From Candidatus Parcubacteria bacterium (GTDB lineage Bacteria; Patescibacteriota; Minisyncoccia; Sungbacterales; SURF-37), in NCBI GenBank assembly GCA_003599755.1, contig QZJO01000013.1, positions 27,729-91,728 on the forward strand: a DNA stretch of 64,000 nucleotides, given 5' to 3'. Both the position numbers and the translations under genes were made by a program. The notes under the pieces are model-generated. The model ran no database searches and was not told where the DNA came from. It saw only the letters and a program-made list of their open reading frames with translations. Below are positions 1-64,000 of the stretch, piece by piece; positions within the stretch are counted from its first letter, which is position 1; the number at the start of each line of letters is the position of its first letter.

Positions 1-247
1 CCGGACGCTGGGATGGTTTTGGGCGCAGCTGATCCGTACGCTCGGCCTATTGCCGTCCGCGGCATCATCCGAAGCGGCGGATGCCGCCGAACTGCTCGCG
101 CTCGGCGGCGCAGGACTTGCCGAAGCGCTTGCGCGGCCGTACGATGCGGGGCGCGTGGAAGGGGAACTCACCGCGCTGCGCCGCCAATTTGATCAATCAT
201 TTTTTATGCCGCGCTCTCCCCTCATGGCGAGCCGGGCGGTATACTAG
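1..247 (+). CDS. 3' end of a gene entering from upstream of the window (hypothetical protein, C-terminal fragment)
   Basis: The frame is open from position 2 with no stop until TAG at 245-247. The ORF track lists only the Met-initiated part (50..247). No recognisable motif. Confidence 0.3.
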   Translation, partial: RTLGWFWAQLIRTLGLLPSAASSEAADAAELLALGGAGLAEALARPYDAGRVEGELTALRRQFDQSFFMPRSPLMASRAVY

Positions 248-251
248 CGCT

Positions 252-2162
252 ATGGCCGGACTCGACAAACTCCGCGAAGCAATCTATTCCCGCGATTTCA
301 AGGAGCCGACGCGCTCGCCGGAAGGCGAGCTGCCGCCTGAAGCGCTGCAGGAATCGGCAAAGCCCATACCGCGCTCCTGGACGGAACGCCAGCCGAATGC
401 ATCCGCTCCGCTGGCGGCCGCAACGGGAAAACAGCGTCACTGGATCCGCAACGGCGTGATTATCGGCGTGGCTGCGATTTTAGTCGGCGGCGGCTGGCTC
501 GGGTATACGCTTTTTTTGGCGACCTCTGATGTGGGATTTTCGATCGAAGGGCCGAAAGAAGTTTCGGCCGGCGAACCGACCGTGTATACGATCCGCGTGA
601 CGAACCGTTCGAGCGTACCGCTCACCGAAGTATCCGCGACGCTGACATTTCCGCCCGGCACGATTACGCCCGACAGTATGGAAATTCCGTTTTCGGCCCC
701 GCGCATCCGCGTGCCGATCGGCGACGTTCCGGCGGGCGAACGCACGGAACGGGAAGTCCGGGTGCAGCTCGTAGGCCAGGCCGGCCACATGCATACGATT
801 GCGGGCCTTTTGTTGTACCGGCCGGAAAATATCTCATCACAGCTGACGCGCGAGACCGATATGACCACCACCATCGCGCGCGTACCCATCGCGGTCAGCG
901 TGGACGTACCCGAACGAATCAGCTCCGGCCAGGAGGTGAAGATGATCATTGCCGTGGACTCAGAATTATCAGTCGTGCTGCCGAACATGTCGCTTGGCGT
1001 CGAATTTCCCGCGGGGTTCGTGTTCGATCGCGCGGAACCCGATCCGATCGCGCCGAATAAACCCATTTGGTCGCTCGGAGAGCTCGTCGGCGGCCAATCG
1101 CGCACCATTACGGTCTTCGGGACGCTTGCCGGCGAGCCGGAAGAAGCGAAGCCCTTCCGCATGCGCGTTGGTCAATATGAAGCGGCGAATGATCGGTGGC
1201 TTGCGGTCATTGAGCATACGCAAACGCCATTGATCGCGTCGCCGTTTTTGCTCGCGCAGGCCACGCTTAATGGCGCCCGCGGCGGCGCGCTGCAACCGGG
1301 CACGCGCGTGACCGGTAGCGTATTTTATCGGAATAATTTGCCCGATCGCGTCGAGAATCTTACGGTTTCGGCTTCGTTCCCGGAGAATCTCGTGGATTTG
1401 CGCTCGGTTCGGGCCGAACGCGGCTTTTACGATGTCGGAAAGAAATCGCTGGTTTGGAATCCGAGTTCGGAATCCCGGCTGCGGGAGCTTGCCGCGGGCG
1501 GAGAGGGAACGCTCGCCTTTTCGTTCGAGCTTAAGCAGGCATTGCCGATCAATTCATTTGCAGACAAAAATTTTTTGTTCCCCGTCATCACGCTGATCGA
1601 TACAGCCAATCCGCCGCCGGCGTACCGGGGGATTGAGCTCGGCTCGGAGGACCGGATCGAATACCGGATGGCCTCGGTCCTTGGCCTGATCGGCCGCACG
1701 ACGTATTATGAATCTCCGTTCCCGAACACCGGCCCTCTGCCGCCCAAGGTGCGCGAGACGACTACCTATACGGTATTTTGGGAGCTGACCAGCGGCGGCA
1801 ATGATCTGCGGGATGTAGAGGTGCGCGGCGAACTGGCTGCGGGCGTCGAATGGCGGGATCAGGTGACGAGCGATTTGGGAACCGTTACGTTCAATCCCGC
1901 GACGCACGAAGTCATCTGGCGGATCCGCGATCTGCCGGCCGCAACCGGGGTGCTGCGCGCCCCGATCCGCGCCGCGATCCAGGTTGCCATTGCTCCCGCC
2001 GAGAACCAGATCGGTACCAGTCCGAATCTCTTGCAGAACGTGCGCGCGAGCGGCCGGGACCTTTTTGCCGACGTCACGCAGGACGTAACCGTTCCGAACG
2101 TATCCACGGAATTGAAGAGCGACAGCCAAAGCAAGCAAATCGAATGGCGAGTCGCGCCGTAA
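252..2162 (+). CDS. Large membrane-anchored protein with repeated beta-rich (DUF11/CARDB-like) domains; hypothetical surface protein
   Basis: ATG at 252 (MAGLDKLREAIYS) directly after the upstream stop. Single N-terminal TM helix (IIGVAAILVGGGWLGYTLFLA) followed by about 550 aa of repetitive 'GEPTVYTIRVTNRSSVPLTEV'-type segments. ORF track 81..2162, trimmed to the first plausible ATG. Confidence 0.55.
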   Translation: MAGLDKLREAIYSRDFKEPTRSPEGELPPEALQESAKPIPRSWTERQPNASAPLAAATGKQRHWIRNGVIIGVAAILVGGGWLGYTLFLATSDVGFSIEGPKEVSAGEPTVYTIRVTNRSSVPLTEVSATLTFPPGTITPDSMEIPFSAPRIRVPIGDVPAGERTEREVRVQLVGQAGHMHTIAGLLLYRPENISSQLTRETDMTTTIARVPIAVSVDVPERISSGQEVKMIIAVDSELSVVLPNMSLGVEFPAGFVFDRAEPDPIAPNKPIWSLGELVGGQSRTITVFGTLAGEPEEAKPFRMRVGQYEAANDRWLAVIEHTQTPLIASPFLLAQATLNGARGGALQPGTRVTGSVFYRNNLPDRVENLTVSASFPENLVDLRSVRAERGFYDVGKKSLVWNPSSESRLRELAAGGEGTLAFSFELKQALPINSFADKNFLFPVITLIDTANPPPAYRGIELGSEDRIEYRMASVLGLIGRTTYYESPFPNTGPLPPKVRETTTYTVFWELTSGGNDLRDVEVRGELAAGVEWRDQVTSDLGTVTFNPATHEVIWRIRDLPAATGVLRAPIRAAIQVAIAPAENQIGTSPNLLQNVRASGRDLFADVTQDVTVPNVSTELKSDSQSKQIEWRVAP

Positions 2163-2173
2163 TCAAAACCAGC

Positions 2174-3505
<1,332 letters not shown>

Positions 3506-3520
3506 CCGACGTCCATCCCT

Positions 3521-4792
3521 ATGTTCAAGAAGGTAGCGCTCCCCAACGGTTTACGGATCCTGACCGCACCGATGCAGGGCACCAATACGGTGACCACATT
3601 TGTCATGTGCGGGACCGGCTCGGACCACGAGACCGAACCGCAAAGCGGCATATCGCATTTTTTAGAGCACATGTTTTTCAAAGGCACGACGAAGCGGCCG
3701 AACCACTTGGCGATCACCAAGGAGCTCGACCGCATGGGCTCGGCCTCGAACGCCTTTACGTGGCACGAAACTACGGGATACTACGTGAAGGCCGGCGCCA
3801 TCCATTTTGACCGGGCGATTGATCTTCTGGCCGACATCTACCGGAATTCCCGATTTCCCGAAGAAGAGATGGAAAAGGAAAAGCGGGTGATCATCGAGGA
3901 GCTGCATATGCGGCGGGAAATCCCCACGAGCTATATCTGGCGCCTGTGGGAAAAGACGTTGTACGGCGATTCGCCGGCCGGCCGCGAAGTCGGCGGCACC
4001 GAAGAAACGGTGCAGGCGATTCGGCGTGAGGACTTGGTTAAATACTTCGAAAGTCAGTACGTCGCGCCCAATACCGCAGTCGTAGTTGCGGGCAAAATCG
4101 ACGAGGACGCGGCCGTGCGGCGCGTGGCGGAATTATTCTCCGATATTCGCGCCGGCGCGCCGCATCCGGCGCCCGCGTTTGTGCCGCGGCAGGCCGCACC
4201 CATTCTCATGCCCGAGGCGCGGACGATCGACCAAACGCACACGGTCATCGGTTTCCGGGGGTATGACGCGTTCCATCCGCGGCGCTGGGCCGCCGAGATG
4301 CTCGCGATCGTGCTCGGAGGATCGTGGAGCTCGCGGATGTTCGTGCGCGTGCGCGAGGAGCTCGGGCTCGCGTACACGGTATCGTCGTCGAGTTCGAACT
4401 ATAAGAACCGCGGCTCGTTCGAGACATATGCGGGCGTGAGCCATCACAATCTCGCCAAGGCCATCGAGGCGATCCTGGCCGAATACCGCCGCGTTCGCGA
4501 AGAGCCGATCGCGGCCGAAGAGCTTGCCGATGCACGCGAATTCCTCAAAGGCCGGATGCTTATGGAATGGGAGACCTCCGAGGCGGTCGCGGATCATGCC
4601 GCGGGCGAAGAAATGCTGACCGGCGATCCGTTGACCATCGAGGAAGTATTTGCGAGGATCGATGCAATCAAGCCGGCGGATCTGGCCGACGTTGCCCGAG
4701 ACCTCTTCCGGCCCGACCGCCTCAATGTCGCGATTTTGGGTCCCGAACCGACGTTCGGGGATCCGCAAGCCCTCATCAACCGATTCGCCTGA
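3521..4792 (+). CDS. M16-family zinc peptidase (insulinase-like; HxxEH motif HFLEH)
   Basis: GISHFLEHMFFKGT... is the inverted zinc-binding motif of M16 peptidases. 423 aa. Confidence 0.8.
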   Translation: MFKKVALPNGLRILTAPMQGTNTVTTFVMCGTGSDHETEPQSGISHFLEHMFFKGTTKRPNHLAITKELDRMGSASNAFTWHETTGYYVKAGAIHFDRAIDLLADIYRNSRFPEEEMEKEKRVIIEELHMRREIPTSYIWRLWEKTLYGDSPAGREVGGTEETVQAIRREDLVKYFESQYVAPNTAVVVAGKIDEDAAVRRVAELFSDIRAGAPHPAPAFVPRQAAPILMPEARTIDQTHTVIGFRGYDAFHPRRWAAEMLAIVLGGSWSSRMFVRVREELGLAYTVSSSSSNYKNRGSFETYAGVSHHNLAKAIEAILAEYRRVREEPIAAEELADAREFLKGRMLMEWETSEAVADHAAGEEMLTGDPLTIEEVFARIDAIKPADLADVARDLFRPDRLNVAILGPEPTFGDPQALINRFA

Positions 4793-4795
4793 TTT

Positions 4796-5857
4796 ATGGC
4801 CCTCGAACGCATCTCCTTGGATATCTCGTATACTTCGTATATACGGGCCGTGATCGTCGTCGCGGTTACCGTCGCGCTGGTATATCTGTCGCAAATCATC
4901 GTGGCCCTCTTGTTCGCCATGGTCATCGCGTCGGGCATCGAGCCGGGCGTGCGCTGGTTTGCGCGCTACCGCGTGCCGCGCATTGCCGCGGTGCTCTTGA
5001 TCTACGTCATTGCCATTGCGGTTCTCGGCACCGCGCTCGCGCTGGTTTTGCCGCCGCTGGTCGATGAGTTCACGGCGTTTCTCGATGACTTTCCGCGTTA
5101 CCAGCGGGTCCTCCTCCAGGAGCTGCGCGCGTTTGAGGATCTGCCGTTCTACACGTATTTTTCGGAAAACGCGCAGCAGTTTATTTTGAACCCGCCGTTT
5201 GACCTGCGCACCGTCGGTTCAAGCGCCCTGGATCTTATCGTCGCGTTCTTCGGCGGCATCGGGTCCGCACTGATTCTCCTGGTGGTTTCGTTTTACCTGG
5301 CGAGCCAGGAGCGGGGGATCGAACAATTTCTGCGTCTGGTCACGCCCCTGCGGAGCGAGGAATATGTAATCGGGCTTTGGCAGCGCACGCAAACTAAACT
5401 CGGGCGATGGCTGCGCGGCCAACTCATCCTCGGTCTGATCATCGGCGTGCTCGTCTATTTCACGCTGATCATCCTCGGCGTTCCGTACGCATTCACGCTC
5501 GCGCTGTTGGCCGCGGTGTTGGAATTGGTGCCGATCATCGGCCCGATTCTGGCGGCGATCCCCGCGGTATTTTTCGGATTCCTCGATTCACCGGTCCGCG
5601 GCCTGGTGGTTGCGGCGGCATACGTGCTGATCCAGCAAATCGAGAGCCATTTGTTGGTTCCGCTCGTGATGCGTCAGGCCTTGGGCTTGAATCCGTTGAT
5701 CGTGATCATCGGGCTTTTGGCCGGCGCGAAACTGGGCGGTATCATCGGCATGTTTCTTGCCGTGCCGCTTGCTTCGGTGATTGCCGAATTCCTCGTGGAC
5801 ACGGATCGCAAGCGGCGCGAAGTGCTCGCGGATCCGCGCCTGACCGGCCAGGGATGA
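4796..5857 (+). CDS. AI-2E family transporter (PerM/YdiK-like, UPF0118)
   Basis: Polytopic membrane protein; the LxxxxxExxPxxG-type region 'LLAAVLELVPIIGPILAAIP' is typical of AI-2E permeases. Confidence 0.65.
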   Translation: MALERISLDISYTSYIRAVIVVAVTVALVYLSQIIVALLFAMVIASGIEPGVRWFARYRVPRIAAVLLIYVIAIAVLGTALALVLPPLVDEFTAFLDDFPRYQRVLLQELRAFEDLPFYTYFSENAQQFILNPPFDLRTVGSSALDLIVAFFGGIGSALILLVVSFYLASQERGIEQFLRLVTPLRSEEYVIGLWQRTQTKLGRWLRGQLILGLIIGVLVYFTLIILGVPYAFTLALLAAVLELVPIIGPILAAIPAVFFGFLDSPVRGLVVAAAYVLIQQIESHLLVPLVMRQALGLNPLIVIIGLLAGAKLGGIIGMFLAVPLASVIAEFLVDTDRKRREVLADPRLTGQG

Positions 5858-5965
5858 GTAGCGGTTGGCAACGGTTTATGCTACGGTCAATAGGGCTTTC
5901 GGGCCCTATTTTTGATCCCTGCTCCGTGTAGCCGCTGTGCTACACTGGGCTAACAAGGGGCCTTC

Positions 5966-7429
5966 ATGACCAACACTGGCGGCAACAAATTTTATATCAC
6001 GACGGCCATCGATTACGTGAATGGCGCGCCGCATATTGGGCATGCGCTGGAGAAAATCCAGGCCGACGTCATCGCGCGGTGGCAGCGGAGCCGCGGCAAA
6101 GCGGTATGGTTTTTGACCGGGACCGACGAACACGGCTCGAAAATCGCCCGGCGCGCGGCCGAAGTCGGGAAAGAGCCGCAAGCGTTCGCTGATGAAAACG
6201 CGGCGATATTTCGCGATCTCAAGAAGGTGCTTGATCTGTCCTGGGATGATTTCATCCGGACGACCGACCGCGAACGCCATTGGCCCGGCGTGGAAAAACT
6301 CTGGCGCGCGCTCGCTGCGGCAGGGGATATATATAAGAAACGCTACGGGGGCCTCTATTGCATCGGGCATGAAGGATTTGTGACCGAGAAGGACTTGGTG
6401 AACGGAAAATGCCCTGATCATGGAACGGCGCCCGAAGCCATCGCGGAGGAAAACTGGTTTTTCCGATTGTCGAAATACGGGCCCCAGATCAAACGGCGGA
6501 TCGAATCCGGGGAACTGGCTGTTCATCCGCAGAGCCGAGCCAATGAAATCCTGGCGCTGATCGACCAGGGACTGGAGGACGTATCGTTTTCCCGGCCGCG
6601 CGAAACGCTTTCATGGGGCATTCCGGTGCCGGACGATCCGACGCAGACGATCTATGTCTGGTGCGACGCGCTGGCGAATTATCTGACCGCCGTGGGCTAC
6701 GGCCGGGATGACGCGAATTTCGCGCGATGGTGGCCGGCGGATCTGCACGTTATCGGCAAAGATATTCTCCGTTTTCATGCCGCCATTTGGCCGGGCATGC
6801 TGCTCGCGGCCGGCATTCCGCTGCCGCGTGCGATTTTGGTGCACGGCTTTCTCAATGTTGAGGGCCAGAAGATTTCCAAGACCCTGGGCAATGTCATTGC
6901 GCCGGGCGATATCGTACGCGAATACGGCACCGATCCGGTTCGCTATTATTTGTTGCGCGACGTGCCGGTCGGTGAAGACGGCAATTTCTCTCGGGCCGTG
7001 CTGAAGGAGCGATATAACGGCGATCTGGCCAACGGCCTCGGAAATCTGGTCGCGCGCGTGGGTGCGCTTGCCGAAAAGGCGGGTCCTTTGCCGGTGCCGT
7101 CAACGCATCCGCTGGCTGATGCGGTTGCTGCGGCTCGCGCGGGGCGCGAGCGCGCGCTGGGGGCGTATAAATTCAACGAGGCGCTTGCTGCGGTCTGGTC
7201 CTTGATCGGCGCGGCGGATCGGTATCTGAACGAAACCAAACCCTGGACGCTGGACGGCGCAGAGCTCGCTCGCGCCATCGCGCCCGCCGCGCTGGCGGTT
7301 GCGGCACTCGCTGAGCTTATCGAGCCGTTCCTCCCGAGCACCGCGGCCAAGATCGCCGCGGGAATCAGCCGCGAGGGCGATATCCTGGTCATACGAAAAG
7401 GCGAGGGACTGTTCCCTCGCCTTGCCTAG
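5966..7429 (+). CDS. metG: Methionine--tRNA ligase (short form, no C-terminal tRNA-binding domain)
   Basis: FYITTAIDYVNGAPHIGHA (HIGH motif) and KISKTLGNVI (KMSKS motif). 487 aa. Confidence 0.9.
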   Translation: MTNTGGNKFYITTAIDYVNGAPHIGHALEKIQADVIARWQRSRGKAVWFLTGTDEHGSKIARRAAEVGKEPQAFADENAAIFRDLKKVLDLSWDDFIRTTDRERHWPGVEKLWRALAAAGDIYKKRYGGLYCIGHEGFVTEKDLVNGKCPDHGTAPEAIAEENWFFRLSKYGPQIKRRIESGELAVHPQSRANEILALIDQGLEDVSFSRPRETLSWGIPVPDDPTQTIYVWCDALANYLTAVGYGRDDANFARWWPADLHVIGKDILRFHAAIWPGMLLAAGIPLPRAILVHGFLNVEGQKISKTLGNVIAPGDIVREYGTDPVRYYLLRDVPVGEDGNFSRAVLKERYNGDLANGLGNLVARVGALAEKAGPLPVPSTHPLADAVAAARAGRERALGAYKFNEALAAVWSLIGAADRYLNETKPWTLDGAELARAIAPAALAVAALAELIEPFLPSTAAKIAAGISREGDILVIRKGEGLFPRLA

Positions 7430-7464
7430 GACTGCCTCCAGCAGTCGCGTCGGTTGTGGATCTG

Positions 7465-7998
7465 TCAGGTGAATTCGCTGAACCCGGTACCGCGCCAGAG
7501 GACGGATCCCGGCCGCTCGGGTGCGGCATTGAAGCAGCCGGCATACGCCAGAAGCCGTCTGCCATTCGGCTTCTGGAAGAAAACCGGATACGCTCGTTCC
7601 AGCGGTTGGAGCGGTTCGCCGCAGGCGGTACAGCGCGATCGCGCCTCGATGTCGGCCGGAAGGCCTTTTTGGAGCTCGAAGTGCCGCTCGTTGAGACAGG
7701 CGCGGTGGATGAGCACGAGCCGGCCGGTGAGGCGGTCGCGCACGGATGCGATACCGGCTGCAGTATTTCGCACTGTCTTCGCGGGCGAGTGCGCCGGAGT
7801 GGATCCGGGCTTGCCCGGGTCATCGCAGAGCGCTGCGTGACAGATACGGCAGAGCTGATTCGCGCCGTTGGTTCTCGGACTCAAATTGTGCACGATGACG
7901 AGGCCGCGCGCCTCGGCGCACGCGCGGTGCGCGGGAATCCGTGCGGTGCGTGTTGCGTTGAGCGCGAGCACGAGGCGGAACGATCGGCCCATGGGCAT
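7465..7998 (-). CDS. Hypothetical protein with a C-terminal Mut7-C-like zinc-ribbon motif (RCTACGEPL ... SVLWRGTGF); strand assignment uncertain
   Basis: The minus ORF (track 7465..8208) is trimmed to Met at 7998 so it no longer overlaps tatD. The CxxC pairs and YW.G tail resemble the Mut7-C/DUF82 C-terminus. An exactly in-register antisense ORF exists on + (7456..8040), so either strand could be the real gene. Confidence 0.3.
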   Translation of the reverse strand: MPMGRSFRLVLALNATRTARIPAHRACAEARGLVIVHNLSPRTNGANQLCRICHAALCDDPGKPGSTPAHSPAKTVRNTAAGIASVRDRLTGRLVLIHRACLNERHFELQKGLPADIEARSRCTACGEPLQPLERAYPVFFQKPNGRRLLAYAGCFNAAPERPGSVLWRGTGFSEFT

Positions 7999-8047
7999 CA
8001 CCTCCGGTATGAGCGGTATGAGGAGCTGAAGCGAGTATAATCGATAT

Positions 8048-8875
8048 ATGTCCGGTATGAAACTGATCGATACGCATGCGCATATGCAGTTTCCCGCGTA
8101 TGACGCCGATCGCGCGGCCGTGTTGCAGCGCGCCCGCGACGCAGGCGTGGCCATGATCAACGTCGGCACGCAATATTCGACGTCGCAGGCGGCGATCGAG
8201 CTTGCCACGCGCGAAGGTCTTTGGGCGACGGCGGGATTCCACCCCGGGCATCTTGCAATCCAGAGCCATCACGATGCTCAAGAGCTTCGGGAACCGAATC
8301 AAGAGGAGTTTTCGGCCGCGCGCATCCGCGAGCTTGCCGCTCATGGGCGTATCGTTGCTATCGGCGAATGCGGCCTGGACTACTACCGATTATCCGGCGT
8401 CGATGTTGCGGCAGTGAAGCAGCGACAGCGCGAAGTATTTGGCGAGCAGATCGCGGTCGCCCGTGACATGAAAAAGCCGCTCGTCATCCATTGCCGCCAA
8501 GCGTTCGCCGACCTGATTGCGATTCTCAACGATGCGCGGCTTGCGATCACGCCGCAGGGAAACGGCGTGATTCATTTTTTCAGCGGCACGGCCGATGACG
8601 CCAAGGCGCTTTTGGATCTCGGATTTTTTCTGGGCTTCGGCGGCGTGGTAACGTTCGCGCGCGAATACGACGAGGCGCTGCGCTTTACGCCGCATGGTCG
8701 ATTGCTCTTGGAGACCGATGCGCCCTACGTCGCGCCGGTGCCGCATCGGGGCAAGCGCAACGAGCCGACATTTATCATTGAAACGGCGAAGAAAATCGCT
8801 GAACTGCGTGACATGGAGTTTGAAGAACTGGCTGCCCGGACCACAGCGAACGCGAAAATGCTCTTCGGTCTTTGA
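8048..8875 (+). CDS. tatD: TatD-family metal-dependent DNase/hydrolase
   Basis: LIDTHAHMQFPAYD... at the N-terminus; HCRQAF and FFLGFGGVVTFAR motifs of TatD/YcfH. 275 aa. Confidence 0.85.
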   Translation: MSGMKLIDTHAHMQFPAYDADRAAVLQRARDAGVAMINVGTQYSTSQAAIELATREGLWATAGFHPGHLAIQSHHDAQELREPNQEEFSAARIRELAAHGRIVAIGECGLDYYRLSGVDVAAVKQRQREVFGEQIAVARDMKKPLVIHCRQAFADLIAILNDARLAITPQGNGVIHFFSGTADDAKALLDLGFFLGFGGVVTFAREYDEALRFTPHGRLLLETDAPYVAPVPHRGKRNEPTFIIETAKKIAELRDMEFEELAARTTANAKMLFGL

Positions 8876-8880
8876 TTAAG

Positions 8881-8910
8881 AAATCGCCGCCAGCGCGGGC
8901 TGGCGGCGAC
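8881..8910. terminator. GC-rich hairpin (TCGCCGCCAGC-GCGG-GCTGGCGGCGA) between the convergent tatD and the minus-strand ORF; likely bidirectional terminator
   Basis: 11-bp perfect stem with a 4-nt loop, 6 nt after the tatD stop. A T-rich tract follows on the minus strand (rc: ...GATTTCTTAATC). Confidence 0.45.
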
Positions 8911-8932
8911 AAGGACTCCGAGGGTGCTGGGG

Positions 8933-9373
8933 TCAGGCGACGGCGGCGGGGGAGCGGGGGCCGAGCGGCGCGAACGCCGCGAGGAAGGCACTGATCGCTT
9001 CGAGATCGAGGAATGCGGCTGCCTCGAGGAACTGGTACGGATCTTCGTCGAACCGTACCAGTATCGCGTAGGCGATGACGAGCTCGGTGTTGAGCTCCCA
9101 GATGCCCTCGGCCGCTGGGGAGATGAAGGTGGTCTCCGTGGCGACGCCGTAGCGGAATGCGAGTACGCTGCGAATCTGGTCGCCGGCGAAACAGCTTATG
9201 GCGACTCCGTCACGCCGATCGTAGCGGATACTGATCGTGCCTCGGAGCTTGTTTTCGTGCAGCGTGTGCTCGCTGGAGAAACGGCCCATGAAGTGGCCGC
9301 ACGTGAAGATCTTCCCGGCTGCGTGGCGTATTCCTTGCTCGCCCCACTCGTGCGATTCCAGATACTGGATCAT
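8933..9373 (-). CDS. Hypothetical protein (146 aa)
   Basis: Minus-strand ORF between tatD and leuS with a mixed, protein-like composition (W/Y/H/F present). The in-register antisense + ORF 8924..9454 is Gly/Glu/Asp low-complexity and is judged the artefact. Confidence 0.35.
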   Translation of the reverse strand: MIQYLESHEWGEQGIRHAAGKIFTCGHFMGRFSSEHTLHENKLRGTISIRYDRRDGVAISCFAGDQIRSVLAFRYGVATETTFISPAAEGIWELNTELVIAYAILVRFDEDPYQFLEAAAFLDLEAISAFLAAFAPLGPRSPAAVA

Positions 9374-9463
9374 CCTGGCCCCTTTCGCGGCAACCGCGTT
9401 GCCGGTACCGGTACTTTCTGGTACGCTGGGTCTGTATTTATCACGTTTTCATAAGAAAGTCAA

Positions 9464-12334
9464 ATGCCGCGGCCGTACGACCCCAAAGCCATTGAAGCGA
9501 AATGGACCAAGCGCTGGCTCAAGGAAAAAACCTATGAGCCGAACTTTTTGCGCGCGAAACGTCCGTTTTACAACTTGATGATGTTTCCGTATCCCTCGGC
9601 CGAAGGCCTGCACATCGGCAGCGTGCGCACGTTTTCGGGCGTGGATATCTACGGGCGGTTCAAACGCATGCAGGGCCACGACGTATTTGAACCGATGGGC
9701 TTGGACGGGTTCGGCATTCATTCCGAAAACTACGCCCTGAAGGTCGGCAAGCATCCGGCGGATTTGGCCAAAGTCACGGCGAAAAATTTCTATCGCCAGC
9801 TTTCCGAGATCGGCAACGGGTTCGCCTGGGACGAGCGCTTGGAAACGTACGACCCGAAGTATTACCGCTGGACGCAATGGATCTTTGTTCAGATGTTCAA
9901 GCGCGGCCTCGCATACCGCAGAAAGCAGGCCGTGAACTGGTGCCCGTCTTGCAAGACCGTGCTTGCCGACGAACAGGTTATTTCGGGCGAATGCGAACGG
10001 TGCGGGACCGCGGTCGTCAAAAAAGACCTCGAACAGTGGTTTTTCAGAATCACCGAGTACGCCGATCGGCTGCTGAAAAACATCGATGCGCTCAACTGGT
10101 CCGAGAAGATAAAAATCGCCCAGAAGAATTGGATCGGCAAATCCGAAGGCGTGGAGATAAAATTTTCGCTGGAAAAAATCCCCGGCCAGAAAGACGGTGC
10201 TCACTCGGTTACGGTGTTTACCACGCGGCCGGATACGCTCTTTGGCGCGACGTTTCTCGTCATTTCGCCCGAGCTTGCTGATCAATGGATGCACGTGGGC
10301 TGGCGCGCGCCCGAGAAGGTGCGCCGCTACGTTGCCGCCGCGTTGAAGCGCCGCATCGGCGAACCCGCGGCAGGCGATCGGGCAAAGACCGGCGTGGATG
10401 CCGGCTTCGTGGCCGTGAATCCGGCGACCGGCGCGCGGATTCCGGTCTGGGTTTCGGATTACGTGCTCGCCGGCTACGGCACGGGCGCGATCATGGCCGT
10501 GCCCGCGCACGACCAGCGGGACTACGAGTTCGCCAAACAATTCGGCTTGGAAATCGTTTCGGTGATCGATCCGGTCACCGGTACGCCTCAGGAGAATCCG
10601 CGCGAGAAGAAAAAAATCGTCGCCTTCGTGGAAGACGGCGACGCGGTCCTGACCGTACAGTGGGGTCCGGAGCTTGGCGGGCGGTTGCTGATCGGCGGGA
10701 CCGTTGAGGACGGCGAGGATCCGGCGGCAACGGCGCGGCGTGAAATCGCCGAAGAAACGGGATATACCGACGTGGAACTTATCGAGCGGGCGCCGGAGAC
10801 CGTGCATCACCGATACTTCGCTCCTTCGAAGGGCATCGCCTTTCACGCCGCGGTAACGGTGCTCCGTTTCCGGTTGAATAACAAGAAACGGAACGCTCAG
10901 AAACTCGAAGAGAATGAACGGGGCAAGTTTGTAGTGGAGTGGGTGCCGAAATCTCAAGCGCTGCGGGAAGTCACTGATCCGCTGCATCGCTATGCGTTGG
11001 CGAAATACGGCGAAGGAATGGTATACGACGGGCCCGGCGTGCTCGCGCGCTCAGGGAAATTCACCGGCATGCCGTCCGAAGAAGCGAAATGGGCTGTTGC
11101 CGAGGCGGTCGGCGGCACGCGGGTGGCGCGCTACCGCCTGCGCGATTGGCTTTTGTCGCGGCAGCGCTATTGGGGCCCGCCAATTCCGATGATCTATTGC
11201 GACGCGTGCGCCAGGGCGAATAAAGGCGAGCGCGCGGACATGCCCGGATGGTATGCGGTACCGGAGCGCGAGCTCCCGGTGAAGCTTCCGCAGGTCAAAG
11301 AATTTCGGCCCACGGGCATAGGCGTATCGCCGCTGGCAAGCGTGCGTTCGTTTTACGAAGCGCGGTGCCCGGCCTGCAACGCGAAGGCCCGGCGCGAGAC
11401 CGACGTATCGGATACGTTTTTGGATTCGGCGTGGTACTTCCTCCGCTATCCGTCGGTGCGCGAAGCGAAACGGCCGTGGCATTCGGCGATCACCAAGAAG
11501 TGGCTGCCGGTGGCGAGCTACATCGGCGGCGCGGAACACGCGGTACTGCATCTGTTGTATGCGCGGTTCCTCACAATGGTGTTCCATGACTGGGGCATGG
11601 TGGATTTCGAAGAACCGTTCGCGACGTTCCGCGCGCACGGCCTGATCACCAAGGACGGGGCGAAGATGTCCAAATCCAAGGGCAACATCGTGAATCCGGA
11701 CGAATATTTCCGGCAATACGGCGCGGATACTATGCGTACGTACCTTGCCTTTTTGGCGCCGCTGGAACAGGGCGGCGACTTTCGCGACGAAGGCATTCGC
11801 GGCATTACCCGATTTTTGGAGCGTGTCTGGAAATTCTACGACGGCGCGCAGTTTTCCGCGCGGTCGGATAATGCGGTCGCGCGCGCCGCGCATCGGGCCG
11901 CCGACAAAGTCGGCCGCGACATCGAGGCGCTGCAATACAACACCGCGATCTCGGCGCTCATGGTATTGTTGAACGAATTCGAAAGGCGCCCGGACGCAGT
12001 GGGCAGGCGCGAAGCCATGCGGTTTCTCCAACTGCTTGCGCCGTTCGCGCCGTTCATTGCGGAAGAATTGTGGGATCGGTTAAGCGGGAAGGGAAGTATT
12101 CACTGCAGCCGTTGGCCCGAAGTCGATCCGCGGTTCCTCAAAGACGAGACGGTCCAGATCGCCGTGCAGATCAACGGCAAAGTGCGCGATCACATTGCGC
12201 TCGCGCCCGATACGGGGGCAGTAGATGCCCGGAAGGCCGCCTTGGCGCTGCCGAAAGTCCGCGAAATGCTCGGCGCCAACGAACCGAAGAAATTCGTCTA
12301 TGTGCCGGGACGCATCATTAATATCGTGATTTAA
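9464..12334 (+). CDS. leuS: Leucine--tRNA ligase carrying an inserted Nudix hydrolase domain
   Basis: MPRPYDPKAIEAKWTKRW..., HIGH-region 'YPSAEGLHIGS', editing-domain TTRPDTLFGATF, 'KMSKSKGN', RLRDWLLSRQRYWGPPIP. 956 aa, about 100-150 aa longer than typical. The extra segment contains a complete Nudix box GGTVEDGEDPAATARREIAEETGY (see findings). Confidence 0.9.
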   Translation: MPRPYDPKAIEAKWTKRWLKEKTYEPNFLRAKRPFYNLMMFPYPSAEGLHIGSVRTFSGVDIYGRFKRMQGHDVFEPMGLDGFGIHSENYALKVGKHPADLAKVTAKNFYRQLSEIGNGFAWDERLETYDPKYYRWTQWIFVQMFKRGLAYRRKQAVNWCPSCKTVLADEQVISGECERCGTAVVKKDLEQWFFRITEYADRLLKNIDALNWSEKIKIAQKNWIGKSEGVEIKFSLEKIPGQKDGAHSVTVFTTRPDTLFGATFLVISPELADQWMHVGWRAPEKVRRYVAAALKRRIGEPAAGDRAKTGVDAGFVAVNPATGARIPVWVSDYVLAGYGTGAIMAVPAHDQRDYEFAKQFGLEIVSVIDPVTGTPQENPREKKKIVAFVEDGDAVLTVQWGPELGGRLLIGGTVEDGEDPAATARREIAEETGYTDVELIERAPETVHHRYFAPSKGIAFHAAVTVLRFRLNNKKRNAQKLEENERGKFVVEWVPKSQALREVTDPLHRYALAKYGEGMVYDGPGVLARSGKFTGMPSEEAKWAVAEAVGGTRVARYRLRDWLLSRQRYWGPPIPMIYCDACARANKGERADMPGWYAVPERELPVKLPQVKEFRPTGIGVSPLASVRSFYEARCPACNAKARRETDVSDTFLDSAWYFLRYPSVREAKRPWHSAITKKWLPVASYIGGAEHAVLHLLYARFLTMVFHDWGMVDFEEPFATFRAHGLITKDGAKMSKSKGNIVNPDEYFRQYGADTMRTYLAFLAPLEQGGDFRDEGIRGITRFLERVWKFYDGAQFSARSDNAVARAAHRAADKVGRDIEALQYNTAISALMVLLNEFERRPDAVGRREAMRFLQLLAPFAPFIAEELWDRLSGKGSIHCSRWPEVDPRFLKDETVQIAVQINGKVRDHIALAPDTGAVDARKAALALPKVREMLGANEPKKFVYVPGRIINIVI

Positions 12335-12340
12335 TAACGA

Positions 12341-13021
12341 ATGGACGTCTTGCACCTGACCGAACGCAATATTGATGCGGCCGCGGACCATGCGGCTTCG
12401 CTGATCAAGCGCGGCGGCATCGCGGCGGTGCCGACCGATACCGTCTATGGCCTAGTCGGCGATGCGCTGCGGCCGTCTTCAGTGGGCAAGATTTACCGTA
12501 TCAAGGCGCGCGCGTTTACCAAGGCCTTGCCGATTTTCGTGCGGGATATCGCCATGGCGCAGCAATACGCCTACATCGAGCGGCGCCTGGTTCCGTTTTT
12601 GCAGGAAGTATGGCCCGGACCGACCACGATTATTCTGCGCAAAAAAGATGCGTTGCCCGATTCGCTGACCGGCGGCACCAACACGATCGGCATGCGCATT
12701 CCGGCCAGCCCCTTCATCGCCGCACTGCTCGCGCGGTTTGATAATCCGCTGGCCGAAACGTCGGCGAACATTTCGGGCAGCGAGCCGGCAACGACGGCCA
12801 GCGAAGTACAAAACACGTTCATGCATCACATCCCGCAGCCCGAGCTCGTGGTCGACGGCGGGAAAATCGAATCCGAGGGCCCTTCGGCCGTGCTCGATCT
12901 GACGCGGCCGGACAATCCCAAAATTTTGCGCATGGGCTCGATCACCAAAGAAAAGCTCGACGAAATGCTCGCGCAGTGGAACCGCTTCGCGTCCCAGGAG
13001 GGCATACCAAACGGCAACTGA
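12341..13021 (+). CDS. tsaC: L-threonylcarbamoyladenylate synthase (TsaC/YrdC/Sua5 family)
   Basis: VPTDTVYGLVGDA, LPIFVRDI, WPGPTTIIL and GMRIPASP are YrdC-fold signature segments. 226 aa. Confidence 0.8.
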   Translation: MDVLHLTERNIDAAADHAASLIKRGGIAAVPTDTVYGLVGDALRPSSVGKIYRIKARAFTKALPIFVRDIAMAQQYAYIERRLVPFLQEVWPGPTTIILRKKDALPDSLTGGTNTIGMRIPASPFIAALLARFDNPLAETSANISGSEPATTASEVQNTFMHHIPQPELVVDGGKIESEGPSAVLDLTRPDNPKILRMGSITKEKLDEMLAQWNRFASQEGIPNGN

Positions 13022-13074
13022 TATGGACGAGGAGCTCCGCGCCGCAGAGCGGCGCGGTACCTCGCGACAAACAC

Positions 13075-14328
13075 ATGAAAAAAACTTCACTCGGGAAAAC
13101 CGACCCCGCGCTCGCGCGGCTCATCCGCGCCGAAGCCAAGCGCCAAGAAGAAATGCTGGATCTGATTCCTTCGGAAAATTTCGCGTCGGTTGCGGTGCGC
13201 GAAGCTGTGGGCTCGGTGCTCACGAATAAATACTCGGAAGGATATCCAGGCAAACGCTATTATCCCGGCAACGCGATCGTGGACGAGATTGAGCTTCTTG
13301 CCCAGAAGCGCGCGCTTGCCGCGTTCAAATTGTCGCCCGATGCCTGGGCTGTCAATGTGCAGCCGTATTCGGGCTCGCCCGCGAACATTGCAATATACGC
13401 CGGCCTTATGGATATCGGCGATACGGTCCTCGGCATGGCGCTGGCGGCCGGCGGGCATCTGACGCACGGACACAAGGTAAACTTCTCCGGCCGCGCGTGG
13501 CACGCGGTCCAATACGGCGTGGCCGTTGCGACGGGGCGCATTGATTACGAATCTGTGCGCGCGTTGGCCGAGCGGCACAAGCCCAAAGTCATTGTTTCGG
13601 GTACGACCGCGTATCCGCGCCAGATCGATTTCAAAAAATTCGGCGCGATCGCCAAGCGCGCCAAGGCCTATCACGTCGCCGATATCTCGCACATCGCGGG
13701 GCTGGTCGCCGCGGGCGTCCATCCGTCGCCGTTCGGATATGCGGATGCGGTCATGACGACGACGCACAAAAGTTTGCGCGGCCCGCGCGGGGCCATCATC
13801 TTTGCGCGCAAAGCCGTCGCCGACCAGATCGATCGCGCGGTGTTTCCCGGCATGCAGGGCGGCCCGCATAATCACGTGACCGCGGGCATTGCGGCCATGT
13901 TTGCCGAAGCGCTCCGCCCTTCGTTCCGGCGCTATCAAAAGCAGATCGTGAAAAATGCGCAGGCGCTCGCGAGCGGATTATTGAGCCATGGATTCGCGCT
14001 CATCACCGGCGGCACGGACACCCATCTGGTGCTTGCCGACGTGCGGCCGTTCAATCTGGACGGCATGGCCGCCGAGCGGAAGCTCGAAGCGGTCGGCATC
14101 ACTGCGAATCGCAACACTATTCCCGGCGACGCGTCGCCCTTTCGGCCGTCGGGCCTGCGCATGGGTACGCCCGCGCTCACGACGCGCGGCATGCGCGAGA
14201 AGGAAATGCGCGAGGTCGCGGATCTGATTGCTGAGACACTCCGCGGGGGCGCGGCCGGCCCGATCAGGCGCCGCGTACAAAAGCTCTGTAAACGATTTCC
14301 CATCAATGGCAACGTTGCTCGACGGTAA
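13075..14328 (+). CDS. glyA: Serine hydroxymethyltransferase
   Basis: LIPSENFASVAVREAVGSVLTNKYSEGYPGKRYY and TTTHKSLRGPRG (PLP-lysine region). Start set at ATG 13075 (MKKTSLGK); track ORF 12976..14328. Confidence 0.9.
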   Translation: MKKTSLGKTDPALARLIRAEAKRQEEMLDLIPSENFASVAVREAVGSVLTNKYSEGYPGKRYYPGNAIVDEIELLAQKRALAAFKLSPDAWAVNVQPYSGSPANIAIYAGLMDIGDTVLGMALAAGGHLTHGHKVNFSGRAWHAVQYGVAVATGRIDYESVRALAERHKPKVIVSGTTAYPRQIDFKKFGAIAKRAKAYHVADISHIAGLVAAGVHPSPFGYADAVMTTTHKSLRGPRGAIIFARKAVADQIDRAVFPGMQGGPHNHVTAGIAAMFAEALRPSFRRYQKQIVKNAQALASGLLSHGFALITGGTDTHLVLADVRPFNLDGMAAERKLEAVGITANRNTIPGDASPFRPSGLRMGTPALTTRGMREKEMREVADLIAETLRGGAAGPIRRRVQKLCKRFPINGNVARR

Positions 14329-15142
14329 AGCCCTTGCGGGCCAGATTATCGAGGAACTTCGCGCGGAATACGCGAAGCTGCCGCGACCGCTTTCGCTCGC
14401 GATCGTGGTCGTCGGCGGCACCGAAGCGATCCGAAAATTCGTGGCGCAAAAGGAAAAAGTCGCCCATGAGCTTGGCGTGAATTTTCGCATGCATGAGTAT
14501 GACGCCGCGATCTCCACCGATGCATTGCGCAAGCGTATGGCGGCATTGGCCCATGACGCGGATCCGGACGGCATCATCGTGCAATTGCCGCTCGCCGAGC
14601 ATATCAATCAGCAGAGCGTTTTGAATGCCGTGCCGCCCGAAAAAGACGTGGACGTTCTCTCGGCGCGCGCGCTTGGGAATCTTTTTGTCGGAAAGCAACG
14701 AGTGCTGCCCGGCGTCGTCGGCGCGGTCAAGGCGTTGCTCGAGGCGTATGCCATAGATTGGACAAAAAAGGCCGCGGTGATCGTGGGTGCCGGGTTGCTT
14801 GTCGGCAAACCGATGGCTGCGTGGTTGTTAAACGAGCGGGTGACGTTTTCGGTCGTGCGCTCCACGACGTCCGACATCGGCGACTATATCCGGCGCGCGG
14901 ATGTGGTTATCACCGGCGTGGGCAAGCCGGGGCTTATTACCGCGGATATGGTCAAAGACGGCGCGATCGTCATCGATGCGGGTACGTCGGAATCGGCGGG
15001 AAAGCTCGTGGGCGACGTGGATTTCGAGCCAGTTTCGAACAAAGCGTCGTTCATCACGCCCGTGCCCGGCGGCGTGGGTCCGCTGACCGTGGCGATGATC
15101 TATAAGAATCTTTTGGAACTATACCGAGCAAAAAAGCGATGA
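14306..15142 (+). CDS. folD: Bifunctional methylenetetrahydrofolate dehydrogenase/cyclohydrolase
   Basis: MATLLDGKALAGQIIEEL..., VGKPMAAWLL and PVPGGVGPLTVAMI. Overlaps the glyA end by 23 nt; start trimmed from track ORF 14228. Confidence 0.85.
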   Translation: MATLLDGKALAGQIIEELRAEYAKLPRPLSLAIVVVGGTEAIRKFVAQKEKVAHELGVNFRMHEYDAAISTDALRKRMAALAHDADPDGIIVQLPLAEHINQQSVLNAVPPEKDVDVLSARALGNLFVGKQRVLPGVVGAVKALLEAYAIDWTKKAAVIVGAGLLVGKPMAAWLLNERVTFSVVRSTTSDIGDYIRRADVVITGVGKPGLITADMVKDGAIVIDAGTSESAGKLVGDVDFEPVSNKASFITPVPGGVGPLTVAMIYKNLLELYRAKKR

Positions 15143-15690
15143 ACGCGTTCGATTTTTTCCTATTCGAATGGCTTAATGGACTCGTACTCCGCTGGCCGTG
15201 GTTCGATGCTGTGGTAATTCTTGCGGGCAAGAAACTGCCATACGGAGTAGGCATTGCGTTTGCGGTACTGTTTTTACTGCCGATTTTTCCTCGATTTCGG
15301 CAACGCGCATGGAAAAATTTGGAAATGTTTTTCGTGGCGCTCGGCGGAGCGATCATTGCGCGTCTCGTAGTGGCGGGGGCTATTCGTTACTTCTATGATC
15401 GACCCCGACCGTTTGAAGTAGTCGATAACGCGCGGCAGCTGATCGATCATGCGATTGGCGCCTCATTTCCATCGGGCCATGCGGTATTTTTCTTCGCGCT
15501 CGCGGCAGGAATCTGGCCGTATTACAAAAAAACGAGCGCGGCGTTTTTCGGAGCCGCAATGCTGGTTTCGATAGGCCGGATTATGGGCGGCGTGCATTGG
15601 CCCTCGGATATTATTGCAGGCGCCATACTCGGTATTGCGACGACCGGGCTCTTAGTTATGGCAACGCGACGCATCCGGTCCGAATCATGA
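15139..15690 (+). CDS. PAP2-superfamily membrane phosphatase (undecaprenyl-diphosphatase/PgpB-like)
   Basis: PAP2 motifs KxxxxxxRP (YDRPRPF), SFPSGH and GVHWPSD; multiple TM helices. Confidence 0.75.
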   Translation: MNAFDFFLFEWLNGLVLRWPWFDAVVILAGKKLPYGVGIAFAVLFLLPIFPRFRQRAWKNLEMFFVALGGAIIARLVVAGAIRYFYDRPRPFEVVDNARQLIDHAIGASFPSGHAVFFFALAAGIWPYYKKTSAAFFGAAMLVSIGRIMGGVHWPSDIIAGAILGIATTGLLVMATRRIRSES

Positions 15691-16961
15691 ATCTTGTTCC
15701 CGTTCCGGTACAGCCGCATGCGCGTTCGATACTCCGGCGATATCGGACGCTCAATCCGGGTTTATTTCGCCGTCTTCGCCGGGCGGGCGGGCGACTCACG
15801 GGGACTGCCGTATTGCATATCAGCGCCACGCCGCGCGGTGGCGGCGTGGCCGAAATACTCCAAAGCGAGGTTGCGCTCGAGCAGGGACTCGGCATGGACA
15901 GCCGGTGGTTGGTTATCCGCGCGCCGCGGAAATTTTTTGCCATCACGAAAAAAATTCATAACCTTCTGCAGGGAGCAGCGGGAAAGCTTACCGAGCAGGA
16001 AAAAGGATATTATCTTGCCGCAAACCGGGAGTTTGTCGCGGCGTTTGCTCGAGCCGCGCGCGGCGTTGAACGCGCGGTGGTGGTCGTGCATGATCCCCAG
16101 CCGCTTGCGATGATCGGCGGATTGCCGGCAGAAATTTCGACCGTACTGCGCCTGCATATTGATTTGGCGACGCCCGATCCCGCGACGCTCGAATTTTTCC
16201 GGCCGATGATCGACCGATACGACCGCGTCATCGTGAGCGAACGAGCGTACTTGGTTTCATTGCCGTGGCTGCGGCGCGCGAAAGCGCGCGTGATATTTCC
16301 TGCGATCGACCCGTTGTCCGAGAAGAACCGACCGATGTCCCGCCGTGCGGCCGAGCGTCTGCTGTTGGAATTCGGTATTGATTGTTCGCGGCCGCTCGTT
16401 ACGCAGGTCTCACGATTCGATCCTTGGAAAGACCCCATCGGTGTCGTTCAGGCGTACTATCGTGCAAAAAACGATATTCCGGATTTGCAATTGGCGCTTG
16501 CCGGCTTGCGTGTCGCGGTCGACGATCCGGAGGCAGAGGCCGTATTCCGGAAAGTGCGCAAGTTCGCGCGCGGCGATTCGGCAATTCATTTATTCGGGGA
16601 TCACGAGCAGCTCAAAACCGTTTCTGGTGACCGATTCGTCAGCGCGCTCTATACGGCAAGCGATGTCGTTATCCAAAAAAGCATTCGCGAAGGGTTTGGC
16701 CTGACGGTGGCCGAAGCACTGTGGAAAGGGAAGCCGGTCGTTGCCGGTATGACCATCGGCACCAAAGCGCAGATCCAAAATGGTAAAAACGGCCTGCTCG
16801 TCGCTTCGCCCGAGGAGGCGGCCTCAGCGATCATCAAACTTATGCGCGATCGCCGGCTTGCCGCGCGCCTCGGCGCGGCCGGCAAAAAATCCGTGCAGCA
16901 GCGGTTTTTGCTGCCGCGTCTCGCGCTCGATATGGCCAACGTCTTTGGAGAGTTGGTGTAG
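15687..16961 (+). CDS. GT4-family glycosyltransferase (trehalose-synthase/TreT-like, RFDPWKDPIGV motif)
   Basis: Start ATG 15687 overlaps the PAP2 stop (ATGA). SRFDPWKDP... and a C-terminal GT-B fold signature EGFGLTVAEALWKGKPVVA. Confidence 0.7.
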   Translation: MNLVPVPVQPHARSILRRYRTLNPGLFRRLRRAGGRLTGTAVLHISATPRGGGVAEILQSEVALEQGLGMDSRWLVIRAPRKFFAITKKIHNLLQGAAGKLTEQEKGYYLAANREFVAAFARAARGVERAVVVVHDPQPLAMIGGLPAEISTVLRLHIDLATPDPATLEFFRPMIDRYDRVIVSERAYLVSLPWLRRAKARVIFPAIDPLSEKNRPMSRRAAERLLLEFGIDCSRPLVTQVSRFDPWKDPIGVVQAYYRAKNDIPDLQLALAGLRVAVDDPEAEAVFRKVRKFARGDSAIHLFGDHEQLKTVSGDRFVSALYTASDVVIQKSIREGFGLTVAEALWKGKPVVAGMTIGTKAQIQNGKNGLLVASPEEAASAIIKLMRDRRLAARLGAAGKKSVQQRFLLPRLALDMANVFGELV

Positions 16962-16976
16962 CGATATTCGAAACTG

Positions 16977-17696
16977 CTACTGACGTAAGGCGAATGGGTT
17001 AAAGTTTGTTCCCTCGTCGTAGGTATCAAGACCTTCCTTACGCTTGATAATCTTAATTACTCTTTGGGTGATCGGGAGGACAATTATTTCCCAGGTTGTG
17101 GCGAAGACAACGGTTGTAATTGTAAGGGGGATAATCTCTTCTGCAGTAAACCAGCCAGCGAAATAAAAAGCGGTAAAGAATGCAATGGTATTGTCCACTG
17201 TTTGTCCAAAAAGTGTGGATAGGACGAGGCGCACACCTATAAATCTTCCTTGCGTCCAAAGCTTCATTTTTGCGACGACATAGGAGTTTGTTAGTTCTCC
17301 GGCAAAAAATGCAACAATAAATCCTAGAGCAATGATTGGTGCGGCCCGGAAGATTAGATTAAATGCCTCGTTGTACTCGAAACTAGGATTGGGTACAAAA
17401 CTATAAATTGAAGTAAGTGTTGCCGAAAGGAGCATACAGGCAAAGCCGGTCCACACGATTTTTCTAGTAACTCGGTAGCCGTACACTTCGGTAAAAATGT
17501 CGGCAAAGATATATACGAATGGATATGCTATTGCTCCCACGGAAAAAACGAGGCTGCCAATGTAAAAGGTTTTAAGTGAAGTAAAGGTGCCGACAAGCAA
17601 AACCGTGACCCATAACATTCCAAAAACTCCTAGCCATTTGTGTGGTTGTGCCGCCGAAACAGCTGGGTCTGTGATGAGTTGTTTTTCTTGCTTCAT
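16977..17696 (-). CDS. Queuosine-precursor (YhhQ/DUF165, VUT family) transporter-like membrane protein; conspicuously low-GC gene
   Basis: 239-aa polytopic membrane protein (…YPFVYIFADIFTEVYGYR…LFGQTVDNTIAF…) typical of YhhQ. By eye the region is about 40-45% GC, against over 60% for its neighbours. Confidence 0.65.
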   Translation of the reverse strand: MKQEKQLITDPAVSAAQPHKWLGVFGMLWVTVLLVGTFTSLKTFYIGSLVFSVGAIAYPFVYIFADIFTEVYGYRVTRKIVWTGFACMLLSATLTSIYSFVPNPSFEYNEAFNLIFRAAPIIALGFIVAFFAGELTNSYVVAKMKLWTQGRFIGVRLVLSTLFGQTVDNTIAFFTAFYFAGWFTAEEIIPLTITTVVFATTWEIIVLPITQRVIKIIKRKEGLDTYDEGTNFNPFALRQ

Positions 17697-17767
17697 ATGG
17701 GTAAGAAATTTCTTCCCAAAATGCAGGCCGCCAATTCATTTTATCCAAACTCGTTGATTTTTCTACT

Positions 17768-17826
17768 TGGTGCCGAGGGATGGAGTTGAACCCTCACGCC
17801 CTTGCGAGCAACGGATTTTGAGTCCG
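17768..17826 (-). pseudogene. tRNA-Leu(CAA)-like 3' fragment (anticodon arm through CCA); no 5' acceptor strand or D-arm
   Basis: Minus-strand sequence ACGGA-CTCAAAA-TCCGT (anticodon CAA), a long variable arm, GAGGG-TTCAACT-CCATC T-arm (one G.A mismatch), acceptor 3' strand CCTCGGC and an encoded CCA. Only 23 nt lie between it and the intact tRNA, too few for a D-arm and 5' acceptor, and no GCCGAGG partner is present. Confidence 0.5.
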
Positions 17827-17850
17827 TTGTGCCCCGAACTAAATTTTCTG

Positions 17851-17934
17851 TGCCGCGGGAGAGAGTCGAACTCTCATGAGGTTGCCCTCGCTGGATTTTG
17901 AGTCCAGTGCGTCTGCCAGTTCCGCCACCGCGGC
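17851..17934 (-). tRNA. tRNA-Leu (anticodon CAA), type II with long variable arm, 84 nt, CCA not encoded
   Basis: Hand fold: acceptor GCCGCGG/CCGCGGC (perfect), D-arm GCGG-AACTGGCAG-ACGC, anticodon arm CTGGA-CTCAAAA-TCCAG, variable arm CGAGGGCAACCTCATG, T-arm GAGAG-TTCGACT-CTCTC, discriminator A. Confidence 0.8.
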
Positions 17935-17943
17935 GCACGGCTC

Positions 17944-17971
17944 ATTCTATCGCTTTTTCCAGCTTTTGCAA
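17944..17971 (-). promoter_or_regulatory. Putative sigma70-type promoter for tRNA-Leu (TTGCAA-N16-TAGAAT)
   Basis: On the minus strand: -35 TTGCAA (+17966..17971), 16-nt spacer, -10 TAGAAT (+17944..17949), about 9 nt upstream of the tRNA 5' end. Confidence 0.4.
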
Positions 17972-18028
17972 TAAGAAGCGCCCCGCCGCGTTCTGACTTC
18001 GAACACGACGGGGCGATATAACGGCGGG

Positions 18029-19861
18029 CTATTCCGTCGTCACGGACTTGGCGAGATTCCGAGGCTTGTCGACATTGATGCCGCGGGACACGCCCATCCA
18101 GTAGGCGAACAATTGCAGCGGAATTGCGGTCAGAACCGGCATGAGGAACTCGTCGTCTTCCGGCACGGTGATCGTCGCGTCGGCAAGCGAAGCGATTTCA
18201 CTATCGTCCGGATTTGCGATGGCAATGACCGGTCCGCGGCGCGCCTTGATCTCCTGGATGTTCGCGACCATCTTTTTGCGGCGGGAGTCGCGTACGGCGA
18301 TCGCGATCGTGGGAAACCGGTCATCAACGAGGGCAAGCGGCCCGTGTTTCATCTCGCCAGCCGAATAGCCCTCGGCATGCGCATAGGAAACCTCCTTCAG
18401 CTTGAGCGCACCTTCGAGCGCGACGGGGTACTGATATCCGCGGCCGATGAAAAGGCAACTCTGCATCCAGCCGAACTGTTCAGCGACCGCTCGAACGTGG
18501 TCGCTTTGCGCGAGCGCCGTGGTGATCTTATCGGGTAACCGGAGGACGGCTTCGAGCATGCGCTCCGCGTCTGTCCGGATCAGATCACGCTGGCGGCCCA
18601 GGTGGATCGCCAGGAGCGCGAGCAGGGTGACCTGGGAAACGAAGGCCTTGGTACTCGCGACCGATGTCTCGGGGCCGATATGGTTGTAGATACCTGCATC
18701 GGTCAGACGCGCGATGGCCGAACCGACGCGGTTGACGATGCCGAGCGTGAGAATGCCGCGGTCCTTGCCGCCTTTGATGGCGAGCAGCGTGTCCATCGTT
18801 TCGCCGGACTGGCTGATAGCGAGCATCGCGCTGTTGCGCCGCGATGATGTACGGCGGTATTCGTATTCGGACGCCAGCACTGCTGTAGCAGAAAGACCAG
18901 CGTAGGCCTCGATGTACATGGCACCGATGAGTGCGGCATGGTAGGCCGTGCCGCATCCGACGACGGTGAGGTCCTCGATCGCAGAGAGCTGTTTTTCGAC
19001 GGCGGCGAGGCCGCCGAACCGCACGTGGCCTTCTCTCGCGATGATGCGGCCGCGTAACGAGTTGGACAGAGCCGCCGGTTGCTCATTGATCTCGAAGAGC
19101 ATCCGATGCGGAAACCCGCCGAACTCCGCGCTCTCGGCCTCGAGCTCGATCGCTTGCGATGGGCGCATGCGAGTCACCGCGCCCGCGTCAACGATCATAT
19201 GGCTGGTCGGCGAAAGTGTGGCGATGTCGTAGTCCTCGAGATGTACCACTTCGCGGGTATGGATGGCCATGGCCGCCGCGTCGGATGCGATAAGGCGGGC
19301 ATCGGGCAGAATGCCGATGGCGAGCGGGCTCGAACGGCGGCTGGCGACGATAACGCCGGGTTCGTCGGCCGTGATGGCAACGAGCGCAAAGGTGCCTTCG
19401 ATCTGGTGGATGGCGGCACGCATGGCCTCGGCGAGATTACCGCGATACTCCATCTCCAAAAGATGCGCCACTACTTCGGTGTCGGTCTCGGAGGTGAAGC
19501 GATGACCGGCCGCCGTTAGCACGCGGCGCAGTGCATCGTGGTTCTCGATGGTGCCGTTATGGACGACAGCGAAACGCGTGTCGCAGCCGGTGTGTGGGTG
19601 CGTGTTCCGTTCGCTCGGCGCGCCATGGGTAGCCCAGCGGGTATGCCAGATACCGACAGAACTGACCAGAGTATGTCCGGACACTGCATCACGGAGCGCG
19701 TTGATGTCGCCCACGGATCGGATGATGGTCAACTCGGCGCTGTTTTGGAGTGCAAAGCCGGCTGAATCGTATCCGCGGTACTCGAGACGACGAATGCCTG
19801 CCATGCCCCAGGGCACGATGTTGGTATTCGGAACAGCCGTAATGCCGTAGATTCCGCACAT
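18029..19861 (-). CDS. glmS: Glutamine--fructose-6-phosphate aminotransferase
   Basis: MCGIYGITAV... (N-terminal catalytic Cys) and SIS-domain motifs. 610 aa, ending ...VDKPRNLAKSVTTE. Confidence 0.9.
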   Translation of the reverse strand: MCGIYGITAVPNTNIVPWGMAGIRRLEYRGYDSAGFALQNSAELTIIRSVGDINALRDAVSGHTLVSSVGIWHTRWATHGAPSERNTHPHTGCDTRFAVVHNGTIENHDALRRVLTAAGHRFTSETDTEVVAHLLEMEYRGNLAEAMRAAIHQIEGTFALVAITADEPGVIVASRRSSPLAIGILPDARLIASDAAAMAIHTREVVHLEDYDIATLSPTSHMIVDAGAVTRMRPSQAIELEAESAEFGGFPHRMLFEINEQPAALSNSLRGRIIAREGHVRFGGLAAVEKQLSAIEDLTVVGCGTAYHAALIGAMYIEAYAGLSATAVLASEYEYRRTSSRRNSAMLAISQSGETMDTLLAIKGGKDRGILTLGIVNRVGSAIARLTDAGIYNHIGPETSVASTKAFVSQVTLLALLAIHLGRQRDLIRTDAERMLEAVLRLPDKITTALAQSDHVRAVAEQFGWMQSCLFIGRGYQYPVALEGALKLKEVSYAHAEGYSAGEMKHGPLALVDDRFPTIAIAVRDSRRKKMVANIQEIKARRGPVIAIANPDDSEIASLADATITVPEDDEFLMPVLTAIPLQLFAYWMGVSRGINVDKPRNLAKSVTTE

Positions 19862-20010
19862 GGTAGTCCTCCTTGTCAGGTTGGGGAAGAACTTCTCCTA
19901 TCCATGATACCGGCGTATATACTGCTCTGTTTTCAGGGTATCGCGCGGTACCGGAAGCGGCTGCGTAGGCACTGTCGCAAGGGCTGAAAATGCACTATGG
20001 TACAATTGAT

Positions 20011-20772
20011 ATGGCAACCGTCATCGCATTCTGTAATCAAAAAGGAGGTACGGGAAAGACCACGACGGCCGTGAATGTCGCAAGCTATCTTGTGGCGCTC
20101 GGCAAGCGGGTGCTTGTCGTGGATATCGATCCCCAGGCAAACGCGACTTCGGGCATCGGCGTGCAGGCGGGCGAGCGGCATCTGTACCATGGCCTCGTGC
20201 GGGATGCGCATCCGGATGAATTGATCCGCCATTCCGGCCTGATGAATCTCCATGTGTTGCCGGGGCATCCGGACTTGGCCGCCGCGACCGTGGAGCTCGT
20301 ACCGATGGAGAACCGCGAATACCGGCTGCGCGATCTCTTGCGCCGCGTCGGCCGCCGCTACGATTTTATTCTCATCGATCCGCCGCCGACGCTCGATCTT
20401 CTGACCATCAACGCGTTGACGGCGGCCGATCAGGTGATCATCCCGGTACAGTGCGAGTACTACGCGCTCGAGGGGCTGGCGCGCCTGATGCATACGATCA
20501 ATCTTGTCAATCAGAATTTGAAAATGAAAGTGCGGACCATGGGCGCATTGCTGACGATGTTTGATCGCACAAGCCGGCTGCACCGCGCGGTCGCGCGGGA
20601 CGTGCGCAAAAAGTTTCCCGGCTATGTATTTGATGCCGTTATCCCGAGGAACGTTAGCTTGGCCGAGGCGCCGAGCTTCGGCAAAACGATCCTCCAGTAC
20701 GATCCCTATTCGCACGGCGCGAAGGCCTACCGAAAATTGGCGCAGGAAATTGTTAAGATCGAAAAAGAATGA
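20011..20772 (+). CDS. parA: Chromosome-partitioning ATPase ParA/Soj
   Basis: MATVIAFCNQKGGTGKTTTAVNVASYLV (deviant Walker A). Start at ATG 20011. A TGgTACAAT extended -10 lies only 4 nt upstream, so the mRNA is possibly leaderless. Confidence 0.85.
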   Translation: MATVIAFCNQKGGTGKTTTAVNVASYLVALGKRVLVVDIDPQANATSGIGVQAGERHLYHGLVRDAHPDELIRHSGLMNLHVLPGHPDLAAATVELVPMENREYRLRDLLRRVGRRYDFILIDPPPTLDLLTINALTAADQVIIPVQCEYYALEGLARLMHTINLVNQNLKMKVRTMGALLTMFDRTSRLHRAVARDVRKKFPGYVFDAVIPRNVSLAEAPSFGKTILQYDPYSHGAKAYRKLAQEIVKIEKE

Positions 20773-21230
20773 AGCGCATTGCCATTATTTTTATAGTCGT
20801 CGCTGTAATTTTTGGCTTATTTCTTTACAGTAGGCGCGAAAAGGAAGTTTCCGGGCGCGTTGTTGCGTGCGAAACCGGAGAGCCGATTGCTGGAGCTACA
20901 GTTTCAGCGCATCAGCACGGATGGGGGCTCTCGAATGGCATGCCCGTCTGGGATAAAGAATATACGACAACTGCGGTAAGCAGTTCTGATGGTTCATTTT
21001 CGCTTGCTTGGCGGGTCGGTAATGCGGCGCAATTGCGGGCTAAGCATGATAACTATATCGTTGCTGAATGGTGGGCAAAAGATACGGAAACGGTTTCTTT
21101 GCCATTGCGCCCCGGAACCGATCCGTTCCCATTGGCGGTAACATATAATTGCAAACTCGTTTCTGAATGCATGGTATGTGAAATGATAAACGGTGTTGAA
21201 ACGTGTCATAATTCGTGTCTGCCTCAATGA
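20769..21230 (+). CDS. Small low-GC membrane-anchored protein with a carboxypeptidase-regulatory-like beta domain and a Cys-rich C-terminus; inserted between parA and parB
   Basis: N-terminal TM (IAIIFIVVAVIFGLFLY), a GRVVACETGEPIAGATVSA motif (CarbopepD_reg-like) and a C-terminal CKLVSECMVCEMINGVETCHNSC. About 47% GC by eye. Start overlaps the parA stop (ATGA) and the end overlaps the parB start. Confidence 0.5.
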   Translation: MKRIAIIFIVVAVIFGLFLYSRREKEVSGRVVACETGEPIAGATVSAHQHGWGLSNGMPVWDKEYTTTAVSSSDGSFSLAWRVGNAAQLRAKHDNYIVAEWWAKDTETVSLPLRPGTDPFPLAVTYNCKLVSECMVCEMINGVETCHNSCLPQ

Positions 21231-22327
21231 CCAACCCTCTCGGCAAAGGACTTGAATCGCTCATTCCGGGCAAGGCCACGCCGCCTCCGGAACCGGAGCC
21301 GTTGGACGTGCTACACGGCCAAAAAGAGCTCGACGAGCCGATGCATCGGTTCCACGACGGCGGTCCGATGCGCCAAGCTGCATCCGCGCCCGGATCGACG
21401 GGTACTGCAGCGCCGGTGAACGCGGCCGCTTCCACGCCCTTGCCGCCGCGAACGATCCAAGTCGATACGCCGGGTCGGATGATGTTTTCGGCGCAGCCCA
21501 TCCGTGGGGATAGTATTTTCTGGATTGAGATCACCAAGATCGAGCCGAATCCCTTTCAGCCGCGCCGCGTGTTCGACGCGGGCGAGTTGACCGCGCTTGC
21601 GCAATCCATCCGCGATCATGGCGTGCTGCAGCCGCTGTTGGTAACGAAGGTTACCAAGGATACGCCCAGCGGCGTGGACGTGCGCTATCAGTTGATCGCC
21701 GGCGAACGGCGCTGGCGCGCATCCAAGCTCGCGGGTTTGCGCACGGTGCCGGTGATCGTACGCGGAACCGATACGTCCGATCAGGCCAAGCTCGAGTTGG
21801 CGCTCATCGAAAACGTCCAGCGCGAGGACCTGAACGCGATCGAGCGGGCCAAGGCCTTCCAGCAATTGATCGATGAATTCCGCCTCGGGCACCAGGATAT
21901 CGCCAAGCGCATCGGCAAAAGCCGGGAGATGGTGACCAATACGCTCCGCCTTTTGCGCCTCCCTAAAGAAATGCAGGATGCGATTTCGGGGGGCGTAATC
22001 ACCGAAGGCCATGCCCGCGCGCTCTTGATGCTGGATCCGGAACCGGATAAGCAGCAGCAGTTATTCCGCGAAATGCAGCAAGGTCCGATGTCCGTGCGCG
22101 CGGCCGAGCTTGCGGCGCGGGCCTTGGGCGGCGCCAAAGTGCAAAAACGGAGCAAGCTGAAAAACACGCCCGTGGATCCGGATCTCCAGTCGCTGCGCGA
22201 GCGACTTGAAGAGCTGTTTGGAACCAAGGTATCGCTGATCCGGCGCGGCGAGCGCGGCCGGATCATCGTGGAATTTTATTCGGATGAAGAGTTGCAGGGG
22301 ATTATGGGACGGATCGTGAAGGAATAG
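21215..22327 (+). CDS. parB: Chromosome-partitioning protein ParB/Spo0J with a long Pro/Ala-rich N-terminal extension
   Basis: ParB box EIEPNPFQPRRVFD...LQPLLV...YQLIAGERRWRASKLAGLRTVPVIVR, and HTH region NTLRLLRLPKEMQDAI. The alternative start at 21227 is equally possible. Confidence 0.85.
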   Translation: MSASMTNPLGKGLESLIPGKATPPPEPEPLDVLHGQKELDEPMHRFHDGGPMRQAASAPGSTGTAAPVNAAASTPLPPRTIQVDTPGRMMFSAQPIRGDSIFWIEITKIEPNPFQPRRVFDAGELTALAQSIRDHGVLQPLLVTKVTKDTPSGVDVRYQLIAGERRWRASKLAGLRTVPVIVRGTDTSDQAKLELALIENVQREDLNAIERAKAFQQLIDEFRLGHQDIAKRIGKSREMVTNTLRLLRLPKEMQDAISGGVITEGHARALLMLDPEPDKQQQLFREMQQGPMSVRAAELAARALGGAKVQKRSKLKNTPVDPDLQSLRERLEELFGTKVSLIRRGERGRIIVEFYSDEELQGIMGRIVKE

Positions 22328-22336
22328 AATTCGAAA

Positions 22337-22370
22337 CAAAAATCCCGGCGAATGCCGGGATTTTTGTTTA
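22337..22370. terminator. Bidirectional intrinsic terminator between convergent parB and topA (AAAAATCCCGGC-GAAT-GCCGGGATTTTT)
   Basis: Perfect 8-bp GC stem with a 4-nt loop, flanked by an A-run upstream and a T-run downstream. It overlaps the last codons and stop of topA. Confidence 0.75.
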
Positions 22371-24425
22371 TTCTTCAGCTGCGGCTTTGGCCGCTTTCGC
22401 CTTCTGCTTCTTTTCGGGAATTGGTTTCCGCGGATCGTTCCACGTCGCATATTTGCAATCCGGATATCGGCCGCACCCGAAGAACATCCGGCCTTTGCGC
22501 GTGCGCCGCTCGAGGATTTCGGCCTGGCCGCATTCGGGACACCGCACGCCCGTGGATTTGGGCGGGTCTTTGGGCATGGGCTTGGCGTTCTTGCAATCGG
22601 GAAATCCCGAGCAGGCGAGGAACTTGCCGAAGCGGCCGTATTTGACGAGCATTGGCTTGCCGCATTTTTCGCAGACCTCGTTCGTTTCTTCGACCGGCGT
22701 GCGCCGCTCGACGACCTCGTATTTTTCAGCCAAGTGCTTGGCAAACGGCTCATAGAATTCGCCGATCACCGGCCGCCATGCGCGCTTGCCTTCGGCGATT
22801 TCGTCCAGTTCCTCTTCCATTTTCGCCGTGAATTGGATATCCACGATCTCGGGGAAATGCTCGACCAACAGATCATTGACGATATTGCCGATCTCGGTCG
22901 GCCGCAGGCGCTTTTGCTCGTCTTTTTCAACATAGTTGCGATCTTGGATCGTCGCGATGGTCGGCGCATAGGTCGAAGGTCGGCCGATGCCTGCCTGTTC
23001 CAATGCTTTGATGAGCGACGCTTCGGAGAAGCGGGGCGAGGGTTCGGTGAAGTGCTGCTCGGGAACCACGGCGTCGAGTCCGAGCGCCTCATCCTTAGCA
23101 AGCTGGGGCAGCGACACTTCCTCGATTTTTACCGGCCATGCGGCAAGGAAGCCGTCGAACTTCTGGGTCTGGCCGTTGGCACGGAACGTATATGCATCGT
23201 TGGCCTCCTGGGGCGCAACCGCAATATCCACGCTTACGGCTTCGAACAGCGCTTCGGGCATTTGCGATGCCATGAAGCGCCGCCAGATGAGGTCATAGAG
23301 CCGGAACTGTTGGCGATCGAGCGAGGAGCGGATGGAATCGGGCGTGCGCGCCGGATCGGTTGGCCGGATGGCTTCGTGCGCTTCTTGCGCGCCCTTGGCT
23401 TTGGTCTTGAAGCGGCGCGCTCCCGCGGCATAGCTTTTTCCAAAGAGCGTTCCGATGGCAGATTGCGCGCGGGCGAGCGACTCTTCAGAAAGGTTAAGCG
23501 AATCGGTACGCATGTACGTGATGAGGCCGGTCGAGCCCTCGCCGGCGAGATCCATGCCTTCGTAGAGCTGCTGGGCGATGCGCATGGTCTGACGCGCGGA
23601 AAAGCCGAGGCGGCGGAAAGATTCCTGCTGCAGCGTGGAGGTGGTAAACGGTGTGGGCGGTTTTTTTGAAACGGCTTTGGTTTCGATGCCGATCACGGTC
23701 CAGGTTGCCTGCTCGAGCCGCGCGGTGATGGCCTTTGCCTCTTGTTCATTCGGGATGGCGAATTTATCGAGTGTCTCGTTATTGATGCGGACGAGGCGCG
23801 CCGAAAAGATATCTTGTTTGCGTTTTTCCGGATGTACGTTCGCGGCAATGGTCCAGTATTCTTGCGGCTTGAAGGCCTGGATTTCGCGCTCGCGCTCGAC
23901 GATCAGGCGCACGGCCACGGACTGCACGCGGCCTGCCGAAAGCCCACGCAGCACTTTTTTCCAAAGGAAGGGCGAGAGCGAGTAGCCGACGAGCCGATCC
24001 AAAATACGGCGCGCCTGCTGGGCGTCGACGCGGCGCATGTCGATGGTGCGCGGGTTTTTGAGCGCCTCTTCGATGGCCGATTGGGTGATTTCGTGAAATA
24101 CGATGCGCTCGGCTTTGTCTGCGTCTAAGCCCAGGGCCTCGGTCAGATGCCAGGCGATGGCTTCGCCTTCGCGGTCTTCATCGGTCGCGAGAATCACACG
24201 CTCGGCTTGGCTCGCTTGTTTCTTCAAAAGCGTGACCTGTTTTTTTGACTTGGTCGGAATGATGTACGACGGTTCGTAATTCTTTTCGATTTCCACGCCG
24301 AGCTTGGATTTGGGCAGATCGCGAATGTGCCCGTACGACGATTCCACCGCAAAATCGCTCCCGAGGAAGCGGGAGATGGTGCGCGCTTTGGTCGGCGATT
24401 CGACGATGACGAGTGATTTGGCCAT
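22368..24425 (-). CDS. topA: DNA topoisomerase I with C-terminal zinc-ribbon repeats
   Basis: MAKSLVIVESPTKARTISRFLG... (Toprim), active-site region ITYMRTDS, and C-terminal CEKCGKPM...CSGFPDC...CPECGQ zinc ribbons. 685 aa. Confidence 0.9.
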   Translation of the reverse strand: MAKSLVIVESPTKARTISRFLGSDFAVESSYGHIRDLPKSKLGVEIEKNYEPSYIIPTKSKKQVTLLKKQASQAERVILATDEDREGEAIAWHLTEALGLDADKAERIVFHEITQSAIEEALKNPRTIDMRRVDAQQARRILDRLVGYSLSPFLWKKVLRGLSAGRVQSVAVRLIVEREREIQAFKPQEYWTIAANVHPEKRKQDIFSARLVRINNETLDKFAIPNEQEAKAITARLEQATWTVIGIETKAVSKKPPTPFTTSTLQQESFRRLGFSARQTMRIAQQLYEGMDLAGEGSTGLITYMRTDSLNLSEESLARAQSAIGTLFGKSYAAGARRFKTKAKGAQEAHEAIRPTDPARTPDSIRSSLDRQQFRLYDLIWRRFMASQMPEALFEAVSVDIAVAPQEANDAYTFRANGQTQKFDGFLAAWPVKIEEVSLPQLAKDEALGLDAVVPEQHFTEPSPRFSEASLIKALEQAGIGRPSTYAPTIATIQDRNYVEKDEQKRLRPTEIGNIVNDLLVEHFPEIVDIQFTAKMEEELDEIAEGKRAWRPVIGEFYEPFAKHLAEKYEVVERRTPVEETNEVCEKCGKPMLVKYGRFGKFLACSGFPDCKNAKPMPKDPPKSTGVRCPECGQAEILERRTRKGRMFFGCGRYPDCKYATWNDPRKPIPEKKQKAKAAKAAAEE

Positions 24426-24431
24426 TCTGAG

Positions 24432-25523
24432 TTATGCGACGCGTTGAAATCGGTTCTGTCCCATGCCGCGAACGTACCCTTTTAATTCCAACATGGAAAG
24501 GCAAGATATGACTGCCGCGGGCGGAAGTTCGGTCGTGCGGCAAAGCTCATCGACGCTCTGCGGCTCCGACAAGAGTTCCAATATGGTGCGCTGGGTCGCG
24601 TCCGTCAAGGCGCCGGCGCTCGATGGAGGCGCGGCGCGTTTGGAAATGCCGAGCGCGTCGACCAGTTCTTCGGCGCTTCGGAGTAGTGCGGCGCCTTCTT
24701 GAATCAGGCGGTTGTTGCCCGCACTCGCCGCGGAAAAGAGTGTGCCCGGAATCGCGAATACGTCGCGGCCCTGCTCAAGCGCGTAGTTGACGGTGATGAG
24801 CGTGCCCGAGCGCTCGGGCGCCTCGGCCACGACCACCACGCGTACCAGGCCGGCGATGAGACGGTTGCGCGCGCGGAAATGGTGTTTCAGCGGCCGGCTT
24901 GCGGGCGGATATTCGGAAATGACCGCGCCGCCTTTGCGAATTATCTGCTCCGCCATGTCCCAATGCTCGGCCGGATAGAACGACGTGCGATCCAAGCCGC
25001 CGCCCAATACGCCGACGGTTTCGATACTCGATTCGAGCGCGGCGCGATGCGCCGCGCCGTCAATGCCGCGCGCGAGGCCGCTGACAATCGCCACGTCGGC
25101 GATATCGGCAAGATCGCGCACGATTTTCCGCGTCGCTTCCAAGCCGTAAGGCGTTGCTTTGCGCGTGCCGATCACGGCGATGCGCGGCTTTCCGGGCGTA
25201 ATCCTTCCTTTTATATAGAGCGCGGCCGGCGGATGAGCCAGTTGCCGCAGTTCGTGCGGGAATTCATCATCTTCGGCCGCGACGAGCGCGATGCCAAAGC
25301 CCACGAGCTTGCGCAATTCCTCGTCCGGACGTACGCGGTCGCGGGCGCGCGCGATGTGGTTCGCGCGTTCGGCGTTTAAGCCGGCCTGTTCCAGCGCGGC
25401 GCTCGATGCGCGCCACGCGTTTTCATACGACGGAAACGCGGCGCGGAGTTTCTCGATCGTATCGAGCTCCGCTCCGGACTGCAGTATCGCATGCAGGAAT
25501 TTTTTTTCCTGTGCGGCTAACAT
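24432..25523 (-). CDS. dprA: DNA processing protein DprA (Smf)
   Basis: RIAVIGTRKATPYGLE...VSGLARGIDGAAHRAAL...AIPG (Rossmann-like DprA core), followed by a C-terminal winged-helix region. Confidence 0.85.
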   Translation of the reverse strand: MLAAQEKKFLHAILQSGAELDTIEKLRAAFPSYENAWRASSAALEQAGLNAERANHIARARDRVRPDEELRKLVGFGIALVAAEDDEFPHELRQLAHPPAALYIKGRITPGKPRIAVIGTRKATPYGLEATRKIVRDLADIADVAIVSGLARGIDGAAHRAALESSIETVGVLGGGLDRTSFYPAEHWDMAEQIIRKGGAVISEYPPASRPLKHHFRARNRLIAGLVRVVVVAEAPERSGTLITVNYALEQGRDVFAIPGTLFSAASAGNNRLIQEGAALLRSAEELVDALGISKRAAPPSSAGALTDATQRTILELLSEPQSVDELCRTTELPPAAVISCLSMLELKGYVRGMGQNRFQRVA

Positions 25524-25533
25524 TGCCTCTCAC

Positions 25534-25672
25534 TATACCCGGTAGTAGAACTTCGAACAATCATGCAAGCGCTTCGCGTATGAGTATATCCATCTTTGGC
25601 ATATGTAAACTGCATGACGGTTTCCGGCATTACATTCCGTTATCCATTCGAAGTTTCACTATCGGGTATACC
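25534..25672. repeat. Intergenic repeat family B, copy 1 (TATACCCGGTAGTAGAACTTCGAA ... TTCGAAGTTTCACTATCGGGTATACC); imperfect terminal inverted repeats
   Basis: Shares the CCGGTAGTAGAACTTCGAA left end and the TTCGA..TTTC...GGGTATACC right end with copies at 30456..30585 and (degenerate) about 35533..35600. Lies in the divergent dprA/pyrF intergenic region. Confidence 0.5.
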
Positions 25673-25789
25673 GACCGCGGAATGGTTTGACAACGCATAA
25701 TCCGTGCGGTAGTCCTTGAACAGGGTTTACGCATACCGGCTCTTCGATAACCGATACATCACATACCAGGCGACCCGAAGGAGGGATGC

Positions 25790-26806
25790 ATGGTCCAGAG
25801 CGAGACCTTCATCGACCGGCTCGTGCATGCGATCCAGGAAAAGCGGAGCGTGCTCTGCGTCGGGATCGATCCGCAATTCGATTCGATACCCGAGCCTTTG
25901 AAGCGGGAGGCGATCAGCCGCTACGGTAAGACACTGCGGGCGATCCGCCATCTCTTCGAGGAATTCGCCAAGCGGATCATCCATGCGGTCGAATTCGATG
26001 CGGTAGCGGTCAAACCCAACTGGGGTTTTTTCGTCGGCTATGGGTATCACGGTTTCCGCGCGTATCAAAACATTCTCCAGTATGCCCAGCGGCAGGGCCT
26101 GATCGTCATCGCTGATGGAAAACCCGGTGATGGGCCGCCGACCGCCCAGTACTACGCCAAGGGGTTTCTCGGTGAGATGCCCTTCTGGCCGGACGGAGAC
26201 GGAAGGCCGACGACGATTCGGTCGCCCATCCGGGCCGACGCCATGACCGCGCAAGTCGAGCTCGGCGAACCATGGTGGGATGCGCTGCGCGATGAGGTCG
26301 TCGCGACCGGACGCGGCGCGTTCCTGATGCTGCGCTCTTCGTTCCGCGGGGGATGGAGCGGGCACGAATCGAGCATCCAGCGGCATACCACGATCAGCGC
26401 CGAGCCGTGGTGGGAGCAGTTCGCGCAGAGCCACATGAAAAAAATCTGCGCGGATACGGCCGGCAAAACCGGCTGGTACAATGTCGGCGCGGTGGTGGGC
26501 GCGACATTTCCCCGGGAGGCGGAAACAATCCGCAAAATCCTGCCCAAGGTCTGGTTTCTCACGCCGGGTCTCGGCGACCAGAAGGCGACAGCGGACGATG
26601 CCGTCGCGGGCGTCGATGACCAGGGTCTTGGCGTGCTCGCGGCGCCAAGCCGCAGCGTGATCTACGCATACATGCGCGAAGGATTCATCCGGCCGCCCGA
26701 AGAATTCGCGCAAGCGGCCGCGGCCGCCGCGCGCGTCGCGCGCGACGCGCTCAACATGGCGATCCAGCGGCGGCTGCACGATCGGAAGAATGCCACGGTC
26801 AGATAA
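25790..26806 (+). CDS. pyrF: Orotidine-5'-phosphate decarboxylase, type 2 (actinobacterial-like long form)
   Basis: RSVLCVGIDPQFD, AVAVKPNWGFF and LIVIADGKPGDGPPTAQYY align with the type-2 OMPdecase motifs LCxGIDP / VKPqxaFFE / DaKRGDIg.T. Its codon style (C-ending codons, few GCG/CCG) differs from neighbouring genes. Confidence 0.7.
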   Translation: MVQSETFIDRLVHAIQEKRSVLCVGIDPQFDSIPEPLKREAISRYGKTLRAIRHLFEEFAKRIIHAVEFDAVAVKPNWGFFVGYGYHGFRAYQNILQYAQRQGLIVIADGKPGDGPPTAQYYAKGFLGEMPFWPDGDGRPTTIRSPIRADAMTAQVELGEPWWDALRDEVVATGRGAFLMLRSSFRGGWSGHESSIQRHTTISAEPWWEQFAQSHMKKICADTAGKTGWYNVGAVVGATFPREAETIRKILPKVWFLTPGLGDQKATADDAVAGVDDQGLGVLAAPSRSVIYAYMREGFIRPPEEFAQAAAAAARVARDALNMAIQRRLHDRKNATVR

Positions 26807-27492
26807 TGGAAAAGGAGGATGCCTTGCTGACGAAGGAGGAACAAGAGGTCGCCCTGATTCTTCATCGCTGTCAGGTGAACCAGTTCAGTCGTACGGGGTT
26901 CCTGGGCGCGCACCACGCAGAGCATCCGGATGCGCCGCCGATGCCCGATTACATTCAGACGGCGAATCTGTATTCCTTCCCTGCGGACGCATGGAGGGTT
27001 GCTGAGATCTTCGCCGGGCGGTTCGGCGCTCGGCTGAAGGTCGAATGCGATCTGATCATGGATGTACCGAGGGCCTCGACGCCGTTCGTGGCATACGTGG
27101 CGGTCCTTACCGGCATTCCCATGATCATGCCTCAATACGAGTCCAAGCAGCGCGGCATCGACAGTCCGTTCACCGGCGTGTGGGTGTCGGGGCAGCGTGT
27201 CGGCATCATCGACGGCGTCAAGAATACCGGCCTTTCGCTTCGAAAGGCTATCGCGCACTGCAGGAAGCACCGGCTCGTGCCAACCTTCGCCGGCGCGATC
27301 ACGGATCGTGGTACTGACGAAGAAGAGTTCATCGATGGCGTGCCGTCCGGTTCGCTACTCCGCTGGCGGAGGGCCCTCGACTTTTACGAGTCGGAAAGCG
27401 ACATCCCGGCCGATCTCATTGATGCCTCACGGCAATATCCGGATGTGTTCAGGCGGTATCTCTGGGTGAAAAACCATGCGGACGGGAAGTAG
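26806..27492 (+). CDS. Phosphoribosyltransferase-like protein (possible divergent orotate phosphoribosyltransferase)
   Basis: Immediately follows pyrF with a 1-nt overlap. VGIIDGVKNTGLSLRKAI resembles a PRPP-binding loop, but the canonical acidic dyad is degenerate. Confidence 0.35.
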   Translation: MEKEDALLTKEEQEVALILHRCQVNQFSRTGFLGAHHAEHPDAPPMPDYIQTANLYSFPADAWRVAEIFAGRFGARLKVECDLIMDVPRASTPFVAYVAVLTGIPMIMPQYESKQRGIDSPFTGVWVSGQRVGIIDGVKNTGLSLRKAIAHCRKHRLVPTFAGAITDRGTDEEEFIDGVPSGSLLRWRRALDFYESESDIPADLIDASRQYPDVFRRYLWVKNHADGK

Positions 27493-27512
27493 CCGTCCAA
27501 GAAAGGGATCCG

Positions 27513-27836
27513 ATGCAGAATCAGCTGACTGACGTTCAGATGATCTCCTGGAACGATCTGCGGGCCCGGCTGCGGGAGGGCCTCGACAAGCTCCTCGCAG
27601 TGGTGCCCGAAGGCGATGCGCCGGAGTTGAAGCTGGGCTATCGCGACAGTGGGGGTTGGCTCCCGCTTCCGCCGGAGGCAGCCGATCCGCTCGTGCTGCT
27701 GCGCGAGTTCGTCGGGCCGGTCGTGACGCTATCGCGTCATCGGTCTCCCGCTCAAGTTCGCGCGCTTCTCCATCAAGGCGTCGGTCAATGCCTCATCGCC
27801 GAGGACCAGAGCTGGCATCAGGCCTACGTCGACTGA
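27513..27836 (+). CDS. Hypothetical small protein (107 aa)
   Basis: ORF with the same codon style as pyrF. No recognisable motif. Confidence 0.25.
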   Translation: MQNQLTDVQMISWNDLRARLREGLDKLLAVVPEGDAPELKLGYRDSGGWLPLPPEAADPLVLLREFVGPVVTLSRHRSPAQVRALLHQGVGQCLIAEDQSWHQAYVD

Positions 27837-27902
27837 AGCTTGCGCAGTTCCTTAAGGTTTCGGCCCGTCGCGCGAACGCGCGCGACGGGCTAACTCTTTT
27901 AA

Positions 27903-29873
27903 TTACCCGTCGCCAGTGCCCACAATTTCCTCGAGCGCTTCGTTGAGCAAAGATGCATAGAGATTCAAACCGACTTTATTCATGGTTCCGGATTGCTGTT
28001 TGCCGAGCACATTGCCCGCGCCGCGAATTTCCAGATCGCGCAATGCGAGCTGAAACCCCGCGCCAAGTTCCTGCGCTTCGCGCAATGCCTCAAGGCGCTG
28101 CTCGGCTTCGGCGGTCATGCCGCGCGTCGGGTAGAAAAAATACGCATAGGCCTGCTCGCCGCCTCGGCCGACGCGGCCGCGGATCTGATGCGCTTGCGCC
28201 AACCCGAGCCGCGCGGCATTGGCGACGATGAGCGTATTGGCATTGGGCATATCCAGTCCGTTTTCGATGATTGTGGTCGCGAGTAGGATATCGATTTCGC
28301 CCGCGCGAAAGGCATGCACGGTGCGCACCAGTTCCGTCTCGCGCATGCGGCCGTGGAGCACCGCGATGCGCGCACCCTTGGCCATGCGCTCGAGTCGCCG
28401 GCGTACGAGCTCGATGGAATTGATGCGGTTCCAAAGATAAAAAATCTGGCCGCCGCGTTTGCGCTCTGTGCGGATCGCTTCGGCAATCGCGCTCTGCGAG
28501 AAGGGCAGAATGAACGTCTGGATGGGGATGCGGCCGTGCGGCGGTTCGTGGATCGCGGAAAGGTCGCGGAATTTGGCGAGCGCCAGCGACAGCGTGCGGG
28601 GAATCGGCGTGGCCGAAAGCGAGAGAATATCCACGTTGGCGCGCAATTCCTTGAACCGTTCCTTCTGGCGGACGCCGAAGCGCTGTTCCTCGTCGATAAT
28701 AACGAGGCCGAGATCCTTGAATTGAATATCGCGGGACAATAAACGATGCGTGCCGATGACGATATCGGTCTGGCCGGTTCGGATGCGTTCGATTTCGTGC
28801 TTGATATCGCGCTTCGACGCCAGGCGCGTCAATTGTGCCACGGTAAGCGGAAGATTACCGAGTCGTTCGCGAAACGTCGCCGCATGCTGGTCGGCGAGCA
28901 CGGTCGTCGGCACCAAGAGCGCTACTTGTTTGCCGGTATATGCCACGCGGACCGCGGCGCGGATCGCGACTTCGGTCTTGCCGAATCCCACGTCGCCGAC
29001 GAGCAGCCGATCCATCGGCTTTCCGGCCGAAAGATCGCCGTGGATCTCGGCAATAGCGCGCTCTTGATCGCGGGTTGTGGCCCAGGGAAACGATGCGGCC
29101 AGCACGGCCTCGATCTCGGGAAAGCGGGGATACGGCGGACGCGTCGCTGCGGCACGACGCCGGTAGATCGCCGCCAATTCTTTGGCCATTGTTCGCGCAT
29201 CCTCGCGCGCCTTGCGTTTGGTGGTTTCCCACACCGTGCCGCCGAGGCGGTGCACGGTCGGCGTCTCGAATCCGACATAGCGTGCGATACGCTTGGATTG
29301 TTCGCGCGGAACCAGCAAGCGGTCAGGCATGGAACCGGCGCGCGGCGGCGCGTATTCCAGTTCGAAAAATTCATTGCCGGTTTCGCGCGCGGCAATCCCG
29401 CGAAATATTCCGATGCCGTGATCGATGTGTACGACAAAGTCGCCGGGCTTCAGTCCGGCGAGCCACAGTTTCTCGTATTCGTCGGCCGATGCCGCGCTCG
29501 GAGTTTTGAGAGGTTTGGGTTTTTCGGCAACCGGCAGCGGCAGAATGTTGAGTACGGTGTTCCCGGAAAATTCGATGCGGATCGGATGCTCGATGTTGAT
29601 CGGAAATACGTCCACGATGCCGCCGCGCGTGGCGAATTCGCCGGGGGCGGAAACCATGCCGACTTTGCCGTAGCCCATGTCGGCGAGTTTGCGCAGGAGC
29701 GGCGAGTAGGGAAGCGCGGCGTCGTGCTCCACGATCACGGTACGGTCGCGCCACCACGGATCCTGCCGCGCTTGCTTCCGTATTTCGTCGGCATGCTCTC
29801 GGAACCACAAAACGCCCCGTTCCAGAAAATAGGGGGTGATGCCGGCGATGAGGGTGGGTTCTTGGGCGGGCAT
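27903..29873 (-). CDS. mfd: Transcription-repair coupling factor, short form (RNAP-interacting and superfamily-2 translocase domains only)
   Basis: GDFVVHIDHGIGIFRGI (CarD/RID-like), GDVGFGKTEVA (Walker A), DEEQRFGV (motif II), SATPIPRTL and QIRGRVGRG (motif VI). At 656 aa (E. coli Mfd is about 1150) it lacks the UvrB-homology N-terminal domains and the C-terminal D7. Confidence 0.8.
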   Translation of the reverse strand: MPAQEPTLIAGITPYFLERGVLWFREHADEIRKQARQDPWWRDRTVIVEHDAALPYSPLLRKLADMGYGKVGMVSAPGEFATRGGIVDVFPINIEHPIRIEFSGNTVLNILPLPVAEKPKPLKTPSAASADEYEKLWLAGLKPGDFVVHIDHGIGIFRGIAARETGNEFFELEYAPPRAGSMPDRLLVPREQSKRIARYVGFETPTVHRLGGTVWETTKRKAREDARTMAKELAAIYRRRAAATRPPYPRFPEIEAVLAASFPWATTRDQERAIAEIHGDLSAGKPMDRLLVGDVGFGKTEVAIRAAVRVAYTGKQVALLVPTTVLADQHAATFRERLGNLPLTVAQLTRLASKRDIKHEIERIRTGQTDIVIGTHRLLSRDIQFKDLGLVIIDEEQRFGVRQKERFKELRANVDILSLSATPIPRTLSLALAKFRDLSAIHEPPHGRIPIQTFILPFSQSAIAEAIRTERKRGGQIFYLWNRINSIELVRRRLERMAKGARIAVLHGRMRETELVRTVHAFRAGEIDILLATTIIENGLDMPNANTLIVANAARLGLAQAHQIRGRVGRGGEQAYAYFFYPTRGMTAEAEQRLEALREAQELGAGFQLALRDLEIRGAGNVLGKQQSGTMNKVGLNLYASLLNEALEEIVGTGDG

Positions 29874-29892
29874 TACATATGGCGTGACTGAG

Positions 29893-30456
29893 TTAGGCGT
29901 TGTACTGGTTCATCGCGCGTTCGGGTCCCATATCCGTGATCGCTTCGATGGCGGCGATCGATTTTTTGACCATTGTTTTGGCAGTCGCTTCCTCATTGCC
30001 GCGGAATTTCTCGAGTACGAGCTTTTCGGCCGGAACGCGGCGCTTTTTCTGGATGCCGATGCGCATGCGCCAGAATTCGCGGGTTTTCAAGGCGCGGGCG
30101 ATCGCGTCAACGCCCTTGTGGCCGTTGGAGCTCTTATTAAAGGAAAGCTTGGTCGCGCCGAGCATAAGGTCAGCATCATCATGCAGCACCACGATCTGCT
30201 TCGGCTTCACTTTATAGAATTTGGCGGCGGGTCCGGCGGCATTGCCGCTTTTGTTCATGAATGTTTCGGGCAGCACGAATGCCGCTTTTTCTTTGCCGAT
30301 TTTTCCTTCCGCGACCAGGGCTTGGAGCTTCGCCGACGGCGCGGGTGCCGGAAATCCGAGCTTGCGGACAGCCGCGAGCAGGGTTTCGCGCCCAATATTA
30401 TGCCGGGTGCCGGCGCAATCCGGGCCAGGGTTGCCGAGTCCGATAAAGAGATACAT
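29893..30456 (-). CDS. pth: Peptidyl-tRNA hydrolase
   Basis: MYLFIGLGNPGPDCAGTRHNIGRE... Start set at Met 30456 (track ORF extends to 30522). Confidence 0.85.
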   Translation of the reverse strand: MYLFIGLGNPGPDCAGTRHNIGRETLLAAVRKLGFPAPAPSAKLQALVAEGKIGKEKAAFVLPETFMNKSGNAAGPAAKFYKVKPKQIVVLHDDADLMLGATKLSFNKSSNGHKGVDAIARALKTREFWRMRIGIQKKRRVPAEKLVLEKFRGNEEATAKTMVKKSIAAIEAITDMGPERAMNQYNA

Positions 30457-30585
30457 AGCCGGTAGTAGAACTTCGAATACTGAATGCGATTTCCACCGTG
30501 TATTTTCAGGTATTTTACCCAAGAGAGCCCGGTGTTCGAGTTATCGGGCCGCCGGCCCATTCGAGATTTCGCCCCCGGGTATACC
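30456..30585. repeat. Intergenic repeat family B, copy 2 (…AGCCGGTAGTAGAACTTCGAATA … TTCGAGATTTCGCCCCCGGGTATACC)
   Basis: Same termini as copy 1. Its left end abuts the pth start codon; it lies in the divergent pth/lepB region. Confidence 0.45.
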
Positions 30586-30648
30586 GGGCCAATTCTATCC
30601 CGCCCGCCGGCATTTGCCAAACGTCCAAAACTATACTAAAATCGTCCC

Positions 30649-31251
30649 ATGTCATTTGATTCCGCGCTTCCGCCGCGCCGATCCGAACCTACGCCGGAAC
30701 CCAAATTCGCTTCAACGCTCCGCCGGACGATCGGCGAGTTTTTACGCTTGGCCGTGATCGCGGCCGCCATCGCACTGCCGATCCGCTACTTCATTGCGCA
30801 GCCGTTCGTGGTGGATGGCGCATCCATGAGCCCAAACTTCATCGATGGCCAGTATTTGGTCGTGGATGAATTGACGTACTTTCTGCGGCCGCCGGAACGG
30901 GGCGAGGTCGTCGTGTTCCGCTATCCGCGGAATCCCCAGACGCATTTTATCAAGCGCATCATCGGCCTGCCGGGCGAAACCGTCGAAATCCGCGAAGGCG
31001 ACGTCTACATTGCGAACGCCGAATATCCGGACGGATTCAAGCTCGAAGAGTCGTATCTGCCCGAAGACGTCCACATTCCCGGCGCGTTCAAGTTCGTGCT
31101 CGGACCCGAGGAATACGTCGTGCTCGGCGATAACCGGGCCGAGAGTTCGGATTCGCGCTACTGGGGAACGCTCGAACGCCGCCTGATCACCGGCCGCGCG
31201 ATCTTCCGCGCCTGGCCGCCGACTGATTTCGGACCCATTGTGCAGCCCTAA
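30649..31251 (+). CDS. lepB: Signal peptidase I
   Basis: VVDGASMSPNF (catalytic Ser box), GLPGETVEI, VLGDNRAESSDSRYWG. 200 aa. Confidence 0.85.
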   Translation: MSFDSALPPRRSEPTPEPKFASTLRRTIGEFLRLAVIAAAIALPIRYFIAQPFVVDGASMSPNFIDGQYLVVDELTYFLRPPERGEVVVFRYPRNPQTHFIKRIIGLPGETVEIREGDVYIANAEYPDGFKLEESYLPEDVHIPGAFKFVLGPEEYVVLGDNRAESSDSRYWGTLERRLITGRAIFRAWPPTDFGPIVQP

Positions 31252-31284
31252 GACCGCATGGCACGACCCAAAGACAAACCAAAA

Positions 31285-32655
31285 ATGATCCAGCGGCCGC
31301 GCGGCACGCATGATGTTTTGCCGCCGGAGCAACCGATATGGGAAGCGGTCCGGAAAACTATTCGCGAACTTTCCCGTTTCTACGGATTCGAGCGCATCGA
31401 GACGCCGCATTTTGAGATGACGGATCTGTTCACCACGGGCGTCGGCGAAGCGACTGATATCGTGACCAAACAGATGTATTCGTTCAAGACCCGCGGCGGC
31501 GATCAATTGACGCTGCGGCCCGAAGGTACCGCGCCGGTGGCGCGCGCATTTATTGAACACGGCATGATGAACTGGCCGCAGCCGATCAAAGTGTTTTATG
31601 ACGGTTCGTTTTTCCGCCACGAGAACCCGCAGCGCGGCCGATACCGCGAGTTCCACCAGTGGGGACTCGAGGTGCTCGGCGATGACGGAGCGGTAGCGGA
31701 CGCTGAGGTGATCCACGTTTTCACGTTGTTTCTCCGCGAGTGGGGCTTTAAGGATTTCATCGTCGAGGTCAATTCCATCGGCTGCCCGGCATGCCGCGCG
31801 CCGTTCCGCGCGCAGCTTACGCAGTATTACCGGTCCAAGGTTCGGGGGCTTTGCAAGGATTGCAAAGAGCGGTTCAAGGAAAATCCGTTGCGCCTTCTGG
31901 ACTGCACCGAAGAAAAGTGCATGCAGGTCAAGAAAGGCGCGCCGCAGCTTTTGGATAAGCTTTGCGAAGCGTGCCGATCGCACTTCAAATTGCTCCTGGA
32001 ATTCTTGGAAGAGCTGCAGATTCCCTACGCATTGAATCCGCACCTCGTGCGCGGACTCGATTATTATACGCGCACGGTATTCGAGGCCTATGTCGACGAA
32101 CCGATCAAGCCCTCGGCCGAGCCGATTAGTCCCGAAGCGGTCGTCCCGGAAGAAAAATCGGCGGACGAAGAGGCGCCCGCGCCGGTCGAGGCACCGAAGC
32201 TCGAGGACAAATCGCCGCGCCGACTTGCCGTATTCGGAGGCGGCCGCTATGATAACCTCGTTGAATTGGTCGGCGGCAAGTCGACGCCCGCCTGCGGCGG
32301 TGCGCTCGGCTTGGAACGGTTCATCGCGCTCGTGCGCGAGGCGGGCAGGGCGCCGGCCGAAGAAAAGCCGAATGTGTTCTTGGTGCAGCTCGGCGAACTT
32401 GCCAGGAAAAAAAGTTTTCGGATCATGGAGGAGCTCCGCGCCGCGGGCATCACCATGGCCGAATCGCTGGGGCGCGACTCGATTCGTTCGCAACTCAAAG
32501 TCGGTGATCGCGTCGGGGCGCTGTACGCCCTGATTATCGGCCAGAAAGAGGCGCTCGATGAAATGGTGATTCTTCGGGAGATGTCGTCGGGTATCCAGGA
32601 AACCATCCCGCGAAGCCGGCTGGTCGATACCTTGAAACGGAAGCTCAAGACCTAG
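31285..32655 (+). CDS. hisS: Histidine--tRNA ligase with a Cys-rich (4x CxxC) insertion
   Basis: MIQRPRGTHDVLP, motif 2 region LTLRPEGTAPVARAF, and C-terminal anticodon-binding domain. Insertion CPACRAPF…CKDCKERF…CTEEKC…CEACRSHF. The track ORF begins at 31258; the conserved start is MIQRPRGT at 31285. Confidence 0.85.
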   Translation: MIQRPRGTHDVLPPEQPIWEAVRKTIRELSRFYGFERIETPHFEMTDLFTTGVGEATDIVTKQMYSFKTRGGDQLTLRPEGTAPVARAFIEHGMMNWPQPIKVFYDGSFFRHENPQRGRYREFHQWGLEVLGDDGAVADAEVIHVFTLFLREWGFKDFIVEVNSIGCPACRAPFRAQLTQYYRSKVRGLCKDCKERFKENPLRLLDCTEEKCMQVKKGAPQLLDKLCEACRSHFKLLLEFLEELQIPYALNPHLVRGLDYYTRTVFEAYVDEPIKPSAEPISPEAVVPEEKSADEEAPAPVEAPKLEDKSPRRLAVFGGGRYDNLVELVGGKSTPACGGALGLERFIALVREAGRAPAEEKPNVFLVQLGELARKKSFRIMEELRAAGITMAESLGRDSIRSQLKVGDRVGALYALIIGQKEALDEMVILREMSSGIQETIPRSRLVDTLKRKLKT

Positions 32656-32662
32656 GTATGGA

Positions 32663-32775
32663 TCCCGTTAGAGACCGCGGTCGCGGTATATAAATTATGC
32701 GGATGCTGAGAATAGTAATTACTCAGGGTAATCGACGGGCGGGAAACTGTGCGACCGCGCCCTGTCTCTAACGGG
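32663..32775. mobile_element. 113-bp MITE-like palindromic element, copy 1 (TIR CCCGTTAGAGACCGCGGTCGC…GCGACCGCGCCCTGTCTCTAACGGG), flanked by 5-bp direct repeat ATGGA
   Basis: Inserted between the hisS stop and the HIT start codon. Left flank ATGGA|T, right flank ATGGA|C (the HIT ATG). Same length and termini as copies at 57811..57923 and 60054..60166. Confidence 0.7.
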
Positions 32776-33132
32776 ATGGACTGCGTATTCTGCAAAATCG
32801 CGCGCAAAGAAGTGCCGACCGAGGTCGTGGCTGAGGATGCCCAGATTCTGGCCTTCCCCGATCATAAACCCAAGGCCCCGGTTCATATTCTCGTCATCCC
32901 GAAAGAGCACATTCAGTCAATCGCGCATCTGGAAGCGAATCATAACGATGTGATCGCGAAGCTCATCTATACCGCCAAGCACGTCGCCGCCGAAAAAGGA
33001 CTGAAAGGATACAAGCTCGCGTTCAACGTCGGGCGCGCGGGCGGGCAGCTCGTCGATCACCTCCATCTGCACCTCTTGGGCGGATGGGACAAGCCCGAAG
33101 ATTGGAAAAAAGGATTTTTAGGAGATTTGTAA
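32776..33132 (+). CDS. HIT-family (histidine triad) nucleotide hydrolase
   Basis: MDCVFCKIARKEVP…HLHLHLLGG (HxHxHxx triad). Start at ATG 32776, regenerated by the element's target duplication. Confidence 0.85.
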   Translation: MDCVFCKIARKEVPTEVVAEDAQILAFPDHKPKAPVHILVIPKEHIQSIAHLEANHNDVIAKLIYTAKHVAAEKGLKGYKLAFNVGRAGGQLVDHLHLHLLGGWDKPEDWKKGFLGDL

Positions 33133-33147
33133 TCACATATTCATCGC

Positions 33148-33375
33148 ATGGTCTACGTCAAACGAAAAGAACGCGAAACGACCGCCTCAATGCTTCGTCG
33201 CTTCACGCGGCGCGTGCAGCAATCGGGCGTGCTGTTGCGCGCGCGCAAGGGTCGCTTCTTCGTGCCCAAGCCCAGCCGCCGCGCCGTGCGCGAGCGGGCG
33301 TTGCGCCGCATCCAAGTTCAAAAGGAGCGCACGAAGCTCGTGAAGCTCGGCAAATTGCATGAACTCGACCGCTAG
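33148..33375 (+). CDS. rpsU: 30S ribosomal protein S21
   Basis: MVYVKRKERETTASMLRRFTRRVQQSGVLLRARKGRFFVPKPSRRAVRER… 75-aa basic protein with the bS21 pattern. Confidence 0.8.
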   Translation: MVYVKRKERETTASMLRRFTRRVQQSGVLLRARKGRFFVPKPSRRAVRERALRRIQVQKERTKLVKLGKLHELDR

Positions 33376-33384
33376 TCCGTTCTC

Positions 33385-33846
33385 ATGCTCGCCGATACCG
33401 TTGCCGCCCAATTGAAAGAAGCAATGGTGGCGCGGGATGAACTCCGCGTCTCGACCCTGCGCATGCTGCAGGCCGCTTTGCAAAATCGCGAAATCACCGA
33501 GCGGGGCAAGGGGAGTGCAAGCCCGCTTACCGATGCCCAGGTCACGGCAGTGGTCCGCGCGGAACTCAAAAAGCGGCGCGACGCCATCGAAGCGTATCGC
33601 GCCGCGGGCCGGGTTGATGCCGCGGCGCGGGAAGAAGCCGAAGCGGGGGTGCTCGCTGTGCTCTTGCCGCCCGAACTTTCCGATGCCGAGCTCGATGCGC
33701 TTGTGGCCGAAGGCGTTCTTGCGACCGGCGCGGCAAGCGAGCGCGATTTTGGTAAACTGATGGGGTGGCTCCGCGGACGGGTGGACGGCAAGGCATCGGG
33801 CGAGCGAGTCGCCGCGGCAGCCAAACGGAAGTTAGGAGTTGCATGA
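33385..33846 (+). CDS. yqeY: GatB/YqeY-domain protein
   Basis: LKEAMVARDELRVSTLRMLQAALQNREI… is the YqeY family. The rpsU-yqeY arrangement is common. Confidence 0.75.
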   Translation: MLADTVAAQLKEAMVARDELRVSTLRMLQAALQNREITERGKGSASPLTDAQVTAVVRAELKKRRDAIEAYRAAGRVDAAAREEAEAGVLAVLLPPELSDAELDALVAEGVLATGAASERDFGKLMGWLRGRVDGKASGERVAAAAKRKLGVA

Positions 33847-34274
33847 TCGTAACGGTCGCAAATCGGACTGCGGCGCGCGTGTCCCGCGCTGAAGTCGCGC
33901 GCATCATCGAACGAACGTTCCGGATACTGCGCCGCCAGGGCTTTGGCATCGAGCAGGGATATGCCGTATCCGTGGCCTTCGTGGGCCAGCGCGAGGCCAA
34001 AGCCATTGCCAGCCGATTTTTAAAAAAACGCCACGCCGCCAACGTCCTTTCCTTCGACTATGGCCCGGCGGGGGAGCTCGTTCTCAACCCGGACGCTATT
34101 CGGCGCTCGATTCCGGCATTGGGGGCCTCATTTTCCGAGGCTTTGCGCCGGCTCCTCATCCACGGGGCCGTGCATTTGGCGGGCGTGCATCATGAGCGTT
34201 CCCGGCGGGAGGCCCGCGCGGCGGAACGATTAGAAGCGGATATCGAACGAGCGCTCCGCGTCCGGCGGCGCTGA
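33843..34274 (+). CDS. ybeY: Endoribonuclease YbeY (16S rRNA maturation)
   Basis: HGAVHLAGVHH (HxxxHxxGxxH zinc motif). Start ATG 33843 overlaps the yqeY stop. Confidence 0.8.
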   Translation: MIVTVANRTAARVSRAEVARIIERTFRILRRQGFGIEQGYAVSVAFVGQREAKAIASRFLKKRHAANVLSFDYGPAGELVLNPDAIRRSIPALGASFSEALRRLLIHGAVHLAGVHHERSRREARAAERLEADIERALRVRRR

Positions 34275-34284
34275 ATAAAAACCT

Positions 34285-35508
34285 GTGCGCGATGTTTCCA
34301 TAGGCATTGATATCGGTACGACCGCAGTGACGACTGCGGTCGTCGAACGCATGGCCGACGGAACCATTGCGGTGCGCGGCATCGGCCGCGCGCCGAGCGC
34401 CGGCTTGCGCCGCGGCATGATCGTGGATGTGGATGCGACCGCGCAATCAATCCGCCGTTCGGTGCTTGAGGCGTCCAAGGCCTCGGGCGCGACGATTCGC
34501 GCCGCGGTAGTCGGCATCGGCGGGACGCATCTGGGAAGCTTTACGACGCGCGGCGCGGTTGCCGTGACGCGTACGGACGGGGAAATCACCGAGCAAGATG
34601 CGACGCGCGCGCTCGCGGCCGCCGAAGGATTCATTTCGAAAAATCCCAATCGCGAGATCGTGCATGTTATCCCGCGTGAATTTCGCGTGGACGGACAGGG
34701 CGGCGTCATGGATCCGGTGGGTTTGGTCGGCATGAAGCTTGAAGTGGAAGCGCTCGTTATCGATGGTGCGCGGCCCGCGCTGCAAAATATCGTGAAGGCC
34801 TGCGAGCTTGCCGGCATTGAAGTGCGCGATTGGGTCGCCAACGTCGTGGCCGCGTCGTCGGTGCTTTTGAATGATCAGCAGCGGGAACTCGGCGCGATGC
34901 TCTTGGACTTGGGCGCGGGCACCACGGATTTTGCGATCTTTGAGGAAGGGCGACTCCTGGACGCGGGCGTCATTCCGATCGGCGGCACACACATCACTGC
35001 CGACATCGCGATCGGCCTTCGAACCAACATCGCGGCCGCGGAACAGATCAAGCTGCGTTACGCGTCGGCATTGCCCGATCCGCGCGCGACGCGGCGCGAT
35101 ACCATCGCACTCGGAGATTTCGTGCGCGGCGACAGTTCGGTCTTCGCGGTCCGCGACCTCGTCGATATTATCGGCGCGCGGCTTACCGATGTGTTCGAAC
35201 TTGCGACCAAAGCGATGAAACGCGTCGGCCGCGCGGGCCTCTTGCCCGGCGGCATCGTGCTCGTCGGAGGCGCGGCCTCCATTCCGGCGATTCAGGAACT
35301 CGCGCGCCGGGAGCTCCGTTTACCGGTCGAGACCGCGACCGAACTTTCCATCGAGGGCATGCCGCTTGATGCGCCGACCGAATTTGCGGTATCCATCGGC
35401 CTCGCACTGTGGGAAGGTCGGGGACTGCGGTTCGCCCCCCGGCACGCCAATCGTTTCGGCAGCATTTGGGAAGGAATCAAGCGCGTATTGCGCACATTCG
35501 TGCCCTAG
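34285..35508 (+). CDS. ftsA: Cell division protein FtsA
   Basis: IGIDIGTTAVTTAVV… actin-like ATPase; DLGAGTTDFAIF; LVGGAASIPAIQELARR. Confidence 0.9.
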   Translation: MRDVSIGIDIGTTAVTTAVVERMADGTIAVRGIGRAPSAGLRRGMIVDVDATAQSIRRSVLEASKASGATIRAAVVGIGGTHLGSFTTRGAVAVTRTDGEITEQDATRALAAAEGFISKNPNREIVHVIPREFRVDGQGGVMDPVGLVGMKLEVEALVIDGARPALQNIVKACELAGIEVRDWVANVVAASSVLLNDQQRELGAMLLDLGAGTTDFAIFEEGRLLDAGVIPIGGTHITADIAIGLRTNIAAAEQIKLRYASALPDPRATRRDTIALGDFVRGDSSVFAVRDLVDIIGARLTDVFELATKAMKRVGRAGLLPGGIVLVGGAASIPAIQELARRELRLPVETATELSIEGMPLDAPTEFAVSIGLALWEGRGLRFAPRHANRFGSIWEGIKRVLRTFVP

Positions 35509-35532
35509 TTCCGGCCATCGGCTGGACTTGTC

Positions 35533-35600
35533 GCCGGCGGTAGTACTCGAACACACCCGGAGCAATTATCAAGTTTACGAATCGCCGGCTTTTTGCTACG
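35533..35600. repeat. Degenerate copy of intergenic repeat family B (GCCGGCGGTAGTACTCGAACA…) in the ftsA-ftsZ spacer
   Basis: The left end matches the CCGGTAGTAGAACTTCGAA consensus at 15/19 positions. The right end is not clearly defined. Confidence 0.25.
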
Positions 35601-35632
35601 GCTCGTATAGGAATTTATAATCGTCCGGTTCA

Positions 35633-36802
35633 ATGGGCGGCGGCATGATGCTGCCGCCGTATCCCGCTTTTCTCGAAAACGCATTCGCTGTGCCACACCT
35701 CAAACCAGAACTCGAAACGTTTGCGCGCATCAAAGTCGTTGGCGTCGGAGGATCCGGCAACCACGCCGTAACGCGCATGGTGGAGAAGAAAATTCACGGC
35801 GTTGATTTTATTGTTATTAATTCCGACGCCCAGGATCTTCATCAGGCCAAGGCGCAGCACAAGATCCATATCGGTAAAAATCTGACCAAAGGCCTCGGCG
35901 CGGGGATGAATCCGGAAATCGGGCGCCAGGCGGCCGAAGAGAATCGTGACGACATCCACGAAGCGATCAAGGGCGCGGACATGGTGTTCGTGACCTGCGG
36001 CTTGGGCGGCGGCACCGGCACCGGGGCCGCACCGATCGTCGCCGAAGTTGCGAAAGAATCGGGCGCGCTGACGGTCGGCGTCGTGACGAAACCGTTTTCG
36101 TTCGAAGGATTGCAGCGCACGCGCATCGCCGAAGAGGGTTGGGCGAAATTGCGCGACCGCGTGGACGCGCTCATCACGATCTCGAACGATCGGCTCTTGA
36201 ATCTCGTCGACAAGGCGACTTCGCTCCTCTCGGCATTCCAGGTCTGCGATGACGTGCTACGCCAAGCGGTGCAGGGCATCTCCGATCTCATCACGCTGCC
36301 GGGCTTGATCAACGTGGACTTCGCAGACGTGCGCGCGGTGATGCAGGATACCGGTTCCGCATTGATGGGCGTGGGCTTGGCGACCGGCGATGACCGCGCG
36401 GTGCAGGCCGCGCGCGCCGCGGTTAGCTCGCCGCTTTTGGATATTTCTATTGATGGCGCGCACGGTGTGCTCTTCAACGTCTCGGGCGGTTCGGACATGA
36501 CCATGTGGGAGATCAACGAGGCGGCCAAAGTCATTACCGAATCCATTGATAAGGAAGCAAAACTCATTTTCGGCGCGGTCCACGACGAACGGCTGAAGAA
36601 AGGCGAGCTCAAAATCACCGTGATTGCGACCGGATTCGGGACGCCGGTGCCCAAACCCGTGCCCGAATTGAAAAAAGCGGTCACGCCGCCGCCCGCCCTT
36701 GAGCGCGCCAAACCCGCGGTGCCGACGGCAACACCCGTGACCCGCGATGCCGAAGAAGAGGAGTGGGGAGCGGTGCCCGCGTTTCTTCGCCGCCGCAAGT
36801 AG
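35633..36802 (+). CDS. ftsZ: Cell division GTPase FtsZ
   Basis: [18 protein letters not shown]…[19 protein letters not shown] (tubulin signature)…[11 protein letters not shown]. Confidence 0.9.
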
Positions 36803-36905
36803 CGCTCGGCTCCGCGGCCGCCAGCCGAGCCCGATGGGCCAGTTCGGCAGGCCGTCAACGGAGCGGGCGAAATTTTCCGAAAAATTCTCTTCGCGCCTTC
36901 CTTCA

Positions 36906-36945
36906 GGCGACGGCTCATGAGCCGTCGCCTGATTCGTTTGTCTTG
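36906..36945 (+). terminator. Perfect 24-bp palindrome GGCGACGGCTCATGAGCCGTCGCC followed by a T-rich tract; likely ftsZ terminator
   Basis: 10-bp GC-rich stem with loop CATG, then TGATTCGTTTGTCTTG, about 100 nt after the ftsZ stop and 200 nt before nrdJ. Confidence 0.5.
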
Positions 36946-37143
36946 CCAAAAATATTTTTCATTGCGTAGGCCGGCTTTCGCAGCGGTTATCCACACCGGT
37001 TCTCTGGCGGACGAGGTCTATAATAAAAATCTCTCAATCGATTCGTCGTCTTTCTTATTCATAGAGGTCTGTTCCGTTCGGTCGCGTAGTTCGCAAGGCC
37101 CCCCGTCGAGGCCTTTCGGCTCCCCGCAGGAACGCATACGTCC

Positions 37144-39909
37144 ATGCCCGACGCAACGCTCACGCCCGGGGTCGCAACCCAAAAGAAAGTCGCGCTTCCT
37201 ATTGCGCGGTTGTTCTCGGCGCCCGGCCGCCATCCGTTCGATGAAGTGGAATGGGAAAAGCGTCCGGTCGTCATTCGGGGCATGAATGGCGTGACGCACG
37301 AAGAAGAAGGCGAGTTTCCGGTATTTTGGTCGGTCAACGCTTCCAATATAACCGGCTCGAAGTATTTTCGCGGGAAAATCGGCACGCCGACGCGCGAAAA
37401 TTCAGTCAAGCAGATGATCAGCCGCGTCGTGCGCGTCGCGCGCGAGTGGGGATTGCAGTTCGGACATTTCGATACCGAAACCGAAGCCAATACCTTTGCC
37501 GACGAGCTGACGCATATCCTTTTGTTCCAGAAGGCCTCGTTCAATTCGCCGGTGTGGTTCAACGTCGGCGTTGAAACCAAGCCCCAGTGTTCGGCCTGCT
37601 TCATCCTTTCGGTGGAAGATGACATGCGCTCGATCATGGATTGGATCTATACCGAGGCTATGATTTTCAAAGGAGGATCGGGCGCGGGCGTGAATCTATC
37701 GCCGTTGCGTTCATCGCACGAGAAATTGACGCAAGGCGGCCGCGCTTCCGGACCCGTATCATTTATGCGCGGCGCTGATTCGATCGCCGGCATGATCGCG
37801 TCAGGCGGCTCGACGCGCCGCGCGGCAAAGATGGTCGTGCTCAATGCCGATCACCCGGATATCATGTCCTACGTGCGTTCAAAAGCCGACGAGGAAAAGA
37901 AAGTGCGCGCGCTCATGGCGGCGGGCTACGACATGCAGGATTTGAACAACGACGGCTGGAAGTCCATCCAATACCAGAACGCGAACAACTCCGTGCGCGT
38001 AACCGATGAATTCATGCGCGCGGCCGAAACTGATAGTACGTGGCAGACCCGTTATATCATGACAGGCGAAGTTGCCGGAGAGATGAAGGCGCGAGAGCTC
38101 CTGCGCGCGATCGCCGAGGCGTCATGGGAATGCGGCGATCCGGGATTGCAGTACGACACGACGATCAACCGCTGGAACACCGCAGCCAACACCGGGCGTA
38201 TCAACGCGACGAATCCGTGCGCAGAATACATTCACCTCGACAACTCGGCCTGCAACCTCGCGTCTATTAATCTGATAAAGTTTTTGGGCGATGACGATTC
38301 GTTCCGCGTGGAGGATTTCATGCACACGGTACGGATCATGATTCTCGCCCAGGAGATCTTGGTCGGCGGCTCGTCCTATCCCACGCCGAAAATCGAGAAA
38401 AATGCCCATGATTTTCGCGAATTGGGCTTAGGTTACGCGAATCTTGGCGCATTTATGATGGCGTTGGGCGTGCCCTATGACTCGGCCGAAGGTCAGGCGA
38501 TCGCCGGCGGCATCACCGCGCTCATGACCGGCGAGGCCTACCGTTATTCGGCCGTGATCGCCGCGCGCATGGGACCGTTCGCCGGATTCGCGGTCAATCG
38601 CGAGCCGATGACCCGAGTGCTCCGCATGCATCGCGACGCGCTCTCGACCATCGCGCGCGATAAACTGTTCGATCCGCGCATCTACGACCAAGCCGTGCAA
38701 TCCTGGAACGAAGCGGTGCGCCTCGGCGAAACGTACGGCGTGCGCAATTCGCAGGTCACGGTTATCGCGCCGACCGGCACGATCTCGTTCATGATGGATT
38801 GCGATACCACGGGCGTGGAGCCGGATTTTTCGCTCGTCAAAACCAAGAACTTGGTGGGCGGTGGGGTAATGAAAATCGTCAATCGCACCGTACCCCGCGC
38901 GCTCCGGCGCCTCGGCTACGACGAAGTCCAGATCAACGACATCATCGCGCACATCGAGGCGAAAGGAACGGTCGAAGGCGCGCCGCATATTCAGAACGAG
39001 CACTTGGCGGTATTCGATTGCGCGGTCAAACCGGCCAACGGCACGCGCTCGATCGCGTGGCAGGGCCATGTGCGAGTCGTCGCCGCGGTACAGCCGTTTA
39101 TTTCGGGCGGCATCTCGAAGACCTTCAACATGCCGTATGAGACGACGGTCGAAGAGATTATGGAGGCCTATATCATGGCCTGGAAACTCGGCATCAAATG
39201 TTTCGCGGTGTATCGCGACGGATCGAAAGCCGCCCAGCCGCTGGTCACGTCGAGCGGCAAAGGCGGCGCGCGCGAGGACGCCAAGCAAGTTGAGATGCCG
39301 TTCGCACCCATGCGCCGCCGCATGCCCGCGACCCGCGCGTCCGAGACGCATAAGTTCGTCGTCGCCGGCCACGAGGGCTACATGACTTATAGCGTCCACC
39401 CTGACGACGGCCTTGCCGAAATTTTCATCCGCATGGCCAAACAGGGCTCGACCCTCGCGGGACTCTTGGACTCGTTCGCGATCATGGTATCGGTTTCGCT
39501 CCAGTACGGTGTGCCGTTGAAAGACCTCGTGCGCCGCTTCGCCTACACGCGTTTCGAGCCGGCCGGCTTTACCGAAAACGCCGACATCCAAGTAGCGACC
39601 TCGATCGTGGACTATATCTTCCGGTATTTGGGCCAGCGCTTCCTTTCGCCCGATGAGCTGGCGGAGCTTGGTATCAACGCGTCGAGCGCCGTGCTCGCGC
39701 CTCTGACGAATCGCGCGGCAGCCGCTCCCATGGAGGGCGAGCTGGAACCGACCCAGCCGGTCAGAATCGAGGCCACGAAAGCCATCAAAATCGAGGAAAC
39801 AGTGACCATATACGCCGACTCGGTCTGCCGGAATTGCGGGGGAATGCTGGTTCAGACCGGGGCCTGCAAGACCTGCCGCTCCTGCGGCGTCTCGACCGGC
39901 GGGTGCTAG
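37144..39909 (+). CDS. nrdJ: Adenosylcobalamin-dependent (class II) ribonucleotide reductase
   Basis: NPCAEYIHLDNSACNLASINL (class II active-site Cys region), and C-terminal zinc ribbon CRNCGG…CKTCRSCG. 921 aa. Confidence 0.85.
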   Translation: MPDATLTPGVATQKKVALPIARLFSAPGRHPFDEVEWEKRPVVIRGMNGVTHEEEGEFPVFWSVNASNITGSKYFRGKIGTPTRENSVKQMISRVVRVAREWGLQFGHFDTETEANTFADELTHILLFQKASFNSPVWFNVGVETKPQCSACFILSVEDDMRSIMDWIYTEAMIFKGGSGAGVNLSPLRSSHEKLTQGGRASGPVSFMRGADSIAGMIASGGSTRRAAKMVVLNADHPDIMSYVRSKADEEKKVRALMAAGYDMQDLNNDGWKSIQYQNANNSVRVTDEFMRAAETDSTWQTRYIMTGEVAGEMKARELLRAIAEASWECGDPGLQYDTTINRWNTAANTGRINATNPCAEYIHLDNSACNLASINLIKFLGDDDSFRVEDFMHTVRIMILAQEILVGGSSYPTPKIEKNAHDFRELGLGYANLGAFMMALGVPYDSAEGQAIAGGITALMTGEAYRYSAVIAARMGPFAGFAVNREPMTRVLRMHRDALSTIARDKLFDPRIYDQAVQSWNEAVRLGETYGVRNSQVTVIAPTGTISFMMDCDTTGVEPDFSLVKTKNLVGGGVMKIVNRTVPRALRRLGYDEVQINDIIAHIEAKGTVEGAPHIQNEHLAVFDCAVKPANGTRSIAWQGHVRVVAAVQPFISGGISKTFNMPYETTVEEIMEAYIMAWKLGIKCFAVYRDGSKAAQPLVTSSGKGGAREDAKQVEMPFAPMRRRMPATRASETHKFVVAGHEGYMTYSVHPDDGLAEIFIRMAKQGSTLAGLLDSFAIMVSVSLQYGVPLKDLVRRFAYTRFEPAGFTENADIQVATSIVDYIFRYLGQRFLSPDELAELGINASSAVLAPLTNRAAAAPMEGELEPTQPVRIEATKAIKIEETVTIYADSVCRNCGGMLVQTGACKTCRSCGVSTGGC

Positions 39910-40168
39910 ATCGCTCGCATCCCGGAAAAATCTCAGCCGTTCTGCGAACGCCGTTGCCTCGGATGCTTCGCAATGCGAATCAGGAAAATTTCAACTCGAC
40001 CGCGCCGAAGACGCGGGACTCGGACAAGAAAATTTTCCTTGCATTGCTCGCGTCCTCGGCACGGCGTTTGTCGCATCTCGGCAATGTAATTTTTACGGAA
40101 TACTCACTTGGCATTTCCCTGCGGTAGGGCCCTTGCGGGGCCCTCGGTCCTGTTATGATAACCGCATT

Positions 40169-40717
40169 ATGCTGCTTATATTCACTGGCAATGGAAAAGG
40201 AAAAACCACGGCCGCGCTCGGGCAGGCGCTGCGTTCGGTTGGCGAAGGCAAACGAGTATTGATGGTGCAGTTTATTAAAGGGCCGTGGAAGTCGGGCGAA
40301 GATGACATTGAGATCGTTATCAAAGGAAATCCTTCGACAAGCTCGGGATCACCAACCTTTCGGTTGGTGAAGATGGGCAAAGGCTTTGTCGGCATTCTCA
40401 ACGACAAACTGCCGCGTGAAGAACATGAACGAGCCGCAGCCGAGGCGTTGATTTATGCGCGGCAAGAGGCGGAGTCCGGAAAATGGAACATGATTATTCT
40501 TGACGAGGTAAACAATGCGGTTGCCCTTGATCTTATAAGGAAGGAAGACGTGCTCGCATTCGTAGATAGCGCATTGCCGAAGCTGGAGCACATTATTTTG
40601 ACTGGCCGCGATGCGCCGCAAACATTCATCGAGCGAGCGGACTTGGTGACGGAGATGCGCGATGTGAAGCATCCCTATGAGCAGGGGATCAAAGCCAAGA
40701 GAGGATTGGAATATTGA
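40169..40717 (+). CDS. cobO: Cob(I)yrinic acid a,c-diamide / corrinoid adenosyltransferase (CobO/BtuR/CobA family)
   Basis: MLLIFTGNGKGKTTAALGQALRSVGEGKRVLMVQFIKG… P-loop typical of CobA/BtuR. An upstream alternative start is at 40133. Confidence 0.8.
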   Translation: MLLIFTGNGKGKTTAALGQALRSVGEGKRVLMVQFIKGPWKSGEDDIEIVIKGNPSTSSGSPTFRLVKMGKGFVGILNDKLPREEHERAAAEALIYARQEAESGKWNMIILDEVNNAVALDLIRKEDVLAFVDSALPKLEHIILTGRDAPQTFIERADLVTEMRDVKHPYEQGIKAKRGLEY

Positions 40718-42252
40718 TGAGTAAGTCGCGGATATTTTTCTGGCTCAACATCGCATTCATCGCCGGCATCGCCGCCGCATCCTACTTTTTCGTATCACTC
40801 ACCGTTGTGTGGGCGGTTTTTATATTCGGCGTTATCGCTACCGTATCCGCGCTGCGTCGGCACGGAGTGCGGCAACCGGCACTTGTCGCTGGCGCGTGCT
40901 GCATTACGGCGGCGTTCGGGATGTTTTGGTTTCTCTGGCGTGGCGCGGCGGATTTACCGTTGGAATCCACGGTCGGCGCACCCGCAATCATTGAGGGCGT
41001 GATCGCAGCAGAACCGCGGCGGACCGCGCGGAGCCAGCAGATCGTGATCGAAGAATCAATGACCAACGCGCGGATTCTTATCGGAACGGAGCGGTTCCCC
41101 GAATACGCGTACGGCGACCGTGTCGCGGCGGCGGGCATCGTGAAGCATCCGGAAAACTTTTCCGATGATTTTGATTACGCCGCGTTCCTCGCCAAAGACG
41201 ATATTTACTACACGATGGCGTTTCCGAAAATTACGATACTCGGTACGGGTGCGGCTTCCCCGGTGCGGCATATGCTCTTTAGCATCAAAAACGCTTTTGC
41301 GGCGTCGTTGGAGCGGACATTTCCCGAACCGCATGCCGCATATCTCAAGGGGCTTTTGCTCGGCGAGCGGCAAAGTTTTTCCGAAGAATTGCGCGAGGAT
41401 TTGCGGCGGACGGGCACGGCGCATATCGTGGCGTTGTCGGGATACAATATCGGCATCGTCGCAAGCGGACTCATGGCGCTGCTCCGCTGGCTCTGGGTGC
41501 CGTTCGGTGCCGCGTTTTGGGGCGCGACGTTCGGCATTATCGGTTTCGTGGCATTGACCGGCGCCCAGGCATCGGTGGTGCGCGCGGCGATCATGGGCAC
41601 GCTCGTGCTTGTCGCGGCGCGCGAAGGGCGTCCGTACCATATGCGCAATGCCCTGGCGTTTGCCGCGGCGGCGATGCTTTGGGAGAATCCGAAGCTTTTG
41701 CGGTTCGATGTCGCATTTCAACTTTCGTTCCTGGCGACCGTCGGCGTGGTGTGGGGCTCACCTCTCGTGGCGGCGTGGTTCCGGCGCATCGGGGCGCGTT
41801 TGCATATTTGGCTTCGCGAGCACGGCGTCGTTCGCGAGCAACGCGGCGGCGGATTACGCGAGAGGCGATCCTTGTTTGTCGAAACGCTCGCGACCACGAT
41901 TGCCGCGCAGCTCGCGGTCTCGCCGCTGCTCGTGCTCACATTCGGCGAACTCTCGCTCATCAGCCCGATCGCCAACGCCATGGTCCTTGTGCTCATACCG
42001 TATACCATGGCTCTCGGATTTGTGACGGGACTTGTCGGCATGGTCGCGCCCGTCGCCGCGCTGCCGCTTGGGTGGATGACGCGCGCGCTGACGAGCTATG
42101 AACTCGGCGTTATCGAGGCGCTCGGCGGGATATCGTACGCTGCCATTAACGATCGGCGCGTCGGTATGGCGATCGTGGCCGGCATTGCGCTCGGCATTGC
42201 CGCGGCCCTTGTCTGGCGCCGCATGCGCGCCCGCGCTCTTGTTATTCTATGA
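40714..42252 (+). CDS. comEC: ComEC/Rec2 competence channel, N-terminal part (DUF4131 + ComEC membrane domain)
   Basis: Polytopic membrane protein; the …GERQSFSEELREDLRRTGTAHIVALSGYNIGIV… motif is characteristic of ComEC. Confidence 0.75.
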   Translation: MMSKSRIFFWLNIAFIAGIAAASYFFVSLTVVWAVFIFGVIATVSALRRHGVRQPALVAGACCITAAFGMFWFLWRGAADLPLESTVGAPAIIEGVIAAEPRRTARSQQIVIEESMTNARILIGTERFPEYAYGDRVAAAGIVKHPENFSDDFDYAAFLAKDDIYYTMAFPKITILGTGAASPVRHMLFSIKNAFAASLERTFPEPHAAYLKGLLLGERQSFSEELREDLRRTGTAHIVALSGYNIGIVASGLMALLRWLWVPFGAAFWGATFGIIGFVALTGAQASVVRAAIMGTLVLVAAREGRPYHMRNALAFAAAAMLWENPKLLRFDVAFQLSFLATVGVVWGSPLVAAWFRRIGARLHIWLREHGVVREQRGGGLRERRSLFVETLATTIAAQLAVSPLLVLTFGELSLISPIANAMVLVLIPYTMALGFVTGLVGMVAPVAALPLGWMTRALTSYELGVIEALGGISYAAINDRRVGMAIVAGIALGIAAALVWRRMRARALVIL

Positions 42253-43142
42253 TCACGCGCCTCAACCATTGGCGCTGGCTTGTCGTCGGCGCATTGGGAT
42301 TCGCGGCGCTTGCCGTCTGGTCGGCGGTGTTCGCCTTGGCCGAACGCCAGGATCTTACGCTCACCGTGCTTGATATCGGCCAAGGCGAAGCGCTTTTCAT
42401 CGATGCGGGCAATGGCGTGCAGGTGCTCATCGACGGCGGGCCGAGCGACGCGATTCTGGAAAAACTCGGTACGGCCATGCCGTTTTGGGACCGGACGATC
42501 GAGCTGGTTGTGCTGACGCATCCGCATGCGGACCACGTGAGCGGGCTCGTATCCGTGCTTGATCGGTATCGGGTCGGCATGGTGATCGATTCGGGCGTGG
42601 CGCACGAGATCGCCGATTATGCCGCGTGGCAAGAGCGGATTCGCGATCAGGGCATTGTCCGCCATGTGCCGGTCGCGGGCGAGCGGATCAGAATCGATGC
42701 GGATACGGTTTTTGAAGTGCTCGCGCCGTTGGAAAATTTCGATGGCCGCACGGCCCCGGTGCATGACGCCATGGTGGTACTGCGTTTGGTGGATGCGGGG
42801 GCGACGGCACTGTTGACCGGCGATGCGGAAGCAGATGTCGAGGCGCACATTCTTTCCAGCGGTGGAATCGTTTCCGCGGATTTGTTGAAAGTAGGGCATC
42901 ATGGATCGAAAACTTCGACGAGCGCGCGATTCCTTGAGGCCGTGCGCCCGGCAATGGCGGCGATGTCGCTCGGCGCCGGCAACCGCTACGGCCATCCGCA
43001 TCCGTCCGTGGTGTCTCGCCTTGAAGCGGCGGGCGTTCCGATTTATCGGACCGATCGACGCGGCGACTGCATATTTACGAGTACCGGTGAATCGTTTGCC
43101 GTTCGTTGCGTTCGGGAAAATACATTGCCTGCTATTGAATGA
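42249..43142 (+). CDS. ComEC C-terminal metallo-beta-lactamase domain encoded as a separate, membrane-anchored ORF
   Basis: Start overlaps the upstream stop (ATGA). TM anchor WRWLVVGALGFAALAVW, then LTVLDIGQGEALFID…VLTHPHADHVSGL (HxHxDH) and …GHHGSKTS. Confidence 0.75.
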   Translation: MITRLNHWRWLVVGALGFAALAVWSAVFALAERQDLTLTVLDIGQGEALFIDAGNGVQVLIDGGPSDAILEKLGTAMPFWDRTIELVVLTHPHADHVSGLVSVLDRYRVGMVIDSGVAHEIADYAAWQERIRDQGIVRHVPVAGERIRIDADTVFEVLAPLENFDGRTAPVHDAMVVLRLVDAGATALLTGDAEADVEAHILSSGGIVSADLLKVGHHGSKTSTSARFLEAVRPAMAAMSLGAGNRYGHPHPSVVSRLEAAGVPIYRTDRRGDCIFTSTGESFAVRCVRENTLPAIE

Positions 43143-43172
43143 TTCGGCCCGATCGGCTACGATTGGTCCATT

Positions 43173-44249
43173 ATGAAAGGGCTGAACTTTCCATTGTTCC
43201 CGACGAAGCTCGGCGATCAAAGCCCGCGCTTCGCGCTCGAAGATCCGGTCGAGCGGCGCAAGTACTTCGATCTCAAAGCCGGACCGGAAATCGAGAAGCT
43301 CCGCGAGTATCTCCGAACGGGAACGTTCGTCGGTTTTTTGTTGGGCAAGAAAAATTCCGGCAAAGGAACCTACTCGAAGTTGTTCATGGAAGCGGTCGGG
43401 GGTGAACGCGTGGCGCACCTGTCGGTCGGCGATATCGTGCGCGGCGTGCACAAAGATCTGGCGGACGAAAGCCGTAAGCAAGAGCTTATCAAATTTCTCG
43501 AATCGCGCTATCGCGGATTCATCACTATCGAGGCCGCGCTCGATATTATTCTCGGCCGCGACACGAAAACTTTGCTGCCAACCGAAATCATCATCGCGCT
43601 CGTGGAGCGGGAGATTGATCGCATCGGTCGTAAGGCGATTTTTATCGACGGTTTCCCGCGGAATTTGGACCAGATATCGGCCGCCCTCTATTTCCGCACG
43701 ATCATCGGTTACCGCGATGATCCGGACTTTTTCGTGTTTATCGACCTTCCGGATACGGTTATTGATGCGCGCATGAAGACGCGCGTGGTTTGCCCGAAAT
43801 GCAACATGCCGCGAAGTTTGCAGTTGTTGCGAACCAAAGAAGTCGGATACGACGAAGCGGCTAAGGAATTCTATCTGATCTGCGATAATCCGGCGTGCGG
43901 TTCGAGCGCGCGCATGATCGGCAAGGAAGGGGATGAGCTCGGCATCGAGGCGATCCGCGATCGGGTGGAATTGGATGACAAAATCATGCGTCAACTGCTC
44001 GAATTGAAAGGCGTGCCGAAGATACAGCTCCGCAACACCATTCCCGTCGAGAAAGCGCGCGAAGTCGCGGACGACTATGAGATCACACCGGCTTATCGCT
44101 ACGAATGGGATGCGGCGGCCAAGCAGGTGCGCGTGATTGAAGAGCCATGGGTCATCAACGATGATGATGGCGCGCCGTCGCATAGCTTGCAGGCCGCACC
44201 CGTGGTTATTTCGCTGATCAAGCAGATGACCAAAGTTCTCGGCCTCTGA
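43173..44249 (+). CDS. Adenylate-kinase-family protein with long N- and C-terminal extensions (358 aa) and a zinc LID (CPKC…CDNPAC)
   Basis: P-loop GKKNSGKGTYSKL, IDGFPRNLDQ (the NMP-kinase DGFPR motif), RDDPD and CxxC…CxxC LID. Distinct from the canonical adk after secY. Confidence 0.6.
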   Translation: MKGLNFPLFPTKLGDQSPRFALEDPVERRKYFDLKAGPEIEKLREYLRTGTFVGFLLGKKNSGKGTYSKLFMEAVGGERVAHLSVGDIVRGVHKDLADESRKQELIKFLESRYRGFITIEAALDIILGRDTKTLLPTEIIIALVEREIDRIGRKAIFIDGFPRNLDQISAALYFRTIIGYRDDPDFFVFIDLPDTVIDARMKTRVVCPKCNMPRSLQLLRTKEVGYDEAAKEFYLICDNPACGSSARMIGKEGDELGIEAIRDRVELDDKIMRQLLELKGVPKIQLRNTIPVEKAREVADDYEITPAYRYEWDAAAKQVRVIEEPWVINDDDGAPSHSLQAAPVVISLIKQMTKVLGL

Positions 44250-44251
44250 GC

Positions 44252-44731
44252 ATGGACGCGAAGAACCGGTTTAAAGTGGTCATCACGGCGATCGTCGTTC
44301 GCGACGGTCGCTATTTGATTCTCAAGCGCTCGGCTAAGGAAGAAAAATTTCCGAACCGCTGGACCGTGCCGGGCGGGAAACTGGATACCGACGATTATAT
44401 GCACCGGCCGAAGGACACGCCGGATTACTGGTACAACGTATTGGAAGAAACGTTGCGCCGCGAAGTGCGCGAGGAGGCGGGTATCGAGATCGCAAACATC
44501 CGATACGTTACGTCGCTGGCCGATGCGCCCGAGGGCAAAGATCCTTCGCTCGTGATTTCGTGCCTCGCTGATTACGCGCGTGGCCAGATTGCGCTTTCGG
44601 ACGAGATGAGCGACGCGGCATGGGTGACCCTCGAAGAGGCGAAGCGATTCGATCTGATTGAAGGTATTGGGGAAGAAATTGCGATGGCCGAGGCCATGCG
44701 TAACGGCAGGGCAAAGGGTGAGTGGCGGTGA
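44252..44731 (+). CDS. Nudix hydrolase
   Basis: Nudix box GGKLDTDDYMHRPKD…EETLRREVREEAGIE. 159 aa. Confidence 0.8.
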   Translation: MDAKNRFKVVITAIVVRDGRYLILKRSAKEEKFPNRWTVPGGKLDTDDYMHRPKDTPDYWYNVLEETLRREVREEAGIEIANIRYVTSLADAPEGKDPSLVISCLADYARGQIALSDEMSDAAWVTLEEAKRFDLIEGIGEEIAMAEAMRNGRAKGEWR

Positions 44732-44839
44732 GGATGACCGGTTGACAAGTTACGCATCCGCCGGGTTGACGGCCGGGCGGGTATCCAGCTACGCTCGGAG
44801 CAGCGTAGGGTGGGTTCTAACAATTCGCGGAGGATGCTG

Positions 44840-45223
44840 ATGCCGACAGTCAGCAAGAGTGCAGGCCAGCGGAAGTTGAGGCAGCAGGTCGTGGAAGAGA
44901 TCCGCGCAAAGCTCCTGAAGGATCGGGCGGAGCTGGCCAACGGCCGTGGCGGGATCATGGACGCCGGAGGGGACTTCGGCAAGGATCTCGGCGACCACAG
45001 CGTCGTGAGCCTCTCGCAGGATCTCCTTTTCCAGAAGGCGCAGACGGCGACGGAGCAGATCCGCGCGATCGATGAGACGATCGCGAGGATCGACGACGGG
45101 ACGTTCGGGATCTGCGCGGAGTGCGGAGGGCCGATCCCCGTCAAGCGACTGCAAGCCGTGCGTACGGCGCAGTGCTGCTGCGAGTGCCAGGGGCGTCGCG
45201 AGGGCCTCGCGCGGAGGAGGTAG
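44840..45223 (+). CDS. DksA/TraR-family C4 zinc-finger protein
   Basis: Coiled-coil N-terminus plus C-terminal CAECGGPIPVKRL…CCCECQ zinc finger. GGAGGA sits 5 nt upstream of ATG 44840. Codon style resembles the pyrF block. Confidence 0.65.
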   Translation: MPTVSKSAGQRKLRQQVVEEIRAKLLKDRAELANGRGGIMDAGGDFGKDLGDHSVVSLSQDLLFQKAQTATEQIRAIDETIARIDDGTFGICAECGGPIPVKRLQAVRTAQCCCECQGRREGLARRR

Positions 45224-45304
45224 CGCAGAAGCCGCCCGAAGTACATTTTCGATGCGATAACAGCTGGCTGCCCTACGCCTCCGAGTCCAGCTGCTCGGGG
45301 AATC

Positions 45305-45349
45305 CCGCTGACCGGTCGAGGTAGACGTACCTCAATGGCCGGTCAGCGG
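45305..45349 (+). terminator. Nested hairpin CCGCTGACCGG-[TC GAGGTA GACG TACCTC AATGG]-CCGGTCAGCGG downstream of the DksA-like gene
   Basis: 11-bp outer stem and 6-bp inner stem, about 80 nt after the stop. No clean U-tract, so its function as a terminator is tentative. Confidence 0.3.
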
Positions 45350-45361
45350 ACTTAAATTTAA

Positions 45362-45398
45362 ATTAAAAAATGAACCGGGCGGTGCTCTGCACCGCCCG
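45362..45398 (-). terminator. Intrinsic terminator for the minus-strand hypothetical gene (CCGGGCGGTGC-TCT-GCACCGCCCGG followed by a U-run on the minus strand)
   Basis: Perfect 11-bp GC stem and 3-nt loop. On the minus strand it is followed by TTCATTTTTTAATTT, 20 nt after the stop at 45418. Confidence 0.7.
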
Positions 45399-45417
45399 GA
45401 GGCGAAGGGGTCGGCGT

Positions 45418-45792
45418 TCAGGCCGCCTGCTCGAGCTTTCGGAGAAGCTCTTGGGGTGGCGTGGCCGCGCGAATCTGGACCAGATGGGCTGGAAGGATCT
45501 TGTCGAGGCACTTCTTGATGGTGTTCGTCTCGTTGCGCGCGGCATCGCTGCCGCGCAGAAGCTCGGGCGCGTACATCCCGACCATGAAGCCGTTGCCGGC
45601 CTGGCGGAGGGTTATCCACCCCTCCTTGTAGCCGAAACAGACCGCGATGATCGTGAGGATCTGCGGCGACCGGAGCGGGTGCTCTCGATGCGGTTCGATC
45701 AGGCGTGCGCGCCAGTCGCTGGAGAACGACTCTGCCACCGGGGACTCCCGGAGGCACTCCTCGATCTGTCTCAGGATCTCGAGTTTCTTCAT
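45418..45792 (-). CDS. Hypothetical protein (about 124 aa)
   Basis: ORF MKKLEILRQIEECLRESPVAESF…; start taken at the MKKLEIL Met. No recognisable domain. Confidence 0.4.
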   Translation of the reverse strand: MKKLEILRQIEECLRESPVAESFSSDWRARLIEPHREHPLRSPQILTIIAVCFGYKEGWITLRQAGNGFMVGMYAPELLRGSDAARNETNTIKKCLDKILPAHLVQIRAATPPQELLRKLEQAA

Positions 45793-45883
45793 GCCTCCGT
45801 CACCCCCTTCTGTGCACATTTTGCCGCCACATGACGGCTGCTCACACGTAGCGACTAGTATATAGCTCTTTATTGGGGAAAGT

Positions 45884-45916
45884 CAAGAGCGCCGCGCATC
45901 ATGCGCGGCGCTCTTG
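45884..45916. repeat. Perfect 33-bp palindrome CAAGAGCGCCGCGCAT-C-ATGCGCGGCGCTCTTG
   Basis: 16-bp perfect arms around a single central base. Located between the hypothetical gene's upstream region and the tRNA cluster. Hairpin/terminator or operator candidate. Confidence 0.6.
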
Positions 45917-45931
45917 GTTTGCTTCGCTCAG

Positions 45932-45960
45932 TCGGGCTGCTGGGAATCGAACCCAGTCTA
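45932..45960 (-). pseudogene. tRNA 3' piece (variable loop, T-arm CTGGG-TTCGATT-CCCAG, acceptor 3' strand CAGCCCG, discriminator A) lacking any local 5' partner
   Basis: Hand fold. No sequence able to pair with CAGCCCG exists in the 100 nt upstream on the RNA. The only perfect partner (CGGGCTG) is 230 nt away at 46190..46196. Confidence 0.5.
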
Positions 45961-46085
45961 CGAGTTCCAGGGTGTAGTGTTGCGAGCGTATCCGCTGCGC
46001 GGATTCGTTCTCGCAACACCCGCGCAAACCAAAGACCTTTGCTTTGCGCCCCCTCGCCTCGCTTGCCCCGCACCAATTTCGGCAG

Positions 46086-46156
46086 TCGGGGCGCCGGGAA
46101 TCGAACCCGGTCTACAAGACCCCCAGCCTTGTGTACTGCCGTTATACTACGCCCCG
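46086..46156 (-). tRNA. tRNA-Pro (anticodon GGG), 71 nt, CCA not encoded
   Basis: Hand fold: acceptor CGGGGCG/CGCCCCG, D-arm GTAT-AACGGCA-GTAC, anticodon arm CAAGG-CTGGGGG-TCTTG (G37), variable TAGA, T-arm CCGGG-TTCGATT-CCCGG, discriminator A. Confidence 0.75.
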
Positions 46157-46170
46157 AAATTTGGTGCGGG

Positions 46171-46196
46171 GTGTACTGCCGTTATACTACAGCCCG
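46171..46196 (-). pseudogene. tRNA 5' piece (acceptor 5' strand CGGGCTG + complete D-arm, identical to the tRNA-Pro D-arm) with no contiguous anticodon or T-arm
   Basis: A 20-bp exact direct repeat of the tRNA-Pro D-arm region (GTGTACTGCCGTTATACTAC at 46131..46150 and 46171..46190). The acceptor CGGGCTG is perfectly complementary to CAGCCCG at 45932..45938. Confidence 0.5.
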
Positions 46197-46221
46197 TGTA
46201 TGCTGCTTGTGCCCCTCCGAT

Positions 46222-46410
46222 TTATCCGGCCTTTCGGTGCAAGGTCTTCAGGCAGCGCGTGCAGGCCTTCACCCGGCGGCCGGACGCCAAACGTACCCAC
46301 TGGAGGTTGGGGTACTTGCGCTCGGTTTTGGTAAGATTGTAGTGTCCGCGGAGAAGCTTCCGGGTACCGCCAATAATTGAGCTTTTGCCGCAGAGTGGAC
46401 AGGCGCGCAT
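46222..46410 (-). CDS. rpmB: 50S ribosomal protein L28
   Basis: MRACPLCGKSSIIGGTRKLLRGHYNLTKTERKYPNLQWVRL… carries the bL28 K(T)xRxxxPNLQ motif. An alternative start is at 46434. Confidence 0.7.
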   Translation of the reverse strand: MRACPLCGKSSIIGGTRKLLRGHYNLTKTERKYPNLQWVRLASGRRVKACTRCLKTLHRKAG

Positions 46411-46452
46411 GGGATTGGGGCGATAAATACTCATTGGTTGTAGCAGACATTC

Positions 46453-47094
46453 ATGGAAAATGCAATTTCGTTTCTCTTCCCATTGGCAGTGCTGGTATTC
46501 TCCGTGGTGCTCCATGAGGTGTCTCACGGGTATGTCGCCAATGCGCTCGGGGATCCGACCGCCAAGTACGCCGGACGCTTGACGCTGAATCCGATCCCGC
46601 ACATCGATCCGGTAGGCTCCATTCTCGTGCCGTTGGCGTCCTGGTTTTTAGGAGGATTTGTCATCGGCTGGGCAAGGCCCGTGCCGTATGATCCGCGCAA
46701 TATCCGCCTCCGCAATACGGAGTTCGGCGCCGCGCTCATCGGGGCGGCGGGACCGGGCGTTAATATCGCGATCGCGTTGATATTCGGCCTCGTGATTCGG
46801 TTCACGGACTTGTGGCAAAACGCGGTTGGCGCGGCGGCATCGCCCATGCTTGAAATATTCGTGACTATTACGATCGTCAATCTATTCCTCGCGATATTCA
46901 ACCTTATACCGATTCCGCCGCTCGATGGATCAAAGGTTCTGTTCTGGCTATTGCCGGGCGAATGGTGGCAGCTCCGCCAGGCCTTAGAGCAATACGGGTT
47001 TTTCATTCTTCTCTTCTTTATATTTGCCCTATCCAATTGGATCGTGCCGATAGTGCGCGCCATTTTTGGCGCTATTACCGGCATCCCGCTCTGA
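46453..47094 (+). CDS. M50-family (site-2 protease-like) membrane metalloprotease
   Basis: HEVSHG (HExxH) within a TM helix, a second-site LDG motif (IPPLDGSKVL), multiple TM segments. Confidence 0.75.
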   Translation: MENAISFLFPLAVLVFSVVLHEVSHGYVANALGDPTAKYAGRLTLNPIPHIDPVGSILVPLASWFLGGFVIGWARPVPYDPRNIRLRNTEFGAALIGAAGPGVNIAIALIFGLVIRFTDLWQNAVGAAASPMLEIFVTITIVNLFLAIFNLIPIPPLDGSKVLFWLLPGEWWQLRQALEQYGFFILLFFIFALSNWIVPIVRAIFGAITGIPL

Positions 47095-47100
47095 GCTGCG

Positions 47101-47129
47101 TTGACAGCCCCTGCCCTCCTCCGTATACT
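47101..47129 (+). promoter_or_regulatory. Near-consensus sigma70 promoter of the str operon (TTGACA-N17-TATACT)
   Basis: TTGACA at 47101..47106, 17-nt spacer, TATACT at 47124..47129. About 180-nt leader before rpsL. Confidence 0.55.
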
Positions 47130-47308
47130 CGGAATGTTATGCGTTCGTCTGCGCGCCCGGCGGGCGAGCAGAAATGAACCTATAATTCCGTTTCATCGGG
47201 GGCAGTTACGCCTCGGAGAGCGTTCTAGCGGAGCGGATTCCCGGCATTGCTCGGCGGGCCAGTAATTCGGCTCGACGATGATGCGGGGTTTTCTCTACCT
47301 ACGATTTC

Positions 47309-47722
47309 ATGCCGACGATTCATCAACTTCTAAAACACGGGCGTGGCCGCAAGCGCGCCAAGTCCAAAGCCCCCGCCCTGGGGCGTGGTTTTAATACGAT
47401 CTACAACCGGCCGGTACAATACGCGTCGCCGTTCAAGCGCGGCGTGTGCGTTAAGGTTTCGACCATGACCCCGAAAAAGCCCAACTCCGCGCTCCGCAAG
47501 GTAGCGCGCGTGCGGCTGACCAACGGCATGGAGGTTACTGCCTATATCCCTGGCGAGAAGCATAATCTTCAGGAGCACTCGGTCGTGATTATCCGCGGCG
47601 GCCGCGTCAAAGACCTTCCGGGCGTGCGCTATCATATCGTGCGCGGCGTGTTGGACACCGGCGGCGTGGAAGGCCGGCGGCAGCAGCGCTCGAAGTACGG
47701 CGCCAAGCGACCGAAGTCATAA
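47309..47722 (+). CDS. rpsL: 30S ribosomal protein S12 (with a short internal insertion)
   Basis: [24 protein letters not shown]…[28 protein letters not shown]…. Confidence 0.9.
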
Positions 47723-47725
47723 CCT

Positions 47726-48193
47726 ATGCGCCGCAAACGCAATTTCGAACGCGATATCGCACCCGACCCGCGCTATGACAGCGTGTTGATCGCCAAGCTT
47801 GTTAATTCAGTCATGCAGAAAGGGAAAAAGTCCGTGGCGGAGTCGGTGATCTATGACGCGTTTGATCTGATCGCGAAAGAGACCGGCGAAGATCCATTGA
47901 TCGTATTCCAACGCGCGATGCAAAACGCGTCGCCGTTGCTGGAGATCAAGTCGCGGCGCATTGGCGGCGCGAACTACCAGGTGCCGCGCGAGGTGAATCC
48001 GAAGCGCCGCGTGGCGCTGGCATTGCGCTGGCTGATCGGCGCAGCGCGCGCCAAAACGGGCAAGCCCATGGCCGCGCGATTGGCCGAAGAAATCATGCTC
48101 GCGGCCAAAAACGAAGGCGCGGCGATCAAGCGCAAAGCCGATATGCATCGGATGGCAGAAGCCAACAAAGCATTTGCGCATTTTGCGTGGTAA
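47726..48193 (+). CDS. rpsG: 30S ribosomal protein S7
   Basis: MRRKRNFERDIAPDPRYDSVLIAKLVNSVMQKGKKSVAE…. Confidence 0.9.
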   Translation: MRRKRNFERDIAPDPRYDSVLIAKLVNSVMQKGKKSVAESVIYDAFDLIAKETGEDPLIVFQRAMQNASPLLEIKSRRIGGANYQVPREVNPKRRVALALRWLIGAARAKTGKPMAARLAEEIMLAAKNEGAAIKRKADMHRMAEANKAFAHFAW

Positions 48194-48202
48194 CTCTTCA
48201 GA

Positions 48203-48529
48203 ATGGATCTTGGGATTCGCTCGAAACATAAGATTAGGCTTGGGCTTATTATAAGTTCGCTGGTATTTGGTTTTTTATTTACCGCCTTCGCGGGAATCGT
48301 GCTGTATGCATACACACTTACTAGTGTGTTTTCCGGCGGAGAACTTATGTGCTACGGATTTTTTAGTGATGGAAGTCCATGCTCATATGTAGATATCGTA
48401 GTGCGAGGTGCAGGATTTCTCCTGGGTGGCTTCCGCGATGCGGAGTCATGGATCATACCTTTGGTTTCTGCTGGCATTTTCTATATCGCGGTAGATAATA
48501 TTTCCCGTCTGAAAGCACGCGCCGTATAG
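48203..48529 (+). CDS. Small low-GC membrane protein (108 aa, 2-3 TM) inserted between rpsG and fusA
   Basis: Exactly fills the rpsG-fusA spacer (ends 1 nt before the fusA ATG). About 45% GC by eye, against over 60% in flanking genes. TM segments [25 protein letters not shown] and [14 protein letters not shown]. Confidence 0.45.
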
Positions 48530-48530
48530 C

Positions 48531-50648
48531 ATGGCACGAGAATATCCACTCGAAAGAACAAGAAACATCGGGATCATCGCCCATATCGACGCCGGAAAAA
48601 CCACGGTTTCCGAGCGCATTTTGTTTTACACCGGGGTCTCGCACAAAATCGGCGAGGTGCACGAGGGCGACACGGTCATGGACTGGATGGAGCAGGAGCG
48701 GGAGCGGGGCATCACCATTACCGCGGCCGCGACCAATGCATTCTGGAAGCCGTCGTATCTTGCCGAAGCGCAGAAGACCAAAGACAACGAATACCGGATC
48801 AATCTCATCGATACCCCGGGCCACATCGATTTTACCGTCGAGGTGAAGCGCTCGCTCCGGGTGCTGGACGGCGCGGTCGTCGTGTTCGACGGCGTAGCCG
48901 GCGTCGAACCGCAATCCGAAACCAACTGGCGCTACGCGGATGATTACCGCGTGCCGCGCATCTGTTTCATCAATAAGCTCGATCGCACCGGCGCGTCGTT
49001 CGAAAAATCACTCGCTTCTATTTACGAACGGCTGACGCCCAACGCCGTGGCGCTCTCCATTCCGATCGGATCGGAAGCGGATTTCGAGGGCGTGATCGAT
49101 CTTCTGAACGAGCAAGCGGTCCGGTTCCTCGGCGAACGGGGCGAGCGGATCGAGCGAGGGCCGATTCCCGACGCATTGAAAGAAACCGCGGCCGAGTGGC
49201 GGGCCAAGATGGTGGAAAAGATTTCGGAGACCGACGACGCGCTGACCGAAAAATTCCTGAATGCCGAGGCGATCACGCCGGCTGAACTGAAGGTGGCGCT
49301 GCGCCAAGCGACTCTCGCGGCCAAGCTCGTGCCGGTGCTTGCCGGCTCGGCTTTGAAAAACAAAGGCGTGCAGCTCGTACTCGACGCGGTCGTGGATTAT
49401 CTGCCCTCGCCGCTCGACCTGCCGCCGGTCAAAGGCGTCAATCCCAAAACCGGCGCCGAAGAAGAGCGCGCGGCCAAGGATGACGCGCCGTTTGCGGCGC
49501 TTGCGTTCAAGCTGCAATCCGATCCGTTCGTCGGGCAGCTGACGTTCTTTCGCGTGTATTCGGGTACGCTCGCAGCCGGTTCGTACGTATTGAACACCAC
49601 GAAGGGTGAACAAGAGCGCGTGGGTCGGATTTTGCGATTGCACGCGAACCATCGCGAAGAATTGAAAGAGATCCAGGCCGGCAATATCGGCGCGATCGTT
49701 GGCCTCAAGATCACGCGTACCGGCGATACGCTGGCTGACCCCGACCATCCGATCGTGCTCGAACAGATCCAATTTCCCGAGCCGGTGGTGTCGCTGCGCA
49801 TCGAACCGAAAACCAAGGCCGACCAGGAAAAAATGGGCATCGCGTTGCGCCGATTGTCCGAAGAGGACCCGACGTTCCGCATCAAGGGCGATGTCGAGAC
49901 GGGCGAGACGATCATCTCGGGCATGGGCGAGCTGCACCTCGAGATCATCGTGGACCGGATGCGCCGGGAATTTTCCGTGGAAGCGAACGCCGGCCGCCCG
50001 CAGGTCGCGTACAAAGAAACCGTTAAAAAGGCGGCCGAAGCCGAAGGCAAGTACATCCGCCAGACCGGCGGCCGGGGACAATACGGCCATGTGCGGCTCC
50101 GCGTGACCCCGCAGGAACGAGGCAAGGGCTTTGAATTCGTCAATGAAATCAAGGGTGGCGTGATTCCTCAGGAATTCATCCCAGCCGTGGAAAAAGGCGT
50201 GCGCGAGGCGACTGATCGCGGGGTGCTCGCCGGCTATCCGGTCGTGGACTTGCAGGTGGCGCTCTACGACGGTTCATTCCATGACGTGGACTCGTCTGAA
50301 GCCGCGTTCAAAATCGCGGGTTCCATGGCATTCCAGGAAGGCGCACGCCGCGCGGGACTCGTACTCTTGGAGCCGATTATGCGCGTCGAAGTAGTCACGC
50401 CCGAGCAATTCCTCGGCGACGTGACCGGGGATCTGAACGCCAAGCGCGCGCGGATCCAGGCGATGAACGAGCGCGCGATGGGCGTCAAAGTCATCGAGGC
50501 CCAGGTGCCGCTTGCCGAGATGTTCGGCTACGCGACCACGCTTCGTTCGTTGACGCAGGGTCGGGCGTCATTTACGATGGAGTTCAGCCATTATGAGGAG
50601 GTCCCGTCGAACATCGCACAGACGATTGTCGCGGGGCGCACCGGGTAG
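48531..50648 (+). CDS. fusA: Elongation factor G
   Basis: [25 protein letters not shown]…DTPGHIDF…NKLDR. 705 aa. Confidence 0.95.
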
Positions 50649-50656
50649 TTCAGCAT

Positions 50657-50950
50657 ATGTTGGATGACCTCACCTCACTCATTCGCAACGGCGAGCGCTA
50701 CATCATCGTCGAAGGCGGCAAGCCGCGCTACGTGCTTTTGAGTTTCGATGATTATCGCGCGCTCGTGGGCGGTGCCGGCAACTCGACTGCGTCCGCACCC
50801 GCGGTCCGCGCGGACCTCGATCTGGCGAATGCCGAGCTCCAGGCGGCTCGTCAGCGTCCGAGCGCCGACATCCCGCCCGAGGCCTTGCCCATGGCCGTCG
50901 CGGCAGCGCCCGATCCCCTGAGCATCCGGCTCGAGGATCTGCCGCTTTAG
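50657..50950 (+). CDS. Small protein with a Phd/YefM-antitoxin-like N-terminal region and an Ala/Pro-rich tail (97 aa)
   Basis: ERYIIVEGGKPRYVLLSFDDYRAL resembles the Phd/YefM beta-strand/helix core. Sits between fusA and tuf with no toxin partner. Confidence 0.3.
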   Translation: MLDDLTSLIRNGERYIIVEGGKPRYVLLSFDDYRALVGGAGNSTASAPAVRADLDLANAELQAARQRPSADIPPEALPMAVAAAPDPLSIRLEDLPL

Positions 50951-50965
50951 AGCATCCGGCGGCGC

Positions 50966-50994
50966 TTGACCGGTTTGCAAAGGCCTGCTACCAT
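50966..50994 (+). promoter_or_regulatory. Putative internal promoter for tuf (TTGACC-N17-TACCAT)
   Basis: TTGACC at 50966..50971, 17-nt spacer, TACCAT at 50989..50994, about 90 nt upstream of tuf. Confidence 0.3.
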
Positions 50995-51087
50995 GCATCT
51001 GTTTGGTAATGGCTTGAAACCGGCTTTCGCCGGAGCTTTTATCCGGTCGTTATTCGTATCATTCATTAGCGATATTAATACTGCACT

Positions 51088-52281
51088 ATGGCAGGGAAGT
51101 TTGAACGATTGAAGCCGCACCTGAACGTCGGCACCATCGGTCACGTGGACCACGGCAAGACGACGCTGACTGCGGCCATCACCAAGTCGCTGAATCTCGC
51201 GGGATTCCAGTCCCGGGTGGAATCGGTCGACCAGATCGACAACGCGCCCGAGGAAAAGGCGCGCGGCATTACCATCGCGCTCCATCACTCGGAGTACGAG
51301 ACCGACAAGCGCCACTACGCGCACATCGACGCGCCGGGCCACGCCGACTACATCAAGAACATGATTACGGGTGCCGCTCAGATGGACGGCGCGATCCTCG
51401 TCGTATCGGCAGTGGACGGCCCGATGCCCCAGACCCGCGAACATATCCTGCTCGCGCGCCAGGTCGGCGTACCGGCTATCGTGGTTTTCTTGAACAAAGT
51501 GGACATGGTGCAGGAAAAAGAGCTTGTGGATTTGGTGGAAGCCGAAGTTCGTGAGTTGCTCAAGAAATATGAATTTCCGGGCGATACGACGCCGGTTATT
51601 CGCGGCTCGGCCTTGAAGGCGCTCGAAGCGACTTCGAAGGACGATCCGGCGGTGCAGCCGATTCTTGAATTGGCAAAAGCGCTCGATGAATTCGTGCCCG
51701 ATCCGGTGCGCGACGTCGAAAAGCCGTTTTTGATGCCGGTCGAGGACGTGTTCTCGATCGAAGGCCGCGGCACCGTGGTGACCGGCCGTATCGAACGCGG
51801 CAAAGTCAAGCTTAATGACGAAATCGAAATCATCGGCTTGAAAGACACCGCGAAGACGACGATTACCGGCATCGAGATGTTCAACAAGTCCCTGGACGAA
51901 GGCATGGCCGGCGACAATGCGGGCATCCTGCTCCGCGGTCTTAAGAAAGAAGACGTCGAGCGTGGCCAAGTGCTCGCCAAGCCCGGCTCTGTGACGCCGC
52001 ACACCGAATTCGAATCCGAGGTCTATATTCTGACCAAGGAGGAAGGCGGCCGCCACACGCCGTTTTTCGCCGGGTACAAGCCCCAATTTTACATCCGCAC
52101 CACGGACGTAACGGGCGAAGTGACCCTGCCGGCCGGAACCGAGATGGTCATGCCGGGCGATACGATTACCTTCCAAGTGAAGCTCATCCAGCCGGTCGCA
52201 CTGGAAGAGAAGCAGCGATTCGCAATCCGCGAGGGCGGCAAGACCGTCGGCGCGGGCGTCGTGACCAAAATCAACAAGTAA
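51088..52281 (+). CDS. tuf: Elongation factor Tu
   Basis: [20 protein letters not shown]…DAPGHADY…NKVD. 397 aa. Confidence 0.95.
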
Positions 52282-52360
52282 TCCCAGGATGAAGGCGCGG
52301 GCGAACCCTTGTATCGCTCGCGTCTTCGTTCCTTGAACCCGCCAGTTCTTCGAAACGAGT

Positions 52361-52693
52361 ATGGCAACCGCTGTCCGCGAAGAGGAGGTAAAGCCGCGCA
52401 TCCGGATCCGCATCCGGGCCTATGATCATAAGATCATCGATGCCTCGGTGCGTCAGATCGTGGATACTGCGCGCCGCCACGGGGCCGATGTCATCGGCCC
52501 GGTGCCATTGCCGACTGAAATCCGGAAATACACGGTGAACCGCTCGACCTTCGTCCATAAAGATGCGCGCGAGCAGTACGAAATGCGGGTGCACAAGCGC
52601 CTCGTGGACATCGTGAACCCCACGCCCAAAATCATCGACGCGCTGACGAATCTGACGCTGCCGGCCGGCGTGGATATTGAAATCAAGATGTGA
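52361..52693 (+). CDS. rpsJ: 30S ribosomal protein S10
   Basis: [42 protein letters not shown]…. Confidence 0.9.
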
Positions 52694-53005
52694 GGTTTTG
52701 CCTGCCGAGGCGGAGCCGAGAGGCCCTAAAATCTTCATCCGCCGAAGCTTTGCCGGCAGGCAGGTTCAGCGGAGGCGAATTGCCAAAATGCATTCCTGCC
52801 CTTTTCTCCCAGTGCGAAGCAGTGGAGGAAAAGGGGAGTGATGCAACCGGCTCACTCCGCCCGTTGTCCCTTCGACTCGCTCCGTTCGCTCAGGGTAAGC
52901 ACCTGCAGCGCGCAAGCAGAAAGAAGGTGGGCGCCTTATTTGCAAGGCATAATCGTGATTGATTTCGTGCACCGGTAGGCACTGCGGCCAAGCGCGTATC
53001 CCAAG

Positions 53006-53028
53006 GCGGGCGTTGCCCGTTTTTTCTT
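53006..53028 (+). terminator. Terminator/attenuator-like hairpin CGGGC-GTT-GCCCG + TTTTTTCTTG inside the unusually long rpsJ-rplC spacer
   Basis: 5-bp GC stem with a 3-nt loop followed by six T's, about 90 nt upstream of rplC. The 425-bp spacer is otherwise noncoding. Confidence 0.35.
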
Positions 53029-53118
53029 GTCTTCATGCGCCGGCCAGCTCGCCATACCGCTCTTCCCCGGCCTCTGCATTTCTGCTACGAATGGCCGGTG
53101 GCCTGATCGATTCCATCC

Positions 53119-53736
53119 ATGTCCAAATTCATTCTCGGCAAAAAGCTCGGTATGACCCAGGTGTTCGACGCATCGGGCGCGGTGATTCCCGCAACCCTGA
53201 TCGCGGTCGCGCCCCTTACGGTCATTCGAGTGAAAACCAAGGAGCGCGATGGCTATACCGCGGTCCAGCTTGGCTATGGCCGCCGCCGCCCGACGCGTGT
53301 CGCCAAGGCCCAGCGCGAGGAATGGAAGGATCTCGGCCCGTTTGCCGTCGTGCGCGAGGCGCGGGGCTTGAGTCAAGGCGAGCGGGCGAGCACCATCGAT
53401 ATTTCGCAGTTTGCCGAAGGCGATGAGGTTATTGTCAGCGGCGTTTCCAAAGCGAAGGGATTTGCCGGCGTGATGAAACGCCACGGATTCCACGGCGCTC
53501 CGGCGACCCACGGCACGAAACACGCGCACCGCGAACCGGGTTCCATCGGCGGCGGGGGCGGACGGGCCGGCGGCCGCGTGGTCAAAGGCATGCGCATGGC
53601 CGGCCGCATGGGCGCGGACCACGTCACGCGCCGGGGCGTACCGATCGTGAAAATCGACGCCGAGCATAACATTATCGCGGTGAAAGGCGCGGTACCCGGT
53701 CCGCGGGGCGCGCTTATCGAAATTCGCGCGGACTGA
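53119..53736 (+). CDS. rplC: 50S ribosomal protein L3
   Basis: MSKFILGKKLGMTQVFDASGAVIPATLI…FKTRQG… L3 signature. Confidence 0.9.
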   Translation: MSKFILGKKLGMTQVFDASGAVIPATLIAVAPLTVIRVKTKERDGYTAVQLGYGRRRPTRVAKAQREEWKDLGPFAVVREARGLSQGERASTIDISQFAEGDEVIVSGVSKAKGFAGVMKRHGFHGAPATHGTKHAHREPGSIGGGGGRAGGRVVKGMRMAGRMGADHVTRRGVPIVKIDAEHNIIAVKGAVPGPRGALIEIRAD

Positions 53737-53741
53737 CATTT

Positions 53742-54401
53742 ATGAACATCGGCGTATACAACCAAGAAGGAAACCGCGTGGGCGAGATGGAATTGCCCGC
53801 CGCGTTTGCCATGCGTTGGAACGCGAATCTCGTGCATCAGGTGGTGACGAGCGAGCTCGCGAACCGCCGACCGACCGTTGCGCACACACGGGGCCGGAGC
53901 GAGGTTCGCGGCGGCGGAAAAAAACCGTGGCGCCAGAAAGGCACGGGCCGCGCGCGCCACGGGTCCATCCGATCGCCGATTTGGAAGGGCGGCGGCGTGA
54001 CCCATGGACCAACCAAAGAGCACGATTTCAAGAAAAAGATCAACCGCCGCATGGCGGCCAAGGCCCTGGCCATGGTACTGGGCGCGAAAGCCCGTGACCA
54101 CGAGCTCGTGGTGGTGGATACGCTGCAACTTGGCGCGCCCAAAACCAAGCAGGCCGCGGCGGCATTTGCCAATATCGCCAAGGGTGCCGCGATCCGCGAT
54201 TGGGGCGGCAAAAAGCCGCGCGCGCTCCTTCTCTTGCCCAAGAAGGATGAGATCGTGATTCGCGCGAGCCGGAACATTCCGTTTTTGGAACTCATGGAGG
54301 CGCGCAACGTCACCGCGCTCGATGCCCTTAACCGCAAGTACGTCGTCGCGCCCCAGGAGGCGATCGCCGTGCTCGCCGAACGCCTGAAGCGCGCCGCCTA
54401 A
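53742..54401 (+). CDS. rplD: 50S ribosomal protein L4
   Basis: …RGRSEVRGGGKKPWRQKGTGRARHGSIRSPIWKGGGVTHGP…. Confidence 0.9.
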   Translation: MNIGVYNQEGNRVGEMELPAAFAMRWNANLVHQVVTSELANRRPTVAHTRGRSEVRGGGKKPWRQKGTGRARHGSIRSPIWKGGGVTHGPTKEHDFKKKINRRMAAKALAMVLGAKARDHELVVVDTLQLGAPKTKQAAAAFANIAKGAAIRDWGGKKPRALLLLPKKDEIVIRASRNIPFLELMEARNVTALDALNRKYVVAPQEAIAVLAERLKRAA

Positions 54402-54411
54402 CCCGCGAATC

Positions 54412-54816
54412 ATGTTCAATCCGTTCAAAAAAGAAGCGAAGCTCAAGACCGAGCCGCCGACTAAAGCCCCGCGTCGCGCGGCAACGGCCGCGCCGCAAGC
54501 CGCGGCCAAGCCAGCGGCCGCGCCGCGTAGCGCGGAGGCGCGCCGGTTTATCGGCATCGTCATTGCGCCGCATGTCACGGAAAAAGCGAGCATGGCCGGC
54601 GCCCATAATTGGTATACGTTTCGCGTCCGGCCGCAGGCCACGAAAATCGAAATCCGTCGCGCTGTGGAAGAGCGCTACGGGGTTTCAGTCGAGCGCGTAC
54701 GCGTACTCAACACCCTGCCGCGCCGCATTCGACTCGGCCGTACGGAGGGCACGGTATCTGGATTCCGCAAAGCCATGGTAAAAATTGCGCCCGGCCAGAA
54801 AATCGAATTTACCTAA
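54412..54816 (+). CDS. rplW: 50S ribosomal protein L23 (Lys/Ala-rich N-terminal extension)
   Basis: …IGIVIAPHVTEKASMAGAHNWYTFRVRPQATKIEIRRAVEERYGVSVERVRVLN…. Confidence 0.85.
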   Translation: MFNPFKKEAKLKTEPPTKAPRRAATAAPQAAAKPAAAPRSAEARRFIGIVIAPHVTEKASMAGAHNWYTFRVRPQATKIEIRRAVEERYGVSVERVRVLNTLPRRIRLGRTEGTVSGFRKAMVKIAPGQKIEFT

Positions 54817-54821
54817 ATTTC

Positions 54822-63463: not shown

Positions 63464-64000
63464 ATGAAAAAATCCCGAAAGGTCCGGGGCAAGACATTCA
63501 TCGTGCTCGGCATTTCCGGCTCGGGCAAAGATACCCAAGCACAGTTTTTACTGAAGGCCATTGGGGGCCATCGGTTAAGCACGGGCGACGGCCTGCGCGC
63601 GATGGCCAAAAAGAAGAATATGGTCGGTCGATACGTCGCGCGCGCCCTGAAGCGCGGGGGGCTCTTACCGGCGTGGGCGCCGATTTATCTCTGGCTTTTC
63701 GAATTCATCAACGATCTCGAAGGCGACGAATCAGTGATTTTCACGAGCGGCCCGCGGCGCGTCGAGGAAGCCCAGCTCTTGGATGTATTCTGCCATGACC
63801 TTGGTCGCGCCGCGCCCGTCGCGATCCATCTTGCACTGCCGATTCGGGTGGCGCGCGAGCGGCTGATGGCTCGGCGACGGGGCGACGACACGCCGCAGGC
63901 CATTGAAGGGCGCCTGCGCTTTTACGAAGAGCATGTGCGCGATGTTATCGCGTATTTCCGGCGCAAAGGACGGTTGATATCGATTAACGGCAACCAGTCG
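63464..64000 (+). CDS. adk: Adenylate kinase (5' portion; runs off the window end)
   Basis: MKKSRKVRGKTFIVLGISGSGKDTQAQFL… (P-loop) …RRGDDTP… Canonical position after secY. No stop before 64000. Confidence 0.7.
   Translation, partial: MKKSRKVRGKTFIVLGISGSGKDTQAQFLLKAIGGHRLSTGDGLRAMAKKKNMVGRYVARALKRGGLLPAWAPIYLWLFEFINDLEGDESVIFTSGPRRVEEAQLLDVFCHDLGRAAPVAIHLALPIRVARERLMARRRGDDTPQAIEGRLRFYEEHVRDVIAYFRRKGRLISINGNQS

Follow-up and report, generated by a model that had tools for sequence, protein, structure and literature searches.

A segment of 888 nt (16962..17849), lying directly downstream of an intact tRNA-Leu(CAA) gene in the 64,000-nt stretch of DNA analysed here (the window), was most plausibly acquired laterally from a lower-GC CPR bacterium as one unit, a reading that can be given a probability of roughly 0.7. 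The unit would comprise the remains of a second tRNA-Leu(CAA) with its own CCA, a short leader with a promoter-like site, and an intact yhhQ gene. The locus is a decayed tRNA-associated genomic islet, a feature type already known. All three elements, namely the resident tRNA, the partial tRNA, and the transporter gene, were found where the earlier note had placed them, and its general reading, an eroded remnant of tRNA-gene recombination that left one cargo gene behind, still fits best, the textbook repeats being found around yhhQ at two other loci (L024 and L038).

On the minus strand, the order is intact tRNA-Leu(CAA), pseudo-tRNA-Leu, and intact yhhQ/QPTR gene. The resident tRNA (17850..17934) is preceded, 10 nt upstream, by a promoter-like site of putative function (TTGCAA-16-TAGAAT, 17944..17971, minus strand, from a consensus scan), which comes right after the glmS terminator hairpin (17979..18015). 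An AT-rich spacer of 10 nt and 10% GC (17840..17849) separates it from the pseudo-tRNA (17768..17839), whose encoded CCA occupies 17768..17770. From the CCA to the yhhQ start codon runs an AT-rich leader of 71 nt and 36.6% GC (17697..17767), within which the consensus scan placed another putative promoter-like site (TAGAAA-16-TAAAAT, 17738..17765). The yhhQ gene (16977..17696, 239 aa) follows, and its stop codon is separated by a gap of 15 nt (16962..16976) from that of a TreT-like glycosyltransferase gene, which converges on it from the plus strand (15597..16961). The low-GC block, 16962..17849, has 43.6% GC between flanks of 59–61% and is sharply delimited by the tRNA 3′ end on one side, with its start no more than 10 nt from that end, and by a point at most 15 nt past the yhhQ stop codon on the other. 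The left junction of the foreign block is in or near the 10-nt spacer, the right junction is within the 15-nt gap, and yhhQ is the sole gene in between. No terminator was found from the resident tRNA to yhhQ. The genome is very compact, with gaps of 15 nt at this locus.

The resident tRNA-Leu(CAA) is a type II tRNA of 63.5% GC, called by ARAGORN at 17850..17934 (minus strand) and matched by the Rfam tRNA model with 55.9 bits against a gathering score of 29. Its four arms and long variable arm form a perfect cloverleaf, as in a functional tRNA, with all stems fully paired and a fold of −37 kcal/mol (z = −3.8). As had been described, it does not encode CCA, its 3′ sequence ending in GCGGCACAG.

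The second tRNA is decayed. Read directly (17827..17768, minus strand), it has the anticodon arm ACGGA/CTCAAAA/TCCGT, an intact variable arm GCTC-GCAA-GGGC (as a search sequence, TGCTCGCAAGGGCGTG), the T-arm GAGGG-TTCAACT-CCATC with one G.A mismatch, and the acceptor 3′ strand CCTCGGC, followed by the discriminator A and CCA. A custom covariance model for type-II tRNA-Leu, for which five other tRNA-Leu genes were used and the fragment was left out, matched 17771..17839 with 40.4 bits (E of about 2e-9 over the whole 64-kb window) and aligned the sequence end to end with 15 D-arm positions deleted, which bears out the claim that it is tRNA-derived. The earlier note had described a piece of 59 nt starting at the anticodon stem; the D-arm is indeed absent, but the piece extends about 12 nt further 5′, where a decayed acceptor 5′ strand, GTTCGGG, is kept. 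Judged by sequence, therefore, the fragment is a D-arm-less pseudo-tRNA with intact anticodon and variable arms and with mismatches in the acceptor and T-stems, not a clean 3′ half, and it should not be annotated as a gene. ARAGORN calls no tRNA at 17768..17839, and Rfam gives sub-threshold matches only (tRNA-Sec model, 20.6 bits, E = 0.13, gathering score 47). The proposal that it comes from a different Leu(CAA) tRNA also stands: the two tRNAs align with z = 10, a score equalled by none of 500 shuffles, yet they are 68% identical, differ in their variable arms, and have their own anticodon stems, and CCA is encoded in the pseudo-tRNA, whereas the host tRNA-Leu and tRNA-Pro lack an encoded CCA. 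On these features, the pseudo-tRNA represents a separate tRNA-Leu(CAA) sequence and no copy of the resident. It lies inside the foreign block because low-GC spacers are present on both its sides.

The cargo is an intact member of the YhhQ/QPTR family (COG1738), as had been proposed under the name YhhQ/DUF165. Its product matches Pfam PF02592 (Vut_1) over profile positions 2–151 of 152 (1e-36, 127 bits, cut-off 27.2) and TIGR00697, "queuosine precursor transporter" (90.6 bits, cut-off 50.95), that is, at full length and above the curated cut-offs. The E. coli-type equivalog model, NF008406, gives 37.1 bits against a cut-off of 252, so the assignment is to the broader family only. Proteins of this family transport preQ0/preQ1 in E. 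coli and other bacteria (PMC11130926). Among 713 homologues, the best are 87–90% identical, and the YhhQ of the window keeps every invariant column of the family alignment. It differs from the family at large in belonging to a CPR-specific clade, 30–38% identical to the non-CPR homologues recovered. Identity to the nearest yhhQ relatives is about 87% at the amino-acid level versus about 76% at the nucleotide level, and this excess of amino-acid identity indicates purifying selection on yhhQ. Most likely, the product imports preQ0/preQ1-type queuosine precursors for tRNA modification. None of tgt, queA, queF, and queG was found among the 19 profiled of the 63 ORFs of the window. An Rfam scan of 17600..18050 found no riboswitch at E ≤ 10, and the leader matched no other Rfam family; compared with known YhhQ/QPTR genes, the window yhhQ thus lacks an upstream preQ1 riboswitch (preQ1-I, -II, or -III). 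A hairpin with an 11-nt loop (GAGGG...CCCTC) and an A-rich tail resembles the preQ1-I aptamer by eye and was set aside, the Rfam scan being empty. Transcription of yhhQ is probably driven by the leader promoter, by read-through from the tRNA promoter, or by both, read-through being plausible because no terminator intervenes.

The foreign origin of yhhQ is apparent in both composition and phylogeny. With 43.2% GC and a GC3 of 0.43, against means of 60.1% and 0.67 for the other 62 ORFs of the window (z = −4.2 and −2.8, respectively), it is the lowest-GC ORF of the 63, in line with the visibly low GC remarked on earlier. Its product is 81–90% identical to the YhhQ proteins of other CPR lineages, reaching 87–90% in Uhrbacteria, Nomurabacteria, and other Patescibacteria. 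In one such pair (L003 versus the host), YhhQ is 81–82% identical, whereas the ribosomal proteins L6, L18, S5, and L15 and SecY are 45–53% identical, and Adk is 36% identical. The host SecY sides with Sungbacteria, its best non-self matches being 80% and 75–77%. Moreover, the closest relatives of yhhQ have a different gene neighbourhood in each locus examined. By these measures, yhhQ is a laterally acquired gene within a unit that is compositionally and phylogenetically foreign, as the earlier note had supposed for its cargo, and the compositional island extends for about 0.89 kb from the tRNA-Leu 3′ end; the gene should be flagged as horizontally acquired in annotation. Best matches had been expected outside the host lineage. 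They do lie outside the Sungbacteria-like lineage indicated by SecY, but they lie inside the CPR superphylum, and the donor was therefore another CPR bacterium rather than one from an outside phylum. The donor itself was not found among the sequences compared, the nearest DNA identity being about 76%. A second high-GC host presents the same pattern: in L026, the locus has 61% GC, and a yhhQ of 39% GC lies 47 nt downstream of a tRNA. Comparison of synteny through glmS was of no use, the best non-self GlmS match being 55% identical, and a homologue at 52% (P0124) lies beside GGDEF and PdxJ genes in a context that is not CPR-like. A phage origin was also considered and rejected, given that a scan of viral contigs with YhhQ found no relative and that a degenerate-fragment scan of viral sequences returned nothing with yhhQ, only two tRNA-Leu genes from phages and an unrelated att-like piece accompanied by an integrase.

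The association of yhhQ with tRNA genes extends beyond the window. In 12 of 51 dereplicated CPR-clade yhhQ loci, a tRNA on the same strand ends at most 400 nt upstream, a frequency far above that expected from background tRNA density (binomial p = 9e-13), whereas none of 39 distant homologues is tRNA-adjacent (Fisher p = 9e-4). Eleven different anticodons are represented, and in 8 of the 12 loci the tRNA is one with a long variable arm (Leu, Ser, or Tyr). Partial tRNA copies occur in six of the twelve loci, the window included. In L024, a 24-nt direct repeat of the tRNA 3′ end lies just after yhhQ, and in L038, a 15-nt repeat of this kind lies 1.07 kb after it; in L044, a 19-nt repeat sits between the tRNA and yhhQ, the same placement as in the window, and partial copies are also present in L008 and L026. 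The host tRNA-Tyr of L038 is split, with its 5′ and 3′ remnants flanking a replacement tRNA and yhhQ, and neither the tRNA-Tyr remnant on the host side nor the tRNA-Trp of the host has a CCA. No integrase or recombinase was found near yhhQ in the window, as had been stated, or in the twelve tRNA-adjacent loci in phmmer searches with an integrase. The sole tyrosine recombinase neighbouring a yhhQ, in L048, has an Xer-like architecture that fits a housekeeping recombinase.

The leader ties the window to one of these loci. Its homologue is the leader downstream of an intact, CCA-encoding tRNA-Tyr in L038 (z = 9.6 versus shuffles, compared with z ≤ 2.3 for 23 other loci), the homology begins exactly at the CCA, and the leader sequence blocks are GAAAAATCAA and GAATTGGCGG. 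A tRNA-CCA/leader/yhhQ junction common to both is thereby shown at the sequence level. Another shared motif, CCAA-TAGAAAAAT, found in the window leader and upstream of yhhQ in L024 and L008, was discarded, given that in the latter two it is what remains of the C-terminal end of an XRE-family HTH gene, intact in L007; the upstream regions of L024 and L008 have no significant homology to the window leader.

Under the preferred reading, small elements that recombine with tRNA genes at their 3′ ends would carry yhhQ from one CPR bacterium to another. Recombination could proceed by a tyrosine-integrase-type reaction, with an enzyme that acted in trans or has since disappeared, or it could be guided by tRNA homology following DNA uptake; the host encodes DprA (24432..25523). 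At this locus, the event may have ended with a tandem of two cognate tRNA-Leu copies, of which the resident would have kept its function, while the redundant, cargo-linked copy would have lost its D-arm and gained mismatches, and the remaining element DNA would all have gone. Several observations sit uneasily with this course of events. One integration alone does not give the order of resident tRNA, pseudo-tRNA, and cargo; something further, for instance a second event or copies in tandem, has to be assumed. The leaders of the window and L038 are homologous but their tRNAs differ (Leu and Tyr), a switch that has no explanation. An integrase and a significant distal repeat are both absent, and cargo-less partial copies surround the tRNA-Pro of the same window. 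It is a more tentative and rather doubtful proposition that yhhQ is carried by very small islets (about 0.8–2 kb) that have no integrase, form a hitherto undescribed family, cross CPR/Patescibacteria classes, land specifically at tRNA 3′ ends (at least 11 anticodons), and are mobilised in trans or by tRNA-homology-guided recombination, with the window as a decayed example.

Homology-facilitated illegitimate recombination in natural transformation, in which a conserved gene serves as the anchor, offers a parallel for the second route. The presence of DprA, the transfer of a lone gene, and the lack of any need for a recombinase agree with it, and few sequences besides tRNA genes are similar enough between CPR lineages with about 50% protein identity. 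In contrast, exchange at such an anchor predicts one hybrid tRNA rather than a resident and a pseudo-tRNA, and the placement of the cargo beside 11 different anticodons stays without explanation.

The alternative that survives best, though it is unlikely, posits two unrelated events, in which a native tandem duplicate of tRNA-Leu decayed and yhhQ separately entered the same permissive gap, where it was kept for expression from the tRNA promoter. The tRNA-Pro locus of the window indeed has partial copies without cargo, namely a 26-nt 5′ partial copy (24/26 identical) and another tRNA-like piece, and partial tRNA copies in this genome may thus arise without the involvement of yhhQ. A very compact genome with 15-nt gaps offers few permissive insertion sites, the interval from the tRNA to yhhQ has no terminator, and in L003, yhhQ stands at the end of a ribosomal-protein operon, which fits selection for strong upstream promoters. 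However, CCA is encoded in the fragment only, the low-GC spacers on both sides place the fragment within the foreign block, and the homology to the L038 leader starts exactly at the CCA. Furthermore, selection for expression alone cannot yield the tRNA direct repeats of L024 and L038.

Tyrosine integrases are well known to generate tRNA-gene-associated islands and islets, such as the P4-like and leuX-type ones, with att sites in the anticodon loop, the T-loop, or the 3′ end. The window resembles these in having DNA of foreign composition that begins at a tRNA 3′ end, a partial second tRNA, and a single adaptive cargo gene, and true tRNA 3′-end repeats surround the same cargo in L024 and L038. 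Unlike them, it has neither an integrase nor repeats of the tRNA 3′ end at both ends, and it measures 0.89 kb with one gene. The earlier note had gone further and taken the fragment as a footprint of tyrosine-integrase integration, with the island since eroded. As a classic att duplication, the fragment would be the 3′ part of the resident tRNA-Leu, displaced or duplicated by crossover in the anticodon loop. An exact 13-nt anticodon-loop core, GGACTCAAAATCC, is common to both tRNAs, and pieces running from anticodon stem to CCA are of the kind found on integrase-bearing elements: viral contig L116, which has no yhhQ, carries the canonical pairing, a tyrosine integrase 165 nt from such a piece of tRNA-Leu(CAA). 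Nevertheless, this core is the only long stretch the two tRNAs share at 68% overall identity. The anticodon stems are each perfectly paired (CTGGA/TCCAG in the resident and ACGGA/TCCGT in the pseudo-tRNA) and mutually incompatible, which rules out a crossover in the anticodon loop as the origin of the pair. In addition, the pseudo-tRNA keeps its acceptor 5′ remnant and misses only the D-arm, so that it does not start at the anticodon stem, and it lies proximally, between tRNA and cargo, rather than distal to the cargo, where no significant tRNA-like repeat was found (longest exact match, 7 nt). A duplicate of the resident tRNA is, accordingly, an improbable source of the fragment, and the att-type reading of it is not supported.

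A functional role in cis for the tRNA-like piece within the yhhQ transcript, for example in processing by RNase P/Z or in regulation by tRNA mimicry, is highly improbable. The piece does lie on the same strand, with the tRNA promoter upstream, yhhQ downstream, and no terminator, and its anticodon and variable arms are intact, but on its own it folds no more stably than shuffled sequence (z = −0.5 to −2.0), it has a T-stem mismatch and no D-arm, it matches no Rfam family, and the regions upstream of yhhQ in about 50 related loci held nothing conserved that corresponds to it. Vertical inheritance of a native yhhQ, with low GC due to membrane-protein composition or a gene-specific constraint, is barely credible and already largely refuted: although yhhQ varies only between 32% and 49% GC across 26 loci whose hosts range from 29% to 64% (regression slope 0.30) and is below its flanks in most hosts above 45% GC, so that a bias of the gene itself could play a part, GC3, which amino-acid constraint does not affect, is lowered as well (0.43 against 0.67), the AT-rich leader and spacers are low in GC too, the neighbourhoods differ in every close relative, and YhhQ is 81% identical where ribosomal proteins and SecY of the same genome pair are 45–53% identical.

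For the preferred reading, a single acquired unit, the wider interest lies in the CPR bacteria themselves, which have tiny genomes, are reliant on salvage, and contain few recognisable mobile elements, for which reason their ways of gaining genes are poorly understood. Here, a transporter moves between CPR lineages so far apart that their ribosomal proteins are about 50% identical, against 81–90% for the transporter. If the pattern holds, it would point to strong selection for queuosine salvage in CPR symbionts, and the 3′ ends of tRNA genes would stand out as landing pads at which single genes are acquired with no resident integrase.

Homing endonucleases of the GIY-YIG type can be encoded by free-standing genes within tRNA gene clusters, an example being SegB of phage T4. 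Small GIY-YIG ORFs likewise lie beside the tRNA and yhhQ in L038, where the tRNA-Tyr is split, and in the group of L020, L049, and L050. As a general vehicle, such an endonuclease was rejected, given that these are only two of the twelve tRNA-adjacent loci and that none is present at the window locus.

At the distal junction, the 15-nt gap holds a T-loop-like TTCGAAT which, with CACCA in the neighbouring gene, forms a weak motif resembling a tRNA 3′ end (16954..16972). The pattern TTCGAAT-N4-16-CACCA, set after the sequence had been viewed, occurs twice in the window against 0.11 expected. As a distal attR, it was rejected, having no significant alignment to either tRNA; its CACCA part is coding sequence for the C-terminal ...ELV of the TreT-like protein, an ending typical of that family, and the motif is probably a coincidence.

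On the minus strand, the locus opens with glmS (18029..19861), which ends in a strong terminator hairpin (17979..18015) and is followed by a promoter-like TTGCAA-16-TAGAAT (17944..17971) and an intact tRNA-Leu(CAA) (17850..17934; ARAGORN call, Rfam 55.9 bits) that does not encode CCA (...GCGGCACAG). A 10-nt AT-rich spacer separates this resident tRNA from a tRNA-like stretch (17768..17839) whose 3' end reads GGCACCA at 17768, and beyond it come a 71-nt leader of 36.6% GC, containing a promoter-like TAGAAA-16-TAAAAT (17738..17765), and the 239-codon yhhQ ORF (16977..17696). The plus-strand gene for a TreT-like glycosyltransferase (15597..16961) converges on yhhQ, with only 15 nt between the two stops. 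No terminator was found between the resident tRNA and yhhQ, nor any riboswitch in the leader by Rfam. The arrangement described in the earlier note, an intact tRNA-Leu(CAA), a tRNA fragment, and an adjoining transporter gene, is confirmed by ARAGORN, Rfam, a covariance model, and Pfam.

Matches to Pfam Vut_1 (1e-36) and to the TIGR00697 'queuosine precursor transporter' model (90.6 bits, cut-off 50.95) identify the product as a YhhQ/QPTR-family transporter with a predicted substrate, as had been supposed; the score for the E. coli-type YhhQ equivalog lies well under its cut-off. The protein is full length and keeps all the columns that are invariant when 40 clade members are aligned, and its amino-acid identity to the nearest relatives is about 87% compared with a nucleotide identity of about 76%, which indicates purifying selection on the gene.

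yhhQ is foreign to its host. With a GC content of 43.2% and a GC3 of 0.43, against averages of 60.1% and 0.67 for the other 62 ORFs (z = -4.2 and -2.8, respectively), it is the lowest-GC ORF in the window, bearing out the low GC noticed by eye; the low-GC block covers 16962..17849 (888 nt, 43.6% GC, spacers and leader included) between flanks of 59-61%. SecY places the host with Candidatus Sungbacteria (best non-self matches 80%, then 75-77%), and YhhQ matches at 87-90% identity come from genomes named Uhrbacteria, Nomurabacteria, and others, such names being imprecise for metagenome-assembled genomes. The best matches therefore lie outside the Sungbacteria lineage, as a lateral origin had implied, but still within the CPR superphylum. 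In L003, another yhhQ locus, L6, L18, S5, L15, and SecY are 45-53% identical to those of the window and Adk 36%, with YhhQ at 81-82%, and the neighbors of yhhQ differ from those in the window in every close relative examined. Close matches in other CPR genomes, together with this discordance, argue that the donor was another CPR bacterium and not one from beyond the superphylum. Across 26 loci, yhhQ varies from 32 to 49% GC while host GC ranges from 29 to 64% (slope 0.30); the clearest parallel is L026, where a yhhQ of 39% GC sits in a locus of 61% GC and the low-GC block consists of the leader and gene only.

The wider pattern is of more interest than the window locus, as yhhQ appears to cross CPR classes and settle beside many different tRNA genes. 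Loci were gathered from species-representative genomes (25) and metagenomes (80), plus contig look-ups, and dereplicated at 95% nucleotide identity; CPR-clade loci that remained distinct were counted if they had 150 nt or more upstream, and a same-strand tRNA was scored if it ended no more than 400 nt before the yhhQ start. Such a tRNA is present in 12 of 51 distinct loci (window included) and absent from all 39 distant homologues of non-CPR type (30-38% identity); for tRNA adjacency, Fisher p = 9e-4 and binomial p = 9e-13, the latter with the background tRNA density in these loci as the expectation. The tRNAs are Leu-CAA (two: the window and L021/L052, the latter with a gap of only 32 nt), Leu-GAG, Ser-GCT, Ser-GGA (two), Ser-ACT, Tyr-GTA, Gln-TTG, Arg-TCG, Arg-CCT, and Arg-TCT, and the 11 different anticodons imply that the association was created many times. 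No mention of YhhQ together with Patescibacteria was found in the literature searched.

In relatives, yhhQ cargo is flanked by direct repeats of tRNA 3' ends, and it is found repeatedly beside tRNA genes. L024 repeats the final 24 nt of a tRNA-Ser (23/24) about 30 nt past the yhhQ stop, enclosing a roughly 0.8-kb islet whose only contents are yhhQ and what is left of an XRE gene. In L038, 15 nt of a tRNA-Tyr 3' end recur 1.07 kb past yhhQ, enclosing it and one ORF of no known function; the distal copy and the host tRNA-Trp have no CCA, and the tRNA-Tyr adjoining yhhQ reads ...GCGCACCA, its final CA coming from the element side. L044 has the same order as the window, with a 19-nt copy of a tRNA-Ser 3' end, in a degenerate tRNA-like stretch, between the intact tRNA and yhhQ. 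Further partial copies occur in L008 and L026. In the latter (4680..5720), a CCA-encoding tRNA-Arg(CCT) is followed after 47 nt by a seemingly frameshifted yhhQ (4974..5501, 5384..5662), and the promoter region and first 29 nt of this tRNA are duplicated (28/29) 149 nt upstream, two terminator-like hairpins lying between. No integrase was found beside yhhQ in the loci with partial tRNA copies. Upstream of yhhQ in L025 (about 900..1030) is a tRNA-like relic, with acceptor GGAGAAT.../...ATTCTCC and a T-arm (GTGAGGTTCGAAT...GAATCTCAC) broken by an insertion of about 50 nt, that ARAGORN does not call. Directly before yhhQ, L007 has an intact XRE-family HTH gene, of which only the last codons are left in L008 and L024; this suggests that yhhQ once traveled with a repressor-like gene.

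As for the fragment itself, direct reading gives an anticodon arm (ACGGA/CTCAAAA/TCCGT), a variable arm (GCTC-GCAA-GGGC), a T-arm with one mismatch (GAGGG-TTCAACT-CCATC), and a 3' end composed of the acceptor strand CCTCGGC, discriminator A, and CCA. ARAGORN calls no tRNA there, Rfam yields only a below-threshold match (tRNA-Sec model, 20.6 bits, E=0.13), and the fragment alone folds no better than shuffled sequence. A custom type-II tRNA-Leu covariance model, built from five tRNA-Leu genes (the resident and four from other loci) with the fragment left out, detects 17771..17839 at 40.4 bits (E about 2e-9 in the 64-kb window, a rough value), in support of the proposed tRNA derivation. The alignment runs end to end except for 15 deleted D-arm positions, and the acceptor 5' strand (GTTCGGG) is mismatched; the D-arm is missing as stated earlier, but the 5' acceptor, also reported absent, persists in this form. 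Local alignment to the resident tRNA is significant (z = 10), but identity is only 68% over the shared 60 nt and the variable arms differ. Given this low identity and the deleted D-arm, the fragment is the pseudogene of another tRNA-Leu(CAA), lacking the D-arm but extending beyond a 3' half.

The 71-nt leader of the window resembles that of L038 (z = 9.6; 23 other loci at most 2.3) despite a 47-nt insert in the latter; similarity begins directly after CCA and includes the blocks GAAAAATCAA and AAAAnGAATTGGCGG..ATTTTG. Since homology starts at CCA, the tRNA-CCA/leader/yhhQ junction is an inherited feature of the mobile unit that both loci have in common, so the window pseudo-tRNA would have arrived with that unit; the AT-rich spacers to either side of it agree with this. 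In L038 it is the junction tRNA that has stayed intact and the host copy that is in pieces; in the window it is the reverse, with an intact host copy and the pseudogene at the junction. Within 2440..4810 of L038, the host tRNA-Tyr is seemingly split in two: a 5' remnant (2467..2520) comprises positions 1-31, the D-loop holding a 23-nt hairpin insertion, and a 3' remnant (4788..4802) lacks CCA. The two are separated by a GIY-YIG ORF (2530..2778), the intact CCA-encoding tRNA-Tyr, the leader, yhhQ, and a 279-aa ORF of no known function, with paralogous acyltransferase genes on either side, so that the element looks like one that replaces the tRNA it disrupts.

In the window, pseudo-tRNA, leader, and yhhQ form a foreign unit that adjoins the resident cognate tRNA. 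The locus is best read as a decayed, integrase-less, tRNA-associated islet with a laterally acquired gene for a predicted queuosine-precursor transporter; the integration remnant with cargo envisaged in the earlier note survives to this extent, except that the partial tRNA would belong to the incoming unit. yhhQ would travel as cargo of small elements recombining at tRNA 3' ends, leaving two cognate tRNA-Leu copies in tandem here, the redundant one of which decayed. An integrase that was supplied in trans or has been lost is the favored agent of recombination because of the direct repeats in L024 and L038, and because att pieces of tRNA-Leu(CAA) with this extent do occur beside integrases: in the viral contig L116 (IMGVR_UViG_2526164711_000001, 1084..2410), a tyrosine integrase lies 165 nt from a piece running from anticodon stem to CCA, a canonical attP-like layout. 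ARAGORN finds no full tRNA in this piece, which shares 80% identity with the window fragment across 60 nt, a value biased upward as the contig was found with a fragment-derived pattern. Alternatively, recombination may have been guided by tRNA homology following DNA uptake, given the DprA gene at 24432..25523 (minus strand; DNA_processg_A 1.7e-71 plus the DprA winged-helix domain); DprA marks the DNA processing of natural transformation and bears on the entry of foreign DNA. Selection for expression from tRNA promoters and a scarcity of permissive gaps could also contribute.

That the pseudo-tRNA arose independently of yhhQ is unlikely in view of the junction shared with L038, even though partial tRNA copies flank tRNA-Pro in the window without cargo. 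A reading of the fragment as an integrase att duplicate of the resident tRNA is also unlikely. A crossover in the anticodon loop would combine a host half with an element half in each product. Here, each copy has a perfectly paired anticodon stem (CTGGA/TCCAG, ACGGA/TCCGT) that is incompatible with that of the other copy, and the acceptor strands are incompatible too, so the two are uninterrupted tRNA sequences of separate origin. These stems, the 68% identity, the position proximal to the cargo, and the lack of a distal repeat, nothing distal to yhhQ aligning to either tRNA, argue strongly against such a duplicate. A T-loop-like TTCGAAT...CACCA directly after the yhhQ stop (2 observed in the window versus 0.11 expected, the pattern being chosen after inspection) is a probable coincidence, its CACCA coding for the C-terminal ...ELV of the TreT-like protein, which is typical of the family.

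Around tRNA-Pro(GGG) (46085..46156), three features occupy 45932..46200 on the minus strand: an upstream 26-nt copy of its own 5' end (24/26, about 46171..46196) followed by CCCGCACCA; a bracketing 14-15-nt inverted repeat, CCCCGCACCAAATTT/AAATTGGTGCGGGG; and, 63 nt downstream, a tRNA-like piece (45932..46022) in which the T-arm is perfect, another stem resembles an acceptor, and a long hairpin replaces the D and anticodon arms. The piece scores 11.7 bits with the custom tRNA-Leu model and matches no Rfam family. Degenerate tRNA copies next to tRNA genes are thus a recurrent feature of this genome. A 90-nt 'tRNA-Val(tac)' called by ARAGORN at 1397..1486 (plus strand) is probably a false positive, lying inside a 693-codon ORF and going undetected by Rfam at the gathering threshold. 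Two plus-strand low-GC ORFs inside conserved gene pairs may be further small insertions: a 108-aa ORF (48203..48529; 45% GC, GC3 0.41, no Pfam match) between two ORFs taken as rpsG and fusA by position only, and a 153-aa ORF (20769..21230; 48% GC, GC3 0.44, weak CarboxypepD_reg match below cut-off) between parA and parB. A second case of yhhQ near glmS is L048 (2998..6708), in which a Xer-like tyrosine recombinase (3862..4830) and, in convergent orientation, glmS come after yhhQ, an arrangement unlike that of the window. The best non-self match of GlmS among 5.8 billion proteins is only 55% identical, in contrast to SecY with its 75-80% relatives in Sungbacteria, and a GlmS homologue (P0124, 52%) adjoins GGDEF and PdxJ genes in a context that does not look like CPR; glmS, though host-like in GC, may be an older acquisition.

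Follow-up and report, generated by a model that had tools for sequence, protein, structure and literature searches.

In one clade of Parcubacteria, the parA–parB junction holds a probable passenger gene for a putatively membrane-anchored beta-sandwich protein

Our results suggest that the 153-codon open reading frame (ORF) between parA and parB (positions 20769–21230, + strand, of the window, the whole 64-kb stretch of DNA that we analysed) is a lineage-specific passenger: a real gene for a membrane-anchored surface protein that profits from the expression of the par operon and stands outside the ParABS machine. We consider this reading likely. Few genes of bacteria are paired as stably as parA and parB. 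If our reading is right, genome-reduced Parcubacteria can accept foreign genes even at this junction and retain them; within a single clade, we find three states of the junction at one site. Our literature search found no description of a gene of this kind between parA and parB.

The course of events that we propose is as follows. A copy of a gene family would have become lodged in the parA–parB junction of one Sungbacteria-related clade of Parcubacteria. The ORF would be transcribed together with parA and parB and translated by ribosomes that leave parA, and the translation of parB would restart from ribosomes that terminate on the ORF. The product would act at the cell envelope in a binding or structural role, outside the cytoplasmic ParABS machine. 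The ORF would thus be a passenger that gained steady expression, and the junction a variable site in the clade.

The gene and its neighbours

The ORF follows parA, which encodes a soj-type ATPase (19990–20772, + strand; Pfam AAA_31 8.3e-61, CbiA 4.9e-26; an ATG at 20011 is a possible alternative start), and precedes parB (spo0J; 21227–22327, + strand; Pfam HTH_ParB 1.2e-31, ParB_N 6.1e-31, ParB_C 1.8e-08). The initial annotation had the ORF overlapping both the parA stop and the parB start, and both overlaps can be read directly as ATGA on the + strand. At the first (20769–20772), the ATG of the ORF (20769–20771) lies over the TGA of parA (20770–20772); at the second (21227–21230), the parB ATG at 21227 lies over the TGA of the ORF (21228–21230). 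We rejected a parB start at GTG 21215, given by a mechanical list of ORFs. The true start is the ATG at 21227, because it opens the conserved MTNPLGKGLE that is common to relatives.

The window belongs to a metagenome-assembled genome (MAG) of Candidatus Parcubacteria. Its ParB is identical to NCBI RJQ35972.1 from Candidatus Parcubacteria bacterium, and the nearest named relatives of this ParB are Sungbacteria. The protein consists of an N-terminal ParA-interaction motif (MTNPLGKGLE), a linker of about 90 aa, ParB_N, an HTH and a C-terminal dimerisation domain. In ParBs of the window's clade, the part between the LGKGLE motif and ParB_N is a Pro/Ala-rich extension of about 90 aa (window 21227–21520), and ParB_N begins near residue 99. 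topA lies 40 nt from parB. The 64-kb window contains no canonical parS (TGTTTCACGTGAAACA, up to 3 mismatches) anywhere, and no Rfam element was found near the parAB locus.

The ORF is a genuine gene. Its ortholog P0001, also 153 aa long and 64% identical, occupies this junction in three metagenome contigs, among them L001; the ATGA overlap with parA is kept there, and 3 nt separate the gene from parB. Between the window and L001, the ORF shows a dN of 0.25, a saturated dS of 1.6 and a dN/dS of 0.15. The corresponding values are 0.11, 1.43 and 0.077 for parB, and 0.018, 1.21 and 0.015 for the C-terminus of parA, whose last 125 aa are 97% identical to those of the L001 ortholog. The ORF is under purifying selection and evolves faster than parA and parB. 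An exhaustive profile (HMM) search of 1.84 billion representative proteins yielded 141 homologs with E<=1e-3, 57 of them with E<=1e-10, mostly 120–190 aa long and matched over their full length. A word-indexed search returned one match with the single sequence as query and five with the profile, and a metagenome scan with a closer subset of the family alignment returned 4 loci. There is no paralog in the window.

One could also argue that the ORF is spurious and simply occupies an expanded intergenic spacer: its composition is atypical, and the exact 153-aa protein is missing from a collection of 15 billion proteins that does hold the ParB and a 108-aa ORF of the same NCBI contig. The chance of this is negligible, since it is already refuted by the dN/dS of 0.15, the 141 homologs and a predicted structure with a pLDDT of 95. 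That the protein is missing while its neighbours are present rather suggests that the gene is unannotated, and it probably is so in the public record.

The initial annotation also proposed that the ORF is co-expressed with the segregation ATPase. Its placement fits this proposal. No terminator-like site lies on the + strand between parA and parB, and by inspection an evident Shine-Dalgarno sequence is missing ahead of both the ORF and parB. Together with the 4-nt ATGA overlaps, these features of the DNA suggest co-transcription of the three genes and coupled translation, so that the ORF is probably coupled translationally on both sides. The AT-rich tail of the ORF also contains a TG-extended promoter-like site (21183–21212, + strand; ATGATA, an 18-nt spacer, CATAAT) that ends 15 nt ahead of the parB ATG. 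Such sites are no more numerous there than shuffling leads one to expect, which puts this one at chance level.

A family of small beta-sandwich proteins

The domain layout of the initial annotation, an N-terminal anchor followed by a carboxypeptidase-regulatory-like beta-sandwich and a Cys-rich tail, agrees with both the AlphaFold (AF2) model and Pfam. The model, built from an input alignment of 36 family members, reaches a pLDDT of 95.4 and a pTM of 0.84. It predicts a signal-anchor helix at residues 2–21 (20772–20831, + strand), preceded only by M-K-R, and a seven-strand sandwich of the transthyretin/CarboxypepD_reg type at residues 25–115 (20841–21113, + strand). The tail (21150–21218, + strand) carries C128, C134, C137, C146 and C150 and is modelled as a short helix (131–134) and a beta-hairpin (135–140 / 143–148). 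The tail had been credited with six cysteines. It has five, and the sixth, C34, belongs to the sandwich.

The best Pfam match is PF13620 (CarboxypepD_reg) over residues 27–96 and profile positions 2–59 of 82, with an E-value of 3.8e-06 and a score of 27.6 bits that stays below the gathering score of 32.3 bits. The same model is found at E<=0.01 in 31 of the 36 family members, at best with 1.2e-08. Foldseek searches of PDB and BFVD returned generic transthyretin-like sandwiches only, including 9hfj (TMt 0.80), 3e8v (TMt 0.73) and 5aq0 (TMt 0.65–0.67), all with a probability of 1.00. These neighbours are CnaB pilin domains, regulatory domains of carboxypeptidases D/N, SusC N-terminal extensions (NTE) and phage tail or structural domains. 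Model and structural matches thus both point to a seven-strand transthyretin-like sandwich. NCBIfam, PADLOC and a sequence search of the PDB gave nothing meaningful for the ORF.

With its predicted seven-strand prealbumin-like sandwich, the protein resembles the clan of CarboxypepD_reg (PF13620) and CarbopepD_reg_2 (PF13715). Known structures of this type include the SusC N-terminal extension 9hfj, Bacteroides 3e8v, the TTL domain of carboxypeptidase D (5aq0) and the CnaB pilin domains 5fgs and 8bdw. They work in an extracellular or cell-surface context, as the ORF product probably does. Unlike them, it is a free-standing single domain with its own membrane anchor, and its family is distinguished by an added C-terminal helix and hairpin with 3–5 Cys and by a Cys in strand 1 that never varies. 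None of the curated models in Pfam or NCBIfam spans the whole protein, and our literature search found no description of the family. It is an uncurated family of 150–190-aa proteins that is scattered over diverse, mostly uncultured bacteria.

G29, C34, G75, C128, C134 and C150 are invariant among the 36 members, and W61 and Y96 are nearly so; all of these except the three tail cysteines are sandwich residues. Four cysteines (C34, C128, C134 and C150) are hence present in 36 of 36 proteins. Of the other two, C137 and C146, 8 members have both and the remaining 28 have neither, with no member having just one of them. Judging by the strand boundaries of the model, they would face each other across the hairpin (135–140/143–148), and the Cys-rich hairpin is probably stabilised by disulfides. 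An even number of conserved cysteines that are gained and lost in pairs is what one expects of a disulfide-bonded exported family.

Several observations bear on the topology. The N-terminal segment is strongly hydrophobic in 67 of the 81 small family members, and the mean net charge is +1.6 on its N flank and +0.7 on its C flank, in agreement with the positive-inside rule. In several homologs the segment ends in a lipobox-like motif (IVGC, IFGC, LCGC, LVGC). Predicted helix and family segments thus have the form of a signal anchor or a lipoprotein signal, and most of the structural neighbours are modules from the cell surface or from outside the cell. Because of the paired cysteines, the lipobox-bearing homologs, the charge bias and the surface-type relatives of the fold, we infer that the protein is probably of type II (N-in, C-out), with its folded domain outside the cytoplasm. 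Only about three residues (M-K-R) would then remain in the cytoplasm.

The family that we define here consists of small beta-sandwich proteins that are probably disulfide-bonded and tethered to the membrane. Parcubacteria-type contigs encode at least some of them, and surface proteins are of interest there for host attachment. The practical value of our analysis lies in an annotation fix, for a gene that the public protein collection seems to lack, and in a candidate family for curation.

History of the parA–parB junction

In all 20 distant genome loci that hold both genes, parA abuts parB, as it does in one close relative. This comparison bears out the initial annotation in calling the ORF an insertion relative to the usual adjacency. 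A neighbour-joining (NJ) tree of ParB divides the close relatives into two sister clades. Clade A consists of the window and L001-3 (ParB 84–86% identical to that of the window), and its junction holds the 153-aa ORF. In clade B, the basal L042 (ParB 65%) is a contig that begins inside a member of the ORF family ending 8 nt before parB. L026/27 (66%) have no insert, and parA and parB overlap there by 1 nt (TAATG). In L028-30 and L043/44 (64%), the junction is occupied by an unrelated GxxExxY/PDDEXK_3 gene.

The L042 fragment is the nearest non-self relative of both clade A proteins, and the window protein, P0001 and the fragment cluster in 123 of 200 NJ bootstraps. The best match of the fragment itself is another family member, P0125, at 53%. 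A single origin, in the common ancestor from which the window, L001 and L042 descend, appears most likely to us, and two independent gains of a family member at the junction are possible. The most parsimonious history would be one insertion in the common ancestor, a later loss and the re-use of the site by another element. The ORF predates the split between the window and L001, and probably also the deeper split from L042.

The three lineages with the ORF span about 35% ParB divergence. That the same site was kept over this distance is a point against the passenger reading, as it could reflect a functional link to segregation. It should also be noted that the adjacency to parA is visible for the window and L001-3 only, since the L042 contig starts within the ORF.

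The GxxExxY gene of the sister lineage matches TIGR04256 (1.6e-29). In L028 it lies at 2500–2999 between parA and parB, and it is found at the same place in L029, L030, L043 and L044. Only L029 has an intact copy (131 aa); those of the other four are split or truncated. A perfect 16-nt inverted repeat (CCTACGAATTACGAAT / ATTCGTAATTCGTAGG) and shorter copies mark its edges, and gene and repeats form a compact cassette. The cassette resembles the ORF in that it uses the same junction in close relatives and is likewise unrelated to partition. It differs in being set off by spacers of about 80 nt and 30 nt with no overlap to its neighbours and in being often split by frameshifts, whereas the ORF is intact, lacks repeats and overlaps its neighbours seamlessly. 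The repeat of the cassette was not found in the window.

All clade B relatives also carry, between parB and topA, a conserved gene for a 154-aa protein with several cysteines (L026 4164–4628, L028 4152–4616, L042 1373–1681). It is not present in the window and has no Pfam or NCBIfam match. We considered whether it might be a relocated copy of the ORF and rejected this, the sequences being unrelated.

Base composition and the question of recent transfer

The markedly AT-rich composition claimed for the ORF holds up on calculation. Its GC content is 47.8% (GC 0.478), against 57.6–61.6% in the flanks (parA 0.576, parB 0.616) and 0.598 in the window as a whole. The contrast at third codon positions (GC3) is 43.5% against 71–75%, that is, 0.435 in the ORF, 0.713 in parA and 0.749 in parB; the genes of the window have a mean GC3 of 0.664 (sd 0.093). 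Across the whole window, only 1.3% of all 462-nt windows are equally GC-poor. GC3 is low in each of three parts of the ORF (0.42, 0.48 and 0.33) and hence throughout the gene. The AT-rich string that the initial annotation quoted as its example is the transmembrane segment (GC 0.37), and to this extent the contrast was overstated. GC3 is also low in every ortholog, with 0.435 in the window and 0.506 and 0.492 in the other two, compared to 0.65–0.75 in the adjacent parB genes. Conservation with parAB across the lineage at a normal composition had been named as what would refute the initial annotation. We find the gene conserved with parAB in a part of the lineage, and its composition atypical in every ortholog.

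These values raise the question of whether the ORF is a recent horizontal transfer or a selfish mobile insertion from a low-GC donor that has not yet ameliorated. The low GC3 of the ORF relative to its flanks argues for such an origin. Most of the homolog-bearing contigs that we sampled are GC-poor (0.26–0.42), which fits a GC-poor donor, and the window holds other genes of low GC, one of them adjoining a tRNA gene. Other family members have the GC content of their GC-rich hosts, so the family as such has no intrinsic AT bias.

We nevertheless consider an origin of this kind unlikely, for the following reasons. First, neither terminal inverted or direct repeats nor a mobility gene were found around 20769–21230, and tblastn searches of plasmid and phage collections returned no homolog. 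The marks of a mobile cassette or IS-like element (terminal repeats, a target-site duplication or a mobility gene) are thus missing. Second, the gene is older than the split between the window and L001 (dS 1.2–1.6), and probably than the split from L042. Third, its dN/dS of 0.15 indicates selection at the level of the host. Taken together, the missing repeats, mobility gene and plasmid or phage homologs, the purifying selection and an age beyond a split with saturated dS argue against the selfish insertion that had been suggested. Finally, a rough two-state relaxation estimate of ours indicates that most of a purely historical GC3 deficit should have decayed by now. Since GC3 has stayed low in every ortholog despite the saturated dS between the window and L001, recent transfer alone is not a sufficient explanation.

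A factor specific to the gene is therefore likely to lie behind the low GC3. It may be that selection in favour of GC is weaker on this accessory gene, which evolves fast, or that selection acts on the coupled message. The passenger reading by itself leaves the low GC3 of all three orthologs unexplained.

Alternatively, the ORF could be kept at the junction mainly as a spacer for expression. A coupled frame that is AT-rich and full of rare codons could set how many ribosomes reach parB, and hence the ratio of ParA to ParB, with the protein being of secondary importance. Both junctions are apparently coupled, with no evident Shine-Dalgarno sequence ahead of the ORF or parB, and low GC3 is maintained in all orthologs. 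Moreover, ParB dosage is known to be critical, according to the introduction of a preprint (bioRxiv 10.64898/2026.07.07.737113). However, the protein itself is under purifying selection, with invariant Cys and Gly residues and a confidently predicted fold, and L026 manages with a direct 1-nt overlap of parA and parB. Hence, we regard this explanation as quite unlikely.

A role in chromosome partition?

The initial annotation also raised the possibility that the membrane protein tethers the partition complex. In this case, it would anchor ParA or the ParB–parS complex at the membrane. Such anchoring has precedents, as polar landmark proteins of other bacteria hold components of the partition system at the membrane. 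Examples are Vibrio HubP, Caulobacter PopZ and TipN, actinobacterial DivIVA and the bactofilin–PadC pair of Myxococcus, all of which have sizeable cytoplasmic domains that touch ParA or ParB. To our knowledge, ultra-small Parcubacteria lack the known polar landmark proteins. The ORF product shares with these anchors that it is a protein other than ParA and ParB; they are tied to partition, and the tie of the ORF is a genetic one only. HubP is in addition a single-pass membrane protein, as the ORF product probably is. Unlike the known anchors, the ORF product would have only about three residues in the cytoplasm, and its family shows no general linkage to parAB.

In favour of a tether, the ORF is encoded together with parA and parB and apparently translated along with them, and it has been retained at the junction in three lineages. 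Several findings oppose it. Only M-K-R precedes the anchor helix, and the folded domain lies most likely outside the cell, to judge from the pattern of cysteines, the lipobox-like motifs of some homologs and the bias in charge. With so short a cytoplasmic part, direct contact with ParA, ParB or DNA is unlikely. Homologs elsewhere have no parAB neighbours. At eight other family loci (L031-L036, L038 and L040), the surroundings are instead an acyltransferase with a holin-like gene, LemA/TPM genes, a conjugation/HipA region, prfA and rpmE, or an O-antigen-ligase-like gene. The co-occurrence with parAB across the taxa of a family that one would expect of an accessory ParABS component is therefore absent here. 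Furthermore, sister lineages live without the gene; it was lost in the L026 lineage, and in that of L028 its place is taken by an unrelated gene. We consider a tether very unlikely, and the passenger probably has no role in partition.

One could also argue that the ORF is kept inside parAB for a reason linked to segregation, which we think very unlikely. One route would be transertion: as the product is inserted into the membrane during its translation from a parA–ORF–parB transcript, par locus and nascent ParB would be held there. A second route would be dosage, with the output of ParB relative to that of ParA being set by the maintained AT-rich, slowly read and coupled frame. If either were true, the ORF would serve ultra-small Parcubacteria as a built-in regulator of chromosome partition. 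Only if its position affects the dosage or the localisation of ParB would our finding be of greater importance.

Other low-GC genes in the window

Two other genes of the window are conspicuous for their composition. The first (48203–48529, + strand; GC 0.453, GC3 0.413) encodes the 108-aa hypothetical protein RJQ35998.1, which has hydrophobic segments and is probably membrane-spanning. It lies between rpsG (47726–48193) and fusA (48531–50648), with spacers of 9 nt and 1 nt, and thus repeats the pattern of the ORF between parA and parB: a small AT-rich gene for a membrane protein within a conserved operon. The second is a Vut_1-family gene for a putative vitamin uptake transporter (16977–17696, − strand), with a GC content of 0.43 in a genome of 60% GC. 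A tRNA gene (17851–17934, − strand) is about 150 nt away, and the Vut_1-family gene looks like a tRNA-adjacent foreign gene.

Follow-up and report, generated by a model that had tools for sequence, protein, structure and literature searches.

Between hisS and the HIT-family gene of this Parcubacteria contig lies a palindromic insert of 113 bp, which raises the question of what kind of DNA it is and why it ends directly at a start codon. To answer this, we analyzed the whole stretch of 64 kb (the window) together with loci that carry the same termini. The insert is a decayed, gene-less copy of a mobile element of ~283 bp that is widespread in ultra-small (CPR) bacteria. For the explanation as a whole, namely that this copy (copy 1) is a MITE of a tiny CPR/Patescibacteria mobile element with a GIY-YIG ORF as parent and insertion at start codons, we estimate a probability of about 80 %.

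All features of the locus are located on the + strand. The upstream host gene hisS (histidyl-tRNA synthetase, ORF at 31258..32655) ends with the stop codon TAG at 32653-32655, which is followed by GT, ATGGA (32658-32662), the element (32663-32775) and a second ATGGA (32776-32780). The sequence is exactly as an earlier note on this DNA had described the 113-bp palindromic insert and its hisS and HIT flanks. The targeted start codon belongs to the HIT-family (histidine triad) gene at 32776..33132 (ORF, Pfam PF01230), a host gene with a product that matches P0001, 'HIT domain-containing protein [Candidatus Parcubacteria bacterium]', at 100 % identity.

The terminal 12-mers of copy 1, CCCGTTAGAGAC and GTCTCTAACGGG, are perfect inverted repeats. 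Seen from hisS, the A of the original start codon (A32658) is followed by the left target-site duplication TGGA (4 bp, 32659..32662), the left (gene-distal) 13-bp terminal inverted repeat TCCCGTTAGAGAC (32663..32675), which codes for (N)PVRD in intact elements, and the 5' half of a second stem, CGCGGTCGC (32676..32684). The latter pairs with the 3' half GCGACCGCG (32751..32759), as indicated by the fold and by family covariation. Between both halves lies the decayed interior (32685..32750), which now contains stop codons and in which the second, C-terminal half of the GIY-YIG coding sequence is still weakly recognisable. The polarity of the element comes from an unpaired 4-nt bulge, CCCT (32760..32763), by which the gene-proximal end can be told. 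The right (gene-proximal) 13-bp terminal inverted repeat GTCTCTAACGGGA (32764..32776) codes for SLTG in intact elements, where the next two bases complete a TGA stop; the HIT start codon begins with its final base, A32776, so that the element terminus supplies the A of the right-hand ATG. The right target-site duplication TGGA (4 bp) follows at 32777..32780. As RNA, copy 1 folds with -57 kcal/mol (z = -5.9 for the + strand, -6.1 for the - strand), and the fold ends at the AUG. The frame that opens at the left ATG stops after 11 codons (remnant uORF MDPVRDRGRGI*, 32658..32693, read from the sequence), and the 114-bp element is without an intact ORF.

Two syntenic relatives (loci L120 and L121) lack the element, and in both the HIT start comes directly after hisS. 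Their gene order is pth-lepB-hisS-HIT-(S21)-yqeY-ybeY-ftsA-ftsZ, the Pfam family tRNA-synt_His was detected at the hisS position of each, and their HIT proteins are 80 % and 77 % identical to that of the window. The empty junction of L121 is ATGGATTGC (...GGAAAT ATGGA TTGC). The existence of two syntenic relatives without the element identifies it as an insertion. HIT homologues (115-118 aa) begin with MDC or MTDC at the same position. These N-termini and the two element-free relatives agree with the start at the right-hand ATG that the earlier note had assigned, and the homologues do not start upstream of the element, a case which it had considered as well. Its description as dispersed and MITE-like likewise holds for this non-autonomous insertion with terminal inverted repeats and target duplication, of which the window contains three copies. 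As in prokaryotic MITEs, copy 1 is short (under ~300 bp) and free of an intact ORF, has inverted repeats and a duplication, is dispersed, shows presence and absence, and has a longer coding partner, whose product is a nuclease rather than any known transposase.

Both sister copies lie on the + strand. Copy 2 (57811..57924) is inserted between rpmC (L29) and rpsQ (S17, start at 57924) with the duplication TGAG; the left ATGA contains the rpmC stop TGA (57807-57809), and two transitions are present in the left arm (CCCATCAGAGAC). Copy 3 (60054..60167), again with the duplication TGAG, separates rpsH (S8, ending at 60039) from rplF (L6, start at 60167). Copies 1 and 2 share 76 % identity over their entire length, and a comparison of copy 1 with copies 2 and 3, as suggested earlier, revealed the same length of 113/114 bp and the same architecture in all three. 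With up to two mismatches allowed, the 12-mer occurs 8 times in the window versus 3.0 expected, a number reached in 0 of 100 shuffles; six of the eight matches are the ends of the three elements, with the 12-mer starts 100 nt apart in each.

Rfam 15 gave no match over the window at gathering scores and none for 32560-32880 at E-values up to 10; for one class-B copy, only chance-level snoRNA and sRNA matches were obtained. A consensus scan of the three window copies detected no promoter-like or terminator-like site, apart from one weak terminator-like palindrome inside copy 3 (60136-60149) that is at chance frequency. TATAAT-like boxes were seen by eye in some AT-rich copies of the family, but an outward promoter within the element was rejected.

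The longer partner and its GIY-YIG reading frame

An intact GIY-YIG copy was not found in the 64-kb window by tblastn. It is present at positions 7513-7794 of another locus (L088), where the same termini as in the short copies enclose one ORF with a GIY-YIG domain (Pfam PF01541, E = 1.8e-16). In full-length copies, 275 bp lie between the 12-mers and the single ORF reads MNPVRD…RFLSLTG*; the element measures ~283 bp from the left ATG to the TGA stop and comprises 94 codons. This ORF begins with the left duplicated ATG and ends in a TGA that overlaps the ATG of the host gene. The arrangement ATGAAT-CCCG…CGGG-ATGAA, followed by an ORF of 50 codons or more whose ATG is overlapped by the TGA stop, was observed at ~45-50 of the 78 metagenome loci with the terminal pair. 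A protein search returned 3540 homologues, and the best 120 of these 3540 are mostly exactly 94 aa long, with MNPVRD as start and RFLSLTG as end.

The relationship between long and short copies is visible on contig NZBZ01000020.1, which carries an intact copy, with a stop overlapping the start of the next gene by 4 nt, and two MITEs, each alignable to it if a deletion of ~153 nt is allowed for. In the window, the remnant uORF of copy 1 is homologous to the MNPVRD N-terminus of the full-length ORF (MNPVRD, MSPVRD or MDPVRD within the family). Judged by such sequence comparisons, the window copies are deletion derivatives of the GIY-YIG ORF element. For the interior, nhmmer with a full-length profile aligned profile positions 180-281 to element positions 26-112 of copy 1 with E = 0.01, a weak homology to the ORF that counts against derivation.

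According to Pfam, the parent protein (94 aa) consists of a GIY-YIG domain only and no other domain. Five residues are invariant in the protein alignment (Y13, Y24, R34, E58 and N84), which we take to be the usual GIY-YIG catalytic positions by motif reading, not by structure mapping, and the protein looks active. An AlphaFold model of a database homologue (pLDDT 86) comprises the GIY-YIG core only, with low confidence for residues 1-9 and 91-94, the tails encoded by the repeats. Among solved structures, UPF0213 BH0048 and the structure-specific nuclease Slx1 come closest; the closest solved relatives are the UPF0213 proteins 1zg2 and 1ywl, and the catalytic domain of I-TevI is a distant structural match.

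Ends, target site and orientation of the family

The family scan, for which the two terminal 12-mers had to lie 73-103 nt apart, matched at least 119 stretches in many CPR classes and in MAGs of Omnitrophota, Elusimicrobiota, Pirellulales and Phycisphaerae. The element is not private to the lineage of the window: numerous CPR classes share its conserved termini, as do some MAGs of Omnitrophota, Planctomycetota and Elusimicrobiota. Just outside the 12-mers, the two bases are complementary in 99 of 102 copies (T/A 82, C/G 17), from which it follows that the inverted repeat extends over 13 bp and that the true target duplication is 4 bp long. The same 4-mer stands on both sides in 68 of the 102 copies (TGAA 39, TGGA 10, TGAG 8). 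The consensus of the duplication is TGRR, and the 13-bp repeat ends in R, the first base of the host start codon. In six cases of G-terminated elements, the host start is GTG and the left copy is still ATG.

Short copies are strictly oriented, with one end at host start codons. In 88 of 104 orientable copies, from more than 100 genomes, the bulge-bearing end is immediately followed by ATG or GTG, and an ORF of at least 50 codons opens at this end in 77 of 104 copies but at the other end in only 3 of 104. The start-codon bias could partly result from survival and not from targeting; of the ATGAA pentamers left unoccupied in the loci, 219 are located at predicted starts, 354 in crudely defined 'intergenic' DNA and 1978 inside genes.

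These family data correct the earlier note in several respects. What it had read as a duplicated pentamer is a duplication of 4 bp (TGGA), and the fifth base belongs to the 13-bp repeat. The left ATGGAT, which it regarded as the start of nothing, contains the ATG that serves in the family as start codon of the element's own ORF; this left ATG also keeps the original upstream context of the host gene, contrary to the view that the original start codon does not lie on the left. The interpretation as a MITE-like insertion stands, whereas the orientation, the start-codon specificity and the origin from a GIY-YIG element rather than a classical IS had been missed.

Constraint on the ends is evident at the nucleotide level. 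In codons 3-5 and 91-93, conservation of synonymous third positions reaches 100 %, and in codon 94 it reaches 97 %, compared to 0.3-0.8 elsewhere; this constraint on the repeat-encoding codons indicates that the termini have a function in cis. Between the two terminal repeats, inner positions covary (GAGAC/GTCTC, GAGAT/ATCTC, GAGAA/TTCTC, GAGCC/GGCTC). The second stem is a perfect complement in 54 of 104 MITEs and in 66-70 of 78 full copies, in many sequence variants, versus ~1 in controls. A functional strand could not be read from G-T versus A-C stem mismatches, which number only 5 in 104 short and 7 in 78 full copies.

Short copies also occur in tandem and nested, with a tandem junction reading GTCTCTAACGGG-ATGAAT-CCCGTTAGAGAC, and near-identical short copies stand before different genes (L053, L070). 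The equal length and architecture of the three window copies, together with the L053 and L070 copies, argue against the idea that full copies decaying in place are the only source of short ones.

Possible movers and competing explanations

Based on this architecture, we propose that the parent element integrates between the A and the TGRR of a host start codon, in one orientation and with duplication of TGRR. The 13-bp inverted repeats double as coding sequence of the N-terminal (PVRD) and C-terminal (SLTG) tails. After insertion, the original ATG and upstream context of the host gene would drive the nuclease ORF, and the last base of the element (A or G) rebuilds a host start codon with the duplicated TG. 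Since the rebuilt start overlaps the nuclease stop (ATGA), the host gene could be translated by coupling. In the lineage of the window, a derivative without most of the ORF, which kept both termini as well as the second stem and bulge next to the proximal terminus, inserted at the HIT, S17 and L6 starts. We infer that the mobilising chemistry is carried out by the GIY-YIG protein, which would act in trans and cut the base of the folded, probably single-stranded, ends and the target, and host functions would complete the joining. GIY-YIG nucleases hydrolyse DNA, and strand transfer is not known for them, so that the GIY-YIG reading does not account for the 4-bp duplication.

With regard to expression of copy 1, ribosomes ending hisS may re-start at the left AUG, and reading of the 11-codon uORF may melt the 5' arm of the stem so that the HIT AUG is exposed. 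Across the family, the uORF through the MITE reaches the terminal stop in 15 of 57 cases versus ~5 expected from shuffles (~three-fold); as it is only 15 of 57, coupling by read-through is not general. A Shine-Dalgarno motif supplied by the element was rejected, since such motifs are rare in the element-bearing genomes overall (11 % of control starts).

It is conceivable that the ~283-bp ORF-only element is an autonomous transposon of an undescribed class, consisting of a bare GIY-YIG nuclease that acts on folded single-stranded ends with the first codon as target; we put this forward tentatively and at clearly less than even odds. An excised hairpin or circle junction would read GTCTCTAACGGGR-TGAA-YCCCGTTAGAGAC, outside tandem copies.

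Among the competing explanations, the one that survives best, although it is improbable, is a classical MITE of a DDE-transposase IS (IS1380/piggyBac-like, with CCC…GGG termini) that is moved by a transposase encoded elsewhere, the GIY-YIG ORF being cargo or a coincidental match. Terminal inverted repeats, a 4-bp duplication and dispersed, tandem and nested copies would all be expected of such a MITE, and CCC termini with a duplication of 4-5 bp resemble IS1380 and piggyBac in the ISfinder family tables. However, these termini enclose no transposase in ~860 kb around 119 listed copies, nor in the window, and the sole longer version, the 275-bp ORF, is GIY-YIG throughout. Fixed polarity and a covarying hairpin are untypical of DDE ends, and the termini correspond to conserved N- and C-terminal codons of thousands of GIY-YIG proteins. 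A piggyBac/IS1380-like DDE parent was rejected as a candidate, as no such gene lies between YCCCGTTAGARAC termini in these loci and the window.

Even less probable is a REP/REPIN-like element, the hairpin of which is recognised and moved by a domesticated HUH tyrosine transposase (RAYT/IS200-like). The covarying hairpin and the one-orientation insertion beside a 4-5-nt target are reminiscent of IS200/IS605, and 5 of 119 listed loci contain a gene for a RAYT-like protein (motif MPNHFHLV), but the distance from these genes to the elements is several kilobases, no elements flank them, and the window has none. IS200/IS605 and RAYT systems have neither target duplication nor terminal inverted repeats; the element has both, and its left and right 4-mers co-vary in 68 of 102 copies. 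The GIY-YIG coding nature of the termini would also be left unexplained. An unlinked enzyme, such as the RAYT-like HUH protein in 5 of the 119 listed loci, is a possible mover in place of the GIY-YIG protein.

We give equally little credence to a conserved cis-regulatory 5'-leader RNA (attenuator, RNase III site or start-codon presenter) instead of mobile DNA. The element is absent from close syntenic relatives, is enclosed by duplicated first codons of its host gene (same 4-mer in 68 of 102 copies), stands before unrelated genes with an unconserved interior and in tandem and nested copies, has no Rfam match even at E = 10 and derives from a protein-coding gene. These observations outweigh the very stable fold ending at the AUG (-57 kcal/mol, z = -5.9), the covarying stems, the polarity fixed relative to the gene and the ~three-fold enrichment of uORFs ending exactly at the host start, all of which a leader RNA would account for. 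A secondary regulatory effect of the element on hisS-HIT expression is possible. Three recombination sites were rejected: an integron attC site (core order 5'-GTTAGAG … CTCTAAC-3', the reverse of 5'-RYYYAAC … GTTRRRY-3', on both strands) and, both suggested by the tandem junctions, a lox/dif-like 12-6-12 tyrosine-recombinase site (no recombinase gene recurs near the copies) and a 12-4-12 serine-recombinase site (no recurrent recombinase gene, and a serine enzyme would duplicate only 2 bp).

Related systems and meaning for compact genomes

In the literature searched (GIY-YIG with MITEs, start codons and CPR/Patescibacteria), the start-codon architecture of a GIY-YIG element is not described, and a full-text search for the terminal 12-mers yielded unrelated papers only. 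The closest described system is that of the Ssn GIY-YIG single-strand nucleases (cd10448) with their hairpin repeats. Ssn is a 94-aa single-domain GIY-YIG family that cuts single-stranded DNA beside hairpin repeats (NTS/SRM), which flank the ssn gene and are dispersed in hundreds of copies; the authors noted that the repeat-gene-repeat layout resembles an insertion sequence (Chenal et al., Nat Commun 2025, PMC11893778). The CPR element shares with Ssn the ~94-aa GIY-YIG protein without extra domain, the gene bracketed by hairpin repeats and the dispersed gene-less copies. Unlike the Ssn repeats, which lie outside the gene, those of the CPR element are inside the ORF as its first and last codons and form one long terminal stem plus a second stem. 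The 4-bp duplication, start-codon sites, single orientation and stop/start overlap onto the host gene further distinguish it from Ssn. Its repeat is unrelated to the NTS (CGTCATTCCCGCG…), and no resemblance to the SRM/NTS consensus CGTCATTCCCGCGMAVGCGGGAATCYRG was seen by eye in the termini YCCCGTTAGARAC and the variable second stem. The terms 'start codon', 'MITE' and 'Patescibacteria' are absent from the text of PMC11893778.

In size, repeats, duplication, intergenic operon position and long hairpin, the window element is similar to the Correia/NEMIS (Neisseria), ERIC/IRU (enterobacteria) and RUP (pneumococcus) elements. These are 100-150 bp long with inverted repeats, a short duplication, many operon copies and a hairpin in the mRNA; they occupy TA-type sites regardless of start codons and in both orientations, and their assumed parents are DDE insertion sequences. 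We know of none that rebuilds a start codon or derives from an element-filling nuclease gene. Recognition of a hairpin instead of a sequence, oriented insertion beside a 4-5-nt target and one enzyme gene with many gene-less repeats are likewise found in REP/REPIN-RAYT and in the 'peel and paste' of IS200/IS605; there, however, the enzyme is a HUH tyrosine enzyme, whereas the ORF of the CPR element is GIY-YIG and RAYT-like genes are unlinked. Free-standing GIY-YIG homing endonucleases (phage T4 seg genes, I-TevI) are also selfish GIY-YIG genes between host genes. They have a separate DNA-binding domain, address one cognate site via recombination and show neither inverted repeats nor duplication; the CPR protein, in contrast, is a bare 94-aa catalytic domain before many unrelated genes. 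Rickettsia palindromic elements (RPE) enter ORFs in frame and are incorporated into the protein. Both are short palindromic mobile elements that spare the genes of a compact genome by respecting the reading frame, but the CPR element uses the first codon as its insertion site and returns a start codon to the host gene.

If the proposed mobilisation holds, the annotation of CPR MAGs is affected as well: between essential genes (hisS-HIT, L29-S17, S8-L6), these elements and their decayed copies produce false short ORFs, move start calls from ATG to GTG and disrupt the stop/start overlaps that serve translational coupling. A very large family of small proteins, which so far go only by the annotations 'GIY-YIG nuclease family protein' and 'excinuclease ABC subunit C', would then gain a testable role in mobility and be tied to the Ssn single-strand nucleases. 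An enzyme of 94 aa whose hairpin-plus-TGAA substrate is defined would also make an attractive tool. If the ~283-bp element is indeed an autonomous transposon, it would borrow promoter, ribosome entry site and ATG from the host and pass the ribosomes on via the ATGA overlap, and Ssn-type nucleases would be, or would have been, transposases. The smallest IS measure ~600-700 bp, and by comparison with these sizes it would then be the smallest autonomous mobile element known in cellular genomes. More generally, the proposed mobilisation would reveal the way of life of a selfish element in genomes with almost no intergenic space: without expression signals of its own, it would land on a start codon, use it and rebuild it for the host.

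The element between hisS and the HIT gene

The hisS stop codon TAG (32653-32655, + strand) is followed by GT and a left ATGGA (32658-32662, read from the sequence). Copy 1, a palindromic element of 113 bp (32663-32775, + strand), starts with TCCCGTTAGAGAC, ends with GTCTCTAACGGG and is followed by a right ATGGA (32776-32780), which opens a histidine triad (HIT) ORF of 118 codons. This layout, read directly, is the one described in the earlier note. Two sister elements lie in the same orientation, copy 2 (57811-57923) between L29 and S17 and copy 3 (60054-60166) between S8 and L6. With up to two mismatches, the 12-mer CCCGTTAGAGAC occurred eight times in the window against 3.0 expected, a number reached in 0 of 100 shuffles, and six of these matches are the two ends of the three elements. 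The 12-mer starts are exactly 100 nt apart in each copy, and the flanking pentamers (ATGGA, ATGAG and ATGAG for copies 1 to 3) all begin with ATG. Copies 1 and 2 share 76% identity over their whole length. The predicted transcript fold of copy 1 is a stem of ~24 bp with a 4-nt bulge (-57 kcal/mol; z = -5.9 for the plus and -6.1 for the minus strand). Anecdotally, two substitutions in the left arm of copy 2 (57807-57928; CCCATCAGAGAC) form G-U pairs only in the minus-strand transcript and are A-C mismatches in the plus strand, with a weaker fold (z = -2.3 vs -4.5).

The HIT protein of the window is identical to a database protein from "Candidatus Parcubacteria bacterium". For comparison, we used the loci of the two closest relatives with usable contigs, L120 and L121 (HIT identity 80% and 77%), which have the same gene order as the window (pth, lepB, hisS, HIT, yqeY, ybeY, ftsA, ftsZ). 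Both are free of the element at the hisS-HIT junction, and the 12-mer was absent from both loci. The hisS stop and the HIT start share bases in L120 (ATGA), and the junction in L121 reads GGAAAT-ATGGA-TTGC. Copy 1 is an insertion, and the dispersed, MITE-like insertion proposed from the sequence alone is borne out by the three window copies and the relatives' empty sites. HIT homologues start at the same residue (MDC/MTDC) and not upstream of the element; the proposal therefore withstands the refutation test named with it.

Ribosomal protein S21 is encoded between HIT and yqeY in the window (33148-33375) and in L120, and L121 has ~380 nt without a called gene there (3355-3737), perhaps because a small gene was missed or the region was rearranged locally. 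Elsewhere in the window, two partial duplicates of tRNA 3' portions on the minus strand, one (17768-17835) just downstream of tRNA-Leu(CAA) (17850-17934) and one (45929-45964) ~120 nt downstream of tRNA-Pro(GGG) (46085-46156), resemble either att-site scars left by integrated elements or tRNA copies that have decayed. A tRNA-Val(TAC) of 90 nt called by ARAGORN (1397-1486) scored below the gathering threshold of the Rfam tRNA model and is probably a false positive.

Anatomy and spread of the short copies

A scan of one genome for each species, for pairs of the 12-mers spaced 73-103 nt, returned at least 119 stretches. Among the matches listed, CPR sources comprised Saccharibacteria, Nomura-, Wolfe-, Kaiser-, Yanofsky-, Berkel- and Doudnabacteria and many other groups, together with a few MAGs from outside the CPR (Omnitrophota, Elusimicrobiota, Pirellulales, Phycisphaerae). 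Identical termini across phyla are not the behaviour of a lineage-private MITE, and we therefore examined the anatomy of all 128 copies from the matches listed.

The base outside the 12-mers is complementary end to end in 99 of 102 copies (T/A 82, C/G 17), and the inverted repeat is therefore YCCCGTTAGARAC, 13 bp. The target duplication measures 4 bp and not the five that the earlier note had counted: the same flanking 4-mer stands on both sides in 68 of 102 copies (TGAA 39, TGGA 10, TGAG 8). Beside G-ended termini the host start is GTG while the left copy is still ATG (6 cases), so the host start codon takes its first base from the end of the element. The target logo reads A-T-G-A-A. The elements are polar. 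One end has 2-4 unpaired bases inside its terminus, behind which lies the 3' arm of a second stem. The partner arm adjoins the other terminus in class A, to which the window copies belong, and lies a few bases off in class B, forming a local hairpin. Of 104 orientable copies, 88 have ATG or GTG directly at the bulge-bearing end, and this codon opens an ORF of at least 50 codons in 77/104, against 3/104 at the opposite end. Tandem and nested copies were present in three loci (L017, L070, L107). In an Omnitrophota MAG (L034, 6125-6230), two tandem units of ~50 nt with the same terminal 12-mers (CCCGTTAGAAAC…GTTTCTAACGGG; spacer GTGAAC) represent a still shorter derivative outside the CPR.

A GIY-YIG nuclease gene as parent of the short copies

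A search for longer elements yielded a 275-bp version with the same termini in the database locus L088. One ORF fills it from end to end (ATG AAT CCC GTT AGA GAC … CTG TCT CTA ACG GGA TGA): its ATG is the left duplicated start codon, its TGA shares bases with the ATG of the host gene that follows, and its 94-aa product matches Pfam GIY-YIG (E = 1.8e-16). A protein search found 3540 relatives; nearly all of the best 120 are exactly 94 aa long, start with MNPVRD and end with RFLSLTG. Their source annotations go no further than "GIY-YIG nuclease family protein", "putative endonuclease" or "excinuclease ABC subunit C". Scanning metagenomes with the protein alignment gave at least 534 loci, of which 80 were kept. 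The terminal pair is present in 78 of these, and about 45-50 of the 78 have the canonical form ATGAAT/CCCG…CGGG/ATGAA (slashes mark the element's borders), followed by an ORF of 50 codons or more. It follows that the terminal repeats noticed in the window elements are the opening and closing codons of a nuclease gene.

The invariant residues of the alignment include Y13, Y24, R34, E58 and N84, which, from our reading of the motif, we take to be the positions of the usual GIY-YIG catalytic residues. The AlphaFold model (pLDDT 86) is a bare GIY-YIG core with the repeat-encoded residues 1-9 and 91-94 as low-confidence tails; among solved structures, UPF0213 protein BH0048 and the structure-specific nuclease Slx1 come closest, followed by HIGLE, UvrC and I-TevI.

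Other arrangements were also seen. Some full-length copies (L154, L157, L160, L161, L167, L179, L189 and others) have C/G termini and palindromic outer flanks (e.g. TTAC/CCCG…CGGG/GTAA; TTGGAC/…/GTAAAG), do not lie at start codons and in several cases are frameshifted at the 3' end (…GSYL*RG); they may form a sub-family whose inverted repeats are longer or whose target differs. In L079 (2130-2440, minus strand) a small GIY-YIG gene of another kind (MFFVYVLKSQKD…) occupies a mini-element of its own with inverted repeats of ~19 bp (CCCCTCACTTGGAAAGGAT) and an 11-bp direct repeat, GGGGCGGTTAG. This direct repeat is the 5' end of the tRNA-like gene immediately downstream, by eye probably tRNA-Val (TAC), and the mini-element appears to be a sister family targeting and rebuilding the first bases of a tRNA gene. 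L071 and L003 hold further GIY-YIG minigenes with flanking repeats of their own.

In intact copies, synonymous third positions are 100% conserved in codons 3-5 (CCC GTT AGA) and 91-93 (TCT CTA ACG) and 97% in codon 94 (GGA), compared with 0.3-0.8 elsewhere. The innermost positions of the terminal repeats co-vary (GAGAC/GTCTC, GAGAT/ATCTC, GAGAA/TTCTC, GAGCC/GGCTC, GAGGC/GCCTC). A perfect upstream complement to the 7 nt adjoining the proximal terminus was present in 54/104 short copies, comprising 20 sequence variants, and in 66-70 of the 78 full copies, comprising 6-8, with ~1 in shuffled controls. What is conserved is thus a fold of two stems and a small 3' bulge rather than the sequence, and the element ends are cis-acting sites; stem mismatches are too few to show which strand matters.

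Class-B short copies align to a profile built from 33 intact copies at positions 7 to ~100 and ~255-281, and the missing part is bounded by two occurrences of the palindromic AAGCGCTTC, K-R-F being encoded twice. Deletion of that part leaves the palindrome GGAAGCGCTTCC, which became the class-B hairpin. The best single demonstration that short copies are deletion derivatives is contig NZBZ01000020.1 with one intact and two short copies. The downstream gene of the intact copy starts 4 nt before the ORF end; the short copies have their first 30 nt (ATGAATCCCGTTAGAGACAGCCAA) in common with it and align otherwise except for a gap of ~153 nt. For copy 1, of class A, the match to the profile is weak (E = 0.01) and covers its final 100 nt, the C-terminal half of the ORF, which now contains stop codons. 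Given their common length and architecture and the identity between copies 1 and 2, the window copies have therefore spread as short copies instead of decaying in place three times. With a probability of roughly 0.8, copy 1 is a mobile deletion derivative of a start-codon-targeting GIY-YIG element.

Insertion sites, mobilisation and expression

The element inserts at A/TGRR of a start codon, in one orientation and with a 4-bp duplication; the nuclease ORF spans from the host's original ATG to a TGA overlapping the rebuilt host start, and gene-less derivatives retain the two-stem ends and behave as the intact element does. Unoccupied ATGAA in the loci numbered 219 at predicted starts, 354 in crude "intergenic" regions and 1978 inside genes. 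If only intragenic insertions were purged, ~38% of the surviving copies would be expected at starts, an estimate from rough ORF calling with short genes counted as intergenic, and ~85% were observed. For intact copies, which are expressed at no other site, selection on the element would favour start codons; that short copies share site and orientation argues, tentatively, for mechanistic targeting.

Which enzyme mobilises the family was weighed against other systems. RAYT-like genes, encoding the HUH tyrosine transposases linked to REP repeats, occur in 5 of 119 CPR loci among the matches listed, as RAYT/IS200-like ORFs with the motif MPNH[FWY]HL[VLI] (L006 7567-7998; L031 5791-6465; L045 2796-3527; L081 958-1677; L093 2165-2899). 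They are kilobases from the elements and unlinked to them, and we know of no target duplication in RAYT/REP systems. Descent of the MITE from a DDE transposon is opposed by ~860 kb around the copies listed, in which no transposase lies between these termini. A leader RNA is contradicted by the empty sites in relatives, the duplications, the unconserved interior, the coding origin and the lack of any Rfam match. Readings as attC-like or lox-like sites were also considered and dropped.

We lean modestly towards the GIY-YIG protein itself as the mobilising enzyme. Ssn, likewise a 94-aa GIY-YIG protein, cuts only single-stranded DNA, beside the hairpin repeats flanking its own gene (PMC11893778). 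The nuclease would recognise the folded ends and cut at the stem base and the target, most likely on single-stranded DNA as Ssn does, and joining would be completed by host repair or replication. We found nothing that accounts for a route from a hydrolytic GIY-YIG enzyme to a 4-bp duplication.

The element would need no promoter or ribosome-binding site of its own because those of the host gene would be taken over; Shine-Dalgarno motifs are rare in these genomes (11% of control starts). At copy 1, ribosomes ending hisS at 32655 may restart at 32658 and read an 11-codon uORF through the 5' stem arm; the HIT AUG, which the predicted fold otherwise ties up through its A and U, would thereby become accessible. 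The terminal sequence TCTAACGGGATGA places stops in two frames beside the host ATG. uORFs reaching these stops are about three times commoner than in shuffles (15/57 vs ~5) and are not the rule.

In full-text literature searches with the 12-mers and with combinations of GIY-YIG, MITE, start codon and CPR, we found no description of the element. The protein family is already annotated but uncharacterised, and the known kinds here are the small GIY-YIG nuclease with hairpin repeats and the MITE. The Ssn paper reports on related nucleases bracketed by hairpin repeats and likens the layout to an insertion sequence; "start codon", "MITE" and "Patescibacteria" do not occur in its text (PMC11893778). 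A GIY-YIG protein appears in one paper's list of genes that other bacteria received from Patescibacteria, which fits the scattered non-CPR matches. The observation at copy 1 is real and amounts to considerably more than the earlier note proposed, and the parent may, with appreciable probability, be an autonomous element of a new class.

What the first reader, a model, noticed from the sequence alone, without database searches (positions are those of the whole stretch)
45932..46196. tRNA-Pro(GGG) bracketed by the two halves of a second tRNA whose acceptor strands are perfectly complementary: a split, interrupted or permuted tRNA gene
On the minus strand the order is as follows.
(i) 46196..46171: CGGGCTG-TA-GTAT-AACGGCA-GTAC-A-C, an acceptor 5' strand plus a complete D-arm that is a 20-bp exact direct repeat of the tRNA-Pro D-arm.
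(ii) A 19-nt segment CCCGCACCAAATTTCGGGG.
(iii) An intact tRNA-Pro(GGG) at 46156..46086.
(iv) CTGCC, then CGAAATTGGTGCGGGG, the reverse complement of segment (ii), so these two segments can form a 17-bp helix that loops out tRNA-Pro.
(v) About 100 nt containing nested hairpins (GTTGCGAG…CTCGCAAC enclosing ATCCGC-GCA-GCGGAT).
(vi) 45960..45932: a variable loop, T-arm and acceptor 3' strand CAGCCCG plus discriminator A.
The 5' piece (CGGGCTG) and the 3' piece (CAGCCCG) are perfectly complementary over all 7 acceptor positions. Relative to tRNA-Pro (CGGGGCG/CGCCCCG) they differ at two positions, with compensating changes on both strands. That covariation is what a functional acceptor stem joining the two distant halves would produce, and it is hard to get by chance in two unrelated fragments. 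No canonical anticodon arm can be folded adjacent to either half, so the anticodon region must be built from the intervening or flanking sequence, or be missing. Possible explanations: (a) a tRNA gene with a roughly 230-nt intervening sequence in the anticodon region that happens to contain tRNA-Pro; (b) a paralogous tRNA (Pro-like) disrupted by insertion of a tRNA-Pro-carrying segment bounded by inverted repeats; (c) a split tRNA gene whose halves are brought together by the 17-bp helix (segments ii/iv), formally reminiscent of Nanoarchaeum split tRNAs but in a bacterial genome.
Basis: seen in the sequence. Interest (0 to 1): 0.85.

Follow-up and report, generated by a model that had tools for sequence, protein, structure and literature searches.

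The report
tRNA gene nested inside interrupted tRNA
A complete proline tRNA gene sits inside an older, interrupted proline tRNA gene in this ultra-small bacterium; the older gene belongs to a small, undescribed family carrying a conserved ~75-80-base structured insert exactly where archaeal and eukaryotic tRNA introns sit.

Summary
On the minus strand, an intact tRNA-Pro(GGG) (46156-46086) lies inside the two parts of a second tRNA-Pro-like gene (46196-46172 and 46061-45932).

Relatives show what the outer gene is. It belongs to a small family of Patescibacteria tRNA-Pro(GGG) genes interrupted in the anticodon loop, at about 37/38. The insert has a conserved layout: ...GGGG | hairpin P-A | helix P-B (GGG...CCC) | UGG | A.... 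I found five interrupted genes (window, L011/L089, L125, L007, L099) and one relic (L111).
- L099 has the insert and no nested tRNA.
- L011 and L125 carry an intact tRNA-Pro(GGG) at the tip of P-B.
- The window carries it on a separate helix between nucleotides 26 and 27.

The insert matches no Rfam family. It is too small for a group I intron and does not form a strict bulge-helix-bulge motif.

In the window the outer gene has no U33, a G·A pair in its anticodon stem and two interruptions. I read the inner tRNA as the working gene and the outer one as a remnant. The Nanoarchaeum-like split-tRNA reading is not supported.

Whether the family's insert is a true, spliced intron is open. Intact exons in L099 and L011, and compensatory changes across the insert, argue for it. 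No mechanism is known.

The parts
46222..46410 (-). rpmB (ribosomal protein L28), immediately upstream on the same strand; probable source of transcription for the tRNA nest
   Evidence: ORF list. Same gene order with a Pfam L28 hit in relatives L111 and L113. No promoter-like site between it and the nest.
46172..46196 (-). Outer tRNA-Pro-like gene, 5' part: acceptor 5' strand CGGGCTG, TA, D arm GTAT-AACGGCA-GTAC, A26
   Evidence: Sequence. 92% direct repeat of the inner tRNA's 5' end (D2). 88% identical, including 2 upstream nt, to the 5' end of the intact tRNA-Pro(GGG) at the same position in L111.
46157..46171 (-). Helix H1, 5' strand (CCCCGCACCAAATTT), inserted after nucleotide 26 of the outer gene
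   Evidence: Inverted repeat I3. Paired in the minimum-free-energy fold. Unique in the window.
46086..46156 (-). Inner, complete tRNA-Pro(GGG): acceptor CGGGGCG/CGCCCCG, loop CTGGGGG, U8, G18G19, U33, G37 and A73 all present
   Evidence: ARAGORN. Rfam RF00005, 56.3 bits, model positions 1-71 of 71. Anticodon arm identical to that of the single tRNA-Pro(GGG) of relative L113.
46066..46082 (-). Helix H1, 3' strand (CCGAAATTGGTGCGGGG); 46085-46083 (CTG) is an unpaired trailer
46050..46065 (-). Linker CAAG, outer anticodon-stem 5' strand CGAGG (46061-46057), CGA (46056-46054), GGGG (46053-50 = anticodon GGG + G37 equivalent)
   Evidence: Pairs with 45965-45961 in the fold. Parallels AGTCC-AT-GGGG (L011), CGTGC-AT-GGGG (L099) and CATGC-AT-GGGG (L125, L007). 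No U33, and G31·A39.
46022..46049 (-). Insert hairpin P-A (GCGCAAAGCAAAGG TC TTTGGTTTGCGC), 11 bp, 4-nt loop
   Evidence: Inverted repeat I5. -13.3 kcal/mol when folded alone. Equivalent hairpins of different sequence at the same place in L099, L011, L125 and the L111 relic.
   Evidence: (I8). 74% identical to the P-B relic of L111, with a G-C to C-G exchange in its base.
45966..45969 (-). TGG (last three insert nucleotides) + A38; the motif CCC-TGGA occurs at every interrupted gene whose 3' boundary is on the contig (window, L099, both copies in L011, L125)
45932..45965 (-). Outer gene, 3' part: anticodon-stem 3' strand ACTCG, TAGA, T arm CTGGG-TTCGATT-CCCAG, acceptor 3' strand CAGCCCG, A73
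   Evidence: 86% repeat of the inner 3' half (D1). Partial T-arm hits in Rfam. This end and its downstream flank are 76% identical to a displaced tRNA 3' fragment and its flank in L111.
45857..45916 (-). 16-bp perfect palindrome (45916-45884) closing the unit, overlapping a promoter-like site TTGACT-18-TATACT (45886-45857) for the downstream 133-aa gene
   Evidence: (I1). The same TTGACT...TATACT arrangement occurs in L111.

Best explanation
The locus is a 'Russian-doll' tRNA-Pro(GGG) locus.

**The outer gene** descends from a lineage of Patescibacteria tRNA-Pro(GGG) genes with a conserved, structured ~75-80-nt intervening sequence in the anticodon loop. Its layout is 5' exon ending ...GGGG, hairpin P-A, helix P-B (GGG...CCC), then UGG, with the 3' exon starting at A38.

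**In this genome** a second, complete tRNA-Pro(GGG) has been lodged inside that gene. It sits at the tip of helix H1, between nucleotides 26 and 27.

**How it works (inferred).** The whole unit is transcribed with rpmB. The outer acceptor, D and T stems, H1, P-A and P-B fold independently, so the inner tRNA protrudes as a normal cloverleaf. RNase P and 3'-end processing release it, and it is the working tRNA-Pro(GGG).

**Status of the outer gene (inferred).** It now needs two separate excisions, has no U33 and has a G·A pair in its anticodon stem. It most likely no longer yields a decoding tRNA. It is a structurally well-preserved remnant that may still serve as processing or stability scaffold.

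**Origin (inferred from comparisons).** Such nests arise when a tRNA-Pro copy lands in a helix tip of an interrupted gene, where it does not disturb folding. They are then reshuffled by homologous recombination and gene conversion between the inner and outer copies.

**Shown:** the anatomy, the homology to other interrupted genes, the nesting in three lineages, and the lesions. **Inferred:** transcription, processing, and non-function of the outer gene.
For: **Anatomy and fold.**

**Family membership.** L099/L101 and L011/L089 were found with the 3'-half pattern. L125 and L007 were found through synteny. All share stem-AU-GGGG, P-A, GGG...CCC, UGGA, stem. ARAGORN in intron mode calls L099 as tRNA-Pro(ggg) i(37,75) and L011 as i(37,162). 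RNAfold gives the same three-way junction in both.

**Nesting recurs.** L011 and L125 carry an intact tRNA-Pro(GGG) at the tip of P-B, and their nests are collinear.

**The inner gene is canonical.** It scores 56.3 bits.

**The outer gene is damaged.**
- After in-silico removal of both inserts, ARAGORN gives 'tRNA-???(aggg)' with an 8-nt loop.
- G31·A39.
- A nested neighbour coincides with outer-gene decay in L125: a U2·C71 mismatch, a T-stem deletion, a 19-nt T-loop insert and a degenerate P-A.
- The closest syntenic relative, L111, has an intact tRNA at the outer gene's position and, downstream, a displaced 3' end plus a degraded P-A/P-B/3'-exon relic.

**Recombination dynamics.**
- Inner and outer types are swapped between L011 and L125.
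- L011's inner gene is a mosaic.
- L011 has a second copy of the insert's 3' part plus a 3' exon.
- L124 has a tRNA with mismatched acceptor halves.

**Not an assembly artefact as a class.** The L099-type gene is identical in five assemblies.

**Transcription.** No promoter-like site lies between rpmB and the nest.
Against: - There are no expression data.
- Apart from the anticodon loop, the outer gene is remarkably intact: acceptor 7/7, D 4/4, T 5/5, and P-A and P-B both very stable. A long-dead gene is not expected to look like this.
- The P-B relic in L111 still shows a compensatory exchange relative to the window. The insert module may therefore have a function of its own.
- The window arrangement itself is known from one contig only.
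- How a tRNA copy gets inserted with flanking inverted repeats at 26/27 is not explained. No further copy of H1 or the insert was found in the window or in any fetched locus.
Confidence: 0.6

Rival explanations
1. The conserved insert is a genuine intron of a new, non-group-I kind, and the outer gene is still matured. Host enzymes or an unrecognised small ribozyme cut at G37|G and UGG|A38 and the exons are ligated. The nested tRNA is released from the precursor in the same way that archaeal tRNA-Trp introns release a C/D-box RNA. In the window the H1-borne tRNA is removed as well, so one transcript gives two tRNA-Pro species.
For: - L099 carries the insert with no nested or nearby intact tRNA-Pro. 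It has flawless exons and all identity elements. Removing G...CCCUGG gives a standard 71-nt tRNA-Pro(GGG) with loop AUGGGGA.
- In L011 the interrupted outer exons are identical over the 36-nt 5' exon to the intact tRNA of L132, and differ at two positions of the 3' exon from that of L126. The nested inner gene has G8 and scores only 41.9 bits.
- The anticodon stem, whose strands are separated by the insert, shows double (compensatory) changes at 4 of 5 pairs among interrupted genes.
- The boundaries GGGG|G and CCCUGG|A are invariant in L099, L011 and L125, and A38 is linked to the insert.
- The insert sequence is conserved between L011 and L125, although I could not align their rpmB-tRNA spacers by eye.
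- P-A keeps pairing through sequence change.
- An A32-U(-3) pair plus a 3-nt bulge GGA resembles the 3' splice site of archaeal and eukaryal pre-tRNAs.
Against: - No bacterial machinery for protein-dependent tRNA splicing is known (review PMC4090602).
- No Rfam intron or ribozyme family matches.
- A strict BHB cannot form in L011, L125 or the window.
- For the window specifically, the spliced product would have an 8-nt loop without U33 and would need a second excision with no recognisable motif.
- No RtcB, EndA or RNA ligase was found among the 30 largest ORFs of the window. This is weak evidence, since the window covers only part of the genome.
- Only five interrupted genes are known.
Confidence: 0.22
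2. The insert is a selfish DNA insertion that targets position 37/38 of tRNA-Pro(GGG) genes and is not spliced. It is perhaps spread by gene conversion after cleavage by the homing-endonuclease-like genes that frequent this locus. Versions that carry their own tRNA-Pro(GGG) compensate for the gene they destroy. The window shows an old, decayed round of this process.
For: - In 3 of the 4 interrupted genes that can be seen whole (window, L011, L125, but not L099; L007 is cut off by the contig end), the interrupted gene is accompanied by an intact copy inside it.
- Distribution among close relatives is patchy. L124, L126 and L132 are intact, while L011, L125 and L007 are interrupted.
- L011's outer exons equal the intact tRNA of its relatives, which suggests recent interruption.
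- Layers are stacked in L011.
- Genes with the homing-endonuclease-associated repeat PF18780 lie between rpmB and tRNA-Pro(GGG) in L012, L116/117 and L126-131.
- Duplicated tRNA 3' ends lie downstream in L111 and L099.
Against: - No transposase, integrase or endonuclease lies in or next to the window's nest.
- No second copy of the insert was found in the window or in any of the fetched loci.
- Inserts are more diverged from each other than the exons are, the opposite of what a recently spreading element would show.
- L099 has the insert without a cargo tRNA, yet its exons are perfect.
- In the window the tRNA is not inside the insert at all.
Confidence: 0.13
3. It is a split tRNA of the Nanoarchaeum type. 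The two halves are brought together by the helix flanking tRNA-Pro and joined at a bulge-helix-bulge motif.
For: The halves have perfectly complementary acceptor strands and a ~13-bp helix between them.
Against: - The pieces are collinear in one 265-nt stretch with no promoter-like site between them.
- No BHB can be drawn at H1 or at the anticodon-loop insert.
- The helix does not abut the anticodon loop. It sits at 26/27.
- In relatives the equivalent helix is simply the P-B stem of the insert.
Confidence: 0.02
4. It is an assembly artefact: a chimeric join of strain variants across the 20-nt repeat.
For: The window's contig is the only record of this exact arrangement. The two genes share an exact 20-mer.
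Against: - An artefact would not create matched inverted repeats around the inner tRNA, nor a collinear outer gene with a family-typical insert.
- Equivalent nests occur in independent assemblies of other organisms: L011 and L089, and L125.
- The insert-only form is identical in five assemblies.
Confidence: 0.03

Closest known systems
[quoted passage not shown]
   Same: An intervening sequence inside the anticodon loop of a bacterial tRNA gene, in the same phylum. It hides the gene from default tRNA finders. The insert ends in G.
   Different: - The core is only ~75-80 nt (L099: 75 nt), against the ~200 nt or more of the smallest group I introns I know of (own knowledge).
- There is no RF00028 or any other Rfam hit at E<=10 or E<=1.
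- The 5' exon ends in G, not U.
- The position is 37/38, the one anticodon-loop position where that survey of 4,934 genomes found no group I intron.
- tRNA-Pro is not among the hosts in that paper's table of 25 Patescibacteria intron-bearing tRNA genes, and its main text never mentions tRNA-Pro.
- No nested tRNA is reported there.
Archaeal/eukaryal protein-spliced tRNA introns (bulge-helix-bulge, canonical position 37/38), including the archaeal tRNA-Trp intron that nests a C/D-box RNA (PMC4090602)
   Same: The canonical 37/38 position. The anticodon can pair with the insert (GGG with CCC). There is an A32-U(-3) pair followed by a 3-nt bulge (G, G, A38) at the 3' boundary. A second functional RNA is housed in the intron.
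   Different: - The host is a bacterium, and such splicing enzymes are not known in bacteria.
- The central helix has a U·C mismatch.
- The inner helix h' is missing in 3 of 4 genes.
- The predicted stable fold is a three-way junction, not a BHB.
- The nested RNA is a whole tRNA of the same specificity.
Split, tri-split and permuted tRNA genes (Nanoarchaeum, Caldivirga, Cyanidioschyzon)
   Same: tRNA parts are separated in the DNA and brought together by complementary sequences.
   Different: Here the parts are collinear and contiguous, in a bacterium, without BHB junctions. The separating DNA is itself a tRNA gene.
tRNA genes as integration sites, with duplicated 3' ends (attL/attR remnants)
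   Same: Relatives show direct repeats of the tRNA 3' end downstream. L111 has 17 nt repeated after 149 nt, and L099 has 15 nt repeated after 87 nt.
   Different: In the window a 5' half is displaced as well. No integrase or island is present. The interrupting DNA is 105 + 83 nt.
Intervening sequences (IVS) of bacterial 23S rRNA, excised without religation
   Same: Helix-shaped inserts in a stable RNA gene. A PF05635 '23S rRNA IVS protein' gene lies 64 nt upstream of the interrupted tRNA in L099.
   Different: A tRNA cut in its anticodon loop and not religated is not expected to decode. No RNase III evidence exists.

Membership tests
tRNA (Rfam RF00005): inner gene | Full-length cloverleaf match above the gathering score, with anticodon loop and conserved nucleotides | tested here: met
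   56.3 bits against a gathering score of 29, model positions 1-71 of 71. ARAGORN calls tRNA-Pro(ggg).
tRNA: outer gene as a functional tRNA | After removal of the intervening sequences: a 7-nt anticodon loop with U33 and a paired 5-bp anticodon stem | tested here: not met
   The in-silico product has the 8-nt loop CGAGGGGA, no U33 and G31·A39. ARAGORN reports 'tRNA-???(aggg)'. The acceptor, D and T stems are perfect.
Interrupted tRNA-Pro(GGG) family defined here (L099, L011/L089, L125, L007) | 5' exon ending GGGG, hairpin P-A starting with G and directly followed by GGG, helix P-B closing with CCC, then UGG-A and the anticodon-stem 3' strand | tested here: met
   Window 46053-45961 has every element. 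The 3'-half pattern matches the window, L011 (twice) and L099.
Group I intron | Conserved catalytic core (P3-P9) detectable by covariance model | tested here: not met
   No RF00028 hit at E<=10 in window 45600-46500, nor at E<=1 in L122, L011, L125, L007 or L111. The L099 insert is only 75 nt. Caveat: PMC13011429 notes that some Patescibacteria group I introns escape RF00028, but those have normal group I length.
Group I intron | U at the last exon position (U·G in P1) and G at the last intron position | tested here: not met
   All admissible 5' boundaries follow a G (GGGG|G). The last insert nucleotide is G (UGG|A).
Archaeal-type BHB intron | Strict helix-bulge-helix-bulge-helix motif: a 4-bp helix flanked by two 3-nt bulges, with outer helices of at least 2 bp on each side. 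The definition of the core is from PMC4090602; the outer-helix criterion is from my own knowledge. | tested here: not met
   The central helix has 3 of 4 pairs in all genes. The inner helix has 2 bp in L099 only, and is absent in L011, L125 and the window. In the window the loop has an extra nucleotide, so the helices are out of register.
Archaeal-type BHB intron | Presence of a splicing endonuclease (EndA) and RtcB-type ligase in the genome | tested here: inconclusive
   None among the 30 largest ORFs of the 64-kb window. The rest of the genome is not available.
Split tRNA (Nanoarchaeum type) | Halves encoded and transcribed separately, and joined at a BHB formed by complementary leader and trailer | tested here: not met
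   The pieces are collinear within 265 nt with no promoter-like site between them, and no BHB at H1.
Integrative element at a tRNA gene | Direct repeats of the tRNA 3' part flanking an element that encodes an integrase | tested here: not met
   No integrase-like ORF lies within 45400-46450. A 5' half is duplicated too. The L089 neighbourhood also lacks one.

The most novel reading that the evidence does not exclude
The ~75-80-nt P-A/P-B element is a new class of bacterial tRNA intron. It sits at the canonical 37/38 position and is removed by something other than group I self-splicing, either host endonuclease plus ligase or a very small unrecognised ribozyme. It can host a second tRNA gene in its apical helix, so a single precursor yields two tRNAs. 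Nests such as the one in this window are stages in the turnover of that system.
Probability: 0.3. Interest if true: 0.9.

Novelty: new variant of a known kind. Interest (0 to 1): 0.72.

Why it matters
- **No precedent found.** Bacterial tRNA genes are thought to be interrupted only by self-splicing group I introns, and very rarely by group II introns. This locus and its relatives show another kind of interruption: a small, structurally conserved insert at the position typical of archaeal and eukaryotic tRNA introns. They also show an arrangement for which I found no precedent, a complete tRNA gene nested inside another tRNA gene of the same specificity.
- **If the insert is spliced,** a non-group-I tRNA splicing pathway exists in bacteria. 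That bears on the origin of tRNA introns and on the biology of ultra-small symbiotic bacteria.
- **If it is not spliced,** the locus is a clear example of gene replacement from within, and of how recombination between nested paralogs builds and dismantles layered genes.
- **Practical consequence.** Default tRNA finders miss the interrupted genes. ARAGORN found no tRNA in L099. This affects tRNA-based completeness estimates for these genomes.

Tried and rejected
**Known RNA families.** No group I/II intron, self-cleaving ribozyme, tmRNA or riboswitch matched in the window region at E<=10 or in five related loci at E<=1.

**tmRNA reading.** Rejected. The acceptor has no G3·U70, ARAGORN finds no tmRNA, and only T-arm fragments hit the tmRNA models.

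**Multi-copy mobile element (MITE-like).**
- The H1 sequence is unique in the window.
- blastn with the inserts found no further copies in the window or any locus.
- A motif scan found no further GGGG-hairpin-GGG...CCCWGGR modules.

**Phage or integrative-element origin.** Two scans of viral contigs gave either nothing or chance hits. No integrase lies nearby.

**Strict BHB.** Tested and not met.

**attC-like, REP-like or terminator readings of P-A.** Considered from the sequence and dropped. There are no conserved core sites and no U tract.

**Searches that gave nothing useful.**
- Relatives of the L099 neighbour gene returned only the same organism.
- L112 is cut by the contig end just where the tRNA locus would be.
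- L007 is cut inside the insert.
- A Pfam scan of the 30 largest window ORFs found no RtcB, EndA or RNA ligase.
- Literature searches for nested tRNA genes, bacterial protein-spliced tRNA introns and RtcB in Patescibacteria found nothing relevant.

**ARAGORN artefacts.** Its intron-mode calls in L027, L043, L048, L070 and L111 join neighbouring tRNAs. L070 was checked.
Full report
**1. What is in the window**

Everything below is on the minus strand.

- rpmB ends at 46222.
- At 46196 a tRNA-like 5' part begins: CGGGCTG-TA-GTAT-AACGGCA-GTAC-A, ending at 46172.
- A 15-nt strand follows (46171-46157).
- Next is a complete tRNA-Pro(GGG) at 46156-46086. ARAGORN calls it. Rfam scores it at 56.3 bits over the full model.
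- After 3 unpaired nucleotides comes the complementary strand (46082-46066).
- Then come CAAG, CGAGG, CGA and GGGG (46065-46050).
- A hairpin I call P-A lies at 46049-46022.
- A long helix I call P-B lies at 46021-45970. It starts with GGG and ends with CCC.
- Then come TGG-A (45969-45966) and ACTCG-TAGA-CTGGG-TTCGATT-CCCAG-CAGCCCG-A (45965-45932).

The repeat finder confirms that the two outer pieces are 92% and 86% copies of the inner tRNA's ends, and it confirms the inverted repeats. The 265 nt fold with the outer acceptor, D and T stems closed around everything else. Energy is -133.9 kcal/mol, z = -6.7, and no shuffle does as well.

One correction matters. The outer gene does have an anticodon stem: CGAGG at 46061-46057 pairs with ACTCG at 45965-45961. 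That stem is separated from the D arm by the helix-borne inner tRNA, and its two strands are separated by P-A and P-B.

**2. Organism and neighbourhood**

The adjacent site-2 protease has its best relatives in Parcubacteria/Patescibacteria genomes assembled from metagenomes, at 66% identity or less. Its own record is named Candidatus Parcubacteria bacterium.

The gene order is NUDIX, DksA-type zinc finger, a 133-137-aa gene, [tRNA locus], rpmB, protease, rpsL, rpsG, fusA. Relatives L111, L113 and L120 share it. Many relatives have a single ordinary tRNA-Pro(GGG) after rpmB. No promoter-like site lies between rpmB and the nest, so co-transcription with rpmB is likely. This is an inference.

**3. 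The outer gene belongs to a family of interrupted tRNA-Pro(GGG) genes**

Locus L011 is a metagenome-assembled genome (MAG) labelled Saccharibacteria whose closest protease relatives are Ryanbacteria-like. The same sequence occurs in a JGI contig, L089. It shows the same kind of nest.

I scanned the metagenome collection for the pattern CCCTGGA-N14/15-TTYRAWT-N5-CNNCCCGA. Chance expectation in the window is 0.00. The scan returned L089 and a third organism, L099/L101. Synteny searches added L125 and the truncated L007.

All of them read as follows: anticodon-stem 5' strand, AU, GGGG, hairpin P-A (starts with G, 11-12 bp, 4-nt loop), immediately GGG...(P-B)...CCC, UGG, A, anticodon-stem 3' strand.

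- With its intron option, ARAGORN calls L099 as tRNA-Pro(ggg) with a 75-nt intron at 37, and L011 with a 162-nt intron at 37.
- Removing G...CCCUGG gives ordinary 71-nt tRNA-Pro(GGG) sequences with the loop AUGGGGA.
- RNAfold predicts the same three-way junction in both. The order is anticodon stem, single-stranded AUGGGG, P-A, P-B, single-stranded UGGA.
- L099 has no nested tRNA and no other tRNA within 11 kb.
- The identical L099 gene is present in five separate assemblies, so the class is not an assembly artefact.
- In L011 and L125 an intact tRNA-Pro(GGG) sits at the tip of P-B. Its acceptor stem is continued by a long helix.

**4. Evidence on function of the interrupted genes**

Among the interrupted genes, the anticodon stem shows double, pairing-preserving changes at 4 of 5 pairs. 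Its two strands lie on either side of the insert. The T stem shows such changes at 3 of 5 pairs. P-A keeps pairing although its sequence differs.

L099 has no lesion at all. In L011 the interrupted outer exons match the intact tRNA of its relatives. The 36-nt 5' exon is identical to that of L132, and the 3' exon differs at two positions from that of L126. Meanwhile L011's nested inner gene has G8 and scores only 41.9 bits.

Where a pristine inner gene exists, the outer gene is damaged.
- L125 has a U2·C71 mismatch, a one-base deletion in the T stem, a 19-nt insert in the T loop and a degenerate P-A.
- The window has no U33, a G31·A39 pair and an 8-nt loop after in-silico splicing.

This pattern is what one expects if the interrupted gene can still produce a tRNA, meaning the insert is removed, and selection relaxes only when a second copy is present. 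It does not prove it.

**5. What the insert is not**

- No Rfam family (group I or II introns, self-cleaving ribozymes, riboswitches) matches at permissive thresholds.
- At 75 nt it is far below the size of any group I intron I know of. Every admissible 5' boundary follows G rather than U.
- The recent survey of Patescibacteria tRNA introns lists Asn, Asp, Met, Phe, Tyr and Thr hosts in its table of Patescibacteria genes. Its main text never mentions tRNA-Pro. It found introns at every anticodon-loop position except 37/38 (PMC13011429).
- The 3' boundary resembles an archaeal or eukaryal splice site, with an A32-U(-3) pair and a 3-nt bulge G-G-A38. A strict bulge-helix-bulge, as defined in PMC4090602, cannot form in L011, L125 or the window.
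- No splicing endonuclease, RtcB or RNA ligase is among the 30 largest ORFs of the window. This says little about the whole genome.

**6. How the nests change**

- L111 is the closest syntenic relative. It has an intact tRNA-Pro(GGG) exactly where the window has the outer 5' part (88% identity including the upstream flank).
- 149 nt downstream, L111 has a 17-nt repeat of that tRNA's 3' end. The flank of this repeat is homologous to the window's flank after the outer 3' end.
- Further downstream, L111 has a degraded P-A, a P-B that is 74% identical to the window's, and a relic 3' exon ending in CAGCCCGA.
- L011 and L125 are collinear nests, but their types are swapped. L125's inner gene is almost identical to L011's outer exons, and L125's outer gene is of the type of L011's inner gene.
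- L011's inner gene is a mosaic of the two types.
- In L011, a second copy of the insert's 3' part plus another 3' exon follows the first. This indicates three layers with the outermost 5' part lost.
- L124 is the closest relative of L011. It has one uninterrupted tRNA whose acceptor halves do not match.
- L099 also has a second copy of its 3' end, 87 nt downstream.

Unequal recombination and gene conversion between the similar inner and outer halves explain all of this without a dedicated mobility function.

The locus is also a landing place for selfish genes.
- Genes with the homing-endonuclease-associated repeat PF18780 lie between rpmB and the tRNA in L012, L116/117 and L126-131.
- A PF05635 gene lies next to the tRNA in L099, and next to the protease in L002, L003, L005 and L054.
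- An antitoxin gene (MazE family) and an adjacent small ORF with no Pfam match lie there in L132.

**7. Interpretation for the window**

The inner tRNA is canonical, and its anticodon arm is identical to that of the single tRNA-Pro(GGG) of relative L113. I take it as the working gene. It would be released from an rpmB-tRNA transcript by RNase P and 3'-end processing. This is inferred; its 3' trailer has 6 unpaired nucleotides in the fold.

The outer gene is a member of the interrupted family that has acquired a second interruption and a defective anticodon loop. Most likely it is a remnant (confidence 0.6 for this whole picture).

The main rival is that the family's insert is a real intron and the outer gene is still matured. 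It has good support at the family level and poor support for this particular copy. The split-tRNA and artefact readings are rejected.

**8. Novelty**

Searches of the paper library found no description of a tRNA gene nested in a tRNA gene, nor of protein-spliced or other small tRNA introns in bacteria. I rate this as a new variant of a known kind (disrupted tRNA genes). There is a 0.3 chance that it marks a new class of bacterial tRNA intron.

The sample is small: five interrupted genes and one relic. All mechanistic steps are inferred. Section the next steps lists the experiments and scans that would settle it.

Noticed in passing
L126 470-1258 (+); L116 918-1733 (+); L012 about 3037-3795; also L127-L131 and L117: Genes with the Pfam 'homing endonuclease associated repeat' (PF18780) are inserted between rpmB and tRNA-Pro(GGG), on the opposite strand, in two separate Patescibacteria clades. 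The locus looks like a hotspot for selfish genes. Whether these proteins cut tRNA-Pro DNA is unknown.
   Followed up: partly
L099 155-511 (+), 64 nt upstream of the interrupted tRNA; homologs in L002, L003, L005 and L054 at about 4570-4900, just upstream of the protease gene: A '23S rRNA intervening-sequence protein' family gene (PF05635) lies next to the interrupted tRNA-Pro in L099, and in the same neighbourhood in four other genomes that have no tRNA-Pro there. A link between this protein family and intervening sequences in stable RNA genes is suggestive but untested.
   Followed up: partly
L125 about 1895-1877 (minus strand), inside the T loop of the outer tRNA: A 19-nt insert (CCCACCAAAGGCGGGCAGG) splits the T loop TTC|GATT of the outer tRNA-Pro gene. 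It is either a third small interruption or simple decay.
   Followed up: no
L124 53-123 (-): A single uninterrupted tRNA-Pro(GGG) whose acceptor strands do not match (CGGGGTA against CGGCCCG: two mismatches and one G·U). It looks like a recombinant between two tRNA-Pro types.
   Followed up: partly
L111 2007-1936 and 1838-1759 (minus strand): Each copy of the tRNA 3' end is followed by a hairpin and then by an antisense copy of the T-arm/acceptor sequence (for example GGGCCGCGTTGGAATCGAA). The tRNA 3' end can therefore pair with downstream RNA. The unit is repeated twice. Its function is unknown.
   Followed up: partly
L099 795-808 (same in L101, L121-L123): A second copy of the tRNA 3' end (TTCCCGACAGCCCGA) lies 87 nt downstream of the interrupted tRNA, preceded by a GC hairpin. 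One base before it varies (C or A) between assemblies.
   Followed up: no
window 1397-1486 (+): ARAGORN reports a 90-nt 'tRNA-Val(tac)' here. Rfam finds no tRNA even at E<=1, and it lies inside a 693-aa ORF (81-2162). It is probably a false positive.
   Followed up: yes
window 1850-3505 (+): A 551-aa class II aminoacyl-tRNA synthetase (core domain of the Gly/His/Pro/Ser/Thr group plus HGTP anticodon-binding domain). If it is ProRS, it would be the enzyme that charges the tRNAs discussed here. Specificity was not determined.
   Followed up: no
window 9464-12334 (+): The leucyl-tRNA synthetase ORF carries a NUDIX domain hit (residues 386-513), inserted after the editing domain. This is an unusual domain combination.
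   Followed up: no
L098 1307-1381 (-): Within a dense tRNA cluster on a 2-kb metagenome contig, a tRNA-Pro(TGG) matched the search pattern because its anticodon loop reads CCTGGAA, with C at position 33 instead of U.
   Followed up: no
L089 1600-1810 (minus strand), downstream of the nest: About 200 nt of degenerate short repeats (GGTTACGGGGTCTG and variants) follow the last tRNA 3' exon.
   Followed up: no
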